Of a stretch of 64,000 nt of DNA, positions 1 to 64,000 are shown piece after piece. Within the stretch, counting starts at the first letter, position 1; every line of letters begins with the position of its first letter. The DNA is taken from NCBI RefSeq assembly GCF_016432865.1, contig NC_067403.1, positions 264,058,001 to 264,122,000 on the forward strand. Reading direction: 5' to 3'. The notes below the pieces were generated by a model. The model made no database searches. It worked only from the letters and a program-made list of their open reading frames with translations, and was not told the origin of the DNA. The translations under genes and the position numbers were made by a program. This DNA comes from Antechinus flavipes (taxonomy: Eukaryota).

Positions 1-2639
1 CAGGAGTCACAAACATTTAAAGCATTTCACAGATAATGAAAAAAGGCAAGCTGTCAGAACCAAGAATCCCTTCCGAAAACAAAATGTAAGCTCAAGGCGA
101 AGGTGTTTGCGAGGCTCCCAGGCCGGATCCGAAGCCAAAACCGTCTTGGATTGGAGCTTTGCCAAATGTTGCCACAAGCGGACGAATGGTAACGGGCTTA
201 GCGCCCACGAGCCCGAACGCTTCTGTTTCAGTGAGTTAGAAGGAGCCTTTGTCTGAGGGATGTAGCCCAGAAATAGCTAACGCAGACCCTCGGCCAAGGC
301 CCCGGGAGCGTGGCGTTCTATGGAGGACACCCCCCAGCAAGCGCCCCCAGCGGGACGGCCACGGAAGTGGCCAGTGGAGGCTGGCGCTCAGACTGTGTGA
401 AGGGAGCTCACGGCTCCAGTGCGTTTCCGCCAACAATCAGCTCCGGGGACACTAAGGCTTATGTCAGAATGAGTCCGGATTTCCAGTCAATCTGACTGAA
501 AGACGTCCTAAGGGGGGCTCTGTCCACTCACGGGGCCCCCTCAGTTACCGGCCTCTCTTAGCTCTTGAGGCTGGATTTCCCGCCCTCAGCCTCCCTTGTG
601 TGGAGGGTCCTGCCGCTTTCTAGCCTGACCTACATAAGCTTCCCCGGCCCCATCAGGGTCCTTTCTGGTTGTCCTACCTCCCTGAGGGCAGGGGGTGGGC
701 CCTCGCTCGCAAACAGCCATTATGGGAGCCCCGGAGTGTGTCGCCAAACAGGAGAAGGCGGGTAGATGGGCGCCAGGGGCGGAGTGATTGCTCCTCTGCC
801 CGCATCCCTGCCCGTGAGAACACGGCCTCGTCCCTGAGCCGGGGAGGATGCAGTGCAGCCCCACGCCCACGCAGGGGTCACGGTCTCCCTCCTCTGGTCT
901 CTGCCCACAGGGTACCTCCTGGGCATGTGGCACTCCCAGCTTGGGAGGAGATCAAGGAACCGGCCAGCCCAGTGTCCTATCCTGCAGGAATCTAGAGGGC
1001 CAGAGCCTGCTTTCCTGGCACGCCTCCTGCCCTTTAGCTCCCTCCCAGGATCCCTTGGGGTCATGGTCTGCCAGGCGGTGGCCCTCGGCGCTCATCCCCG
1101 TCCCCGCTCTTCCCTCTCCCGGCATCTCCTTCCGCTGTATCCTCTGGCGTAGCTGGCCCCTCTAACACTCCCCGTCTCCCCCGATGCCCTCCTCCCCCAC
1201 TCTGGCCACCCTCTCTGCTCCTGGGAAGGCCAGTGCTCCTTTGTGCCCCTTCTCCATCCTCCCGGTCCCCACTCAGCAAGATTTGGGACCTGACATTTGG
1301 AAAGGCGGCTCCCTTTCCCTTCCTCCTTTGGGAAGGAGGGCTCTCCTTTTCCCCTTCCTCACCCCGGTCTCTCTCCTGTCCCCAAAGAGTCCAAGGTTGA
1401 AGAAGGGAGGCCCCCTTTAGCCCCTTTGTTGCCCATAAGCCCTGGTCACAGAGGACTCTGACTTTGTGGCCAAGCCCGCAGATTCATGGTGTGGGGACCA
1501 CCCGTCGGGGGGCCGTGTCCACCGGGACAGACCCGCGGGCAGCTCCATCTCAGAGTGCTCAGAAGCAAGACCCCGATCTGGGCCCCAGATCTCCAGCCCT
1601 GAGGCCGTTGCTGCTGCCCCTCCCCGGGCCCCCCTGCCTCGGCTCCCCTCAGTCTTTGCTCCAACTTGGCCAACCCAAGTGGCTGAGGTCTTCTCCACCC
1701 AATGTCTGGCCCCGGTGAACTTCAGCCTTTCGTGGCTGGCCAGACCCCGCCGGGGCTAACCCTCGGTGCCGCCTGCCTTCTCTGTCACCTCCTCCCGGGC
1801 TGCGGACTGGATGGACCCCATTCCTCCGACCCCCCCATCCAGCCTCCCCTTCCCCGCAGAGGGGGATCCTCGTCTGTTACTTCTCTGAGAAAGCTAGAGG
1901 TCCCGCTCCCCGGGCTGTCCGGTCTCCCCCGTCCACACTGTTAATGCCTCTGGGCTGACCCCATTCCCCAGGCCCCCCCATACAATCCTATCCGACTTCG
2001 CCTGCTGAGAGCCTCCCCAACCCTGCCATCCCCCCGCCCCCAGGCTTCAGACCGGGAGGGCTCTTTCCCAAAGATTCCCTCTCCCATTCACGTCCTCCCC
2101 TTCTCCACCGTCACTCACTCTGGCTCCCTGGGAGGCCGCTCAGTGGGAGGCCCCCCTCTCTGGGGCCCGGGGTGGTCCGGCTGCCTCCCCCAGCCTCGGA
2201 GATGGCTCTTTCCTGTCCTGGCTGCAGAGATGCTCCCGAGCTTTCTCAGCCTCTCACTGGATCTTCCAGTCTCTGGGTGTGCCCCAGGCTCCATGGGAGC
2301 CTTTTCTTTACTCACTCCCTTAATGAGCTTATTTACTCCAGTGGGCCCGGTTATCATGTGACTCACAAATCTATGCATCAAGTCCCAAGCCTCCTCAACC
2401 GGGCCGGCTTCCCCAGGCAGAAAGGTCAGTGGGAGGAGCTCTCACTCCTACCTGACACTTCCTCCGTATTCTGTGCGGGAACTTGTCTCCCCGTCCTGGC
2501 CTGGGACTAGCTGGGACCCGGAGCCTCTCCCCACTATCTGATCCGACACACCCTCCTTTTTGTTCTCCCGGAGCCCTCGTTCCTCCCAGCTTGACGGGAC
2601 CCTCCTCCCAGCGTCACCTTTGGTGGTCCCTCTCCTGCC

Positions 2640-2960
2640 CTTTGCCTCAGCCCTTGCATCCCTTCAGTTGCCAAGTCTTACTGGTTCTCTTCCCGCCCAT
2701 CCTCCTCCTCCACTCCTGCGGGGCTCCTCACCTCCCTGCATCCCTCCTGGGGTCCTCCCCTCTCCACTCTACCCTTCACAAGCCCGCCCATCACCAAGGC
2801 ACGGGCCCAATCACATTCTCCGGCCCCTGCCCTCTTTTTGGCCAGTTACCCCAGGACCAATGCAAACTCCTCAGCTTGGCATTCGAAGCCCCCTCCCGCC
2901 TGGCTCTGAGGTTGGGTTTCGCATTGTCTCCAAATGTTCCCTTTCCCAGCAGAACAGGCT
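2640..2960 (+). mobile_element. Ancient LINE-2-like fragment
   Basis: Pyrimidine-rich L2 3' signature (TGCAAACTCCTCAGCTTGGCATTCGAAGCCC). Confidence 0.45.
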
Positions 2961-5900
2961 TCTGGACCTGGATCGGATCATAGGTCTGGAGCTAAAAGGA
3001 AGCTCCGGCCCACGGCTCCAAGCCTGTCGTTTCAGCCTGAGGTGATTTTCCTAAAGTCGTACAGGCAGCGAGCATCAGAACCGGGGTCCGAACGCAGAGT
3101 CCGAACGCAGAGCCCACGGAGCTGCCCCCTCGGCGGTGGGTGGTCCCCCCCAATCCCTGCCTCCTTCGACCATCCTCGAAAGCCCAGCGTTGCTGCCTCC
3201 CCCCAAACGGGGGACTCCGAGAGGCGGCGCTCTCCCGGAGGCTGGGCTGAGGAACGGGCGGCTGCAGTCAGAGTGCGGGGAACAGGGCGCCCCCTCTTCC
3301 TGGGGTCTGGGATAATGAGGCCGAGGCGGCACCTCCAAGTTTTGAGAGAGTTTCCAGAGGAAGGACAGACAGGATCCCTAAGACTAAAAGGTGGCCGGGA
3401 ATCGCTCAGTAAGCCCTTCCTAAGCACCCACTCTGGGCCGGGCCCGGTGCTGAGTGCAGTCCCTGTCCTCGGGCCCTGGGCGAGCGGAGGGGAACAGACG
3501 GCGGCCATTTATCGGGCCCTGTGTGCCCGCCCCGCGCTGGGAGTATGGGGGGGGACGTGACCCCGAATGCCATTCTGAAGGCAGAGGATCCGCATTCCCA
3601 AAGGCGGGGAAACGTAGCTGGAAGAGGCCGCTGCAGGGGGAGGCAGGTTTGGTTCAGAAGTAGCTGCAGAGCAGGGCCCGGGGCACAAACCCCGAGAATC
3701 CTGCCCAACTCCACCCGAGGCAGGGACGGCTCCCGGGAGGGGAAGGGATGGAGGCAAGGAGGGGAACTTTGCTCAGGGTGGATGCAGCGTAACCCTGACA
3801 TCCCAGAAGGCAGGGAGGCTCCGGGCCAGCCCATTCCCTTTTCTCAGACAAGGGGAATGCAAGACCTTTGCACTGGGAACGGCAGGAGAAGCGGCCGACG
3901 GGGAGCAGCTCCCCAAGATCCGCAAAGAGCGAGAGCCCCTTCCTGCCTCGCTGAGACGAGGGGCAGCCTCACCTCCTCGAAGACCGTGAGCGCAGTCACT
4001 GCTGGGGATCTTTGAAAGGCCAGGGAGAGGAAGGACAACTGTCAGTCCAAATATAAATATTTTCCAAAAATAAAACCCTAAAAAAGGACAAAGAGCCTGC
4101 CAACTAACCATGAGCTGGTGGGCTCGGACTCCTGGCTCCTGACTCCACAAGGATCCCCAAGAGACAGCTGGTTAACATCTAGAAGCAGAGAAAGAATCTG
4201 CCGAGCCCCCTCCCCCCGGCTCCAGCAGGCACAGGCTGTCGCGCCAAAGGCAGCCGCCACATCCGTCTGGGACGGGAGACAAGGGACGCTCTGACGGAGT
4301 TCTCCTAGCGAAGTCTCAAGTTTTGGACAAAAGTGTCTCGGTGTTCTCCCGAAAGGGCAGATGCAAAGCTCAGACAGTCCCGCAGGGTTTCAGGTCAGAG
4401 TGACGGGAGGGCTCCAGGGAAGGGGCGCGGGGGTCCCTGTAGCTCTAAGGACTTGGAAACAGGCAGAGGGGGCAGGTGCCCCCCATCTGCAAATGGCACA
4501 AAGCCGGGAGGGACGGCGGATGGGAATGGCCGACAGGCAGCTGCTTCTCAGTCTAGCAACAGATTCAAGAGGGGGCACTGAAGTCTTGCCTCCAGCTCTG
4601 CAAAAGAAAGTGCCTGCGGCTGAGTTGGGGAACAAGGTCAGGCAGCGTTTGAAGAAGCTCTGGGGGGGCTTTGTGACCTACGCGAGTCCTTCCTGGGATC
4701 TTGGACCCCATGAAGACGTGCCGGGGGTCCCACTGGTCCCTGCTTGAGGCAGCCTTTCCCAGAGGTCCTTGCCTTGCTGAATCATGGCTGGAGGAGGGCA
4801 TGAGGAAGCCCCAAGTCCGGGGCTTGCAGGGACATCTGGAGCTGGGGGAGGGGAGTGGCAGGGGGCAGGTTTTGCCTCCATCTTGGGAGATGCTTCCTAA
4901 CCGGGAGAGCCGGCCCTTAGCAGAAGGGGAGGTATTTCCTTGGAGAACGATGGGCAAACACCGGCTGCTCAAGAGTCAGCATCCGGGAGAGTCCATTTGG
5001 GGCTGGACTGGGCACAGGGCTCTGAGGTCCCTTCCAGGGGGTGGGATTCTGGGGGGGGGGGGAGGGACAGAATGTCTCCACCCTGGGGCTGGACCAGGCC
5101 CTCCCGGCCTCAGGGCATCAGAGGTGGTGCCATGTCTGCTGAGCCAGCCTAGCGCCCTGCGCCCTCAGAGGATTAAGGAACCGTCGGGCAGAAGCTGGCG
5201 CGGACCCCGAATATCGCAGTCTGAGTTTCAGTGCCCAGGGCTCGGGCCCTCCCCGGTCTCCCTCTGCCCACTGCGCGGCTCTCTGAGCTCCGGGCTCTCT
5301 CATTTGCCCCTTCCCTTCCCGGGTCTGGGGGCAGGGGCTGTTCTGGGTCTGTCATGGGCACACGGACACTTCCCAAATGTTTGGCAAGATGGGCGGCATT
5401 TAGGGGGCCTAGGAGGAGAGCCAAGGACTCTCGGGGAGCTCCGCCCGGGGACCCTGTAACAGCTCTTCTGATGCCTTTGCTCCCCGTTCCCAGCTCCTGT
5501 GCCTGGTCAGATCAGCCCCCCAGGGGTAAACACACCCCCTTCCTCCCCCACACAGGCCTTCCCATCCCCCAGGCCCCCCTGTCAGCCAGGTTTAATGAGG
5601 CTTCATGGGTGGGGAGATTAACCCCTTGACGCCAGGGAGGCTCCGCCAGGGGGGGACACACCCCCATTCTGGGCTCCCTGCACCCCTCTCCCCCCAAATT
5701 ATAATCATCCTCCTAATTGTCAGGGCTGGCCATGGGTGGCCATCTCTGAGGCATTTTACAAACTGTAATTAGTGCCCATATTTGGCTGCCTACTTCCTGC
5801 CCTCCCCCAACTGTGAGCTCCCATTGTGTGGCTGAGAAGGCCAGGGCCGAGGGAGGAGGTCACTGCTGGAAGGCCTCCTTCCCGGCCTTGTGTCCTGGCT

Positions 5901-6512
5901 CTCCTGGGAGGTTGTGTTCCCCTCCCCCCGCCCCCCCAGGCTTTGGCAGTCTGCGGGGTTCCCTAGGAAGGTGCGGACCATCTGGATCCCTCCCCGTCCC
6001 CAAGAAGGTCTGGGAGCTCCCTGCCCTTGGGGCAGGGGGGAGTCCTGGGGGCTCCGGACCTGTCCCTGGCTTGTGCCTGGGTTCCTTTGTGCCCCAGGGG
6101 AACATGAGACTGGAAACTGGGGTCCCCAGCTTGGCTTAGAAAGGGGATGTCGGCCTCCCGCAGAGCCCTGGCCCTGCCCATGATTGCCCCCCAACTAGAG
6201 CGGAGACTTCTCCGGGGTGATTCTGCGGCAGGACCCACGCTGCTTTAAGGAAGCCCACAGCTGGCTCCTTTCCTCCCAGACAGTCCTGACCGTTTCCCCC
6301 TTCCCCCGGCAGACTTGGGCTCCCGCGGGGCTCCGGGAAAGGCTTTTTAGGGACCCCCGAGGAGCTCCTTGCTATGGCCCAGGTGGGGCCAGGCTCCCCA
6401 GGCTGAGTCAGGCTGAGTCAGGGAGGCACGGGCTCCTTCCTCTAGAACTCTCCCACGGCTCCCTCTCCCCCTCCCAACGGCCCAGCCTGGGCCCCCTCCC
6501 GGCAGTGGGTAC

Positions 6513-6771
6513 CTCTGGAGCCGTCTGGGCCTGTGCTGGCTGCAGGGTCCGTCGGGGGGCTGGCCAGGGAGCCATTGATCCTGGAAGGCTGGCCCAGCTG
6601 GAGCATCCTGGCCCGGACCTGCTCCTGCACCCGGGCCACCTTCAGCCGCTCCCGCTCGGCCTCCAGAGCCTCCTTGTTCTTCAGGTCCAGCTGCAAATCC
6701 GAGGGCAGGGCCAGGGAGCAGACCCCAGTCCCGGGCTGCAGGGCAGAGAGCAGGAAGTTATTGTCCTGCAT
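6513..6771 (-). CDS. PKP3: Plakophilin-3 coding exon 1 (gene continues off the left edge)
   Basis: MQDNNFLLSALQPGTGVCSLALPSDLQLD...ARVQEQVRARMLQLGQ matches the PKP3 N-terminus; phase-1 donor AG|GTACCC at 6513/6512; syntenic and co-oriented with B4GALNT4. Confidence 0.93.
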
Positions 6772-9639
6772 GCTGGCAGGGGCCTGGGCCTGAGGGGGCC
6801 GGGGGCTCAGCGGGGCTCTGACTCTGGCCGGCCCACGGCGCCTAGCATGGCCCTCCAGCGGCTGCGGGCCTGTGGGGAGCTCGCTCAGCTCCCAGATGTC
6901 CCGGTGGCCGGCCGGCCGCACCCAGGAGCAGACCCCGCCCAGGCCTGAGCTCACCTGGGGGCGGGGACACCTGGGGAAGGCCGGGGGCGGGGCCGCAGCC
7001 TCCCCTGGGTGGAATTCCTAGGGAAGGAATAGGCCCTGCCCAGCCCCCGGGCCTCCGGGGCCCCAGCCTCAGCCTCCGCCCTCCTCTGGACCCTGGAGGC
7101 CTGGGCTGGGACGCTGCCGGGAGGGCAGGATGGGAGTGCCCAGTTATTATGGCTGTTGGGACCGGGACAGTGGGAAGGGTGCTGACTGGGGCTGGCCTGC
7201 CACCTCCTATTTACCTAACGCCTTCCCGAGGGCTCCGCTGGGGCCCAGCCCGGCCTGGCATCTCGCCCGCGGCCGGACTGGGCAGGAGCTGGGCCCGGGC
7301 CAAGTCTAGGTCAGGAGGGAGAGGAGGTCAGTCACCTCCTTCGCCCTGTGGGGACCTGGGGAAAGGTGGACTCCCCGAAGGCCGGGAGGCCAGGGTCAGA
7401 GTCCAAAGCCTCACGTCCATTCAGACTGGACAGGGCAGCGGATGGGGCGGGGTGGGCAGAGGTTAGGTTGGGGCTGTTTGGGGGCTGGGTCAGGCAGGGC
7501 CTTGGGGTTCCTTTGGCCCTTCTCGATCGCTCCCTCCCTCTTTCTCCCTTACGGTCCCCATAGTCTCCCAATTTGTATGCTTTTTAGTGACTTAGGTGCC
7601 CCCAAGAGGCTCCTTGGGACTCTGGCCTTTGTTGAAAATGGCTGCTGTTTGGGGCTCCCACCTTAGCCTTGGCAGTCCAGGGGGAGATGGGGAGTGTGTT
7701 CCCTGGGCTTTGTCTCCTGGCTCAGGTTGTGTGAATGTGTGTGTGTGTGTGAGTGTGTGAGACACGGGGCAGGCCTGGGCAAGCTTGGGGGGTTCTGGAA
7801 GAGGGGAGGCCCCCCCTCAGACCCTTGCCCCTCCTCCACACTGGGCTGCTCCGTGACGTGGGCTCGGCTGGGAGGAGCAGGCTGGTGACTCAAGGGGAGC
7901 AGCGGAGTACAAGTCCACACTAGCAGGGGTGGGGCGGGCGGGGCTCAGGCTCCCAGAAATACCCGGGGCTGCCCCTCCCCCTCCGGGGGTCCTCCTTGGC
8001 AGCTGCTCCCCGAGAACCCACAATCGCAGCTAGGGGACCCTGAGCGCCCCAGCTGCTGGGGCTGCGTCTCTGGCCTGTTCCTCAGCAGACGGGGTCAGCG
8101 CTCCCTGCTGGACCTGCCTCTCGGGCTTAGCGAGAAACTAGTGGGGGAAGCTGGAAGGGCCCATTCCGGGGATGAGGAAAAAGTCCAGCCCAGAGTCAGA
8201 GCCATCCTGCCCAGCAGGCTCCCTCCTTGGGCCCTCCGTTCTCCCCAGCTTTCCCCATCGCCAGAGACTCTCCCAGCCCCCGCTCAGGGGCCCCTCAAGT
8301 GCACTTGGCTCCCCTGGCTCCCTAACTGGACACTAAGGCCCTCCAGCAGCGCTGTCCGCTGTGTAACCCCCCCCAGCCCTCCCAGTCCCCCTCCTCCCCA
8401 AGCTAGGGTCCTAGGCCAGGCTTTCTGCCCTTGACCCTGGGTGGATCCACCCTCCGCGGCCCCACCCCCAGCCTTAATACACCCCCACTGTAAGCTAGAG
8501 TGGAGTGGGGGAGATGGGGTCAGTAAAGGGGGGTCAGCAGCAAGGTGGGGGAGGCAGAGACCTACATTGTTCATCTTGCGAACACTGCTCATCTCTTTGT
8601 CCATCCTTGGGCTGGAGAGAATCAAGCTTCCTCAGCTGCTCTCCTGAGCCGGTCCCAGCCTGGGATCCAGGGCTGTCTTGTTGCTTGGATTGTGGGGGGA
8701 TCGGGGTGGGACCAGGTGGATCCAGCAGCTGCGGGAACGCCCTTTGCCTTCCCCTTCCCTGCTGATCCAACCAGTTGCTTCCATCAGAGACTTTGTATTT
8801 CTGGTGGAAAAATGTTTTGGAGACAAGTTTGTGCGGAGCCGTAGCTCTCTGGGAGAACCACAGCCTGGCACCAGCGGGCCCTCCTGGCACCAGCTGCCTC
8901 TTGCCAACCTCCATTGGGTGGATCCTACGGGCACCAGGTTGGGTTTCCTCCCACCCCAAGAATCCAGGGAACCTGGGGCTGAGTGAAGGGAGGGGGGTGT
9001 TGGGGACCACCCTGGAACCCCCCTCAGTTCATTTTCCCCACTTTGAGCTTCTGGACTGGCAGCAGGAGCTCGGGACAGGTGAGACCTGGAAGGTACAGGG
9101 AGGAGACAGGGAAGGGGCAGCAGAAGGAGCTGGCCGGTTATTGCTGAATAGCTTCTGGGCAGCTTGCTACACAGCTGGAGGGCGAACCTGATCTTCCCAA
9201 GGGCAGAGAAGGCCCGAGGAAGTTCTGGCTGGGTTAGGGGAGGGCTGCTTGTGACATTTGGAAGGAGCAGGGCGGCGGCGGGCTTCGGCAGGAACAGGTC
9301 CTGCCAGACGAACCACATTTCCTTTTGGGACAAGCTTACCAGACTGGTAGGGCAGCAGAAGGATGCCGGCCATTCTCCCTGCCAGGATTTCAGCAAAGAA
9401 CCTGACACTGTCTGGAGGCAGAAGGTGGAGAGAGCTGGCTCTGCTTAAGATGGCTGTCGGGAGGGACCGCCCCACGCTTGACATCCTTAATCTGGTCAAA
9501 CTGCAACTCTCAGGGGACCACGCCAAAGAAGGATCAAGAACTCCAATGAGAAAGTGCAGGAGTGACTTCCTCCAGCCCGACCTGCCCTGGCAGCCTGGTG
9601 GGATTTGTCTATGGCCAGGCTGAACAGGGAAGGGAATAA

Positions 9640-9880
9640 GCACCTGTAAAGTGCCTACTATGTGCAAGACACTGCACTGAGCCAGTGGCTACTCTGTGCC
9701 AGGCATTGTGCTAAGTGCTTTAGTCCTGTCTCATTTGATCCTACAACCACCTAGGAGTTATGGGATTATCTCCATTTTGTAGTTGAGGAAACTGAGGCAG
9801 AGCTTGTCCATGCTCACACAGTTAGTGCTCATCTTTTTGATTCCAGACCCAGCACTGTGTCCACTGAGCCAGCAGCCTCT
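9640..9880 (-). mobile_element. MIR/CORE-SINE fragment
   Basis: CTACTATGTGC..TGTGCCAGGCATTGTGCTAAG..GAGGAAACTGAGGCA core. Confidence 0.6.
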
Positions 9881-10632
9881 CGGTATCAGCCCAGGGTAAT
9901 GAGAGAAGCTCTGGGAAGACATGGATTCTATGAGGTTTTGTGTTTGAAGCCAGCAAGAACAGGAAACTCCCCAAAGAAAGCCCCAGAGCAGGGGTTCTGA
10001 GAATCAGGAAGAGGTAGCAGCCAGTATGGGGGCATCACACTCAGGAAGGCTGTGCTGAGGTACCAGAGAGTACCCCGAAGGTCAGCCCAGAAACCTGGGA
10101 AACGCCTAAGTTTGACTATCCCTCGTAAGGAACTGAGCCTGGCTTGGACAAACTAAATTAAAGGAACTGAAGAGATGAGAAGCGAAGAAAACACTAATTT
10201 TTTTTTTTTTAAGTGCTTTAGATCTAGAAAGGAGAGAATGACTTCATAACAATTACAAGCAGAGGCTCAGAGAAAAAAATGGAATTTTACAAGGCCTACA
10301 TGAATGCTGAGAAAAAATAAAATGAAATACAAAATGAAATCAGTGTTGGAGGAAAGAATTGGAAGAAAACAGCCTAGAATAGAGTGCAATGACCCAAGAA
10401 ATGGACTGAAATGAAAGAAATGAAAACTAGAAAAGAAACCAAAGACTCCAGGAAAGATTATATTAAAATCAAAATATTTTTAAAATAAAATTTAATATAC
10501 TTGCTATTAAAAAAAAAAAACTAACCTGCAAAATGGATCAAGGATGATTTATAAATGAAAATTTCCTATTTGATCTATTAGTTCTGACCTATTTAAAAAA
10601 ATGGTTATATATAGATAGGACAAATCCACCAA

Positions 10633-11428
10633 GTTGTGAACTGATCTGATCAATCTGGAGAACAATTTGGAACTATGCCCAAAGGGCTGTCAAACTACAT
10701 ACCTTTGAGCAATGTCCCAACTGGTACTGTATCCCAAAGAGATCATAAAACAGGGAAAAGGACCTACATGTGCAAAAATGTTTGTGGTGGCCCTTTTTTT
10801 AGTGGCTGAAAACTAGGTGGATGCCCATCAGCTGGGGAGTGATTGAATCAGTAATAGTATTTGAATGTTGTGAAATAGTGTTGTTCTATAAAAAATGATC
10901 AGCAGGATGATTTTGGAGAAGGCTGGAGAGACTCACATGAACTGCTGCTGAATGAAGTGGAGAGAACTAGGAGATCATTGTACATGGCAACAGCAGATTA
11001 TACAATGATCATATTCTGATACATGTGGCTCTTTTCAACTTTGAGGTGATTCAGGCCAGCTCCAATGGTCTTTTGATGAAGAGAGCCATCTGCACCCAGA
11101 AAGAACTGTGGGAACTGAGTGTGGCTCACAGCATAGCATTTTCACTCTTTTTCTTGTTGTATGCTTGCATTTTGTTTTCTGTTTCATTTTTTTTCCCTTT
11201 TGATCTGATTTTTCTTGTGCAGCATGATAATTGTGGAAACATAGAAAAATTGCATGTTTAACATATATTAGATTACTTGTCATCTAGGTGTCTCACCACC
11301 TGGTCATGAGTTAGTGAGAGGAAGGGAGGGAAAAAATTTGGAATGCCAAGTTTTACAAGAGTGAATGTTGAAAATTATCTATGCACATGTTTTGAAAATT
11401 AAAAGCTTTAATAAAAAGATTAAAAAAA
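10633..11428 (+). mobile_element. 5'-truncated LINE-1 (ORF2 end and 3'UTR) nested in an older L1 (ORF1 remnants ~10150-12050)
   Basis: L1 3'-end motifs, A-rich tail, approximate TSD (A)TCCACCAA; flanking PRIAHSEKLSLI resembles the L1 ORF1 C-terminus. Confidence 0.7.
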
Positions 11429-12239
11429 GATTCCACCAAAATCAAAAGTCCCAGGAATATTTTAATCTAAATCTAAAAGTCAAAGAAAAAAGACTGCAAA
11501 CATCTGGAAAGAAGATGTGTGTGTCATAAGGTACTACAGTCAGGATGACTCAAAACCTGAAAGCTTTTATGATAAATGCAAAGAGATGCTGGAATAAAAG
11601 ATTCCAAAAAGCAGAAGAAAAATACAATTAGAAACCAAGAATAGCTCATTCTGAAAAGCTAAGTTTAATCTTAAAGGTGAAAAAAAATTTTAAATGGCTC
11701 TTTAATGGAATATTGGACTTTCAGACATATCCAATGAAAAGACCACAGTTGGGCCGAAACTCTGAAATGCAAACACATGCGAAGAAATTTAGAAAAGGTA
11801 AATTTGACTGAGCAATTGGAAGGAGCAGTAAAATGATGTGGTGCTAACATTGAAATCTTGCTGGAGTTGAAGCGGATAGTGAAAGTATTAAAGGGTATTG
11901 TGGGAGGGGCTAGGCGTGGCTTCTTTACTCTGAGAGTTTGAAAACAGAAACAAGAAGGGAGGGTAAGAGGAATAGAGAAAAATAGAGAAGAAGAAGGGGG
12001 AGAAAACCAATATTCCTCATCAATGGAATACATGAGTAGACAAGATTACCAAGAGAGCTGAGAAGGAGCAAGCATCAGATGGCAGAAAAGACCCTCAAAG
12101 GAGAGCTGAACGAACACACACAGTTCGCTGTAGAAACGAAACAAAACGAGTTTAGCAGGAAATAAAGAGGATGGGTTTGGAAAGTAAAGGAGTTCTATGC
12201 AGGAGTGGGGAGGATACTTTATGTCACTTTCTAGACAAT

Positions 12240-12500
12240 CAGGGAATGCCTGAACCAAGGGTAATGAGTGCCTACCATGTGCCAGGCACTGCGCTAAGTA
12301 CTTCACAAATATCATCTCACTTTATCTTTACAAATATCTTGGGAGGTAGGGGCTATTATCCCTGTTTTATAGATGGGGAAACAGGCAGAAAGGCAGAGGT
12401 TAAGCGCTTGCCCAGAGCCACCTATCTAGCGTCCGAAGCTGGATTTGAACTCTGGTTTTCCTAACTTTGGTCCACCATGGCATCACCCAGCTGCATAATG
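12240..12500 (-). mobile_element. MIR/CORE-SINE
   Basis: TGTGCCAGGCACTGCGCTAAG..ATAGATGGGGAAACAGG..GGATTTGAACTC. Confidence 0.6.
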
Positions 12501-13159
12501 GAGGTCTGGCACACACTGGCTTGTTCAGTTGGTGTGACCTCTCCCCATGGAAGATCTTAGGGAACTTGCTTCTGGGAGAGTCCCAAGGATGAGTTCTGGA
12601 GAAACACATCGTAGCAAGCACAGACATTGTGTGGTTGGCGAGGCGGAGACCCCTGACTTGTTTGGGAGAGACTCAAAAGGTCTGTCAGCACCAGCTACTT
12701 CCCCTTTTGCCTCAGTCATCCTTCGGGGTTCCCAGGGAGATTCCTGTGACTCTAAAAAATAGACTTTGACCTTTGATGGTGGTGGTTATTTCCTGTTTTA
12801 GATGAAGGCAATGGCATCTGCTGCTACCCTGGGACTTTTGAAAGATTAGGAGATTGAGCCAGAAAAATCCCAGAGTCTGAATCTAGGTCAAGATTTTGCA
12901 GTCAGCACAGACGTGATATCCTTAAAGAGCAACCTTTGGGAATGATGATTAGGGTCCCAGCCCAAGAATGGCTGAGACTGAGACTTGAGACTCCTGGTGG
13001 AGATGCTGCGCAGGGACGTGAGCTTTGGACTGCTGCTCTGAAGGAAGTCAGGCAAATCTTAAGGCTATAATCCCCTAGACCATGTGGGAACCTTGAAGGT
13101 TCTCTCCTAAGAGAGGACTCCAGAGCACACTCACTCTAAGACTTACATTATTTTTAAAA

Positions 13160-14430
13160 GAAATATATTTTATTTTCCACCAATAACATGTCAAAGCAAT
13201 TTTTAACAGTCTTTTCCCCTAACATTTTGAGTTCCAAATTCTATCACTCCCTTCTTCCCTTTTCCTCCTCTCTTCTCCCTGAGAAAGTAATCACATATAT
13301 GTTATATTTGTAAATCATGAAAAACATTTCCATATTAGTCATTTTGTACAAGAAGGCTCAAATTAAAAAAAAAGAAAGTGAAGAAACAGAAAGCGTCAGT
13401 CTGTAGTCAGTGAATATTAGTTTTTTCTCTAGAGCATGCTCCATCATGAAACCTTTGGGATCGTTTTGGATCACTATATTGCTAAGAATAGCTAAGTCAT
13501 TCACCATTCCTCCTTGCACAATCCTGCTGTTGCTGTCTACAACAAGGTCCTGGTTCTGCTCACATCATTTTGCATCAGTTCATGTAAGTCTTTCCAGGTT
13601 TTCCAAAATCATCCTGCTTGTTATTTCTTATGGTACAATAATATTCCATTACAATCATATCCCTCAGCTTGTTCAGCCATTGCCCCATTGAAGGGCACTC
13701 CTTTGATGTCCAATTCTTCATCACTGTATGCAGGCGCGCACGCACACACACCCCCCAAAACAAAATTGCTATCCTATGTTGGTACAAATAGGCAAACAGG
13801 GCTTTCCCTCTTCTTTTTTTCTTGTCTTTAGGCTATAGACCTAGCAGAGGTACTGCTGGATCAAAGGATGTGCACAGTTATATAGCCCTTTGGGCTGAGT
13901 CCCAAATTGCTCTCCAGAATGCTTGGATCAGTTCACAGTTTCACTAATAATGCCTTAGCATCCCAGTTTTCCCACTTTCCCTCAAACATCCATCATTTCC
14001 CATTTTTTTGAGTTATCAGAGTGGCTAATATAACAAAAAAACATAAATTTGACACCTTTTTAAAAATATATTTGAGAAAAGAAGCTTTTATTAGAGATAA
14101 TTGTTGCAAATCCCTGCAACCCCAGCTTCTGCTTTCATTTTAATTTTGCTTGTTTGTGTAAAAAAACCTTTTCAATTTTACATAACCAAAATTTTGCGTT
14201 TTGTGATGGTCTCTATATTTTCTTAGGTTGTAAAATTTACCCTTATCCACAGATCTGAACTACTCCAGGTTCTCCTAATTTGCTCATGGTATCATCTTTT
14301 ATGTAGAAATAATGTGCCCATTTTGGCTTTATCATGGTATATGGTGAAATGTCTCTCTATATCTAGCTTCTTCCATCCTGTTATCCAGTTTTCCCAGCAG
14401 TTTTTGTGAAATGAGTTTTTGTTCCAAAAA
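13160..14430 (-). mobile_element. Old LINE-1 3' fragment
   Basis: ECPSMGQWLNKLRDMIVMEYYCTIRNNKQDD resembles the ORF2 C-terminus. Confidence 0.7.
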
Positions 14431-15329
14431 TTTGTAGCTTTGGCTTTATCATATACTAGATCCCTGTGGTCCTTTATTATAATTTGTACCCAGTTTGATC
14501 CACCACCATTGTTCTGCCATTCTACTTCTTAGCCAGTCCCAGATTGTTTTAAAGGCTTACACTATTATGGGTTACAGCAGAGGTTCTAGGGGGAGCCATC
14601 CAGTCAGAAGAGATGCTGTGTATTTCTTTTCTACTTGTAACCCCAGGGCTCATCACCATGCTTTGCACAGTCGATGCTTAACAAATGCTCCATTCATTTA
14701 TGAAAAAAAATGCACAGAGGGGGAGGAAGTTCAGAAAGACGCGCAAACAAGCAGGGCAGTTTTGAAAATAATGGGCAGCATTTATTATAATTAAAAATCG
14801 GTAGCGTGAAATTTAGATTCATACTTTTCATAGAGAATCTATTTTCCGTATTCTGCTGTGTGTAGTGTTTAAGTTCAGAAAAAAAATAAGTTAATAGAGT
14901 ATTTAAGTAACCTATATTTTGATTAACTATGTGAATCAGACTTGTGGGTGTGCTGTGGTGTCCTGTAATGCACAGGTTTGGCTTCTTTGGTTTAATTGTG
15001 TCACCTCACAGCCTCATTTTTCACCCCCAGTGGGTCTCATTATGATCCCACAGAACATTGAAGAGTTTCCTATCCGCGTGGAAGCAGGTCTTCAGCCGAG
15101 GGCCTGGGGATGTGCGCAAAGCTGTCTGTCCCACATTTTTATCCATGACTTGGTAAAAGGTGTACATGACATCCCTGCCATACCTGCTGCTTTCCCAATG
15201 CTGGGAGGGAGGCCGGCAAAACTGCCCCCACGATGGCATCAGGGCCCACATTCGGCCCTCTCTTTTTCAATGATTATTCTCCTCCTGGTCCTGGGCTGGC
15301 GAGGGTTCAGGAAGGGAAAAGAGAAGTAC

Positions 15330-16640
15330 GCAGGGAGCACACTTACAGGTGGCAGGGAGCACACTTACAGGTGGCAGGGAGCACACTTACATATGGCAGG
15401 GAGCACTTACACATGGCAGGGAGCACACTTACACGTGGCAGGGAGCACACTTACATGGCAGGGAGCACACTTACACATGGCAGGGAGCACACTTACATGG
15501 CAGGGAGCACACTTACATGTGGCAAGGAGCACACTTACACATGGCAGGGAGCACACTTACACGTGGCAGGGAGCACACTTACACGTGGCAGGGAGCACAC
15601 TTACATGGCAGGGAGCACACTTACACGTGGCAAGGAGCACACTTACACATGGCAGGGAGCACACTTACATGGCAGGGAGCACACTTACACATGGCAGGGA
15701 ACACATTTACACGTGGCAGGGAGCACACTTACACATGGCAGGGAGCACACTTATACGTGGCAGGGAGCACACTTACATGGCAGGGAGCACACTTACATGG
15801 CAGGGAGCACACTTACACATGGCAGGGAACACATTTACACGTGGCAGGGAGCACACTTACACGTGGCAGGGAGCACACTTACACGTGGCAGGGAGCACAC
15901 TTACACATGGCAGGGAGCACACTTACACGTGGCAGGGAGCACACTTACATGGCAGGGAGCACACTTACATGGCAGGGAGCACACTTACACATGGCAGGGA
16001 ACACATTTACACGTGGCAGGGAGCACACTTACACGTGGCAGGGAGCACACTTACACGTGGCAGGGAGCACACTTACACGTGGCAGGGAGCACACTTACAT
16101 GGCAGGGAGCACACTTACATGGCAGGGAGCACACTTACATGTGGCAAGGAGCACACTTACACATGGCAGGGAACACTTTTACACGTGGCAGGGAGCACAC
16201 TTACATGGCAGGGAGCACACTTACACATGGCAGGGAACACATTTACACGTGGCAGGGAGCACACTTACACGTGGCAGGGAGCACACTTACACGTGGCAGG
16301 GAGCACACTTACATGGCAGGGAGCACACTTACACGTGGCAGGGAGCACACTTACACGTGGCAAGGAGCACACTTACACATGGCAGGGAGCACACTTACAT
16401 GGCAGGGAGCACACTTACATGTGGCAAGGAGCACACTTACACATGGCAGGGAACACTTTTACACGTGGCAGGGAGCACACTTACATGTGGCAAGGAGCAC
16501 ACTTACACATGGCAGGGAACACATTTACACGTGGCAGGGAGCACACTTACACGTGGCAGGGAGCACACTTACATGGCAGGGAGCACACTTACACGTGGCA
16601 GGGAGCACACTTACATGGCAGGGAGCACACTTACACGTGG
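15330..16640. repeat. Minisatellite, 22/20-bp unit GGCAGGGAGCACACTTACA(C)(G/A)T, ~60 copies
   Basis: Direct tandem array with interspersed unit variants and no spacers. Confidence 0.97.
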
Positions 16641-16959
16641 TGGGAAGCTATGCAATTAGACAGAGGGCCGGGGCTGCTGCCTCTTTTCCCTTCCGCTGCA
16701 CTTCCTGACTGCCATGGGCATGGCAGCTTGCAAGGGGCCGCGGTCCTGGGTTTGTCACGAGGCAGGTTCCCAGGAGCCAAAAGCAGTTTAGGAGGTGACT
16801 CACCCCTGGAGCAGACATGAGGTCCAGACTTCACAAGGGAGGATCCTAAGCCCTGAGACTGACGGCTAATGGTGACTCCCACTGGACGGGTGAGCTGGAA
16901 GAGAAACCTCAGTTCTTCCCTTCCCTCTCTCCTCTCTCCCTCGATTTCCTCTCTAAAAT

Positions 16960-17950
16960 CCGTAGTCCTGCAGTGGACTCGGAAACGGACACCCCTTCCT
17001 TCCCTTCTCGGGGGAGCCGCCGCCTCCGGGCTCCGCAGGATGGGAGGCGGGGTGGGGGGGTGGGGGGGTGGGGGGAGTGGGGGAGGGCTGGGGGGGTGGG
17101 GGGGGGGGGGGGGGGGGGGTGGGGGGAGTGGGGGAGGGCTGGGGGGGTGGGCGGGGGGGGCGGGGGGGTTAAGTGGATGCCCCGGCGGGGAAGTCCGGAG
17201 CCACTCTCTCTTCCCTCACCACGTGCAGGAACCGCGCGCCGCTCCGAGGCTGAGCTCCGGGCGCACGGATGGCGCGCTTTGTGACTGGGTGGGGGCTCCT
17301 GGGCTACGGGCAGAGCCTGGAGTTCGCGGTGCCGGGAGCACTCTCTGATTCTGCCCCGGCCCCAAAGCTCGGAGCTACGGGGAACCAGAGGGGGAGCCCC
17401 CTCTGGTGGTCAGTAGGGCTTCTGCAGCCTCTCCGGAAGGCCAGAGCGACGGACCGCGCCGGAATTGGGCGGTTGGAGGGAGCGCCACCTTGTGGGCCAC
17501 GTCCACATTGCTTTCTCTTGTTCCGTGATCTCCGGCCCCGGGGACGGTTCCGCTTAAGACGGGCACGGTCCTAAATGCGCGTCTTTATATGTCTTTTAAA
17601 AAACGTTTCCCAAGCGCCCTTCAGGTCTCACTTCCCTTGTCACATTCACCTCCCTGGATGACCATGACCTGAAATAACAGAAGGGCCGAACCCTAAATGC
17701 CTTATTTGCAGGAACCAGATTAAATGCAATTAGGAAATGTTTCATCAGATAAATACGCGATGAGGATCGGCCACTTTCCTCTTAGGGCGTCAAGGTGCTG
17801 GGAAGCCAGGCCTGACGTCTGCTAAAGCGCGCTTCAGACGCGCCCCAGCCACGAGCCTGGGCAGGACACCTCCGTGCGCCTCAGTTTCCTGAGCTGGAGG
17901 AGGGAATGCCGCGGCTGCCCCCATGGGTCAGGAAGAATTGACTGTGTCCC
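16960..17950. promoter_or_regulatory. Orphan CpG island (no recognisable gene)
   Basis: CpG-dense stretch (GGCGCGC, CGCGCCG etc.) amid CpG-depleted intergenic DNA. Confidence 0.5.
17041..17168 (+). repeat. G-tract / G-quadruplex-prone low-complexity sequence
   Basis: ~128 nt dominated by G-runs, with an internal duplicated GGGGGAGTGGGGGAGGGCTGGGGGG block. Confidence 0.85.
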
Positions 17951-18657
17951 CCCAAACTGACTAAAGATGACGTAATTCCTTGAAGCAGGGACCTGGATTT
18001 TGCAATTTGTGTCCCCAGTTTGCAGGATGCCGCACAGTAAACATTCAACAAATCCTCCATAACTGGCAAAAACAAACAAGAAACAAACAAAATGTGATGC
18101 TTATTGTTGCTGTCTTTACTACCTTGTTCTGACTGAGGGCAGATAGGAATGGCAGGAGGATGTCACTGTCCCGTTATGATCCCTTTCTATTTCATGCTCT
18201 GTGGAGTGTTCGACAGGGTCCCAACTACTTCCTGTAGTGAAATGGAAGGTCATCCACCGCAGACCCTCCGCAAACTTCCTTGGGACACCTCCAGTGCAGG
18301 GGGGCTGCGGGAGGATGGGTCTGTCCCTCTGGAGTGGTGGTCTCGGAGACCCGGCTTCTAGAGTTTCTCCCAGGGAGTTTGGTGCAAACATTCTTCTCAG
18401 GCTTGATGGATCATTGTTGCATCCAGGCAGTTGGGAGGAGTCGTCTCTGAGAACAACTTGGTTGCAGTGTCCTTTATTGCTTGAATTCTCCGAGATGTTT
18501 TACCGTCCACATTTACAATGTAGGGACTCTGTCCTCAGGCTCCCTCTGGACATAAGCTTCTTTTTATCATATTTGACAAACTCAGTGGTGTATACCTTGA
18601 CAACTGTTCAATGGTTTTCCCGTTCCCTCCAAATTTCTATAGGTTTTTGGAGGCCTT

Positions 18658-18968
18658 CCGTGGCACCAGAGCAGAGACCGTCCGTGGCACCAGAGCAGAG
18701 ACCGTCCGTGGCATCAGAGCAGAGGCTGTCCATGGCACCAGAGTGGAGGCTGTCCGTGGCACCAGAGCAGAGGCCGTCCGTGGCACCAGAGCAGAGACCG
18801 TCCGTGGCATCAGAGCAGAGGCCGTCCATGGCACCAGAGCAGAGACCGTCCATGGCACCAGAGTGGAGGCTGTCCGTGGCACCAGAGCAGAGACCGTCCG
18901 TGGCACCATGGCTTTAGAGTGAAGGCCGTCTGTGGCACCAGAGCGGAGGCCATCCGTGGCATCACAGT
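18658..18968. repeat. Minisatellite, 24-bp unit CCGTGGCACCAGAGCAGAGACCGT, ~13 copies
   Basis: Direct tandem array visible in sequence; translates to 8-aa repeats on both strands. Confidence 0.95.
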
Positions 18969-19670
18969 GGAAGTTTTTTTCTGTTTTTTATTTTGTTTTA
19001 TTATGTTTTAAGAATGCTTATCAATAACAACAACATCTGGCATTTTTATAGCACTTACTATGTGCCAGACATTGTGCTAAGTATTTTATAGATACCGTCT
19101 CATCTGATCAAACCTCTTCTTCCTATTTGGCTAGGAAATGTTCATTTTTTTAAAGCTGCCTTAGGTTGAGGGGTTCTTTACATCAGTGATATCAAACTCA
19201 CTGGCCCACTAATCCACACAGCAGGATTTCTTCAGGCTGTTTGAGTTTTTAAATGTAATAGTATTTGCTTTGTTGAATTTTTATATTGTTAAATATTTTC
19301 AAATTTCACTTAAGGTTTTTTCCTGAATCACACTTTAATCTGATTCTGGAGGTTGTGGCTGAGGGCTACATGTTTGAAATCTCTCCTGTGTATCACTGAT
19401 AGTGTTTTGTTAGGATACTTTACAAATCTGTTATGGTCCCTTTTAGAGTTATTATTGATATCAATATTAATACAAATCCATCACTTCAGTAAATGCCTTT
19501 TCTTTGAGCCACTTGCATGTTCTGACTAATGAAAATTAGACACGGTGGGGGGGTTGGGGAGGGGTGGCTCCGGAGTGTGGATCTGTAAAATACCATGAAC
19601 TATGCCCTAGCAAGCCCGCTCACCAAGGCATATTGTGGGCTGGCCATGGAGGGAACTGCAGAAACAATAC

Positions 19671-19849
19671 CAGGAGTCCTCACACTTTTTAAATAGGGGG
19701 CCAGTTCACTGCCCCTCAGACTGTTAGAGGCCAGACTATAGTAAAAACAAAAATGTGGGCCTTTAAATAAACTTCATAGCCCTGAGTGAGGGGGAATAAT
19801 AGTCCTCAGCTGCTGCATCTGGCTCGCGGACATAGTTTGAGGACCCCTG
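19671..19849. mobile_element. hAT MITE, OposCharlie1 (OC1)-type non-autonomous
   Basis: TIR-like CAGGAGTCCTCA...TGAGGACCCCTG, ~180 bp, same internal sequence as 51709 and 56683 copies. Confidence 0.75.
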
Positions 19850-20455
19850 CAATAGATGTTTTGGAAAGGCCTTGCTATGAAAAAGCAAAACCCAGATATG
19901 GACTTGGAACCAGGCGAAGGAACAGAACAATCTTGACAAGCAGGCAGTGAAAGCCTCTAGCTGATGACCTGGCCAGAGAGAAACAGGCTGGGGTTGGAGC
20001 CTAAGATCCCTCCGGTGGATCAGCTCAGGCTATCCGGAAGTCCAAGGGAGGAATGCCAGACAGCAGATCCAACAGAGTCATCTTGGTTCCGGACTTCTGG
20101 AGTAGGGCATAGTCAGGCATAGAAATGGGAGCTGGACACCCGTAAGCTGAGGCCCATCAGACCTGTCCTGGGTGCTCTGCTGCAAGCCTTCTCTTCAGGC
20201 TGATTGAGTCTGTTCTGAAAGCCTCCATCTCAGGTGAACCAGAATGCGGGAGGGGGGAGGAAGGCCATCTTTTGGATTAGGGAGAAAAGAGTGGTCCTGG
20301 AAGTCACAGCCAAGACCAGAATGAGGCTGGCCCTTCAATTGAACCAGGGTCCCTCCTGCCCAGGACACCCCAAGGCAGGTTGGGGGATCTAGCTCTACCT
20401 TGGCAAGGCCCTCTGTCAATGACTTAGGCACAGTAGACAAGTCAGGAAAAAAAAA

Positions 20456-20461
20456 TTTATT
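20456..20461 (-). terminator. Probable B4GALNT4 polyadenylation signal (AATAAA)
   Basis: TTTATT on plus ~680 nt past the stop codon, followed on the minus strand by a U-rich then GU-containing tract. Confidence 0.6.
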
Positions 20462-21134
20462 TTGAATAAAAAACTCAAAGAGACTGAACGGTTAGGAATT
20501 GTGAAAAACTTCATCTTTAGGACACAATTTCACAGAAATCATCTTGCACAGTGTGGGTCCTGGTCACTTGCCCCAGGATCAGGTTCTTGGGAATGGCTGC
20601 CTGCTCCCCAAGTGCTCTGGGGGGACCCTGACCCAACCATAGCAATAGGCTGGGTGCTGGAGGGAAGTCTGGGACTTGTCCTTTCCTCCCTTCCCTCTTC
20701 TGCCTTGATCTCAGTCAGAATGGCATGTCTCTGGGCCTTAGGAAGGGGGATCCCTGGGGCTATCTCCTCTTTCAAATTGTGGTCATGTGGCTGACCCACC
20801 CTCCTCTGACAGGACCCTGGTCCCTCTCCCCCTCTGGGCCTCTAAGACAAGGTTGAATCCACTTCTCCAGTCCAGGAGAGTTCACCTTCTTTCAGAAGGG
20901 AAGCAAGTTCTGGTACCTCTCAGACCCAGAGGTGACTTCTCTGGGGCAGTGGGAGGGGGCACAGGGCTTGTTTCTCTTCTGAAAGTGAGGGAGCTTTCCC
21001 AGAGTCCCCTTCCCTCTGAGAGAAAGGGTCCTGTTTGAAGACCTCCAGCCACCATGGCGGCCCCTTCCAAGGGGCTGGGGGACGGTGCGCTGGAAGGCCA
21101 CCCACGGACTCCAAGGCATCGGCAGAAGCTGAGC

Positions 21135-21249
21135 TCAGTCCCGGGGGCCCCTCTTGCTCCTGGCATCCCACATCCCCCGTTTCGAGTGGTAGTGGTGATA
21201 GAAGTTTCGGAGCCGGAGCCGCTCCACCTCCAGGCCGGCCTGCAAGACC
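21135..21249 (-). CDS. B4GALNT4: B4GALNT4 exon 20 (terminal coding part)
   Basis: [37 protein letters not shown]; TGA at 21137-21135. Confidence 0.95.
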
Positions 21250-24200
21250 CTGCGGGGAAGGCCGGGAAAAAGCGGAGTCAGGAACCCGACAGGAGGGGGA
21301 GGGGGCTGCGTGTGTTCTTCCAGGGGGACAAAGCCCCCCAATTCTTTCATCTCCGCTTCCTGGAAGGGTCAGATCAATCTCTTCCCCCTCCCCGCCACCC
21401 TTTTTGCTTTTGTAAGCAATGGGATTAAGTGATTTGTCCCGGATCATACAATTAGTGTCGGAGGCCAGATTTGAACTCGGGTGCTCTCTCCACTCCACCT
21501 CCAGCTGCCTCCAAACCCCGTCTTCTACAGGAAGGCCTCCCCGAGCCCGCTTCATTCTGGGACTCCGCCTCCCCCAAGCCTACAATTTATCTGGTTTATA
21601 GTTCGAACACAAGTTAGCTCCGCGTTAAATTATAAAGTCCCTGAGGGCAGGGACTGACTTCTGCCTTTGTCTCCCCAGCACGTAGGCACTGGAAACATGG
21701 GGAAATGGGGGGAAGGGGGAGTCAGACACCTGTCCAGCAGCTCCCAATCCTCGCCGCCCCAGCGATCCCGGAACTCCTCCGTGTTCATACCCCCAACTCG
21801 GTCGAAGTCCGACTTGTAGATCCCGAAAAGCCCGAAACCATTCACCTCCCAGTAGCCTGAGAGCAGAAGGAGGACAAAGGGGGCGTCTGAGACCCCAGGA
21901 TCTGCCCGCTCCCTCCTCCCGCCCCTGACCCTTGGGTTCTGTTCAGGTGAGAAGGAAGCGATCACGCTTCAGGAAGGCAGGGAGGCGGGGAGGTTTGGTG
22001 GTCCCTCCTGGGGTCGTTTCCCTGCCCGACGATCGAGGGACTACCATGGGGGTCTACAGGAGAGCTCCCGCAGCCGAGCCGCATGACCACAGGGGCGAAG
22101 GCGAGCTTTCCCTCCACACAGTGTTTGCGGATGCCGTCCAGGATGTTGAGGGGAAAGTGAATGTGCAGGTCACACAGGAACACGATGCTGCTGCCGTCCT
22201 GCGACACGGTGAGGGTTGGCCTGCCGCCGGCCCGGGCCCTCGCGTGCTCCACCCGCCGAGCCCCGCCGAGCCCGCCCCGCCCCTCCCCCGTCCGCGCGCC
22301 CCGCCGCGGGTCACCTCGATGGCGTCCACGCCCGCCTGGAGCCCCGAGGCCCGCTCGAAGTTCCCGGTGCGCTTCAAGTACTGGTACCTGGTGGGAGGTG
22401 GATTAAGGCTGGGGAGAGTGTTGGGGCGGGACTCCGGAGCCTCGGGGAGGGGCACGGGACAGGGCGGAGTCTGGGGGGCGGGGCACGGGCCCCAGCTGAG
22501 AGAGGACGCTACAAGGGGCCCCAGGTGTGCGTTACCTGGGCAGTCGCGCCGCCCGCAGCGCCCGCTCCACGTCCATGTCGTCGCTGTCGAAGTCCACCAG
22601 GACTACACTGAAGCGCGTGTCGCCCGTGAGCGCGTGCAGCGAAGCCATGTCCCAGAGGAAGCGGGTCACCCAGCGCGCCTGGTTCTTCACTGGGGACAGA
22701 GCGGGCGGCCCGGGCTCAGCTGGGCCCAGCCTTCCGCCCGCCACAGCCCTCCCGACCTCGGCCCCTGCTCTCCAGCGCCCCGTACCTGGCACCACGAAGT
22801 GAACCACGACGTCCTGGCGCCAGGCCAGGCGCACTGGCCGGCAGAGCAGGGGTTCGGGGGCACGACTCGGCGGCTCGGACGGGGTCCGGGCCGGGGCCGC
22901 CTCGGGGGCCGCCCCGTTGTCGCCGTCGCCCTCGCCGTCCACCTCGGTTTCGTCTTCCCCGTCGCCCCCGGTTCGCGTCCGCGGCAGCCGCAGGAAGACG
23001 TACTCGGACAGCCGCAGCCGGCCGTGCCCGCCGCGCTCTTGCAGCTCCAGCTCGAGCAGGTAGCGGCTGCCTCGGGCCGAGTCCCGGCGCTTTTCCACGT
23101 TTACGATGCGCAGCAGCGAGAAACGCCTGAAGGTGAAGGGGGCGCGGTCACGGGGACTCCGGGCTCCCGGTGCCCCTCTTTCGCCCTGGCTAGCGGCTCC
23201 GGCCCCCTCTTGGGTCGCCTGTGGGCAATTCCCCGCGCCGGAGCCCCGGGCCCCTCTCGCGCCGGAGTCCCGCCCCCTCTCGCGCCGGAACCCCGGGTCT
23301 CTCTCGCGCCGGAGACCCGGTTCTCTTTCTGCCTGCCTCGAAATGGGAGACACACATGCAAAGCGCTCCTTCGAACCAAATTCGGCGGCCGCAGGGAAAG
23401 TACTTAGCAGAGGGAAAACTGGCAGGAGGGGGGCGGCAAGAGCCTCCTCTGTGTAGAAGGGTAGGTTTCAGTTGGGACTCAGAGGAAGCCAGGAGAGGGG
23501 ACAGTGGGGGGCATCCAGAGAAAATGCTGGGGCCGAGAGCAGTAAAAGGGGGAGCAGGGACAGTGGAGGCGAGGGGTGCTCTCACTGTGACCCAGGATTT
23601 TCTATTGGATTCATCGAGGAGAACCACAGCAACTTAGTAATGGGGTGCGTGCGTGCCACGGGAGGGAGACCACGTGGCCAGCTTCGTGGAAGGGGCAGCG
23701 AGTGGAGGGGAGGGACGAGCAGAACCCGATCTTGGCAGCTACAGCAATAATAGTGGCCTGCGCCGGCCTGGGGGCGCAGCTGCAGGAAAGGAGACCTGCG
23801 TGAGAGCCACGAGGGCCCCAAGGTGAAATCCGGAGGCCTTGACAGATGGGGTCCCAGAGGGGAGAGAGGGAGGGGTGGAGGCTGAGACCCGGGGTGGAGC
23901 TTGAGTCTGGAAGAAGGGAAGGGTCCGGGGTGGGGGGAAGGATGAGCTCAGGCGGGGATGTGGTGACCTGAGGGGCGTGGGGCAGCCGGAGATGAAAGAG
24001 GTTAGGGCTGGAAAAGGAAGCCTGGGAATGCTCAGCAGAAAAATGGGAACCAAGACCACAGGACCCGAAAAGGGCACCAAGGGGGTGGTAGAGAGGGAAG
24101 GAGGAGAAAGCCTCGGGGCCACCCACGGTTATTGGGCGCCGCCTGGAGGTAGATCCGGCAAAGGAGGCCCCGGGTAGGAGGACCAAGGGAGAGTCCCAGA

Positions 24201-27200
24201 AAGTGAGAGGAGAGGGGCAAGAGAGACATGCAAGAGGGACGTGCTAAAGTGCCCTCGGGTGTTTCATTAGTTCCTCTCAACCAGCCTGCGGGGCAGATGC
24301 TATTATTTCCATTTTGCAGTCAAAGAAACTGAGGCTAAAAGAGTTGCCTGGAGGGTTGGAGGCTAGGTTTGAACTCCTGGGCTCCAGGCCCAGGGCTGCA
24401 GGAGGGATGGCATCCCTGTGGAGGGCCAAGAAAGCCCAGGGATGGAAAAGGGGCCTTGGGAGTGGGCAGCAGGGATTTCAGTGGGTCTGATGAGGTCAGA
24501 GGCCGAGAGAAGAAAATGGAGGCAGCTCTTGGAGGGATGCTGAACAACAAGTGGGGACTGAGGGATGGGGGGGGGGGAACCCGGATGAGCAAGGCCGTGA
24601 GCCAGCCTCTCGGGAGAGAAAGGAGGAGCTGGATCCAGAGCGGTCCTGGGGGTGCCCCCCTCCCACTATGGCGGCCCTAGGGGTGTCCCCCGACTACGGC
24701 TTTGACAAACCCCCTCCTTAACTTCATCTGAGGATCTCTTACTTGGAGCTCCCCCTTCTCAAAGCCCCCCTTGTCCAGGAACCTAAAGGAGTGGGAGCAG
24801 TTCCATTTGCAGAGGTGAGTGGGGGGCCAGCCGCCGGGAAGGGGCCTCCTGGGAGAGACCGGCTGCCTCCTCCTGGCCCTGGAAGCTCACCTTCCCTGCT
24901 TCTGGGCCTCTCCCCCTGCCACCACCGGGCCAGGTCGTGCCTGCCAATTACGGGTGGCCCACAGGGCCCTGGCTCGAGCTCCCCCCCAGTGCCATCCACT
25001 CCGGCAAGTCAGACACCCTCTCCCCATCTCCTTTCCTTCCCTCCCTACCCCCCTGCCATGACCAGTGCTACCCATCAGCTCCCCTCAAAGGCTGCTTCCT
25101 CTGTCCCTGTTCCTTCTCCCAGCTCTGCCCGGAGCTCACCCACCGTGTCCCCAACCGCTCCTGGAGGGGGCTCTGACTGGCCCCCCTGCTTCTGGCCCCA
25201 CGCCCAGCCTCACTCTGAGCCAGCCCTCTCCGCTGTGAACATTCTGCCTCCCTTCCTCCCCGGACCCTAGTGCCTTCCCCTTGCCTCCCAACAAAGCTCG
25301 GTTTCCAGTCCTTTACTGCTCCTTCCTTCAGCCTTCTTGTACTCGATCCTCCTCCCCGCCCCCAACTCTGCCATCCAGGTGCCCTGGCTTTCCACTCTAG
25401 CTGAAAGCTGGCATACAGTAGGTGCTCAATCAATGCTGATGGACTGGTCTTGAAGAGAATGCTCCATCTTTATCTCTGATCATCCCTCATTCCTGGACCG
25501 CCCTCGCTCCTCCCACCTGCTTCCTAGTTCCCTGTTACCTCTCCTGGGCCCCCTCCCAAACCCCCACCCATGACCTTTCCCCTTCTCTTCCCTTCCTCTG
25601 TCCCAGTGAACTATGGCCCCAGGGGCTCCTGGTGAGCCTGACCCGGGAGGGGCTTGCTCGGTGTTGCCAACGGCCTGCCTGCAGCAGTGCTCCCCCTGCT
25701 CCTTTGGCCCTGCTATGAGGACTTGCGGAGGTGGGGGGTGGCCGGGGGGCTCCGGCCCACTTCCCCTCCCCCTCCTGTTGCATGCAGCCTCAGTCTCCCT
25801 TTGAAGTCCCTGCCCCAGGCAGCCCTCCCCCCCCCCCCGCCTCCCCAGGCAGGACCCCCAGAGCCAGGAATGGGCTGCCAGGACTGCAGGGGCGGGTGGG
25901 GGGGCTCCAGCTGGGCCAGTCCATGCTCTCCCCCGCCGCTAGTTAGTGACTCCCCCCGCCCCAGGCAGCCCCGGGTACCCCTCGTGCAGCGTGTTCAGCC
26001 GCTCCATGTACTGGGCCACAATGTCCACAGCCTCAGCCTCGGCCAGCTGCAGGTTCCCAGACACGTTGCACCGAAGGTCGTTCCAGTCCGAGCGCAGCAG
26101 CTCGAAGTCCATGGCCCCCACGCTGAACGTGCGCTGCCAGTTGATGGCCTCCTCAGGCCAGGAGCCCCGGGGCGGGGCCGCCTCCTCCTCCTCGCTGTCC
26201 TGGGACGTGGCCGTCTCCTCGGGACCGGCCTCTGCTCCCTCCGCCCCAAGCTTCCCCCCCGCAGGCCCGGCCTGCGCCACCTCGGACACGTGAAGGAAGG
26301 AGGTGACGGGCTCGCCCCGCTCTGAGGAGGCGTTGGAGGCCGGGCCGGGGAGCCCGGTGGTCGGGTCCAGGGCCCCCTGAGTGAGGCTGCCTCTGGAGGT
26401 CCTCCTGAGGGAATTCCCAGGCCCCGGGGGCCGGGCCGGGGAGGCGCCGACCGTGGGAACTCGATGCCCCGGAGGCCGGCGAGGAGCCCGCAGATGCACC
26501 CTCTGAAGGGGCCGGGGGTAGAGGAAAATGCCAGGCAGTGGGGGCTGCCAGGGGCCGCGGGCGAGCCAGGGCCGGGGCCGTGGGGGCCGCGTCCGGGAGG
26601 GCCGGTGCTGCCCGCGGTGCACCCTCGTCACGTACACTTTCTCTGGCTTCTTTGGGGACCGTGGGGCAGGAGGCCTGGGGGGCGGCGCCCGTCCCAGGAA
26701 GAGGGAGGTCGCCAAGGCTCCCTCGGGACCTTGGGGGGTGACTGAAGCCGGCTGGGCCCAGCTGAGGGCGCGGGTGAGCCGGGGCTCCCGCCTTGGGCGG
26801 GGGTCGGGGCTGCTGTCCTTGGTCCCTTGGGGGTCCCGAGTGCCCCAGGGGGGAGAGGTGGTCCTGCTGGGGGAGGGCTGGGCTCCTGTGGGCTCTGGGC
26901 TGTCCGCTTCCTCTTCTTCCTCTTCCTCCTCCAAGAAACCTGGGGAGAAGGGACAGCTGCTCAAGGAACTGCCTGCGGGCAGGGGGAATTAGGAGGCTCT
27001 GGCCGGGGGCACTCACTGTCTGGGTCGAGGAACAGGAAAGCTCCACGCCCAACCCCCTCCTCATCCCCGTCGTCTTCGTCGTCCATCTTCATGTATTTGT
27101 AAAACCCAAACCTGGGGAGGCAGGGAGGCTGGACTAAGAAACGCCTCCCCTCCTCCCCTGGCCGCCTGAGGTAAGCAATTCTGGCAGGACCTGGGCACTG

Positions 27201-30200
27201 CCCCCTCTGCCCCCCCAGCCCTGCTCGGGCCCCATGGGCACTGCCCCCTCTGCCCCCCCAGCCCTGCTTGGGCCCCATGGGCACTGCCCCCTCTGCCCCC
27301 CCAGCCCTGCTCGGGCCCCATGGGCACTGCCCCCTCTGCCCCCCCAGCCCTGCTTGGGCCCCATGGGCACTGCCCCCTTTGCCTCCCAGCCCTGCTTGGG
27401 CCCCTTGGGCACCACCTTTCCAGGTACAGTGGAGACTCCCGGTAGAAGCACTTGTTACTAGTTTCCATATGTGTGAGTCGGGTGAAGTCATTGGGGTACA
27501 CAAAGGAGAGATAGACCTGGAGGCGAGGGTCCCAAAGGTTAGAGGTCACAGGTTAGAGGCAGGACCTCCTTTAGGAATCTGGGGGCAAGGTAGAGGTCAC
27601 TTACGAACTGCAGGCCCTGGTAGCGGGCGATGGGGAAGTCCTTGACCACGTAGGTGGGGGCGTAAGCACAGGGCACCAGCACGTTCTCCAGACGGGATGG
27701 CTCCAGCCTGGGCGCTGGGGGCGGGAGGGAGGGGGAAGGGTCAGCGACCTGCCCCAGCCACTGTCCTCCGGCCCCTCCGGCCCGTCTCCCCCCCCCTCAC
27801 TGAGGAAAAAGGTGTCCCGGGCATCCGGCCTCAGCATGTCTGCCCCGAGCTCCTTGGGCTGTGGCCCCAGCTTGGCCACGTGGCTGGCCAGGGACTGGGG
27901 GATGTGGGTCACGTGATCCATCTTCAGGGATGACTCATCTGGGGGGAGAGAGGACCCCTGAAGTCACCTCCTCCCAGGGGCCGCCCTCTGCCCTCTGCCC
28001 TCGGATGGGCCCGCTGCCCCCGACTTCTCACACCTGTGTAGAGGGAGATGTGGGAGGAGCCGATGACCTCGAACTTCAGGCCGGGCAGGAACACTCGCCA
28101 CTGGGGAGGGAGGGAGGACATGTTAGAGGCCAGGGCGGAGCTTCAGGGGGGCCGGGGGCTGCCCCGCTCCGGCCCCAACCGGGGGGCTCAGGACTCACCC
28201 CCACTTCCACGTGGTCAGATCCCCGGTCATCCTGCTTGTGCAGCAGCTCAAAGTAATAGCGTCGGGAAGAGGAGAGCCTGGGAGGGAGAACCAGAGGGGC
28301 GCTGGGTGGGGAGACTGGGGAAGGGGGGGCCTGCTTCCCAATGGGGGGAGATGGGGAAGGAGACACTGGGGGGCCTGCCCCCAAGGGGGAGAGGGGGACA
28401 CTGAGGATCCTGCTTCCCAAAGGGGTGGCAGACGGGGGAGAGAGAGACTTGGGGTCCTGCCTCCCAAGGGGGAGGGGGGAGAATGAGGGTCCCGCCTCCC
28501 CAAAGGGGGTCTGGGATATATTCATTTAGGAAGAATCCCTGGGGCTTGAACCCTCAGATACAAGGGCCAGGGCTCCCCCACTGTGTCTGGGCCCAGGGGG
28601 TTTTGGCTGGGATCCCCGGGGAGCCCACCGAGCTCTCACCGCTTGGGCTTGGACACCTGGGAGCTGAACTTGGTGAATTCCCCGGGTGCTGTCCACTCGG
28701 AGCCGGTCTAGAGTGAGGAATATGAGGGGAGCGCGTGACGTGGGCCCCTTGTCACCCCATAAGTAGCCTGGAGGTGGAGGGAGACCCTGAGACAGCTCCG
28801 GGAGGGCCCCTCCCCACCAGCTCGTGGCTTGCCGTGGCCTTGACAGGAAGTCACTGGCCACTGTTTGGGACCCTCTGGCTGCAGGAGCTCCCTCCTCCCT
28901 CATAACAGGAGCCAGTGGGGGCCTGCTGGGCCCTCTTGCCCTCCCTGGCCTGGCTCCTGAGTCTGCCCTCTCCCCTGCGGGCACAAACCTCCCTCTCTGA
29001 GGGTCCTCCCTGCAGCCCCTAGCCATTAGTTCTCTGGGCTGAAGGAGCCCTTTCCTTCATGGGAGGCCTGGGGAGCCTCATTTCAGAGGGAAGACCCTGC
29101 GACTTCCCCCACGTGCTTAGCCCGCTTCTCAGCTTTTCTCCATCTGCATGGACAGCACGTGGGGGAAGTCGCAGGGTCTTCCCTCTGAAATGAGGCTCCT
29201 GCTTCCCAAAGGGGTGGCAGACGGGGGAGAGAGAGACTTGGGATCCTGCCTCCCAAGGGGGAGGGGGGAGAATGAGGGTCCCGCCTCCCCAAAGAGGGTC
29301 TGGGGTATATTCATTTAGGAAGAATCCTTGGGGCTTAGCCCTAGAATCCAGCTCTTGGGCCTTGGACCTTCCCATCCTGGCCTGGAGAAACTGGTTGTTC
29401 CCTCTCTTCCAATGCCTGGGGCTCTCCTGGGAGGGTCTCTAAGGCCCCTTGGATCCAGGTGTTGGCTGAGCACGGGGCCTGCGGGCACAGGGCCGGCCTG
29501 GGCCTCCTGGGCCCTATCTTCCTCACCCCAGCCCCCTTACTGCCCCAGGCCCAACTTCTCAGGGGTGGTCTCTGCCTTGGGGTCGGCCCCGCCCCAGCTG
29601 TCTCTGCTTCTGGCTGAGAAGCAGGCTAAGCAGAGAGCCCTGGGCCCATCGCTGGAGACCCCCAGCCCCGGCGGGGGGTCCTGGGCATACCTTGCCTACG
29701 TAGGCCACCAGCTGGGCACCTGCTGGGCTCTCATCGGGGCTCAGCCAGAACTCTGAGTTATCATCGGAGGCCACAGAGAACTGGACGTCACCTGAGGACC
29801 AGGCAGGGGCCACGCTCTAGCACCATGGCGGAGCCCCCCACGGGTGATCCCGTGGCCTCCTCCCTGCGCCCCCTCCCTGGACCTCGCCCCCATACCGTCT
29901 CTGCTGGGGTGGATGTAGCCGAAGATGCGCAGACCGTAATTCTTCCACTTAGGCGACACGGCCAGTTTCTTCACTGTCGTGCGGCTCTGGGCAGGGACGA
30001 TGGGGCAGCCCATGACCTCCTGACCCCAGGACCCTCTCTGGGCATGCGGCCCTTCTGATGTCTGGGAGCCCTGACCCTCCTTTCCCTTCACCCCCTGCCT
30101 AATGTCCCCTGGGCCTCCCAGCGTCCCCTGATCCCTCCAAGCTCCATCCACAGCCTCCCCTGATATCTCCTTGGCTCCTGGTCTCCCCCTCCAATTCTCT

Positions 30201-33200
30201 CTTCCCCTTCGACCGTGGCCCTCGGGCTCCCCCAGGTCCCCAGGCTCCCCCGTCCGCTGCCCCTCCTCTGCCCCGCCAGGGGCACACTCACATGGGGAAA
30301 CAGTGGGAAATGAAGGTTCCTCCTCAGGCTCCCCACAGTGCCTCCACACCAGTCCTCAAACACGTGCAGGTTGACCTTCCCCCTGTACTGTGTGTGCAAG
30401 AGGCCCATTGCCCTGTGACCCTGCGGTGGGAGCCTGGCTGTCACCGGCCCCCGCGAGCCCTCACTGCCCTCGGGCACTCACCTCCTCCTGCCATGGGGGG
30501 ACCTGGCGGGTGAGGTTCGGAGGGGATGGCCGTCCGCCCTGTCCAGGGAAGGTGCTCAGCTCCCGCCCGTCGGCCTGCAGGAGAGAGTGTGACTCAGGTG
30601 TGGAGAGCACAGGGGTGGGGGGGCGCGGGGTGCCCACATCGTGGGGGCCCTTACCAGCTGCTCCTCCTCACGGCTCTCGCTGGAGTCTTCCACCCTCTTG
30701 GGGGGAGACACGACCTGGGATCCTCCCGCCCCCTTCCCGGCGTCCGTGACCTCACTCAGCTTTTCTCCATCTGCATGGGCAGCACGTGGGGGAAGTTGCA
30801 GGGTCTTCCCTCTGAAATGAGGCTCCCCAGGCCTCCCATGGCCCAGCGGCCTCCCCTGGCCCAGAGGCCTCCCCTGGCCCAGAGGCCTCCCCTGGCCCAG
30901 AAGCCTCCCCTGGCCCAGAGGCCTCCCCTGGCCCAGAAGCCTCCCCTGGCCCAGAAGCCTCCCCTGGCCCAGAGGCCTCCCCTGGCCCAGAAGCCTCCCC
31001 TGGCCCAGAAGCCTCCCCTGGCCCAGAGGCCTCCCCTGGCCCAGTGGCCTCCCCTGGCCCAGTGGCCTCCCCTGGCCCAGAGGCCTCCCCTGGCCCAGAA
31101 GCCTCCCCTGGCCCAGTGGCCTCCCCTGGCCCAGTGGCCTCCCACCTAGGCCAGGGCCCACTGCCCCCAGCATGGAGCTGCCCTGTCAGGGAACAAGTTG
31201 GTGGGGAAGGAGGGGAGAGGTGCCCGCGCTATCCTGGGGGGCCTGCAAGGCATGGGCCTAGGGCTCATAGCCCAAGAAGGAAGGTTCTTGTGTCCCAGGG
31301 TTAGCTCATGTGGATGGCTAGCTAGTGTGGACGGGCCAGCAGGAGGGCCCATCTGAAAGCCGGGATGGGCTGCCGGGCCCCATTGGGCTAACTGCTCCTG
31401 GTGCCCCCCAGTGCCAAACCTGGAACCTCCAACTGGGCGCCCCCCCCACCTGCCATGAGCTGGCCGGGCTGGCCAAAGGAGCAACCTCTCAGCAAGTGAG
31501 GCTGTAGGCTGGACCCCTCTGCAGACCAGGGAAGCTGCCTCCAAGCTCCCCCAACGGGCAGCTCCAGCCTCCTCCCTGTTCTGGGCCCGCAGGACCCCAC
31601 CTCTCTCCTGCAGTGAGCTCGGAACTGAGCTTCCAGACTCCCCTCCATCTCGCACAGCGCACTGGTGCCCTCCCTGGGTCCCGCAGGCCAAAACGCACAC
31701 TCCTAATCCTGGCATTCAAAGCCCCCGCCAGTTGCCTCTCCTTCCTCCACGTGCCCCAACCCCTCTCCAGGGCCAGCGGCCAGTGCGTCCCTTCCCGGCC
31801 CGATGGGAGGGGAGGTCCACGGGGGATGGAAGGAGCTGCCCGGCTCTGGCGCTCCCACTCCGCACACCCGGGCTTGGTTTCCGGAGTCCGGAGCGGATGC
31901 TGAGGTTTCCACTTCCCCATACGGGGAGAACTCTTGCTCTAATACACCTCCTCCCTTTACCCCGGGGCTGCGACCTCCCAAGGAGCCAGGTTCCCTGCTA
32001 GAGGAAGGGGGGGTGGCTTTCCCTTTGGGGAAGGGGAAAAACCCTTAGGGGCCCCCTTGTCAGAGGCTGTCCCCTGCTTGCTGCCCCCTACTCTGGTCAC
32101 TTTCTCACCCTCTTCAGTCCATCAGCCACCAAAATTCTCTTCCTAAAGCAGAATGCTCTCCTCCAACCTTCCGTGGCTCCCTATGGCCACTGGCCCGAGG
32201 CAGCTTCACACTCCTGCACCTTAATCCTCCCCGCAGGTCTCAACTACTCACTTTCCCCAAGCCTGCCTCACAGCATGCTCCCCCGCCCCTGCCCGGGGCC
32301 TAGTGCTAACCCTAATCCTAACGGTGCAGCTCCTGTTCCAGCTTGGCTGGACTCCCTCTCCGTGTTTGATCGCATTTGCTTCCCCTGTGACATTCTGTGG
32401 GAACAGTCCTAGCCTGGAAGACCTTGGGCAGGGATCGGTACTAGTAGGGAAGTCCTGGGGGGAGATGGGAGGTGGTGGAAGGGGGGCGGGGGGAACGGGG
32501 CACGTACAGCCCCAGCCTCTGGCAGGAAATCTGAGCAGGGGGCGGTGGAGGAGGAACAGCCCTGGAATCTGAGTGGACAGGGTCTAGATCCTTCTGCGGA
32601 ATCCCTTCCCGTTCTGGGAGTCCCCCCGCCCCCGGCCCTGCCCTCACGGGACACGGAGCCTCAGTTTCCAATACACAGTCCCGAGGAGACAAGATGCCGC
32701 GGGAGGATGCTGAGTCCCAGGTGCGCTGGCACACCCCAGGTTTGGGACCCCTGACACCCAACCCAGAAGACAAACTCCAGGATGCGGGACGGAATCCGGG
32801 TCTTTAACCTGCCCCCCATCAACAGCCCTATCGGACCCAGGGGGCGCCGGCCCTAGAAGGAGGTGCCGGTGCTTTGGAGCATCTTCTGATAAAAGGGCCA
32901 GGCTCCTTTTCCCCAGAACCAAGGGACGAGCCACGAAAGCCAGGGCTGACACGTGGGCAGAGGGGAAGTGAGAGACCAAGGCTGGAACTCGGACAGGCCA
33001 GTGTCCGCGGCTGGAGAGTGGGAAGCGGGGAACCACGGGTGGTCTTGGAGCAAGGCAGGGCCAATGGCCAGGACTGTGCTTTTGCTGAGTGGAGGACGGA
33101 GGATTGAGGTTTCAGGGATTGGGAACCCCAGGGCAATTTTGTCTGGAAGACCGGTCACCTGTCTCTCTCTCCCCTCCCCGCCGTCCCCCACGGAAAAGGC

Positions 33201-33666
33201 CAAACTGAAGAGGACCCTGACTGCCCCGTTGGTCTGGTGGCCAGGCCGCTCTGCCACAGGCTCCAGTGGTCCCTTCCCTGTCCTCACACTGGCCTGCCTC
33301 TGAATAACCTTTCCCCGTTACTTGCCTAGTTCTAATGGGGTGTGAGATCCTCCCACCCAGGACCCCACTGAGGGGGTCTTTCTGGCCAGGGACCTCCAGA
33401 GGTGATACTCTCAGCGGGCCGTGACCCAGCTGTTCCCTCCCAAAGGCCCCAGGGCTCTGTGGAGGAGAAAGTGAGGCAGCCGGGGGAGCTTCCCTGGGCG
33501 GGAGCCTACCTGGGCCGGAGCCTCCGCTGAGGCGCAGCCGAAGGGCTCTGCCCTGGCGCACGAGGCTCAGGTGCAGGTAGGTGAGCCACGCGGCGCAGGT
33601 GAGCAGCACCAGCAGCAGTAGCAGGCGGAACTGCTTGCGAAGCTTCTTCACTGGGAAGCGCAGCAT
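21135..33666 (-). CDS. B4GALNT4: Beta-1,4-N-acetylgalactosaminyltransferase 4, complete 20-exon CDS (1078 aa)
   Basis: Exons (minus): 33666-33510, 30770-30655, 30574-30482, 30387-30292, 29986-29896, 29791-29691, 28707-28640, 28277-28199, 28100-28034, 27938-27801, 27714-27605, 27516-27416, 27111-27017, 26939-25979, 23126-22786, 22689-22536, 22387-22315, 22198-22045, 21856-21730, 21249-21135; all GT-AG, phases join into one frame; TM anchor, PA14-type region, FLCDLH and WGGED catalytic motifs. Confidence 0.97.
21730..21856 (-). CDS. B4GALNT4: B4GALNT4 exon 19
   Basis: [41 protein letters not shown]. Confidence 0.96.
22045..22198 (-). CDS. B4GALNT4: B4GALNT4 exon 18
   Basis: [51 protein letters not shown]. 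Confidence 0.95.
22315..22387 (-). CDS. B4GALNT4: B4GALNT4 exon 17
   Basis: [24 protein letters not shown]. Confidence 0.95.
22536..22689 (-). CDS. B4GALNT4: B4GALNT4 exon 16
   Basis: [50 protein letters not shown]. Confidence 0.95.
22786..23126 (-). CDS. B4GALNT4: B4GALNT4 exon 15
   Basis: [28 protein letters not shown]...[20 protein letters not shown]. Confidence 0.95.
25979..26939 (-). CDS. B4GALNT4: B4GALNT4 exon 14 (large Pro-rich stem exon)
   Basis: FLEEEEE...RALSWA...[11 protein letters not shown]...[34 protein letters not shown]...YMERLN. Confidence 0.93.
27017..27111 (-). CDS. B4GALNT4: B4GALNT4 exon 13
   Basis: [31 protein letters not shown]. Confidence 0.93.
27192..27412. repeat. 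43-bp minisatellite x5 in B4GALNT4 intron 12
   Basis: TGGGCACTG unit starts at 27192, 27235, 27278, 27321, 27364. Confidence 0.95.
27416..27516 (-). CDS. B4GALNT4: B4GALNT4 exon 12
   Basis: [33 protein letters not shown]. Confidence 0.95.
27605..27714 (-). CDS. B4GALNT4: B4GALNT4 exon 11
   Basis: [36 protein letters not shown]; |GTAAGT donor. Confidence 0.93.
27801..27938 (-). CDS. B4GALNT4: B4GALNT4 exon 10
   Basis: [21 protein letters not shown]...[13 protein letters not shown]. Confidence 0.93.
28034..28100 (-). CDS. B4GALNT4: B4GALNT4 exon 9
   Basis: [22 protein letters not shown]. Confidence 0.95.
28199..28277 (-). CDS. B4GALNT4: B4GALNT4 exon 8
   Basis: [26 protein letters not shown]. 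Confidence 0.95.
28305..28510. repeat. Degenerate ~40-bp G-rich tandem repeat in B4GALNT4 intron 7
   Basis: Recurring CCTGC(T/C)TCCCAA(A)GGGG core. Confidence 0.6.
28640..28707 (-). CDS. B4GALNT4: B4GALNT4 exon 7
   Basis: [22 protein letters not shown]. Confidence 0.95.
29072..29199. repeat. Perfect 46-bp inverted repeat with 36-nt loop (intron 6)
   Basis: 29072-29117 is the exact reverse complement of 29154-29199. Confidence 0.97.
29197..29336. repeat. 140-bp direct duplicate of 28408-28547
   Basis: Constant offset 789 nt, 4 mismatches by hand comparison. Confidence 0.95.
29691..29791 (-). CDS. B4GALNT4: B4GALNT4 exon 6
   Basis: [34 protein letters not shown]; phase-0 donor |GTATGC. Confidence 0.95.
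29896..29986 (-). CDS. B4GALNT4: B4GALNT4 exon 5
   Basis: [30 protein letters not shown]. Confidence 0.95.
30292..30387 (-). CDS. B4GALNT4: B4GALNT4 exon 4
   Basis: [32 protein letters not shown]. Confidence 0.95.
30482..30574 (-). CDS. B4GALNT4: B4GALNT4 exon 3
   Basis: [31 protein letters not shown]; 93 nt, |GTGAGT donor. Confidence 0.88.
30655..30770 (-). CDS. B4GALNT4: B4GALNT4 exon 2
   Basis: DGEKL...[12 protein letters not shown]; CAG| acceptor, |GTAAGG donor. Confidence 0.9.
30830..31143. repeat. 18-bp minisatellite GGCCTCCCCTGGCCCAGA x17 in B4GALNT4 intron 1
   Basis: Direct tandem array with three unit variants. Confidence 0.97.
33510..33666 (-). CDS. B4GALNT4: B4GALNT4 exon 1 (cytoplasmic tail and TM anchor)
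   Basis: [43 protein letters not shown]; donor CAG|GTAGG. Confidence 0.95.
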
Positions 33667-34027
33667 GGTCAGGGGTGGGTCCCAGCCGGCCCGGCCAGGG
33701 CTCCCCGGGCCTGCCTGCCCGCCCTCCCCGCCGCCTTTCTTTCCTCCTGGTCCCGCTGTCCCTAGCTGCCTCGGTCCCCGGGCACCCCCAGCCTCATGCT
33801 CCCCGAGCCCTGGGCAGGGAAGGGGCGGGCAGGGCTGGAATGGACCAGGCTGGGCAGGGCCCGGATGGGCCGGCCGGGCAGGGATGGACTGGGCAGGGCC
33901 GGCACTCCCTCCGTCCTTCTCTCTTTCACTCCAGGGACGGCCAGGCCCGGACCCACTTCAGCGCCCACCGCCCGGGCTCCGGGCTTCGTACATTGGCCAG
34001 GGGGCCGGGGCTCCGAACCAGCGCATG

Positions 34028-34215
34028 ACCCCCTCCTCCTCCTCCTCTTTCTCCCGCCTCTTCTTCCTCCTCCTCCCCCTCCCACCTCTTCTTCCTCCTC
34101 CTCCTTCTCCCCTTCTTTCTCTTTCCTCCGGCTCCTTCTCCCCCTCTTTCTCCTCCTCCTTGTCCCCCTCCTTTCCTCCCTTCCCCCTCCTCTTCTTCCT
34201 CCTCCTCCTCCTCCT
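34028..34215. repeat. Polypyrimidine/polypurine (CT-rich) tract
   Basis: ~190 nt almost purely C/T on plus. Confidence 0.85.
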
Positions 34216-35090
34216 CTCTGTCCGCCTTTGTTCTTCGCAGCGGCCTGGGATGGGGCTTCCCAGGCGGGCCCGGCTCCGCACCCTTAGTCCGGGGGGCCCC
34301 AGCTGCTTTCTCGCCGCGGGAGCCGCGGCGGGAGCTGGACCGAGAGCAGCTGCAGCAGCGGCAGCAGCAGCGGCGGCCGCGCTGCGATGCTACCCACCGT
34401 GAAACGGGACGCGGACCGGCCGCCGGCAACCGGCCAATCATCGGTCTCTTTCTCCGGGCTAACCAACAGACGCCCAGAGGAGGCGGAGCCTTCTGGGGTT
34501 AGGCTGCACCTAGCGTTCATCTCCACGCCAACGCGCAAACATCCACCTGGCGGACGGAACTATCAACGGCCGGGCTGAGGGGGAGGTTTGGTAGCGCGGC
34601 CTCCTATCGCTCGGACCTCGTATTCCCAGAACTCGGACCTTGCCGGCGGATGGGCTATTCCCTAAATCTGTGTGGCTGCGTCCTATGTGGTAGCGAGTCT
34701 AGGAGCCGGGCGGCTAGGAATCGAAGCGAGATCTCAGCTTACCCCCTTGCCAGGGATGGTCCCTCCCCAGCGGGACTGAGGGGCGGTGGCTGCGGGCAGG
34801 AGGCGGGAGGGATGCTGAGGATGGACCAGGGAGGAGGGAGAAGGATGGAGGATGGAGGATGCTCAGAGGTACTGGCAGGCCTTTCTAAGCTCAACCAGAC
34901 CAGGAAGCCTCTGCCCGGGGATGGACCGTTCCCGCCCAGCAAGCCCGGGATCTGCTGATCGGGATTTCCATTTATGCGCGTGTATCGGCAGGAAAATCGC
35001 GGGACGATCCCCGAGCTCCATTCAGTGCCTGTGCGGGTTTGTGAGTGAGTGCGAAGGGCTCTGCGTGGATGTGTGTGTGTGTGTGGGGGG

Positions 35091-35560
35091 GGGGGGCAGA
35101 TCTGTGCGAATCTGTGTATAGATGTGCGGGTCCGTGTTTGGGGATGCAAGTCTATGTATGGGGGTGCAGATCTATGCAAGTCTGTGTGTGGATGTACAGG
35201 TCCGTGTTTGGGGATGCAAGTCTATATATGGGGGTGCAGATCTGTGCGAGTCTGTGTGTGGATGTGGTTTGGGGTGCAGGTCTATGCGAGATTGTGTGTG
35301 GATATGCGGGTCCATGTTTGGGGGTGCAGGTCTATATATAGGGGTGCAGATCTATGCGAGTCTGTGTGTAGATGTGGTTTGGGGTGCAGATTTATGCGAG
35401 TCTGTGTGGATGTGCAGGTCCGTGTTTGGGGGTTCAGGTCTATGTATGGGGGTGTAGATCTGTACTAGTGTGTGGATGTGCGAGTCTGGGTTTGGGGTGC
35501 AGGTCTATGTGATTATGTGGATATGCGGGTAGTATTTGGGGATGCTGGTCTGTGTGAGTC
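35091..35560. repeat. Degenerate GT-rich tandem repeat built of 10-bp modules (70-, 40- and 110-bp periods)
   Basis: GGGGTGCAGA/TCTATGCGAG/TCTGTGTGTG/GATGTGCAGG/TCCGTGTTTG blocks recur in 10-bp register. Confidence 0.8.
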
Positions 35561-36472
35561 TGTGTGTGAGTGTGTGGGGCTGTATCTAAGTGTCCATCTG
35601 CAGTGGGACCTCAGAACCACCAGCAGTGGGGTGAGCCTGTTAGGTGGGACCAGAAGACTTCGAATTCACGATTCCCTGACTTAACCCTTTACAGCACCTG
35701 GCAAGAAGATGACTTGATACAATTCAGCCAACATGTCTCAGTCCTTATTGTGTACTAGGTCTGGAGTTTCTATCTGTCTCTAGCATATGTCCTGGGCACT
35801 CTGCTGAGCATGGGTATACAAAAGTGAAAGAGAAAGAGGCCCTTCCCTGGAGGAGATTCCACCTGTCCATAAGATGAGTCCATGGGTAAGCAGACACTCG
35901 GTGCTTTGGGGACAGGAGACAAGGCCAGGATGTGGCCCGCAAGTGGGACCTTGAAGGAAGAGAAGGGTTTCAACAGGTGGAGAGAGAGGTGCTCTTCCAT
36001 TGGGCCAAAGATGTCCCCAGTGAATTCAGTACTTGTTAAGCACCTATTCTGTCCCAGGCACTCTATTTGGCGCTCAGAATACAAAGAAAAATAAAGCAGT
36101 CCCTGCTGTCAGGGACAGCCAGGGAGCAAGGAAAGACTGAAGGTAAGTGAAAGAGTTGGGGGTGACAGCTGACGAGCTGCTGGAGGACCCAGGCTGGACT
36201 GGGATTACTGGGCAACCCTGAGGGCTGTGCTTGGGCCCAACCATCTCTGTGTGTCTGCGATGGGTGGAGGAGCAGGTCATAGAAAGTGGATAAGTGGAAG
36301 AGCTGAAGTTAGGATATTAGAAGGACTGTTAATATTTAGGTTGAATGTTTTACCTGACTTCACATGTGTTAATATGATGCTTGTTTTCTCTCTGGATGTG
36401 GGAGGGGCAGAAGGAGGGAGAGAATCTGGAACTCAAAATGTAGACAAAAAGACTCCAAAACAAATAAATGGA

Positions 36473-36474
<2 letters not shown>

Positions 36475-36517
<43 letters not shown>
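36475..36517. repeat. (AC)n microsatellite
   Basis: ~21 perfect units. Confidence 0.98.
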
Positions 36518-36520
<3 letters not shown>

Positions 36521-36689
36521 GTGTTCAGAGAAGACTAGTACTTCAGGTGTGAGGGCTGCCACCTTTTCGGCTTTGGGATCCACCTGCCACCCAACTCTCA
36601 CCCATGGCTCCAAGAAGCCCCACATCCAAACCATTTCAGCAGATGAGCTAAACTAGGTTGAGGGTAACTGGGGGTCTTAAACCCATTGG

Positions 36690-37470
36690 TGAGTTAGAAA
36701 GTTTCTAACCCAAATGTGGGAAGATTTCCCCCATCAGAATGAATGGATGAGGATGGTTTGTTCCAGTGGCCACGGAGGAGCGCTTAGTCGGACATGGGAG
36801 ATGCTCTGCTCATCCTTATCTGGGGTCATCACCAGTTTTGACTTGACCTGCCACTGGACAGGGATGACTCTGAAAGAGAAAGAATCTGCCGCTCTGCTTG
36901 AATCCAATCTGTCCCATACATTTTTTTACCACTACTGCTACAACAAATGGAAAAGTTTTGGATGCTGTAAAAAAGTTCATCTACCTTGGCAGTTCACTGA
37001 TAATGAGGTTGACACACACGTTGCCAGAGCTAGCTCAGTATTGGGGAAGCTCCAAAGGAAAGTGTGGGAGAGAAGTATCAGACTGACCACCAAACTGAAG
37101 GTCTACAGAGCCATTGCGCTGACCGGTACGCCGGTGAATTTGTTGGACGCAAGGGAAATTCCAACAGCACCATATCAGGAAACCAACTGCTTCTATTTGA
37201 GCTGTCTCGGGAAGACTCTGAAGATCGTCCAGCAGGAGGAGGACTCGGGCTCTTCGCTGGCACTACCAAGCATTCCAGCTCTGCTGCAGAGAGTGTGACT
37301 CCCGATGGCTGGACTTGCTGTTTGCCTCAAAGACTAGTTTATGGAGAACTGGCAAGGCAAGGCAAATACTTACACAGAGCTCAGGAGACACTAAGAACTT
37401 TGGGATCGTGCCCCACGGGAGGTGCTGGCACAGGATTGCACAGCATGATGTGCCCGCAGCTGTGCTAAAA
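36690..37470 (+). mobile_element. RTE-clade LINE fragment
   Basis: KFIYLGS..EVDTHVARASSVLGKLQRKVWERSIRLTTKLKVYRAI typical of the RTE ORF C-terminal region. Confidence 0.8.
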
Positions 37471-40267
37471 CGACTGATTCAGAAAGGTTTTACACGATTG
37501 TGACATATCAGATTGCTCACTGCCTCAGGAAGGAGGAGGGGAGGGAGGAAGGGATAGACTTTCAAACTCAAAACAACATGTTAAATTTGTTCTTGCAATT
37601 AAGGGAAAATTAAAGTATTATTTTTAAAAAAGAAGCCTCATACTCTATGAACAAAGCAGAATTGCAATAGCTCAAAAGTTACATGAGATGCAAAAATTAA
37701 GAGACATCTCCCTCCCAAAGGTTTACATGAACGATTTGTGTCCAAGCTGTGGTTAAGCCTTCCAAGCTCTGATTGTGTGATCAGCCACAGTTGGACATCC
37801 CAATGTTGTGGTGTCATGTCAGTCCTGTTGGAGAACGAAAGACAACAACCCAGCGATACACGGTTTATACAAAGTAAATGGAAATTGTGTGTATGGGCAG
37901 TGGAGCAGGGTACACCCTAACGCGTGGGGAAGCAGGAAAGACCTTGTATTGGAGGTAAAAACAGGGAAGATACCAGCCTGGGCAAAGGCATGGAGGTAAT
38001 AATTCCTCTTTTTTAGCCTCTTTTAGGCTAGTTCAGCTTTGAACTGAGATATCTAGAGAGGGAGTAAAGTGGAATCAGAAATGTATCTTGGAGCCATTGA
38101 GAGCAAAAGGCTCTCTTAAAGCAAATGAATTTGTGTTTGATCCTTGAAGCAACAGGAGATGTGCTCATAGGTGAGCTTTAGAAAAGTATTTTGGCAGCTG
38201 TGTGGAGGATGGATTGAAGAAGTGAGATGACAGTCTATTGCAGTGATCAGAGCTCGAGGTGATGAAGGATTGACTTCAACGGCTGCTGGGGAACTAGCAT
38301 GGAGGCAGAAGGATGAGATGTGGATAATGAGACAGCAATACCCAGAAATATGATTGGACAAATACGCAGGAGCGGGAGGGACCAGTAAAGGGTAATCCAG
38401 AGAGTGGAGTGTCTGAGCCTGAGTTCAAATGTAGCCCCAGACACTTTCCATGTCTTCCTATGGACCCTGGGCATATCACTCTGTTTGCCTCAGTTTCCTC
38501 AACTGCCAAATGGGTATAATTCACTCTTCCAAGCATCGTTGTGAGGATCAGACCTGGCTCGTAGTAGAACATATATGAATGCTGGTTTCCTTCCCTCTCT
38601 CTCCCTCCCCAGAAATGCAGTTCAGAACTTGGAGGAAGGGAAGAAGATGGAATGATCAGATATCCAATAGTCAGCTGGTGATGTAAGGCTGGAGTTCCTG
38701 ACTATCAATCTGAGAGTCATCAGCAGAGAGATTTTACTTGATCTCATGGGATCTGATGAGATCTCCAGTGTAGAGAGATCACTAAATCATCCAGGCCTGT
38801 GAGATCCTCACAGCTAGCGGCCAGTCAGTCAGTAAACATTTATTAAGCACCTATTAGCTGCCAGACAGTGTGCTAAGTTGTAGGGATATAAAAAAGAGCC
38901 TACAGGAAGCTCACAATCTGACAGGGGAGACAATGCATAGACAACTATGTACAAACCCACCATTCACAAGAGACATAAGAAAGAGCAGAGAGAAAGGGCT
39001 AGAATTAATGGGGCTTATGAGTAGCTTCCTATCAAAGATGAGATTTTAGCTGGGATTTGAAGGGAGCACAAGAAGAACTTTTTGTCCACCACTTTTTTTG
39101 TACTGAGTAGGGAGAGCCTTCCATGCAGGAGTTCTGAGCAGATGCCCAGAATTGGGGATGGTTTGTTTTGTGAGAGGAAGAGTAGGACGATTTAATGGAG
39201 GGAATAGACTCTCTTTGGGAGTCCCAAGTCATTTTGCCAGACTGGCTGTCGCAGCTTCATTGAGAATGATTCTGTATGCCCTCAGTTTCTTCAATAAGGA
39301 GAATTGTCCTCTTACATCATCTTTGTTAAGTTGATGGGTGTGACATAGAGTGTCAGAGTTGCTCTAGCTGCCATTTCTTTTCTTTTTTTAAATGATGAAT
39401 TCAGTATAAAAATTTATTTCAATGCTTAAAAATTATAAATGCTTGTACACATTTAGTCAATCAAGAATTAAACCACTGCACATACACGGGTCATGAAAAC
39501 AGTGTTTGGGAGCTTCTTTACCACAACAACACAATGAATGATGTGGAACTTTCTTGCACTGAGTATCATTAACTGGAAAGTCAGCATTTTATATATTAAA
39601 TGATTTTATTAGTTAATTTTAAAAACACAAGTGTAATTGAATACAACACAATAGCTAGCAGAATGTATTAAGATGGTTGTCTTTTTCACTCATTTATCAC
39701 TGCTTTTGTATCACTATCACTATCACCCTCTTCCCAAACTTCTCCATTGTAACAGACGCTTTTTCTTGGGATGGATCAAAGTCTACCAGTTCAACCTGAT
39801 CTATTTTTCAGTATTCTCTATTTCCTTTCTTGCGGGCAGTAACTTTACCAACAAAAATGGCTTCTCTGATGAAAGAAAGCCATTCTCTTGGAAGTTTATT
39901 CGATGATTAGAATCCCTTTCTTCTTTCCCTTCTATTATTGGTAATAAACTGGCTTGCCTTCATTTAGCCACAATTGATATCTCTGTCTTTGATAACAAGT
40001 GATGACTATGGTTCTACTATCAAGAACTGGTAGGGTTTCTGAAAGCTACACAATATTTCAACCAAATAGGTATCCATGCACCTTTAAAGTACATGTCCTT
40101 TGTCCTTTAAAGACAGCATTTTGTGTTTCTGATAAAAAAAATAACGATAGTATCTCCTGGCTCCTGGTCCCTTTCACCATGGAATTTAATCATCTTATCT
40201 TTCATGCCCTTGTCAATATGAACCTTCAGAATCTTTTTCTGTCCCATAATTTTTTTTCTGTTATGGC

Positions 40268-40411
40268 TTTTTTTTTTTTTTTTGGCTGAGGCAATTGGGG
40301 TTAAGTAACTTGCCCAGGGTCACACAGCTAGGAAGTGTTAAATGTCTGAGGTCAAATTTGAACTCAGGTCCTCCTGACTGGTACTCTATCCATTATGCCA
40401 TCTACTTGCCC
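40268..40411 (-). mobile_element. WSINE1-like CORE-SINE
   Basis: Poly-T then GGCTGAGGCAATTGGGGTTAAGT..CCCAGGGTCACACAGCTAGG..GAACTCAGGTCCTCC. Confidence 0.8.
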
Positions 40412-40593
40412 TGGCAACATGCCCTAGTTACATGTCAAAAAATATTTTAGTATTTATTTTTACAAGGTTTTGAGTTCCAAATGTTTCTCTCTCCCTCCCT
40501 TCTTTCCCCTTTTTTTGAATATGATAGATAATTTGATATAGTTTATACATGTACTATCATGTAAATCATATTTCCATATTAATAACCGTTGTG

Positions 40594-40962
40594 TGTAATG
40601 TCCGGACTAGCTTTCTGGAGGGCCTTGGAATCAGCCTTGGTCTCAGCAGAATAATCACCATGAGAATAGTCAGGAATAAAGTCCAAAATCTTTATTGTTT
40701 CTTTCAGTCTCCCAGTCTGAACCAGTCTCCGCACATGCAGGAGGTAGGAGAGCCATCACGAGGATAGTCTCTCTTCCAGTCCTTGTTGACCCTTATATAC
40801 CTTATTGTAATTATATCATTACAGCATACTGATTATGTGTGAACTTAGAGAATTACATCACCATGCTAAGTATATATGGGAACTAGAGAACCATCATCTC
40901 ATCAATTCCACTGAGTTAACACCTTGTTTCAAGTGTACTTCTCCAAAGTTCCGACCTCTACA
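40594..40962 (-). mobile_element. Solo LTR (ERV), 369 bp
   Basis: TG...CA termini, TATATAAG and AATAAA on minus, 6-bp TSD GTTGTG/ATTGTG, splits an L1 3' fragment. Confidence 0.85.
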
Positions 40963-43900
40963 ATTGTGAAAGAAGAAACAAATGAAAAGAAAAAAAAAAA
41001 AACAAGGAAGAATAAAGTGAATGAAAAAATATGCTTTGATGTGAATTCCAAATTCATCAGTTCTTCCTCTCCTTATGGATTGAATTTTTCATCATGAATC
41101 CTTTGTATTTGACTTGGATCATTGTGTTGCTGAGAAGAGCCGAGTCATAGATATAGGTATATAATATATATATTCATATGTATATTATCATATATGTAGT
41201 GGTATATAATATATACACATATATATTTATAGAGTGTACTACCATCACAGCTTCTACATCTATCTTTAGGGTGGATTCTTTCCCCTTGCCCTTAGCATTC
41301 CACGCTAACTGGTTGAATTAGTGAAGCATTCCAGATCCTACCTGAGAATTCTTTTTTACATCCTAGCACCTGGAACATCTGAACTTCACAAAGTCATTCA
41401 CAAATGAACTTCCTTTGCAAAGTCAGTTTTCCTGTTGCACCATTGTAGTAGAAATCTTCTAAGCTCACCTACAATGGATGGGCAACCTTTTGAGCTCATT
41501 TCCTCTGTGTTTTTCTTTATTCTCTAAAAAACATGGGAGAACCAAAACCACAGCTGGAATTACAGTCTGATGGCTTGTTTTCCACTTGTGTCCCATAAGT
41601 CTCTTTTCTTCTCATCACAAAGCACTTTGTAAGCTTACGATAGTATTTCAATTTTTCTCCTTCATTTAGATATTTATCCAGATGGTATTTCAAGATTAGT
41701 TTCCTCTTTGCCTTTTTTAGTTCTTCCTGGGAGGCATTAGGTTTTACACCCAAAATGTTATTTTAAGTCATTTCTTTCACCATTTTTTTAATAACCATGG
41801 AGTGGGGCTGGTGGGGTCTACTGGGCTCTGTGTTCCCCACTGCTGGGGGGAGGGGTGAAGACAATATTGGGGAAGCTGGTGAAAAGAAGAGAAGGAAACA
41901 GGATGAGTTCTAGGGCAACCTAATATGCATTTCTTTAATTACTTCCCTTGACTCTTCTTTAGGACCAAGCCTGGTCATTTAGATTTATGGTATTCTTTCC
42001 ATTTACTTTGTTACATATTTCGACTATCTCCAAATTAGATTGTAACCTTTTTGAGGGCAGGAACTGTTTGTATCCCAGTGCTCAGCAGCTAGGCACATAG
42101 GAAGCGCTATTGGCTGTTGACTATTAAGAAAGTGTTAATGATGCATTACAAGAGTATGGTAGGCTAAATCCCTCCGCCTTCCCCAGTTGCTGCATATTTA
42201 TTAGTATTCCCCAGTTTGAGTTCATTATATTTATGGCACCCTTAGAGCACAGTAAAAGATTCCATTATATTTCTGGCCTGTAGCTAATTTATGGGAAGAT
42301 GTTAACTTTGTTAGCGTTTCCTTGCTATTGTATCAAGTGCTGCTTTTCTTTAAGGGGTGGGGTGTGAGTTGGGAAGGAAGGAGCCCATACGGGAGAAGAA
42401 ACTCAGTATCAGAGGCAGCTGGAAGGGCCGGAGCGGAGGGGAGCAGGGCTACCTTTTGAAGGATGGGGGGTAGGTGAAGGAAGAAGCAGAACAAAGCACT
42501 GAAGGAAAGGGATGTGTGTTGGAAAGGACTGGGGGGGAATAGAAGGGCAGAACAACAGCCACAGGAAGGGTGACTATAAGTAAGGAGGAGTCGTCAGACA
42601 GCAGGAGGCTCCCGCCGAGACGAGGTTCTCAGAAAATCCACTCAGAAAAGTCACAGGATTTCCTCCTGGGTTGTGAGTTGGCTCTTAAAGGTGACTCGCA
42701 CTGGGGGGTCCATTAGGTGGTTTATTAAGTACCTACTATGTGCCAGGCTCTAGGCACAGGACAAGGAGCACCCTGTCTAATGAAGGCGCCTCCGTGCAGA
42801 CAGGTGCAAACCAGACACAGACGGGACGAACAGGAAGTAATAGAGGAAAGGTCCGGAAACGAAACGGGCTTGCGAAAGGCTCCTTGAGGAAGGCAGGAAT
42901 TTAAGCCAGGAGACCACCAGATTGAGAAGAGTGTTCCGGGCCTGGAGGAGCCAGAGAGGGAGAGTTTTGCCGGAGAAATGGTCAGGAAGCCGGGGTGGAT
43001 GGAAGAGAACCTGGTAGTGAGAACGGAGCTCCTTGAGGACAGTAATAGGGAACCCCTGGAGTTTCCTGAGCAGGGTCTGGGGCTGGGAGGGGTCACTTCC
43101 TTGGCTTTTCCCAAGATGGCCACCAGAGGGCGCCAAGAGATCGAATGCCGGGACTCTCCAGCGGTGGGTGAGAAATTGACTCCTGGCTGGGGGGTGGGGG
43201 TGGAGGAGGGGCTGCAACAGGAAATCTGTAATTGTATGATCTCGGTTTATCTGTAACACGCATAGAGACGACGCTTAACTTAATCCAGTTAGAAACGTGG
43301 TTAGCAGAAGTAACTTCCTTCTTAATCCGAATTCTTTTGGGTTACAGATGAAATTGTCAGAGTCAAGGGTTAAAAGACTGATGTAGATATTTGTAAAAAA
43401 GCATTTAGGAATCTGCGAGGACGCAAACGTGATGCTCGTTCTCTGGGCAGCTGAGCTGTTAAAAGGTCGTCCGTGAAAGCCAGAATGCGCGCGCTGCCCC
43501 GCTCGCAGCTTGAAGTAATTACGCTTCCGAAGGCGCGCCAGCGCCGACTCTCCAACAACTGAGCCACTGGCTTAAAGCGTCAGGGTCCAGCCCAAGCTCG
43601 GGACCGGAGATGCGCCTCCAGCCCTCCCCCCTCCCCCCCGAGCCCAAAGCTTAAGAATTGCTTCAAAGCCTTAAACTTCTCGGTCTAACTACAGATGTAG
43701 TCGCTTAGCGTCAGGTTGTTTCAGGCTAAGAGAGCCCTCAGCTCGGGGCCTCCCTCGTCATCTATCAGACACTGTGCGCAGCTGGGGTCTCCACGCTGCC
43801 TTTACCAGAGCTAGTGTAGGACACCCACTGCACTAATTGTCTCCGTGGCCCCTGCCAGCATCAGACCCCACTGCCCAGAGCCTTCTGTCCGAGCCCCCGC

Positions 43901-45988
43901 CAATCCTCGACCTAGAAGCTGAATGAGAAACTTAACAACTATGGCTCTTAATATTTAGCCTATTTTGAGTTCACGTAATAATTACAGTTGGGACCTAAAC
44001 TGGTCAAGCTTCATAGTATTTCCTAAGACTGTTCATTTTGTTGTTTGCCTTTTATTTTTGAAGAGGACCAATGGCATCATGGGGTGATGACTTGGAAGTG
44101 AATTAGATTTAAGTCGGGCAGATCTGCACAAAGTTGCCAGCCTCTCTCTCTTCCTGAGTCTTCAAAGTCCGGTGCAGGACACAAGTCAAGAGGCCCGACA
44201 GGTCATGGCTGGGATGCAGTGGATGATCCTGGCAGATCTGATGTCTGACCAAGGTCTAAGTGGCCACTTCAGCTGCTTCAAGGTTTGTTCTCCCGTGCCT
44301 ATTCCAATGGGGGGAAAATCTTCCTGTGCGTGGGATAGACACCCCCCCCACTCACCCACAGGCTTGAGGCCCTTGAGTTATCCTTACTTTGGTTTATTTA
44401 GCCTCTCTTCAGAGCTATTGGCTTTGGCCACTGCAGGTACTATATCTTCTGGGACTCACAGGTGAGAGTTATGCGGCAGGTAGACGGAGCTGCAGCAGCC
44501 TTGAAAAGAACTCAACGAGTCCTCAGCTGGAGTGCTGGTCCTCCTGAGCACCTCATACACCCTTGCTATAAGTGCATGCTTCTATTGTGAAACTTAGTAA
44601 TACCATTACTCTTAGGAGGGAAAAAGACTTGCAATCTAGAAACTCGCAATGTTAGAAACTCAGTTGTTAGAGTTGTCTGAAAGCTCCTAGTTTGTTAAAT
44701 ATATTTGATTTCATTAGGGTTATATTGATGGTTTCAGGACATTTATTTATTATTTTATCTGATAAGAGTTTGAAACTTTTGAGATTTGGACACAGCTCTA
44801 AGTTTGTTTCAGTTCTGTAGTGCTGGAATGGGAAAACTTTAAAATCAGCTTATTTTAGGAAAGTTAATTCTACTTGAGTTTATTTAGCTGTATTAAAGCC
44901 ACATCTTAACTTGGTAGCAAAAGCTTTCATCTGCTGGAGATTTGGGGTGTGATCACCACATGAGTTAAAAAGCACCCTGTGGCATCAACCCTCAGCCATA
45001 CTGGTTTTTAGCAAGCCTTTCATTTGAAGGACTGAGAAGGGTGACCTCAAGCACTTTGGCCCATCCCACGATTTATTTCTCCAAGGCTGCAGGCATTTCT
45101 CCAGGTCTTTGGTAATTGCAGAATATGGTTTTTGAGAAAACAAGATCCCCTCTTGTATTACAATCTTCTTTACTAAGTTTATATTATTGTAACAGCATAT
45201 GGAATGACCCTAACCCTAACCTGCCATTGACACCAAATTAGAGGAACATTTTCCCCCATCACTACAGCTATGTCCCTCTTTTCCTTGTGTGACAAATTTT
45301 TATAATCATGGCAGGTGGTCAGTAGAAGATCTGAATATAATACTCACTCTATTATCTAAAAAACTGAAGTTGAAACACATATAAGTTATAAGATACAAGT
45401 ATACAGTCTGAAGTAACAGCCATTCATTAGCTTAAACAACTAAGTAGATGAGTTCTTAGCTTTGTCATTTGCCTTTCAACTTGGTACCTATAGCATTTTC
45501 TGAAATGCAACAAATTACACAGGAGTGAAGTACCAGAGGGGGTGCGATTAGGAGAAGCCTTTGTTGGCTGGCCAGTATAAATTTAGATTACCTTTTGGAG
45601 GGCCCGAATGATCAGATGTCTTGACCCTGTATGGTGGTGGGGGTTGTAAGGAGGGAAATCTTAGACCCTGGGATGAATAACTTAGTTCTTTTACCTCACC
45701 AAGGCACCTCACACTGTGGACTCCCTTGAGGACTGCGTGATTTTGGCTGGACCTAATGAGATGACACGAAGTCAGGACAAATGTAAATGTGACATTGTGC
45801 CCAAACCTTCACTGCACATGAGATGGGGGAGGCTCAGAGAGGCATCGGTTTCATGCAGTTGGTGTTGGTTTTGTGATCCTGACTCCCTGGAGGAGGTGCT
45901 GGATGTGGAGGCTGCTGCCCTGGCTTGGTGATAGTGTGTTAACCTTAGGCCACCTGGGTGATCCTGGGCCAGTTATTTAAGATGACTT

Positions 45989-46374
45989 TTTTTTAAAAAA
46001 TAACTTCTTATTGACAGAACCCATGCCAGGGGTAATTTTTTTACATTATCCCTTGCACTCACTTCTGTTCCAATTTTTTCCCTCCCTCCCTCCACCCCCT
46101 CCCCGAGATGGCAAGCAGTCCTTTACATATTGAATAGGTTACAGTATATCCTAGATACAATCTATGTGTGCAGAACCGAACAGTTTTCTTGTTGCACAGG
46201 GAGAATTGGATTCAGAGGGTATAAATAACCTGGGAGGAAAAGCAAAAATGCAAGCAGTTTATATTCATTTCCCAGTATTCTTTCTTTGGGTGTAGCTGCT
46301 TCTGTCCATCCTTGATCAATTGAAACTGAATTAGCTCTCTTTATTGAAGAGATCCACTTCCATCAGAATACATC
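45989..46374 (-). mobile_element. 5'-truncated LINE-1 3' end with 12-bp TSD
   Basis: TTAAGATGACTT at 45977-45988 and 46375-46386; T-rich tail. Confidence 0.8.
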
Positions 46375-49273
46375 TTAAGATGACTTCTTCATCCTGTTTC
46401 ACTAGCCTTCCATTCACTGATGCCAGTCTAGACCCGGGCCTGGGATCCAAGGGGAGCTCATTGGCCTATAGCTTCCAGATTTCATGATCTTCCCTTTTTA
46501 GATGTCACACTATTCAGGTTCAACCCCCGACAACCTGCACAAAAATTCTCAGGTGTCAGGGTAGTGACATTGTAGCATAGGAACCTTTTCGCTTAACAAT
46601 AAGTCCCTGGACTCAATTATCTCTTTAAAAACTCATTGCTTAAATGACATTCACATCTGACCTCGGACACTTCCTAGCTGTGTGACCCTGGGCGGAGCAC
46701 TTCACCCTATGTGCCTCAGTTTCCGTGTCTATAAAATAAGCCAGAGAAAGAAACGGCAAATCTTTCCAGTATCTTTGCCAAATAGGGTCACCAACAGTCT
46801 GAAATAACTGAATGTCTCATATGACCCTTACCAGGACCCTGGGTGGCAGGTGTTATCCCCATTCTACAGATGAGAAAACTCAGGCAGACAAAGGTGAAGG
46901 AACTTCACCGGGGTTATCCCCTAGTGAATCTCTGAGGCTGATTCGACTTCTAGCACCTGTTCACTCCTTAGGTCTTCCTTCTTTCTCATTGCTCTAATAT
47001 ATAGAGAACTGAGCCAGATTTACAAAAAGAACTCATTTTCCAGTTGATAAATGATCAAAGGATACGAACAGGCAGTTTTCAGAAGATTGTGATAGAAGAA
47101 GAGCATGTGGTAAGAAATAGCGAGCAGGATACTTTCAGAAAGATGTGGGAAAACTTCCATGAACTGAAGCAAAGTGAAGTGACCAGAACAATGGCCACGG
47201 TAAAAGCTATCTTATACAACGATTTGCTGGGAAAGATTTAGCTTTTTTCAGATGATCCAACACAATTCCAAAGGTCCCAAATTGCCTCCCACCTAAAGAC
47301 AGAAAACTGATGGACTCTTGAGTGCAGAATGAAGCAGTCTTTTTTTCTTTTTCTTTCTATCCAAAGTCCTGCTGTGGCACCTGTAGTTATCCAAAAATTT
47401 GAGGGGGACCATGTGCATCCCACATCTGATGGTAGCTCAAAAACCTGGAGAGGAAAACATGGGTAAATGGTCATGTCTGTGGCTGACCAAGTTTGGGGAC
47501 ATTTGTGGGTAGTGGAACACTTGCCCTTGTGTTCTATCATGCTTCTAGTGCCTTTTACGCAAGATGAGCTCTATTGCCTAATGAGGGATTCTGCTCTGCA
47601 GTCCCTTGTCCTCCTTCTCTACTCCTCCCCCTTCTCTACTCCTCCTGCTTGCGTGTGAGTGTGTTACTTCCCTTTTCTCAAGTGAATGTCATTCATGTGT
47701 ATACTTGAACTGTTCCGTTGCCCACAATTTAGGGCACGAGATAAGACCATAGTTCTCATGTGACAAAAACGTGAAATACCATTTCCCAACTGTTGGCTCA
47801 GACCTTTCTGCAAAACGAGTCGATGTTATTTTGTAAAGTCACATGTAAAGAGGAAGAGATGTGAAATCACAATTAGGTTAATGTTGTAGGGTGGTTGGAG
47901 AAACTAAAAGGAAAGGGAGAAAATTCTGGCATCAGCACTCGGCTTTCACAGTCTTCGGAGGGCTTCGGACTGAGTTGAAGGCAGAAATGCTCTTTCTCTT
48001 TCTAGCCTCCCAGAGTCTGTGTCTTCCACAATGCCCAGAATTGGCAGGTGCCTTCCCCAGGGACTAAGCTGAGCTTCCACCCTGCTAGTCAGAATGGAGG
48101 CAGCAGCAGGGAGCTGAAAGGAAGAAGACAGCCCCAATCAGTGGTGCTTCACTCTGGGACTAAGTTGGCTTTAAGGTGTTTATTTAAAATTCTTGATCTT
48201 CATCAGCCACCAGGCTTCCCTGCCAGCAAAGATGTTTCCAGATGCTACAACATCATTTGCTTTGTTCTTTGGAGTCTCGGCTCCTTCCATCTTGGATCCC
48301 TGCTGGGGCTCCAAGCCTTCCTGTACATCCAGTCAGTCTCCACTCAGAATGAAGATGGACTTGGATTGGCGAGAATTGTTATCCTAGTGATTGATCACTC
48401 ATTCTGGCCAGCACTTGGCCAAAGGAAATCTTTCTTTTTCCTCATTCAGAGAGGGAAGAGAGATGGATGCTAGGTCTGTCTCAGTTCTATCTGCTGAGTT
48501 GTTTCCTCCCCTCCTACATTCATTCTTTGTCAGGAAGGACACCAGACGTGAGAAGGGAACAATCATTTATACAGTACTTACAATATACACTAAGTGATTT
48601 ACAGATATTACTGTATTACAGATATACAGATATTTACAGATATTAACTCATCTGATCTTCACAACAATCTGGAAGGCACTTTTATTATCCCAATTTGTAT
48701 AGTTGAGGAAACTGAGGCAAAAAGTGACTCACCCAAAAACATACAGCTAGGAAATGTCTGAGGCTGGATGTGCAATCCAATCTTTCTGACTCCAGATCTA
48801 GCTTTCTCTCCACTGTGCCATCCAGCTGTCTCAATAAACCATGTAACACACACAGAGACACACATTCACATACATACACACACACACTCATACACAAACA
48901 CACACACAGAGCTTTATACTTATTCAGTCCCATATGCTTACTTATGTTTATCTTTTTGTGCTTCTCTTGACTGTTTGCAGTTCAATCATTGTTTTCATCA
49001 TTTATGCTGGCAAATCCTTAATTTTCTACCACGTAGGATCACCCTGTGTTTGTGAGTGTTATCCTTGGCTATAAGCCCATGTCCTTTGCTTTCCAGGATA
49101 TTATACACCAGATTTTTCATTTGATTATGGTAGTTGTTGCTAAAATCTTGTGAGAGCTGATTGTGACTCCTTAGCATTTGAATTCTTTCTTTTTTGAATG
49201 TTTGCTGTATTTTGTTTTTCTTTGACCTGGAAGCTCTGAGTTTCGGCTACAACATTTCTGGGAGTTTCCTTTT

Positions 49274-49276
<3 letters not shown>

Positions 49277-49318
<42 letters not shown>
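49277..49318. repeat. (CT)n microsatellite
   Basis: ~21 perfect units. Confidence 0.97.
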
Positions 49319-49322
<4 letters not shown>

Positions 49323-50076
49323 CTCAGGAAATGACTGATACTTCTATGATGTTTCAGTTCTACTTTGTCCTATTAAGATCTCTGAATAGTTTTATTTTAT
49401 GATTTCTTGAAATATGATATCTAGCATCTCTACCATGACTTTCAAATGATTTTCTTTCTGATCTGTTTTTCAAGTTGATTGTTCTTGCTATGAGATACAT
49501 GGTTTTCTCAATTTCTGAACATTTTGGGAGTTTTCCCCCCATTTTATTTATTTATTTTTAAAAACATTTCTCAGCTGATCACTCTCCTCGACTTCATCAT
49601 TGTCTCCATTATTCAATTTCTCGTACCTCCTTAGTTTGCTCCCTTTCTTTCTTCTGATTGAAGGAGATAAGAGAGTGTATAGCAGATATTAACTCCACCT
49701 AAGAAAGGACCCCAGATATCCCCAGATTGCAGGACTTAAACCAATATTTCTCTCTGAATTGTCTTGGCCCATTAGATTGTGAGCTTCTAGAGAGTAGCAA
49801 CACCATCACTTTCTTCGTATCCCCAGGGCTTAGTATAGTGCTTGGCGCTTAGTAGGTGCTTAACAAATGTTTTTGATTGACTGACTGTCTCACAATGTCA
49901 GTAAGAAGCTAATCTGTTTAATTCTGATTTTCAAGAAATTTTTTGAGTAAGATTTCATATTTCTTGTAAGTTTCTGAGGCAACATTTCAAAAAAGAGCTT
50001 AAATTATTTAAAAAATCAAATGAAAATGCTAGAGAGGAAAAATAATTTGAAGCCCCCTTTTGAAACTCTTGCCTCA

Positions 50077-50682
50077 GAAACTGGAAACTGAATGGATGCC
50101 CATCAGTTGGACAATGGCTGAATAAGTTATGATACATGAATGTTATGGAATATTATTATTCTATAAGAAACAATGACCAGGATAATTTCAGAAAGGCTTG
50201 GAGAGACTTACAGGAACTAATGCTAAGGGAAGTAGAACCAGGAGAACATTGTACCTAGCAACAACAAGATTATATGATGATCAATTCCGATGCTTTTTTC
50301 CACAATGAGATGATTCAGACCAGTTCCAATGATCTTGTGATGAAGAGAGCCATCTGCACCTAGAGAGAGGACCGTGGGGACTAGTGTGAATCATAACATA
50401 GTTTTTTCCCCTCCTCTTTTTGTTTTTGTTTACTGGCATTTTGCTTTCTTTCTCATTTTTTTCCCCTTTCTGATCTGATTTTTCTTGTCTAGAATGATAA
50501 TTGTGGAAATATGTATAAAAGAATTTCACATGTTTAACATATATTGGATTATCTGCCATTTAGGGGAAGGGATGGGGGGAAAAGGGAGGGAAAAAATTTG
50601 GAACACAAGGCTTGCAATGATGAATGTTGAAAATTATCTGTGCATATATTTTGAAAATAAAAAAAATAATAAAACAGAAAAA
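50077..50682 (+). mobile_element. 5'-truncated LINE-1 with 14-bp TSD
   Basis: AAACTCTTGCCTCA at 50063-50076 and 50683-50696; A-rich tail. Confidence 0.85.
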
Positions 50683-51708
50683 AAACTCTTGCCTCATCAC
50701 TTCCACAAATTATGGTTAAATTTGTGCCCAAAATGTGTTTTCTCTTAAGTTTTTGCTTATGGATATTTTGGAATTCATCTCTTCTTGTGGTTTTATGACC
50801 TTTATCACTCTACTAGTTCTTTTATTAAAAAAAAAAAAGCATCACAAAATCTTACAATGCAGAGGGCCAGTACTGAATAAGTCCATGTACAAGAATCAGG
50901 TCCAGATCTAACGTGAGACCTTTTCTCTGTAAGGGCTACCCGAAATTCAAAGCATTGGCTCACCATCCTCCCTGACAATGATTAAAAATATACTTAAGAT
51001 AAATTTAAGGTATTTCCGTGAGCAATGCATGTAATAGGAACAAGGCATCATGAACTATGCAATTTATGACGGTTGCTTTAAGCAGATTGTTACTGCTAAT
51101 TACTGTCATTTATGACTGTTACAATAAGCAGATTGTTAGTTACCGTTTAATGTTAAAGTTAAATTCAAATATTGGGCAAGATATGTACCTGCAATCTTGG
51201 AATGTACTAAGCTACAACACAAGATTCTAATTTTTGTTTGTTCATTCCCCTCTTTGTGCTTCGGCTTTTTGTTAGGTCTGGGCTCTGTGTAGAGGCTCTA
51301 AAGTGGGCTTTTGTGATTTGGGGCCATTTTGCTGATTTTTTTGGAATATCGAGTATTGTTTTCCCAATCTTTTCTGTATCTGTCTTTGTTTCTCCCTAAA
51401 TCTCTCCCTCTCTCTCTCTGTCTCTGGGTCCATCTGTCTGTCTCCCCTATCCAGCTTCAGATCCTCATCATTCCACTAGTGTTCTCTCCACAGTTACCAA
51501 ATCCAGGGGCCCATTCTCAGGCCTCCTTCTCCTTGGCCTCTCTGTAGTCTTTGTTGCTGTAATCACTCTCTCCTCCTGGAGACTCTTCTCTCTAGGTTTT
51601 CAGTCCTGGTTCTCCTCCTTGCTTTCTGACTGTTTATTCCTCAGTCTTTTTTTTTTTTTTCTCCTGGATCCTCATCCTGGTCACGCTAACTGTAGGTATC
51701 CCACTAAA

Positions 51709-51898
51709 CAGGGGTCCTCAACTTTTTAAATAGGGGGCCAGTTCACTGTCTCTCAGATTGTGGAGGGCCAGACTATAGTAAAAACAAAAACTTTGTTTTG
51801 TGGGCCTTTAAATCAAGAAACTTCATAGCCCTGGGTAAGGGGGATAAACGTCCTCAGCTGCTGCATCTGGCCCGCGGGCTGTAATTTGAGGACTCCTG
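51709..51898. mobile_element. hAT MITE, OC1-type
   Basis: CAGGGGTCCTCAA...TTGAGGACTCCTG; absent at the paralogous site ~56140. Confidence 0.8.
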
Positions 51899-52980
51899 CG
51901 ACAACTTCTTCCTCTTTTCTCTTTCTATTTGTCTTGGTGTGATGAACCCATCAACTCCCATTGATTTAACTGTCATCTCAGCTGAAAATTCTAAATTTCA
52001 CATGTTCTGCTCTAAGCTCTCTGTTGACCTCCATTCTCACATCTCCAATAGAGATTGTGTGTCTCATACATAGTGTGTTAACTCAACAAGTCTGAAACTG
52101 AACTCATGATCTCCCCTGCCCTTTCAAACCTCCCCAGAGCTGCTGAGAGTATCACCCTGCTCTCAGTCTTCCAGCTTCACAACCTAGAAGTCATCCTGTA
52201 CCCTTCACTCTCTCACCCCTCATATCCAATATGGTGCCAAAGTTTGTTGAGTTGACCTTTGCTGGCTCTCTCACACATGTTTCCTACTCTGATGCAGGCC
52301 CCCATTCCCTCACTCCTGGATTACTGCAGCAGTTGCTAGGGGGTCTGTCTGCCTCAAGCTTCCCCACTCCAATCCATCTTCCAGTTAGTCACCAAAGTGA
52401 TTTCCCTAAAGCCTAGATTTGACCATGTCACTGCCTACTCAGTAACCTCTTCTAGCTCCCTGTCCTTTCCAGAAGAAAATTCAAAGACCTCTACTTGATT
52501 TTCAAAACCTTCATCCCCTGCTCCCCTACCTTTCCAATCTTGTTATATCTTCCTCCCCAGCATGGCCTCTTGAATCCCATAATACCAGCCTCTTGGCTGC
52601 TTCTTAAACAAGACCCTCCATCTCTTGGCTTTGAGCATTGTCTCTGACCATCCCCCATTCCTAGAATGCTCTCCTTCCACTCTGACCCAGTAAGCTACCC
52701 TGGTTTTTTCATGTCCCACTAAACTGCTACCTTGCCCTGGAAGCCTTCTCTTAATTCTGTTTTGTTGTTTAGTCTGGCCCCACTTGAGATTTTCTTGACA
52801 AAGATACTGGAGGGGTTTTCCATTCCATTATTCAGCTAATTTTACAGATGAGGAAACTGAGGCAAATAGGGTGAAATGATTTGTTCAAGTTCACACAGCC
52901 AGATTGAAAATCAGGTAAATGAGTCTGACTGTAGTCCTTGTGCTTTGTCCACTACTCCATCTGTTGTTTGTCTTTTATTT

Positions 52981-53225
52981 GTTTATTTTTTTGCATTTTT
53001 ATTATTTTTTATTATTTTTTTTATTTAGTTTTTTTTTAGTTTTATTTAGTTTTTATTATTTTGGCAATTTTAGTTTTATTTAGTTTTTATTATTTTGGCA
53101 ATTGGGGTTAAGTGACTTGCCTAGTGTCACACAGCCAGGAAGTTATGCGTCTGAGATCACATTTGAACTCAGGCCCTCCTGACTTCAGGGCTGGTGCTCT
53201 ATCCACTGCAACAACTAGCTACCCC
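52981..53225 (-). mobile_element. WSINE1-like SINE with long T-rich tail
   Basis: GGCAATTGGGGTTAAGTGACTTGCC..GAACTCAGG..; degenerate TSD TGTCTTTTATTT/TGTCCTTCATTT; absent from the paralogous copy. Confidence 0.8.
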
Positions 53226-54172
53226 TGTCCTTCATTTTTGAAGAGGACCAGTGACATCACTGGCTGACATCTTCACTTGCAGGGACTTCATTCTTCCAGA
53301 GTCATCCAGGTGCAGGGGCCAGACAAAAGTCAAGGGGACTGTTCATGGCCTGGGATGCAGTAAATGGCTTTGGTGTCTCTGATGTCAGGTGCCTTCAGAG
53401 CCCTTGGAACAAATTGCAAACAATTGTTATCCATCCCCAGAGAAGTCTGCACTTGCTTAGGAGCAGACGCGGGCTCCCCCTTCCCCTCCCTCCGCCCCCC
53501 CCCCCCCAGCTATTAATCCTTCCTATTTTTCCTGTCTACAGTTTGTACATATTTCTTTGCTCGCCGGTCTCCCCCATAGGAAGATAAGTTACTCGAAGGC
53601 AGGTCTTCTGTTTCCCCCATCCTGAGGCAGGACCCGGCATACAATAGGCTTAATAAATGCCGCTGACTTAGTTCTGGACTTCAGGGGCAGCGCAGCCTGG
53701 AAACTTGCGAGCTCCCAAAATGATCGGATCTGGGACGCTCTGACGGCGGCGCACCTGTCAGTGGGCTGGCCCGGCTTTAGTCTAGTAGATCTGTTCCGTG
53801 GAAGGCTGAGGAAGGATCAGTGGGCTAATGGATGCTGGGTCAAGCTCCTTTCCCAGCCTGGGCTCGGACAGAGGGGAGTCAAGTTCCCTTCACATCCTGG
53901 GCTCGGACAGAGGGGAGTCACCAGAGCCTCCCCTCCTCCTAGGTCAGAAGGGGAGGGAGGGAGGTCCTGGATTCGGGCTTAGACCGCCGCGGAGGGCTGT
54001 CCATGACACCTACAGGATCCAGCCTGGAGGGTTTGTTTTTCTCCTTTTGAATCACAGGCAATAGAAAGCTGACGCACAGTAACCAGAAAGGAGTGAGGGA
54101 GGAGAGGAGGGGCAGCCCGCTTGGGGCTCCTCCTACCAAATTCTCTAGTCCCGACCTCAGCTTCAGGCTCAG

Positions 54173-54180
54173 TATATTAA
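54173..54180 (+). promoter_or_regulatory. TATA-like box of IFITM gene
   Basis: TATATTAA ~120 nt upstream of the ATG. Confidence 0.5.
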
Positions 54181-54296
54181 GCTCCTTGCACTCCGGACTC
54201 CCCGCGGTGTTCCAGACTCCCGGCAGTGTTTCAGGATCCTTGAGCTCCAGGCTCCCCGTCCTGTTCCAGGTTTTCAGTACTTCAGGTCCGGGCGCC

Positions 54297-54536
54297 ATGA
54301 ACACGAACCAGGCAGTCCCTTTGGGGCAACTCAACCGAGCTTTTTCTCCCCCGAACTATGAGCTTCTCTCGGAAGAGCCAGGACTGAGAGCACCGGGGCA
54401 GGACCCAGCCTCCACCATCATCAGCGTGCACTCCTATGAGCCTCCCCCGAAAGATTTCTTTGTCTGGTCTGTGTTCAACACGTTGTACATGAACTTCTGC
54501 TGCCTGGGTTTCATGGCCCTGGTGTTTTCCGTAAAG
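54297..54536 (+). CDS. IFITM3: Interferon-induced transmembrane protein (IFITM3-like), exon 1
   Basis: MNTNQ...PPNYELL...PKDFFVWSVFNTLYMNFCCLGFMALVFSVK: CD225 domain, PPxY/YxxL motifs, CC palmitoylation pair; good Kozak gcgccATGA; donor AAG|GTGGGT. Exact orthology within IFITM1/2/3 not resolvable. Confidence 0.92.
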
Positions 54537-54661
54537 GTGGGTAGGGGCGCTGGAGCCTCTGGGGGCGCGGGCCAGCTTGGGAGTCTCCAGCGGGTGCTTG
54601 TGTGAGCTTCTGCCCTCCCCCTGGCACTAACCCCGGCTCTCTCTCTCTTTTCACCCCCCAG

Positions 54662-54808
54662 GCCAGGGACCGGAAGTTGGTGGGTGACCTGCATGCGGCC
54701 CAGAGCTACGCATCCACAGCCAAGTGTCTCAACATCTGTGTTCTGACCATCTTTCTTCTGCTGGTCCTCATCACCGTGGTGACTGCTATAGTCCTCAGCA
54801 TAGTCTGA
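54662..54808 (+). CDS. IFITM3: IFITM3-like exon 2
   Basis: ARDRKLVGDLHAAQSYASTAKCLNICVLTIFLLLVLITVVTAIVLSIV*; 125-nt intron with CTAAC branch point, pyrimidine tract and CAG|. Confidence 0.92.
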   Translation, partial: ARDRKLVGDLHAAQSYASTAKCLNICVLTIFLLLVLITVVTAIVLSIV

Positions 54809-55437
54809 AAGTCATCATCTCTCCGCTCCTGAGAGCTTTGGATGACTGAGAAATGTGCTTTTAATTTCAACAGCTTGGAGCATCTGGAAAGAGATGAGGG
54901 ACGTCGGGAAAATGAAATCTTTATCAGAGACAAATCCCCCCCTTATCTATTTCCGGCCTAATGGTAATTAGAGTGCTTTGACAAAAATCATTTTCATTCC
55001 ATGTGATCAAAAATATCCATTTGATCTTATGTGACTCCACTTTGTCACGGAAATGGTCCCAATATGCTCAAGCTCAACAGAGCCTGCCATCCAATGGCAC
55101 AATGTGGTCGTTCCCTGGGGCAGCAGCAGTTCCCAGCTTGGTGGTCACTAAGATGCTCACTCGGGTTATCAACGGGGCCACGATCTGGATCTGAGAGGGA
55201 ACCTCTATCTGGCCAGCATGAGAGCAGCTTCCCAAGCCCATGGCCTCCCAGGATGGCTTCCCCCTTGCCTCCAGAATCGGGGTGGGATATGTCATTTTTG
55301 GTCCTCAAGACCAAGAGATGCTGTATTTCCCCAAGTCCCCTTTGTATGTTTGGGTATCAAATCCTTTAACTAAAAGGTCCTGGGAGAAGGTGGCAGCTGA
55401 GATCCTGAGCAAGATCTGAGGGAACCATGGCTCCTTT

Positions 55438-55443
55438 AATAAA
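55438..55443 (+). terminator. Probable IFITM polyadenylation signal
   Basis: First AATAAA I found after the stop codon, with GU/U-rich sequence downstream. Confidence 0.5.
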
Positions 55444-55565
55444 GTGCCATTGACTCAGAGCTTTGCCTCTGTCTCTTTTATTGTAGGTTGAACAGTTCTA
55501 GTCCACAGGTACTTTGGAATCCTTCTCTTGCTCTGGTTTTGAGTTCTTTGTCACCCTATTGGCGC

Positions 55566-55620
55566 ATATATATATATATATATATATACATATACATACA
55601 TATATATATACACTCATATA
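55566..55620. repeat. (AT)n/(ATAC) microsatellite
   Basis: Visible dinucleotide run. Confidence 0.9.
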
Positions 55621-55627
55621 CAATGTG

Positions 55628-57930
55628 AGATTCTTTTTTTGTTTGCTCATTCCCCCTTTCTGCTTGGGCTTTTTGTTGGGTCTGAGCTCTGTGCATTCCT
55701 AGGAAAGGATCTGAGAGGAGCTTTTGTGACTTGGGGTCCTTCTGCAGGTTTGGGGGGTTATTGAATGTTTTCTCTTTTTTTGCTTCTGTCTCTCTTTGTC
55801 TCTTCCAGTCTCTCCTTGCCTCTCCCTGTCTCTCCCTTTTTCTTCCTCTCTCTCTCTGTTTCTGTGTCCATCTGTCTGTCTCCACAATCCAGCTTCAGAT
55901 TCTCATCATTCCACTAAAGTGTTCTCTCCACAGTTACCAAATCCAGGGGCCCATTCTCAGGCCTCCTTCTCCTTGGCCTCTTTGTAGTCTTTGTTGCTGT
56001 AATCACTCTCTTCTCCTGGACACTATTATCTCTAGGTTTTCAGTCCTGGTTCTCCTCCTCCCTTTCTGACTGTTTATTCCTCAGTCTTTTTTTTTTCTCC
56101 TGGATCCTCATCCTGGTCACACTAACTGTAGGTGTCCCACTAGGACAATTCCTTCCTTTTTTCTCTTTCTATTCTCCTTGATGTGATGAACCCATCAGCT
56201 CCCACTGATTTCATTTTCATCTCTGTCATTTAATGTCATCTTTTAAAATCCTTTTTATTAGGTTTGGGCTCTCTGCATTCCTAGGAGGGGATCTGAGAGG
56301 AGCTTTTGTGATTTGGGGGTCCTTCTGCAGGTTTTTGGGGGTTATTGGATGTTTTCTCTCTCTTTTTTTTTTTTTTTTGCATCTGTCTCTGTCTCTTCCT
56401 TGCCTCTCCCTGTCTCTCCTTCTCTCTGTCACTCCCTTTCTCTTTCTTTTTCTGTCGTGGTCTGTGTTCACTTTTCTGTCTCCCCAATCAAACTTTATAT
56501 CCTTATCATCCTTCTCTCACACATGTCCCCCACTCTGATGCAGGCCCCCATTCCCTCCTGAATTACTGCAGCAGCTGCTAGAGGGTCTGTCTGCCTCAAG
56601 CTTCCCCACTCCAATCCATCTTTCAGTTAGTCACCAAAGTGATTTCCCTAAAGCCTAGATTTGACCATGTCACTGCCTACTCCAGGGGACCTCAAACTAC
56701 GGCCTGTGGGCCAGATGCGGACATTTATCCCCTCCCCCAGGGCTATGAAGTTTATTTATTTAAAGGCCCACAAAACAAAGTTTTTGTTTTTACTATAGTC
56801 TGGCCCTCCAACAGTCTGAGAGACAGTGAACTGGCCTCCTTTTTAAAAAGTTTGAGGACCCTGGCCCTACTCAGTAAACTCCTCTGGCTCCCTGTCCTTT
56901 CCAGAAGAAAATTCAAGGCGCTTTGGTTGGTCTCCAAAGCCTTCATCCCCTGCTCCCCCACCTTTCCAGTCTTGTTATACCTTCCTCCCCAATGTGGCCT
57001 CTCGAATCCCACAACACCAGCCTGTTCACTGCTCCATCTCTTGCTTTAAGCATTGTCTCTGACCATCCCCCATTCCTAGAGTGCTCTCCCTCTTCCATTC
57101 TGATCCAGTAAACTACCCTGATTTCTTCAAGTCTCAGCTAAACTGCTACCTTTCCCAAGAAGACTTCTCCAGTGTCTCTTAATTCAGTTTTACTGTTCGT
57201 TCTGGCCCCACTTGAGGTTTTCTTGACAAAGATAAACTGGAGGGGTTTTCCATTCCCTCGTCCAGTTCTTTTTACAGATGTGGAAACTGAGGCAAACAGG
57301 GTGGAGTGATGTGTTTGGGGTCACACAGCCAGATTGGAACTCAGATAAATGAATCTGACTCTAGTTCTGTTGCTCTGTCCCCTGCTCTATCTGTTGTTTG
57401 TTCTTCATTTTTGGAGAGGACGAGTGACATCATTAGCTGATGTCTTGACTTGAAGGGACTTCATTCTCTGAATCATCTAAGCACAGGGGTCGGACAAAAG
57501 TCAAGAGGATTGCCATGGCCTGGGATGCAGCAACTGGCTTTGGTATCTTTGATGTCAGGGCTTCAGGGCCCTTGGAACAAATTGCAAATAATTCTCATCT
57601 ATCCTTTCCCCCCAGAAAAGTCTGCACTTGCTTGAGGAGTGGACACTGCTCCCCTTAGGTCTTAATCATTTCCTATTTATCCTGTCTATAGCTTGTTTGT
57701 TCATCTTTGTTTGTTGTTTTCCCCATTAGAAAGTAAGCTGCTTGAAGGCAGGTCTTTTGTTTTCCTCAGTATTCCCCATCCTTAGGCAGGACCTGGCACA
57801 TAATAAGTGCTTAATAAATGCTTGTTGACTAACCACCTGACTTAGTTCTGGACTTCAGAGACAGCTCAGCCTGGAAACTTGCAAGTCCCCAGTACTTCCA
57901 AAGCGGTCAGATCTGGGGCCAAGTCTGATC
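55628..57930 (+). repeat. Local segmental duplication, copy 2 (downstream of IFITM), with an extra internal copy of its head at ~56260-56480
   Basis: Colinear with 51222-53760; GGATCTGAGAGGAGCTTTTGTGA block occurs at ~55708 and ~56289. Confidence 0.9.
56683..56864. mobile_element. hAT MITE, OC1-type, opposite orientation, with 8-bp TSD
   Basis: CAGGGGACCTCAAACT...TTTGAGGACCCTG flanked by GCCTACTC/CCCTACTC; empty paralogous site at 52433-52440 has a single GCCTACTC. Confidence 0.85.
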
Positions 57931-58463
57931 GTGGCACACATGCTTAGCTCAGCCTGACTTGGGTTTAGGTTTGAGCAACAGTTCTGTTCTTGGTTGGAAG
58001 CAGGAGATACTATCGCACTCATCCCACTCTCAGCCTGCTGGGAAACTCTGCTGATCCCAAGTAAAAGAAATGCAGGCTCCTCTTTGGTCTGGGATTCCTG
58101 CCTTGGTTTTTCCTTAGCAGAACCAAGTCTGAATTGGGGGCTGGACCTGGAACCCTTACCCTGCTCCTGGAATCTGAGCCATACCCAGATACTGCTGTTT
58201 TTTTTTTTTTTAAACTAATTCCTCACTTAGAACAGAGCCCAGGGCTCCTGACTTCTTTCCCTGCACCACCCTCCTGCCTCTGTAAGCCGGTGCTGGGGAG
58301 GGAGGGAGAGAGTGAAAAGGGGGCCAGTTAGCCCTGCTTGTGCTTAGTATATCCCTGCGCAGGCCTGGGTTCTTGGGTTCCTTTCTCAGCACTCCCAGAC
58401 CTCTCTTGTGTCCCTACACTGATCTGAGCTGGAAAAAATGACTCACTGGAAATTCTTGGATTT

Positions 58464-58560
58464 CCTAATCAGGATTTTGTCTGGTGTGTTTTCTGGATGT
58501 TTATGGAGTTCCATTCCAGTGGGCTCTCCTTTTTCATGTTACACTTGGGCTCCCCACCCA
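58464..58560 (+). pseudogene. Probable decayed IFITM paralog (exon-1 remnant)
   Basis: PNQDF-VWCVF-WMFMEFHSSG aligns with PKDFFVWSVFNTLYMNFCCLG; about 36/48 nt identical by hand alignment with two codon gaps; sits downstream of the duplicated IFITM-upstream block. Confidence 0.45.
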
Positions 58561-61429
58561 GGACTTCTCGGGGTCCAAGTTTGGTTAATAATGGCACAGA
58601 GGTCACTGTCATTCTCCACTCCCAACTCTCTCTTCTTTCTTCCCTCCCTCTTTCCCTTCCTTCCTTTCTTCCTTCCATGCTCTTTCTTTCCTTTTTTCAT
58701 CCCTTTCTCCTTCTCTCTCTCTGTCTGCTTCTGCCACTCAGTCACCATTCAGTTTTAATTGTCCATGTGATCTCATATGGACTTTGAGAGCCCTTTGAAA
58801 TGAGTGATCCCCTGTGCACTCCCATCTCAGGATGCTCATTCACACAAGAGCAGGAACAGATAAACAGAAAAGAAACAGAAGCAGGAGGACTCAGGGAATG
58901 GAAGATGGGAGAGGTGGGAGAAAAGCAGCCACCCCTACCTTTCTTCTTATAGAGCTCATATCAGATCTCTACTTGTAAAGCTGTCTGGGAAGAAGAGAGA
59001 AATATTGATTGCTCCAATCTTGCCGGGGCACGCTCAGTTCTGACTGTTCTCTCCTGAGTCATTTCCTCCAGAATAGAAACAAATTTAAAGGTTTCCCATC
59101 ATCCTATTCTATTAGCTTTATGTCATCATGACTGGAACCCCCCTCGGGTTTCCAAATGTTGGTTGGAATCAGGCAAGGCACACCTGCATTGTGTTCTAAG
59201 GACTAGGTCACTCACTGTCCAGGTCCCCATCTCTCCAGTTGCAAAATGTGTACTTGTGGCCGGTCTGCATCTGGTCCAAGAAAGAGAATATAGAAATTCC
59301 TTAATCAAGAGGGTAACAGGCTTAGATCTCTGCTTTAGGAAAGATGTTGCTTTAGGAAACATCCCTTTGGATGGAGAGTGGACTGGAGTGTGGACAGTTG
59401 AGGCCATGGTGGGAGGAGGGAGAGGTGATGAAGGACTGTAAAACAAGGGTGAGAAAAAGTGGAGACCTGGAGGAGAGAGCATGTAGCTCAGTGAAACACT
59501 CGCTCAAGATTCTCTAAGTCAAAGCTTTCTTTTGAAGGAGGGCCCAAGAGCGTGGGTAACTAATTGGTAATTGAGATCAGGAGGAAGAAACTTTTTAGAC
59601 CATAATTTTGGCTCTAAGCCATGTAAGGAATACTAAGGCTTTTAAAAACAAAATCTTTTTCAGACAGTTGCTTAGTCATCTGTTAAAAAGTTAGTCAGAA
59701 ACCCACAAGGACATCAAGAGCAATCAAGGGTGGGTGCTATATGAAAGCTTCTTGGGGACAGTGACTAGCTTTTGTAATCAGGACTGGTGGCCAAAGATTC
59801 GAAAAGAATCTTTGCCCCTAGTCCTCCTCCACTAGAGTGGAAGCTTCTTTGGAGCAGGGACTGGCTATGTAATGAGGGGTGGAGATTCATGTTGTGTAAC
59901 TTCCAATTAATGGGGAATCAGGGGAAGAATTTGTGCTTCAGGAGAGGAAATAAAATGCTGCCTTTGGAGTTTCAAAGGGGTGTCTACTCACCTAGGCAGC
60001 ATTCTTGCAAGAATGTAAAATAAATCTTTTTCTGTATTCATCGATTAAAAAACAAAACAAAACAAAATAAAACAAAAAACCAAAACAATTAGTCAAGACA
60101 AACTTGGTGACCTGGATTCAAGGAACAATTTATGAGGCAAGTGTTCCTTCTGTGGGCCCAGAAAGTCTAAACATGTTAGTGATTTTTGAAAATATTTCTG
60201 TTAGTAATTTTCTCAGTTAATCTAAGGCTAAGGGTTAGGGTCCAGCAATACTTGGCAAATACTTGGCAAGGATTGGACACAGGTGGGGCCAGAGAGTATC
60301 ACCCATTGGGATACTATCAAGGGGATTCCTCTTCAGGTAAAGTGTCAGTAAGTGTTGCCAGAGACCAGGGATTTGGGCAGCTCTTGTACCCACTACCCAA
60401 TAACTAGAGAAGCTACAGTGACATTTATGCTTAGCACAGTACCTGACCTGTGATAAATAGTTATTGACTGATTGTTTGAACATAGAATTAGGAACTCTGG
60501 GAAGGGAGACAAAGAGAATCGATCTTGGCCAGGTGGGCAGAAACAGGAAAAACTGCCCATTAAGCCCTGAGCACTCTGCTTGGCCAAGCTTCCAATCTCC
60601 ACTTGCAATTGTGAGTACTGGGCTTTGGAAGTTGGGGACCAATGATCCCCACATCTACTTTCTGGTGAAGGGGATTTCATGCTGGGCTCAGATCCTCACT
60701 AGACTCTTGGTTCCTTGTGGAAGGTGGAGCCAAGGGGAAAGACTGATTATCTTTTTCTTCAAATGTTCTGCTTCAGATGGCTCCCTGCCCTTCCTTGTAG
60801 CACTGAGTCCTCCCAGCTCTCCCTCCAGCAAACCCCCCTTTGGAGTTCTAGGGCTGACTCTGAAGACTTGGGTTGATTCTTTTAATGTTCCCAGCTGGAG
60901 CTCCCTCACATGTTCTCCCTCCACATCAGTCACTGATCTATGCCACTGAGTGACCCAGTACAGTTTTAACGGATTCATCTCCATTCACTTTAGAAGGGGC
61001 TGTTTCCTGGGAAGATACAGCAGGAAGAGCGGATGGGGAGCGATCTTCTGGCTCAAATTTCAAGTGGTCGCTGCAAAGCATTCACTCTCTTCTCGAGTTT
61101 ATCCACAAAGTCCAAAGAATAGCAGGGAAAGAAGTTGCTCCACAAAACATCTCAGCCTCTGTCCTAGATCCCTCAGGTCTCCCTCCCAGAAGCCGTGGCT
61201 ACTTCCATTACTCCTTCACAGGAAATAATCCTATCCGCTCACATTTATACAGCCCTCACTGGGTGGGCGTGTTGATTCTTTATAGATGTTATTTCATCTA
61301 GAGGTCACGAAGAATTGGATAGAACTAAGTATAACAACAACAAAATCCATCTAATCTTCCTCACAACCACCCTGGCAGGTAGGTGACATCATTATACCCA
61401 TTTTATGATTAAGGTTCATCAGCTGATTG

Positions 61430-62170
61430 TTGTCTCGAAGAGGACCAAACGGACATCACTATGTTAGTCGAGTTCCGGTGCGTCCGGCTGTGGCCGATGA
61501 GACCAAGACGAGCTCGGAGGGCTCTGCCCTGGTGGGACACAAGTAGCCCCTAGGAACATTTGGGGGCTTCTCTAGCTTTGTGCATCTTCTGAGTTAAGTC
61601 TGCTTTGCTCCTAGAGCCCGGCCCCTTCTCGAGGAGGGCATGCCATGCTGGGTGGTCCTGGGCCAGCGTCTCGTGTCATAGGCTCAGTTCTAAAGCTTAG
61701 GGGAGACTTGGAGTGGGTCCTTGTCTTGCTCTTTTCTGACTATGTCACGAGTGCTCGCCCTGTGTGAGTTCTCCATAGAATAATTGTTTTTGGCGAGTGT
61801 ACGTCTGGCATTCGAACAGCGTGGCCAGCCCGACAGCCCGGTCCAACGGGGCTCTCCGCGGGACAGCTGGAACGCCCGGCAGTTGAGTTCGAGGAAGGAT
61901 CTGGGGTGTGAGGTCTCAGCCTGCCGGGGGGTCTTCAGACAATTCAGATGGAAGCGACTCGGTTTTCTGGCGAGGCATGGGTAGACTGTCCAGGTTTCAC
62001 AGAGTTCAGCACCCCGGCTCCGGAAACCTTCAGTTTGGTCCCTCTCCTCTCCCACACTTCCCTGCGGAGTCTGGCCACCATTGAGCTAGCTCGGGCAATG
62101 CGTGTGTCAGTCTCAATACCAGTGTGGCCATCCCTGGAAAGTATCCCGCCAAGCTAAGGGAACTTTCATT
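61430..62170 (-). mobile_element. RTE-clade LINE fragment
   Basis: Minus-strand LGGILSRDG..IETDTRIARASSMVARLRRK, homologous to the 36900-37130 copy. Confidence 0.7.
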
Positions 62171-63059
62171 CAAAATGTCGTGCTGGCCTGGGTTCCAAAC
62201 GTGGAATCAAAGGCAACTACAGGGCTGAAGGTCAGTTCTTCAACCTGAAAAGGCTGCAAGCCGAGCCTAGAGCGGAGGGAGCCTGCGGAGGGACTGGTTG
62301 TTTGCAGATGATTGTGCCCTCAGTAAGGAGAAAGCCTCTGCTGCTGGTGCTCATTTGGGCCTAACAATTCATAGCAAGAAAACCCAGGTCCTTCCTCAGC
62401 CAGCATTACATCATCCATATGGGGAACCCTCAGTTACTGCAAATGATGACATTTTTAACCATTAGGTAAACTGAGGCAAGCAGAGGTGAAGGGACTTGTC
62501 CAGGATCACTCAGTCAGTGTCTGAGGTGGGATTTGGACTCAGGTTTTTCTGACCACAGATCCAGAACTCTGTGCATCGAGGGCTCCTCGCTGCCAGGTTC
62601 TGATGCCAGAGAGCACCACTGAGTCACCCACGCAAGGGCTACAATCCAGGTGAGAGCAGAGACATAGAATCCTCTTGCCCACACTGCAGAGTAGAGGGCG
62701 GGGCCCTCCCCATGCCAGGCAGATTTTCTCCCTGTCCATGCTCCCACCCTGCCCCGCTTCTTGACCTGAGCCTCCAGAGAGAAGCACACTTCTGTCTCGG
62801 TGACCTCCTAAACCTCCTTTCATGAGTAGGTCCTGCTCATTTTGTTTGTTCTTAGCAGATTGCAGCCTGTCTTCCTCATTAGGCAGGGAGGGCTCTGAGA
62901 GCAGGGATTGTAGACATCTTTCTTTCTTTTTCTTTTTTTGATCATAATAGCTAAATTAAGTTTATTTGTTGAGTAAGTTATAAACAAAATTTTAATTTTA
63001 TTTAGGAATATCTTATGACAAACTAGTATCTGTTTCATTGTTTTTCTCTGATATATATT

Positions 63060-64000
63060 TAAATTTTTTTTTATTTAATAGCTTTTGGTTTACAAGTTAT
63101 GGGTAATTGCCAAACCTTTTGTTCCACTTTTTCTCCTCCTTCCCCCCATTCCCTCCTCCCGATGGCAGGTTGACCAATACATGTTAAATATGTTAAAGTA
63201 TAAATTAAATACAACATACGTATTTTTTTTTATTTTGCTGTATAGCTGTATAGAAAGAATCAGACTTTGAAATAGTGTACTATTATTAGTCTGTGAAGGA
63301 AATCAAAAATTCAGGCGGACAAAAATAGAGGGATTGAGAATTCTATGTAATGGTTCACAGTCATCTCCCAGAGTTCTTTTGCTGGGTGTAATTGGTTCAA
63401 TTCATTACTGCTCTATTGGAAGTGATTTAGTTCATCTCATTGTTGGAAGATGGCCATGTCCATCAGAATTGATCATCATATAGTATTGTTGTTGAAGTAT
63501 ATAATGATCTTTTGGTCCTGCTCATTTCACTCAGCATCAGTTCATGTAAGTCTCCCCAGACCTCTCTGAAATCCTCCTGCTGGTCATTTCTTACAGAACA
63601 ATAATATTCCATAACATTCATATACCACAATTTATCCAACCATTCTCCAATTAATGGGCATCCACTCAGTTTCCAGTTTCTGGCCACTACAAACAGGGCT
63701 GCCACAAACATTTGTGCACATACTTTCCCTTCTTTAAGACTTCTTTATGATATAGCCCAGTAGTATGCACAGTTTGATAACTCTTTGAGCTTTGTTCCAA
63801 ATTGCTCTCCAGAATGGCTGGATGTGTTCACAACTCCACCAACAATGTATCAGTGTCCCTGTTTTCCCACATCCCCTCCAACATTGCGCATTATCTTTCC
63901 CTGTCATTCTAGCCAATCTGACAGGTGTGTAGTGGTATCTCAGAGTTGTCTTAATTTGCATTTCTCTGATTAATAATGACTTGGAGCATCTTTTTATATG
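63060..64000 (-). mobile_element. LINE-1 3' portion (runs off the right edge)
   Basis: [33 protein letters not shown]..; MFVAALFVVARNWK..CPLIGEWLDKLWY.. = L1 ORF2 C-terminus. Confidence 0.92.

What the first reader, a model, noticed from the sequence alone, without database searches (positions are those of the whole stretch)
29072..29199. A duplicated splice acceptor locked in a perfect 46-bp hairpin: self-silencing poison 3' splice site
The loop of the inverted repeat contains a copy of the exon-2 acceptor (CCATGCAG|ATGGAGAAAAGCTGAG, junction 29144/29143), while its upstream pyrimidine/branch region lies entirely in the stem. Use of the copy truncates the protein. From exon 6 (phase 0) it reads M-E-K-S-stop. 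From exon 1 (phase 1) it reads DGEKLRSG...TNG-stop at 29019, leaving only the TM anchor. The hairpin could mask this poison site, and its melting or ADAR editing could act as an NMD-coupled switch (inference).
Basis: partly seen in the sequence, partly recalled or inferred. Interest (0 to 1): 0.85.

Follow-up and report, generated by a model that had tools for sequence, protein, structure and literature searches.

The report
Template-switch hairpin carrying a decoy acceptor
A perfect 46-bp hairpin in intron 6 of the B4GALNT4 gene is really in the sequence, but it is best explained as a by-product of a patchwork insertion copied from nearby DNA in this lineage, and nothing yet shows that the splice-site copy inside it is ever used or regulated.

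Summary
Arms 29072-29117 and 29154-29199 are 46/46 complementary around a 36-nt loop.

The hairpin is one part of a 279-bp mosaic (29058-29336) made of four pieces. Each piece has a template within 1.7 kb, two are inverted, and they join at 3-9, 6 and 4 nt overlaps. That is the footprint of serial template switching. The copies differ from their templates by about 2.9%, mostly transitions, so this is real DNA of some age and not an assembly chimera. At that divergence, identical arms are expected by chance (P about 0.27).

Three other mammals have an intron 6 of only about 170-190 nt, with no second acceptor and no arms. The element is therefore lineage-specific.

The stem (-111 kcal/mol) probably keeps the decoy silent all the time. 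A melting or ADAR switch is unsupported. The 3' arm is also a 60-nt antisense to the real exon-2 acceptor region.

First-stage notes, unchecked, report similar local templated insertions elsewhere in this genome.

The parts
29154..29199 (-). 5' arm of the hairpin (gene sense). It is a copy of the branch and pyrimidine region upstream of exon 2.
29118..29153 (-). 36-nt loop. It holds the decoy acceptor (AG at 29145-29144, first base after it 29143), 16 nt copied from exon 2, and about 10 nt from piece 3.
29072..29117 (-). 3' arm of the hairpin. It is an inverted copy of the same source.
29058..29336 (-). The whole mosaic insertion of 279 bp, made of four templated pieces.
   Evidence: self-blastn; mismatches and flanks
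29191..29336 (-). Piece 1: direct copy of intron-7 segment 28402-28547. It has 141/146 identity; one of the five differences lies in the junction overlap.
   Evidence: (D1)
29128..29199 (-). Piece 2: direct copy of 30755-30826 (last 56 nt of intron 1 plus the first 16 nt of exon 2), 70/72 identity.
29114..29133 (-). Piece 3: inverted copy of 29613-29632 from the same intron, 19/20 identity. E = 0.006 within the window.
   Evidence: (I3)
29058..29117 (-). Piece 4: inverted copy of 30781-30840, 59/60 identity. It runs 14 nt beyond the hairpin, so it was copied from the source and not from piece 2.
   Evidence: I1
30755..30840 (-). Template of pieces 2 and 4: the true exon-2 acceptor region, directly 3' of an 18-bp minisatellite.
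28402..28547 (-). Template of piece 1, in intron 7. It overlaps an 82-bp tandem repeat.
29613..29632 (-). Template of piece 3, in intron 6.
29691..29791 (-). Exon 6 of B4GALNT4 (PA14 region). Its donor is at 29690 and it ends in phase 0.
30655..30770 (-). Exon 2 of B4GALNT4, whose acceptor was copied.
33510..33666 (-). Exon 1 (start codon and membrane anchor). It ends in phase 1.

Best explanation
The hairpin is a real, lineage-specific structural by-product of one complex mutation. The event was a replication- or repair-associated insertion in which the growing DNA end switched template several times within about 1.7 kb, in the manner of template-switch mutation or FoSTeS/MMBIR.

It pasted four pieces into intron 6 of B4GALNT4:
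1. a direct copy of an intron-7 segment;
2. a direct copy of the exon-2 acceptor region;
3. a short inverted copy from intron 6 itself;
4. an inverted copy of the exon-2 acceptor region.

Because the same template was copied once in each orientation, the transcript carries a perfect 46-bp stem. The copied AG sits in the loop and its branch and pyrimidine region sits in the stem.

In the pre-mRNA the local hairpin should close within about 130 nt of transcription. It should then keep the decoy acceptor permanently unavailable to U2AF and U2, so the insertion is tolerated and drifts as neutral intron DNA.

Shown here: the anatomy, the templates, the junction overlaps, the divergence, and the absence from other mammals. 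Inferred: the molecular mechanism of the insertion, that the stem forms in vivo, and that the decoy is silent.
For: - Every part of 29058-29336 has a nearby template: 146, 72, 20 and 60 nt at 96.6, 97.2, 95 and 98.3% identity. Two pieces are inverted. Junction overlaps are 9 nt (3 nt exact), 6 nt and 4 nt.
- Piece 4 matches the source 14 nt beyond the end of the 5' arm, so both arms were copied from the source locus.
- There are 8 substitutions between copies and templates (about 2.9%), 8 of 8 transitions once the junction position is set aside. Three are CpG in the copy against CpA in the template (one site is counted in both arms). This is the pattern of evolutionary decay, not of assembly or read error.
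- At that divergence 1.3 differences are expected between the 46-nt arms, and P(0) = 0.27.
- Three other mammals (L001 from NCBI GCA_002738545.1; L002 and L003 from Logan contigs) have an intron 6 of about 170-190 nt against 983 nt here. They have an exon-2 acceptor but no second copy and no arms.
- Run X1 holds 0.78 of the sampled 31-mers of 28900-29450. That is more than the 0.56 possible if none of the 227 insertion-specific words were present.
- The gene is otherwise intact: exons 1-6 are open, and there are 15 tblastn segments covering 832 aa at 61.5% identity to a named fish B4GALNT4.
- Template switching is documented to create perfect hairpin stems in a single event, with enrichment in introns (PMC10710096; PMC8794818 and PMC5453318).
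- Both templates lie next to or inside tandem repeats. That fits fork stalling (inference).
Against: - No close relative could be obtained, so the ancestral empty site is not shown. The three outgroups are too distant for their intron 6 to be aligned base by base.
- No reads were laid. The hairpin is therefore not independently confirmed in a second individual: X1 may be the assembly's own sample, and X2 at 0.55 does not exceed the bound. Splice-junction use is untested.
- The decoy keeps an essentially intact acceptor, with only a C-to-T change at -9.
- Both arms kept a CpG that the source lost. With n = 1 site this is no evidence of constraint, but it does not exclude it.
- The 3' arm pairs more strongly with the real exon-2 acceptor region (-140.8 kcal/mol) than with the 5' arm (-107.7 kcal/mol), so an effect on exon 2 cannot be ruled out.
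Confidence: 0.72

Rival explanations
1. The hairpin is a selected device that masks a poison 3' splice site. Regulated opening, by temperature, helicases or ADAR editing, would divert transcripts to a truncated, NMD-targeted form and so tune B4GALNT4 output.
For: - The acceptor copy is intact and its branch and pyrimidine region is in the stem.
- Using it gives a stop after 4 codons from exon 6, or a product of about 93 aa from exon 1.
- Structural masking of splice signals is known (PMC11802352).
Against: - The element is lineage-specific and absent from three other mammals.
- Its origin is fully explained by mutation.
- Stem perfection is expected by chance.
- A stem of -111 kcal/mol is too stable for melting, and scattered I-U pairs would not open 46 bp (inference).
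- No good donor lies downstream to define a poison exon, the best being 6 of 9.
- There are no RNA data.
Confidence: 0.05
2. The 3' arm acts at long range as a 60-nt antisense to the real exon-2 branch and pyrimidine region. This would lower exon-2 inclusion, or set up a two-state competition between the real and the decoy acceptor.
For: - There is 59/60 complementarity between 29058-29117 and 30781-30840.
- The duplex energy is -140.8 kcal/mol against -107.7 for arm-to-arm pairing.
- A 14-nt single-stranded toehold lies outside the local hairpin.
Against: - The 5' arm is 36 nt away, whereas the real acceptor is 1.66 kb upstream and may already be spliced or packaged, so local folding should win kinetically (inference).
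- The gene looks intact and presumably functional.
- There are no RNA data.
Confidence: 0.08
3. Assembly artefact: a chimeric or fold-back read, or a mis-join, created the inverted duplication, and the animal's DNA lacks it.
For: - A perfect palindrome-like repeat is a classic product of fold-back reads.
- First-stage notes list many local inverted 'templated insertions' in this genome (unchecked).
- There is no independent read confirmation.
Against: - The copies differ from their templates by 8 transition substitutions, including CpG decay. An artefact would copy exactly.
- The 3' arm extends 14 nt beyond the 5' arm, so the structure is not a simple fold-back.
- The junction overlaps of 3-9 nt are far too short for assembler joins.
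- X1 holds insertion-specific 31-mers.
Confidence: 0.06
4. The hairpin is a new small-RNA or editing substrate with a function of its own: an intronic pri-miRNA or endo-siRNA source, or an ADAR target.
For: - It is a long, perfect intronic stem in a transcribed gene.
- Template-switch hairpins have given rise to new miRNA genes, mostly in introns (PMC10710096).
- Generic miRNA-hairpin models match weakly.
Against: - All Rfam matches are far below gathering scores: best 58 bits against 200, and 46 against 60.
- The stem, at 46 bp or more, is longer than the roughly 35-bp preference for Drosha stated in PMC10710096.
- There are no small-RNA data and no conservation.
Confidence: 0.05

Closest known systems
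Template-switch mutations that create perfect hairpins in one event (Loytynoja & Goldman 2017, PMC5453318; Monttinen & Loytynoja 2022, PMC8794818; Monttinen et al. 2023, PMC10710096)
   Same: A nearby sequence is copied in reverse complement during replication, which gives a perfect stem at once. The result is lineage-specific and intronic, and needs no selection to explain the perfect pairing.
   Different: - The events described there are mostly short (15 to about 80 nt) and use the immediately adjacent sequence.
- Here four pieces totalling 279 bp come from templates up to 1.7 kb away.
- Both arms are copies of a third locus.
- The copied template happens to be a functional 3' splice site.
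FoSTeS/MMBIR complex rearrangements with serial microhomology-mediated template switches
   Same: Several templated segments, in direct and inverted orientation, are joined at 3-6 nt microhomologies. The templates lie close together, near repeats that can stall forks.
   Different: The scale is hundreds of bases, not kilobases to megabases. There is no copy-number change of whole exons. The mechanism is inferred from the footprint only.
Splice signals masked by local RNA structure (MAPT exon 10 and SMN2 exon 7 5' splice-site stems; the F8 intron 15 structure that sequesters the pyrimidine tract; review PMC11802352)
   Same: A splice signal lies inside a stable helix that should block factor binding.
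   Different: - The known cases involve real, used splice sites with marginally stable structures that set isoform ratios, and they are conserved.
- This case is a decoy site in a very stable 46-bp perfect stem, young and unconserved.
- There is no evidence it is ever used.
Poison exons and unproductive splicing coupled to NMD (e.g. in SR protein genes; general knowledge)
   Same: Using the site would bring in an early stop codon.
   Different: Known poison exons are highly conserved, have both splice sites, and are seen in RNA. Here there is no conservation, the possible donors are weak, and no RNA evidence exists.
Intronic inverted repeats such as paired Alu elements (ADAR editing, back-splicing, exonisation; general knowledge)
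   Same: Intronic double-stranded RNA formed by two copies of one sequence in opposite orientation. It is a likely ADAR substrate.
   Different: The arms are not transposon-derived. They are 46 bp, not about 300 bp. They are copies of the host gene's own splice acceptor.

Membership tests
Template-switch / MMBIR-type templated insertion | Each inserted segment has an identifiable template nearby | tested here: met
   Four pieces have templates at 28402-28547, 30755-30826, 29613-29632 and 30781-30840.
Template-switch / MMBIR-type templated insertion | At least one segment is in inverted orientation relative to its template | tested here: met
   Pieces 3 and 4 are reverse complements of their templates.
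Template-switch / MMBIR-type templated insertion | Short microhomology at the junctions between segments | tested here: met
   The overlaps are 29191-29199 (9 nt with one mismatch, 3 nt exact), 29128-29133 (6 nt) and 29114-29117 (4 nt).
Template-switch / MMBIR-type templated insertion | An ancestral or outgroup state lacking the insertion | tested here: inconclusive
   Three other mammals lack any second acceptor copy or arm and have a 170-190-nt intron 6. They are too distant to show the exact empty site, and no close relative could be fetched.
Regulated poison splice site / NMD switch | The splice junction is observed in RNA | not testable with these tools
Regulated poison splice site / NMD switch | Conservation of the element across species | tested here: not met
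   The element is absent from L001, L002 and L003.
Regulated poison splice site / NMD switch | A premature stop codon results from using the site | tested here: met
   Exon 6 joined to 29143 gives MEKS-stop. Exon 1 joined to 29143 gives a stop at 29021-29019.
Regulated poison splice site / NMD switch | A competent downstream donor to define the exon | tested here: inconclusive
   The best GT sites match 6 of 9 consensus positions, against 6-8 of 9 for the six real donors. This is a simple consensus count, not a trained model.
Structure-masked splice signal | The signal lies inside a stable predicted helix | tested here: met
   Positions -10 to -55 of the decoy form the 5' arm. The hairpin folds to -110.8 kcal/mol, and the region has z = -14.4.
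Structure-masked splice signal | Opening the helix activates the site | not testable with these tools
   This needs a minigene with disruptive and compensatory mutations.
microRNA precursor (Rfam families) | The match reaches the family's gathering score | tested here: not met
   Best scores are 58 bits against 200 (MIR839), 46.1 against 60 (mir-1684) and 41.1 against 63 (mir-1305).
B4GALNT4 (host gene identity) | Sequence similarity over the whole protein to named B4GALNT4 proteins | tested here: met
   The window aligns over 832 aa at 61.5% identity to P0019. NCBI names P0019 N-acetyl-beta-glucosaminyl-glycoprotein 4-beta-N-acetylgalactosaminyltransferase 1, with PF05679 and PF02709; relatives also carry PA14, PF07691. 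Single exons alone gave no Pfam hit.

The most novel reading that the evidence does not exclude
The insertion made a two-state RNA device. The 3' arm can pair with the decoy's branch and pyrimidine region (local hairpin: decoy silent, real exon-2 acceptor free). Alternatively, through its 14-nt toehold, it can pair with the real exon-2 acceptor region (real acceptor masked, decoy released). The balance would decide between productive B4GALNT4 mRNA and truncated or NMD-targeted forms. This would be a regulatory switch born in a single mutational event.
Probability: 0.04. Interest if true: 0.75.

Novelty: new member of a known kind. Interest (0 to 1): 0.3.

Why it matters
This is a clean, fully dissectable example of one complex template-switch event. 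The event can at once (a) build a perfect long RNA hairpin inside a gene, (b) plant an intact copy of a working splice acceptor in a downstream intron, and (c) neutralise that copy in the same stroke, because the second, inverted copy pairs with it.

That bears on two questions: how new intronic hairpins (raw material for miRNAs and ADAR targets) arise, and why potentially harmful decoy splice sites can be tolerated.

It does not change what is known about B4GALNT4 or about splicing control unless RNA data show that the decoy, or the antisense arm, has an effect.

Tried and rejected
- **Reads.** So there is no read-level test of the hairpin, of its presence in relatives (organisms B-E) or of junction use.
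- Three local steps are disclosed:
  - One local script still used the unmasked window as a blast target.
  - From then on, the places were masked with N in my scripts.
  - The repeat finder was run by reference on the whole window.
  - One search printed the orthologous exon of other species, not the window's letters.
- **Exact look-up of window ORFs.** Looking up the 118-aa ORF over the insertion and the 341-aa exon in public assemblies found nothing on record.
- **Homologue search with the 118-aa ORF.** No hit.
- **Search for close relatives through the 341-aa exon.** The best hits were only about 50% identical. The query with the sturgeon protein listed only fish. The contigs fetched are from distant mammals, and two had no DNA available.
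- **Metagenome scan for the loop sequence.** No match.
- **Pfam on single exons.** No hit, because the pieces are too short.
- **Rfam.** Only sub-threshold generic hairpin matches.
- **Transposon or MITE origin.** Rejected. The arms are copies of the gene's own exon-2 acceptor region, and no further copies exist in the window.
- **Simple fold-back duplication.** Rejected, because the 3' arm extends 14 nt beyond the 5' arm.
Full report
**What is there**

The finding lies on the minus strand, inside a gene that reads right to left in window coordinates.
- The inverted repeat is exactly as described. Arms 29072-29117 and 29154-29199 are 46 nt and 100% complementary, with 36 nt between them.
- It is the only perfect long inverted repeat in the 64-kb window.
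- Folded as sense RNA, the region reaches -124.3 kcal/mol against -60.4 +/- 4.4 for dinucleotide shuffles (z = -14.4). The 128-nt hairpin alone gives -110.8 kcal/mol.
- The 24-mer across the acceptor occurs exactly twice in the window, at 29128-29151 and at 30755-30778. None is expected by chance.

**Host gene and reading frames**

Splicing the obvious exons gives an open 218-aa N-terminus. It consists of a membrane anchor, a linker and the start of a PA14-type region.
- Exon 1 is 33666-33510 (ends in phase 1).
- Exon 2 is 30770-30655.
- Exon 6 is 29791-29691 (ends in phase 0).
- Exon 7 starts at 28707 (read), so intron 6 is 983 nt.

The window aligns over 832 aa at 61.5% identity to protein P0019. 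NCBI names P0019 N-acetyl-beta-glucosaminyl-glycoprotein 4-beta-N-acetylgalactosaminyltransferase 1, that is B4GALNT4.

Exon 6 joined to 29143 reads MEKS-stop. Exon 1 joined to 29143 reads DGEKLRSG...TNG-stop.

**The hairpin is one part of a larger mosaic**

Self-comparison shows that 29058-29336 is built entirely from copies of nearby DNA. In gene sense:

| Piece | Position | Template | Orientation | Identity |
|---|---|---|---|---|
| 1 | 29336->29191 | 28547->28402 (intron 7) | direct | 96.6% |
| 2 | 29199->29128 | 30826->30755 (last 56 nt of intron 1 plus 16 nt of exon 2) | direct | 97.2% |
| 3 | 29133->29114 | 29613-29632 (intron 6 itself) | inverted | 95%, E = 0.006 |
| 4 | 29117->29058 | 30781-30840 | inverted | 98.3% |

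- The pieces overlap by 9 nt (3 nt exact), 6 nt and 4 nt.
- The two arms are pieces 2 and 4, the same template copied once in each orientation.
- Piece 4 matches the source for 14 nt beyond the end of the 5' arm. It was therefore copied from the source locus and not from piece 2, and the structure is not a simple fold-back.
- A 6-nt motif (AGGGCT) stands just before the insertion and again 6 nt after it. This may mark the landing site. I could not test that.
- Both main templates lie in or beside tandem repeats: an 18-bp minisatellite at 30829-31143 and an 82-bp repeat at 28330-28509.

**Real or artefact, and how old**

- The copies differ from their templates at 8 positions. All are transitions once the position inside the first junction is set aside.
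- In three comparisons the copy has CpG where the template has CpA. This is the signature of evolutionary decay. An assembly or read chimera would be an exact copy.
- The same G (copy) against A (source) difference is seen in both arms. That fits a later CpG loss in the source.
- Divergence is about 2.9%. With general mammalian neutral rates of roughly 1-2 x 10^-9 per site per year (my knowledge), that puts the event a few to about 15 million years ago. The error is wide because it rests on 8 substitutions.
- At this divergence 1.3 differences are expected between the 46-nt arms, and P(0) = 0.27. The perfection of the stem therefore needs no selection.
- Run X1 holds 0.78 of the sampled 31-mers of 28900-29450. 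Without any of the 227 insertion-specific words the share could not exceed 0.56. X1 may be the assembly's own sample.
- X2, at 0.55, is uninformative on this bound.

**Other species**

No close relative could be reached. Three more distant mammals were fetched: L001 (NCBI GCA_002738545.1), L002 and L003 (Logan contigs).
- Their exons align at 80-92% identity.
- Their intron 6 is only about 170-190 nt and their intron 7 about 200 nt.
- Approximate searches for the 24-mer, the 46-nt arm and the start of piece 1 found nothing in any of the three loci. L002 and L003 contain exon 2 with its acceptor, and no second copy of it was found.
- The element is therefore not an old, conserved part of B4GALNT4 regulation. 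It arose in an intron that has grown about fivefold in this lineage.

**How it most likely works**

Origin (inferred from the footprint): one replication- or repair-linked event with serial template switches at microhomologies. Such events are documented to create perfect stems at once and to be frequent in introns (PMC5453318 and PMC8794818; PMC10710096).

Consequence (inferred):
- The two arms are transcribed within 128 nt of each other, so the local hairpin should close first.
- It would hold positions -10 to -55 of the decoy acceptor in a 46-bp, 61% GC helix.
- Splice signals buried in helices are poorly recognised (PMC11802352).
- The decoy also lacks a good partner donor. The best GT sites downstream match 6 of 9 consensus positions, against 6-8 for the real donors (a crude count).
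- I therefore expect the decoy to be constitutively silent and the insertion to be neutral or nearly so.
- 'Self-silencing' is a fair description of the geometry. It is better read as the reason the insertion was tolerated than as a device.
- A switch by melting is not credible for a stem of about -111 kcal/mol. Scattered inosines would not open it (inference).

**A complication**

The 3' arm with its 14-nt extension is also a 59/60 antisense to the branch and pyrimidine region of the real exon-2 acceptor.
- As a duplex, that pairing is stronger (-140.8 kcal/mol) than arm to arm (-107.7 kcal/mol).
- Kinetics and distance (1.66 kb, and intron 1 possibly already removed) favour the local hairpin.
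- Even so, an effect on exon 2 cannot be excluded without RNA data.
- This is the subject of a separate first-stage note (s1-192119).

**What could not be done**

- The three protein-database searches and the representative search did not reach a close relative.
- The metagenome scan was blank.
- Rfam gave only sub-threshold matches to generic miRNA hairpin models.

**Verdict**

- The best reading is a real, lineage-specific, multi-template-switch insertion whose hairpin is a by-product. It is a new member of a known kind.
- First-stage notes (unchecked) list several other local inverted templated insertions in this genome. If they are real, this is a common mutational mode here and not a special device.

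Noticed in passing
window 29058-29117 versus 30781-30840: The 3' arm plus a 14-nt extension is a 59/60 antisense to the real exon-2 branch and pyrimidine region. The predicted duplex is -140.8 kcal/mol, stronger than the local arm-to-arm pairing (-107.7 kcal/mol). An ungapped extension to 86 nt keeps 86% complementarity (I1).
   Followed up: partly
window 30829-31143: An 18-bp minisatellite of 17.5 copies at 95% match lies directly upstream of the exon-2 acceptor. It is G-rich on the sense strand. It abuts the template of both hairpin arms and may have stalled replication.
   Followed up: no
window 28330-28509: An 82-bp tandem repeat of 2.2 copies lies in intron 7 and overlaps the template of piece 1.
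   Followed up: no
window 28708-29690 versus L001:779-928, L002, L003: Intron 6 is 983 nt here but about 170-190 nt in three other mammals. Intron 7 is also longer (about 355 nt against about 200). The extra DNA beyond the 279-bp mosaic is unexplained.
   Followed up: partly
window 29337-29342 and 29046-29051: The hexamer AGGGCT stands immediately 5' of the insertion (gene sense) and again 6 nt after its 3' end. It may be a duplicated landing site or the microhomology used for the return switch.
   Followed up: no
window 14919-16820: A long tandem repeat is open in several plus-strand frames. The translations repeat a motif like HTYTWQGAHLHVAGSTLT. It looks like a large minisatellite downstream of the gene.
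   Followed up: no
window 34032-34228 and 35042-36517: CCT-rich low-complexity arrays lie just upstream of exon 1, and a long CA/TG microsatellite region lies beyond them.
   Followed up: no
same genome, other windows: First-stage notes report several other perfect or near-perfect local inverted templated insertions of 76-548 bp in this genome. All are unchecked. It is worth testing whether this is a lineage trait or an assembly-method artefact.
   Followed up: no

What the first reader, a model, noticed from the sequence alone, without database searches (positions are those of the whole stretch)
29058..30840. Mutually exclusive RNA pairing: the intron-6 arm can instead capture the real exon-2 acceptor region
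The left arm pairs either locally (46/46 with 29154-29199) or at long range with intron 1 at 30781-30840 (59/60), which starts 10 nt upstream of the true acceptor. The long-range duplex would cover the exon-2 branch/pyrimidine region, loop out exons 2-6 and free the decoy acceptor. Inverted repeats bracketing exons are the established driver of back-splicing. A docking/selector-like switch giving exon 2-6 skipping or an exon 2-6 circRNA is inference. Exons 2-6 total 497 nt, so clean skipping shifts the frame.
Basis: partly seen in the sequence, partly recalled or inferred. Interest (0 to 1): 0.75.

Follow-up and report, generated by a model that had tools for sequence, protein, structure and literature searches.

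The report
Templated fold-back insertion in B4GALNT4 intron
A small patchwork insertion in intron 6 of the B4GALNT4 gene carries a copy of the gene's own exon-2 splice acceptor, which lets the RNA pair either locally or with intron 1, but nothing shows that this changes splicing and it looks like an ordinary repair scar.

Summary
On the minus-strand B4GALNT4 gene, 29072-29117 pairs 46/46 with 29154-29199. The longer arm 29058-29117 pairs 59/60 with 30781-30840, which ends 10 nt upstream of exon 2 (start 30770). One number is wrong: exons 2-6 total 530 nt, not 497. Skipping them still shifts the frame.

The arms are by-products of a roughly 290-nt insertion (29058-29345). It is stitched from four nearby templates with microhomology at three internal joins, which is a template-switch footprint.

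Folding calculations make the two pairings real alternatives:
- The long-range duplex is stronger in isolation (-134.6 against -104.2 kcal/mol).
- It is the minimum-energy state of the 1.9-kb segment.
- A 14-nt toehold gives a path to it with a barrier of about 10 kcal/mol.
- In full context the two states differ by only about 6 kcal/mol, and the local hairpin forms first.

The intron-1 arm covers every possible branch site of exon 2. The long-range duplex should therefore block that acceptor rather than help back-splicing.

Competition between within-intron and across-intron pairing is an established principle. Earlier unchecked notes list several similar exon-bracketing inverted insertions elsewhere in this genome. 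Most likely this is a neutral or mildly harmful scar, and a working switch remains untested.

The parts
29058..29117 (-). Arm B: inverted copy of intron-1 positions 30781-30840 (piece 1 of the insertion). In the RNA it is the 3' strand of the hairpin. Its last 14 nt (29058-29071) have no partner in the 46-bp stem and can act as a toehold.
29118..29127 (-). 10-nt filler (piece 2), templated from the reverse complement of 29619-29628 in the 5' part of intron 6. It is flanked by microhomologies TGCT and CTCAGC. Together, 29114-29133 matches the reverse complement of 29613-29632 at 19/20.
   Evidence: (I8)
29128..29199 (-). Piece 3: direct copy (70/72) of 30755-30826. It contains the first 16 nt of exon 2 (29128-29143), the decoy acceptor AG (29144-29145) and arm A2 (29154-29199). 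The AG and the exon-like part lie in the 36-nt hairpin loop; the branch and pyrimidine region lies in the stem.
29191..29345 (-). Piece 4: direct copy (95-97%) of intron-7 sequence 28402-28558, joined to piece 3 through the shared TGAGGnTCC.
   Evidence: (D3)
30781..30840 (-). Arm A1 in intron 1, at -11 to -70 from exon 2. It is the source of pieces 1 and 3 and the long-range partner of arm B (59/60, with an A.C mismatch at 30797).
30655..30770 (-). Exon 2 (116 nt), with acceptor cag|ATGGAG.
29691..29791 (-). Exon 6 (101 nt), with donor AAG|gtatgc. Exons 3 (30574-30482), 4 (30420-30292) and 5 (29986-29896) lie between exons 2 and 6.
28640..28707 (-). Exon 7 (68 nt). Intron 6, which holds the insertion, is 29690-28708 (983 nt).
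28402..28558 (-). Intron-7 source of piece 4. It overlaps an 82-bp tandem repeat.
29613..29632 (-). Intron-6 5' segment (59-78 nt after the exon-6 donor). It is the source of the filler. In RNA it can pair 20/20 (one G.U, -38.4 kcal/mol) with the hairpin loop and junction at 29114-29133.
30829..31143 (.). 18-bp minisatellite (17.5 copies) abutting arm A1 in intron 1. Its units resemble the toehold partner.

Best explanation
A lineage-specific insertion of about 290 nt (29058-29345) sits in intron 6 of B4GALNT4. It was made in one event by serial template switching during replication or break repair. Four templates, all within about 0.6-1.8 kb of the insertion, were copied in turn: the intron-1/exon-2 boundary in inverted orientation, 10 nt of intron 6 in inverted orientation, the same boundary in direct orientation, and intron 7 in direct orientation. 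The joins use 4-9 nt of microhomology. Because the boundary was copied in both orientations, the insertion necessarily forms a perfect 46-bp fold-back hairpin and is also complementary to its source next to exon 2. In the pre-mRNA the local hairpin forms first, since A2 is only 36 nt from B. That hides both arm B and the branch region of the copied acceptor, so the insertion largely neutralises itself. The long-range pairing is thermodynamically competitive. In a fraction of transcripts it may invade through the 14-nt toehold before intron 1 is removed. It would then block the exon-2 acceptor and give frame-shifted, unproductive products, or at most a little circular RNA. What is shown: the sequence relations, the exon map and the computed energies. 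What is inferred: the single-event origin, the order of folding in the cell, and the lack of a selected function.
For: Four-piece architecture with microhomology at the joins (D3/D6/I1/I2/I8). The copies differ from their sources by about 3% (1/60, 1/20, 2/72, about 4/146). Two of these differences are C in the insertion where the source has T, at a CpG, so the event is old enough to be real and the sources decayed afterwards. Only three copies of the arm occur in 64 kb, so it is not a dispersed repeat. Before the toehold is transcribed the local pairing is the stronger one (-104.2 against -97.4 kcal/mol for the 46-nt versions). With all 60 nt the long-range duplex is stronger (-134.6), and the minimum-energy fold of the 1.9-kb segment pairs B with A1 at 58 of 60 positions. 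Enforcing either state changes the minimum energy by only 5.9 kcal/mol. All possible branch sites of exon 2 lie inside arm A1. No Rfam family reaches its threshold. P(no mismatch in 46 bp) is 0.16-0.40 at 2-4% divergence, so the perfect stem needs no selection. Earlier unchecked notes list many local inverted templated insertions in this genome.
Against: I obtained no reads, no sister-species sequence and no empty site, so lineage specificity, fixation and the absence of a splicing effect are all untested. The toehold path has a computed barrier of only about 10.5 kcal/mol, so naked-RNA kinetics do not exclude substantial long-range pairing. Survival of a potentially harmful arrangement for about 3% divergence fits neutrality, but it would also fit a tolerated or useful effect.
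Confidence: 0.7

Rival explanations
1. Working RNA switch. Arm B toggles between A2 and A1. The long-range state hides the exon-2 branch region, loops out exons 2-6 and frees the copied acceptor. The outcome is regulated exon 2-6 skipping (frame-shift, dose control by nonsense-mediated decay) or an exon 2-6 circular RNA of 530 nt.
For: Both pairings are real and exclusive. The long-range state is the minimum-energy state of the 1.9-kb segment and can be reached through a 14-nt toehold with a barrier of about 10.5 kcal/mol. Inverted repeats of 30-40 nt suffice for circularisation in minigenes (PMC4201285). Competition between within-intron and across-intron pairs sets circularisation efficiency (PMC4344496; PMC5052039).
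Against: There are no RNA data. The duplex covers -11 to -70, so it buries the branch and pyrimidine signals that back-splicing to exon 2 would need; the working ZKSCAN1 mini-intron lists them besides its 40-nt repeat. The local hairpin has the kinetic advantage. In context the two states differ by only about 6 kcal/mol, which is within model error. The arrangement is fully accounted for by the way the insertion arose. There are no compensatory changes. Similar exon-bracketing inverted repeats were noted repeatedly in this genome.
Confidence: 0.12
2. Assembly artefact: a fold-back chimeric read or a mis-join produced the palindromic block, and it is not in the animal's genome.
For: Fold-back chimeras are a known failure of long-read libraries (my own knowledge). 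I could not lay reads on the site.
Against: An artefact would copy its templates exactly. Here every piece differs from its source (about 3%, including CpG decay in the sources) and there are four pieces with microhomology joins. Two runs of the same organism from separate samples hold 0.94 and 0.86 of the sampled words of 28000-33999, although this is not position-specific.
Confidence: 0.06
3. The perfect 46-bp hairpin is itself the functional product, for example an intronic small-RNA precursor or an ADAR-edited double-stranded element, and the long-range match is irrelevant.
For: The hairpin is very stable (z = -13.35). There are sub-threshold resemblances to several miRNA precursor models.
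Against: All Rfam hits lie far below their gathering scores (58 against 200, 46 against 60, 41 against 63) and several are on the non-transcribed strand, as expected for any long hairpin. The sequence is a copy of a splice-site region, with no conservation or small-RNA evidence.
Confidence: 0.05

Closest known systems
Intronic complementary sequences that drive exon circularisation, with competition between within-intron and across-intron pairs (Zhang et al. 2014 model; Liang & Wilusz 2014, PMC4201285; Zhang et al. 2016, PMC5052039; reviewed in PMC4344496)
   Same: Reverse-complementary arms sit in the introns on both sides of a block of exons. A competing partner lies in the same intron. The arm length (46-60 nt) is above the 30-40 nt shown to be sufficient.
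   Different: The arms are not Alu or SINE copies but copies of the gene's own splice acceptor region. The upstream arm lies directly over the branch and pyrimidine region (-11 to -70), not beside it. No back-splice product has been observed.
Docking-site/selector-sequence competition in mutually exclusive splicing (Drosophila Dscam exon 6 cluster and similar; my own knowledge)
   Same: One sequence (B) can pair with only one of several equivalent partners, each placed just upstream of an acceptor.
   Different: In Dscam, pairing activates the adjacent exon, and the system is deeply conserved with many selectors. Here pairing would occlude the acceptor, there are only two partners, one acceptor is a non-coding copy, and the arrangement is young.
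Multi-piece templated insertions from replication-based template switching (FoSTeS/MMBIR-type complex rearrangements; my own knowledge)
   Same: Several short segments were copied from within about 2 kb, in mixed orientations, with 4-9 nt of microhomology at three internal joins and a 10-nt 'filler' that is itself templated.
   Different: Nothing essential differs. The only special feature is that one template happened to be a splice acceptor copied in both orientations.
Splice-site occlusion by local or long-range RNA structure (e.g. MAPT exon 10 stem-loop, SMN2 TSL2, conserved long-range intronic pairs; my own knowledge)
   Same: A stable helix covering splice signals is expected to reduce their use.
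   Different: Those cases have experimental support and conservation. Here the effect is only predicted.

Membership tests
Complementary-sequence-flanked circRNA locus | Reverse-complementary sequences in the introns flanking the circularised exons | tested here: met
   59/60 between 29058-29117 (intron 6) and 30781-30840 (intron 1)
Complementary-sequence-flanked circRNA locus | Branch point, pyrimidine tract and 3' splice site of the back-splice acceptor lie beside the duplex and stay accessible | tested here: not met
   The arm spans -11 to -70. The last upstream AG is at -36/-35, so every candidate branch A (-34, -27, -26, -17) is inside the duplex. [quoted passage not shown]
Complementary-sequence-flanked circRNA locus | A detected back-splice junction (here 29691->30770) | not testable with these tools
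No paper links B4GALNT4 to a circRNA in a relevant way.
Docking/selector mutually exclusive splicing | One docking sequence with alternative selector partners upstream of alternative acceptors | tested here: met
   B pairs with A2 (46/46) or A1 (59/60), and each lies 10 nt upstream of a cag acceptor
Docking/selector mutually exclusive splicing | The alternative acceptors belong to interchangeable coding exons | tested here: not met
   The copy holds only 16 nt of exon 2 and then runs into filler and arm B. By eye only weak GU sites follow it; no donor scan or score was run.
Docking/selector mutually exclusive splicing | Evolutionary conservation with covariation of the pairing | not testable with these tools
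   No related genomes could be reached. The best protein hits to the large exon are only about 50% identical. The copies are about 3% diverged and show no compensatory change.
Template-switch (FoSTeS/MMBIR-type) templated insertion | Inserted segments are copies of nearby sequence, in mixed orientation | tested here: met
   Four pieces, from 30781-30840 (inverted), 29619-29628 (inverted), 30755-30826 (direct) and 28402-28558 (direct)
Template-switch (FoSTeS/MMBIR-type) templated insertion | Microhomology at the junctions between segments | tested here: met
   TGCT, CTCAGC and TGAGGnTCC are shared by the adjoining templates
Template-switch (FoSTeS/MMBIR-type) templated insertion | An empty site in relatives or other haplotypes | not testable with these tools

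The most novel reading that the evidence does not exclude
A natural toehold-mediated strand-displacement switch in a pre-mRNA. The copied acceptor hairpin forms first. The true intron-1 arm then invades through the 14-nt toehold, at a rate set by how long intron 1 survives. This transfers occlusion from the decoy acceptor to the real exon-2 acceptor, so the output of productive B4GALNT4 mRNA (against exon 2-6 skipped or circular forms) becomes a timer of co-transcriptional splicing.
Probability: 0.06. Interest if true: 0.7.

Novelty: new member of a known kind. Interest (0 to 1): 0.3.

Why it matters
If the long-range pairing affected splicing, this would be a clean natural experiment. A single young mutation would have created a competing pair of RNA helices around a splice acceptor and its exact copy, in a gene whose relatives may lack the insertion. 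That would allow a direct test of how within-intron and across-intron pairing compete in a living animal. As it stands, it mainly documents a four-piece template-switch scar. It also shows how such scars can create splicing-relevant RNA structure as a side effect. Copying a segment in both orientations side by side makes the new inverted arm largely self-neutralising.

Tried and rejected
1. Reads. The look-up of sequencing runs gave 20 runs. I therefore have no depth, junction or presence/absence data.

2. Orthologous loci. A word search with the 349-aa open stretch of the large exon confirmed the gene name through NCBI-named hits. The best hits were only about 50% identical and none came from a close relative. 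Full-length proteins fall outside the length window of any stop-free reference I could give, and I did not type a spliced protein. No empty site could be obtained.

3. Rfam. Only sub-threshold matches to generic miRNA hairpin models, rejected as the expected behaviour of any long perfect hairpin.

4. ViennaRNA findpath. It returned an implausibly high saddle, an artefact of its search heuristic. I replaced it with an explicit toehold and branch-migration path.

5. Selection on the perfect stem. Rejected as unsupported: P(0 mismatches) is 0.16-0.40. The one site where both insertion arms differ from intron 1 is most simply CpG decay in the source.

6. Dispersed-repeat origin of the arms. Rejected: only three copies in the window, all in this gene.

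7. Literature on B4GALNT4 circRNA. Nothing relevant.
Full report
**Gene context.** The region lies in a minus-strand gene. Conceptual splicing of eight exons with canonical GT-AG borders gives one open frame, from [12 protein letters not shown]... through the PA14-type stretch ...[12 protein letters not shown]...[12 protein letters not shown].
- A word search with the large downstream exon returns proteins that NCBI names N-acetyl-beta-glucosaminyl-glycoprotein 4-beta-N-acetylgalactosaminyltransferase 1, or B4GN4. That is B4GALNT4.
- The best hits are only about 50% identical, so no close relative is in that collection.
- Earlier unchecked notes of this scan call the genome a marsupial, the yellow-footed antechinus. 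I did not verify this.
- Exon coordinates (minus strand): exon 1 coding part 33666-33510, exon 2 30770-30655, exon 3 30574-30482, exon 4 30420-30292, exon 5 29986-29896, exon 6 29791-29691, exon 7 28707-28640, exon 8 28277-28199.
- Intron 1 is 2739 nt and intron 6 is 983 nt.

**The observation.**
- 29072-29117 and 29154-29199 are 46/46 complementary with 36 nt between them.
- 29058-29117 and 30781-30840 are 59/60 complementary.
- The arm occurs three times in the window and never in 100 shuffles.
- The hairpin RNA folds at -128.7 kcal/mol, z = -13.35.
- The intron-1 arm ends at 30781, ten bases before exon 2.
- The direct copy 29128-29199 = 30755-30826 (70/72) holds the acceptor AG and the first 16 nt of exon 2. 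The AG and the exon-like part lie in the hairpin loop, and the copied branch and pyrimidine region lies in the stem.
- The one error is the exon sum. Exons 2-6 are 530 nt, not 497. Exon 1 joined to exon 7 still shifts the frame, with a stop 33 codons later.

**What the block is.** The arms belong to an insertion of about 290 nt stitched from four local templates:

| Piece | Insertion coordinates | Template | Orientation | Match |
|---|---|---|---|---|
| 1 | 29058-29117 | 30781-30840 | inverted | 59/60 |
| 2 | 29118-29127 | 29619-29628 | inverted | 19/20 counted with the shared flanks below (29114-29133 against 29613-29632) |
| 3 | 29128-29199 | 30755-30826 | direct | 70/72 |
| 4 | 29191-29345 | 28402-28558 (intron 7) | direct | 95-97% |

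- Piece 2 is a 10-nt filler flanked by shared TGCT and CTCAGC. Piece 4 joins piece 3 through the shared TGAGGnTCC.
- All templates lie within about 0.6-1.8 kb of the insertion.
- Mixed orientation, several short pieces and microhomology at each internal join are the footprint of serial template switching during replication or break repair (my own knowledge of FoSTeS/MMBIR-type events).
The filler adds a fourth piece.
- The copies differ from their sources by about 3% overall. At two sites the insertion keeps a CpG where the source now has TpG (30797 and the filler source). The event is therefore old enough to have accumulated changes, which argues against an assembly chimera.
- Both hairpin arms carry the same base at the site where intron 1 differs. 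The simplest reading is decay of the source, not a compensatory pair.
- At 2-4% divergence the chance of no mismatch in a 46-bp stem is 0.16-0.40. The perfect stem is not evidence of selection.

**Can the two pairings compete?** RNA energy calculations say they can.
- As isolated duplexes, A1:B is -134.6 kcal/mol and A2:B is -104.2 kcal/mol.
- Restricted to the 46 nt that A2 can reach, A1:B is weaker (-97.4) because of the A.C mismatch. Until the last 14 nt of B are transcribed, the local pairing wins on both energy and proximity.
- The minimum-energy fold of the whole 1.9-kb segment (30900 to 29000) pairs 58 of B's 60 bases with A1.
- When either state is enforced and the rest is allowed to refold, the difference shrinks to 5.9 kcal/mol out of about 1000. 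That is within the error of the model.
- An explicit path that first zips the 14-nt toehold and then exchanges pairs one by one has a barrier of about 10.5 kcal/mol. It then runs on a flat landscape, with a shallow rise past the mismatch.
- In the local fold part of the toehold is occupied by a 7-bp extension of the stem.
- On naked RNA the switch is therefore physically plausible, with the local hairpin forming first. Whether this happens in the nucleus, with proteins, helicases and the removal of intron 1 competing, is not known.

**What would the long-range state do?**
- Arm A1 spans -11 to -70 of the exon-2 acceptor. The last AG upstream of the acceptor is at -36/-35, so the branch site must be one of the adenosines at -34, -27, -26 or -17. 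All of these lie inside the duplex.
- The mismatch falls at -27.
- A 59-bp helix over these signals should block the acceptor. This fits exon-2 or exon 2-6 skipping, both of which shift the frame. It fits direct back-splicing onto exon 2 poorly.
- The general principle is established. Pairing within one intron competes with pairing across flanking introns and sets circularisation efficiency (PMC4344496; PMC5052039).
- The finding is at best a new instance of that principle. Its unusual points are that the arms are copies of the gene's own acceptor and that the within-intron competitor arrived in the same mutation.

**What I could not do.**
- The run search found two runs of the same organism holding 0.94 and 0.86 of the sampled words. 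It also found three related organisms at about 0.4, and only small-share RNA runs.
The cap then blocked a second call.
- There is therefore no evidence on expression, junctions, fixation or presence in relatives. No orthologous intron could be fetched.

**Base rate.** The window holds one other long inverted pair within 6 kb (51709-51842 against 56729-56863). Earlier unchecked notes list many local inverted templated insertions in this genome and several exon-bracketing inverted repeats (SRCAP, NIBAN3, SLC9A1, CDK20). If those notes hold, such arrangements are a common product of this genome's mutation spectrum. That lowers the surprise of finding one here.

**Verdict.** The most likely reading is a neutral or slightly deleterious template-switch scar whose fold-back design largely neutralises its own complementarity to the exon-2 acceptor. 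It is a new member of a known kind, of modest interest.

Noticed in passing
window 29114-29133 and 29613-29632: In RNA, the hairpin loop and junction can pair 20/20 (one G.U, -38.4 kcal/mol) with a segment 59-78 nt downstream of the exon-6 donor. This is a third possible pairing, created by the templated filler.
   Followed up: partly
window 30829-31143: An 18-bp minisatellite (AGGCCTCCCCTGGCCCAG, 17.5 copies, 95% matches) in intron 1 directly abuts the arm. Its units partly match the toehold partner, so arm B's 3' end has many weak alternative partners.
   Followed up: no
window 27192-27412 and 28330-28509: Two further tandem arrays in B4GALNT4 introns: 43 bp x 5.2 (96% matches) and 82 bp x 2.2. 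The second overlaps the source of insertion piece 4.
   Followed up: no
window 51709-51842 and 56729-56863: The only other long inverted pair in the window (about 135 nt, 85-95% complementary, about 4.9 kb apart). It is probably two copies of an interspersed repeat in opposite orientation.
   Followed up: no
window 33960-34300 (minus strand): A long purine-rich, GA/GGA-type low-complexity tract just upstream of the B4GALNT4 start codon region. It reads as poly-Glu/Gly/Arg in all frames.
   Followed up: no
window 34980-35500 (minus strand): The translations repeat with a period of about 20 residues (..HTDSHRSAPPYIDLHPQT..), which indicates a tandem array of roughly 60-bp units upstream of the gene. 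A (CA)n tract lies at 36475-36517.
   Followed up: no
They lie just downstream of exon 8 in the next intron. I left them out of all later searches.
   Followed up: no
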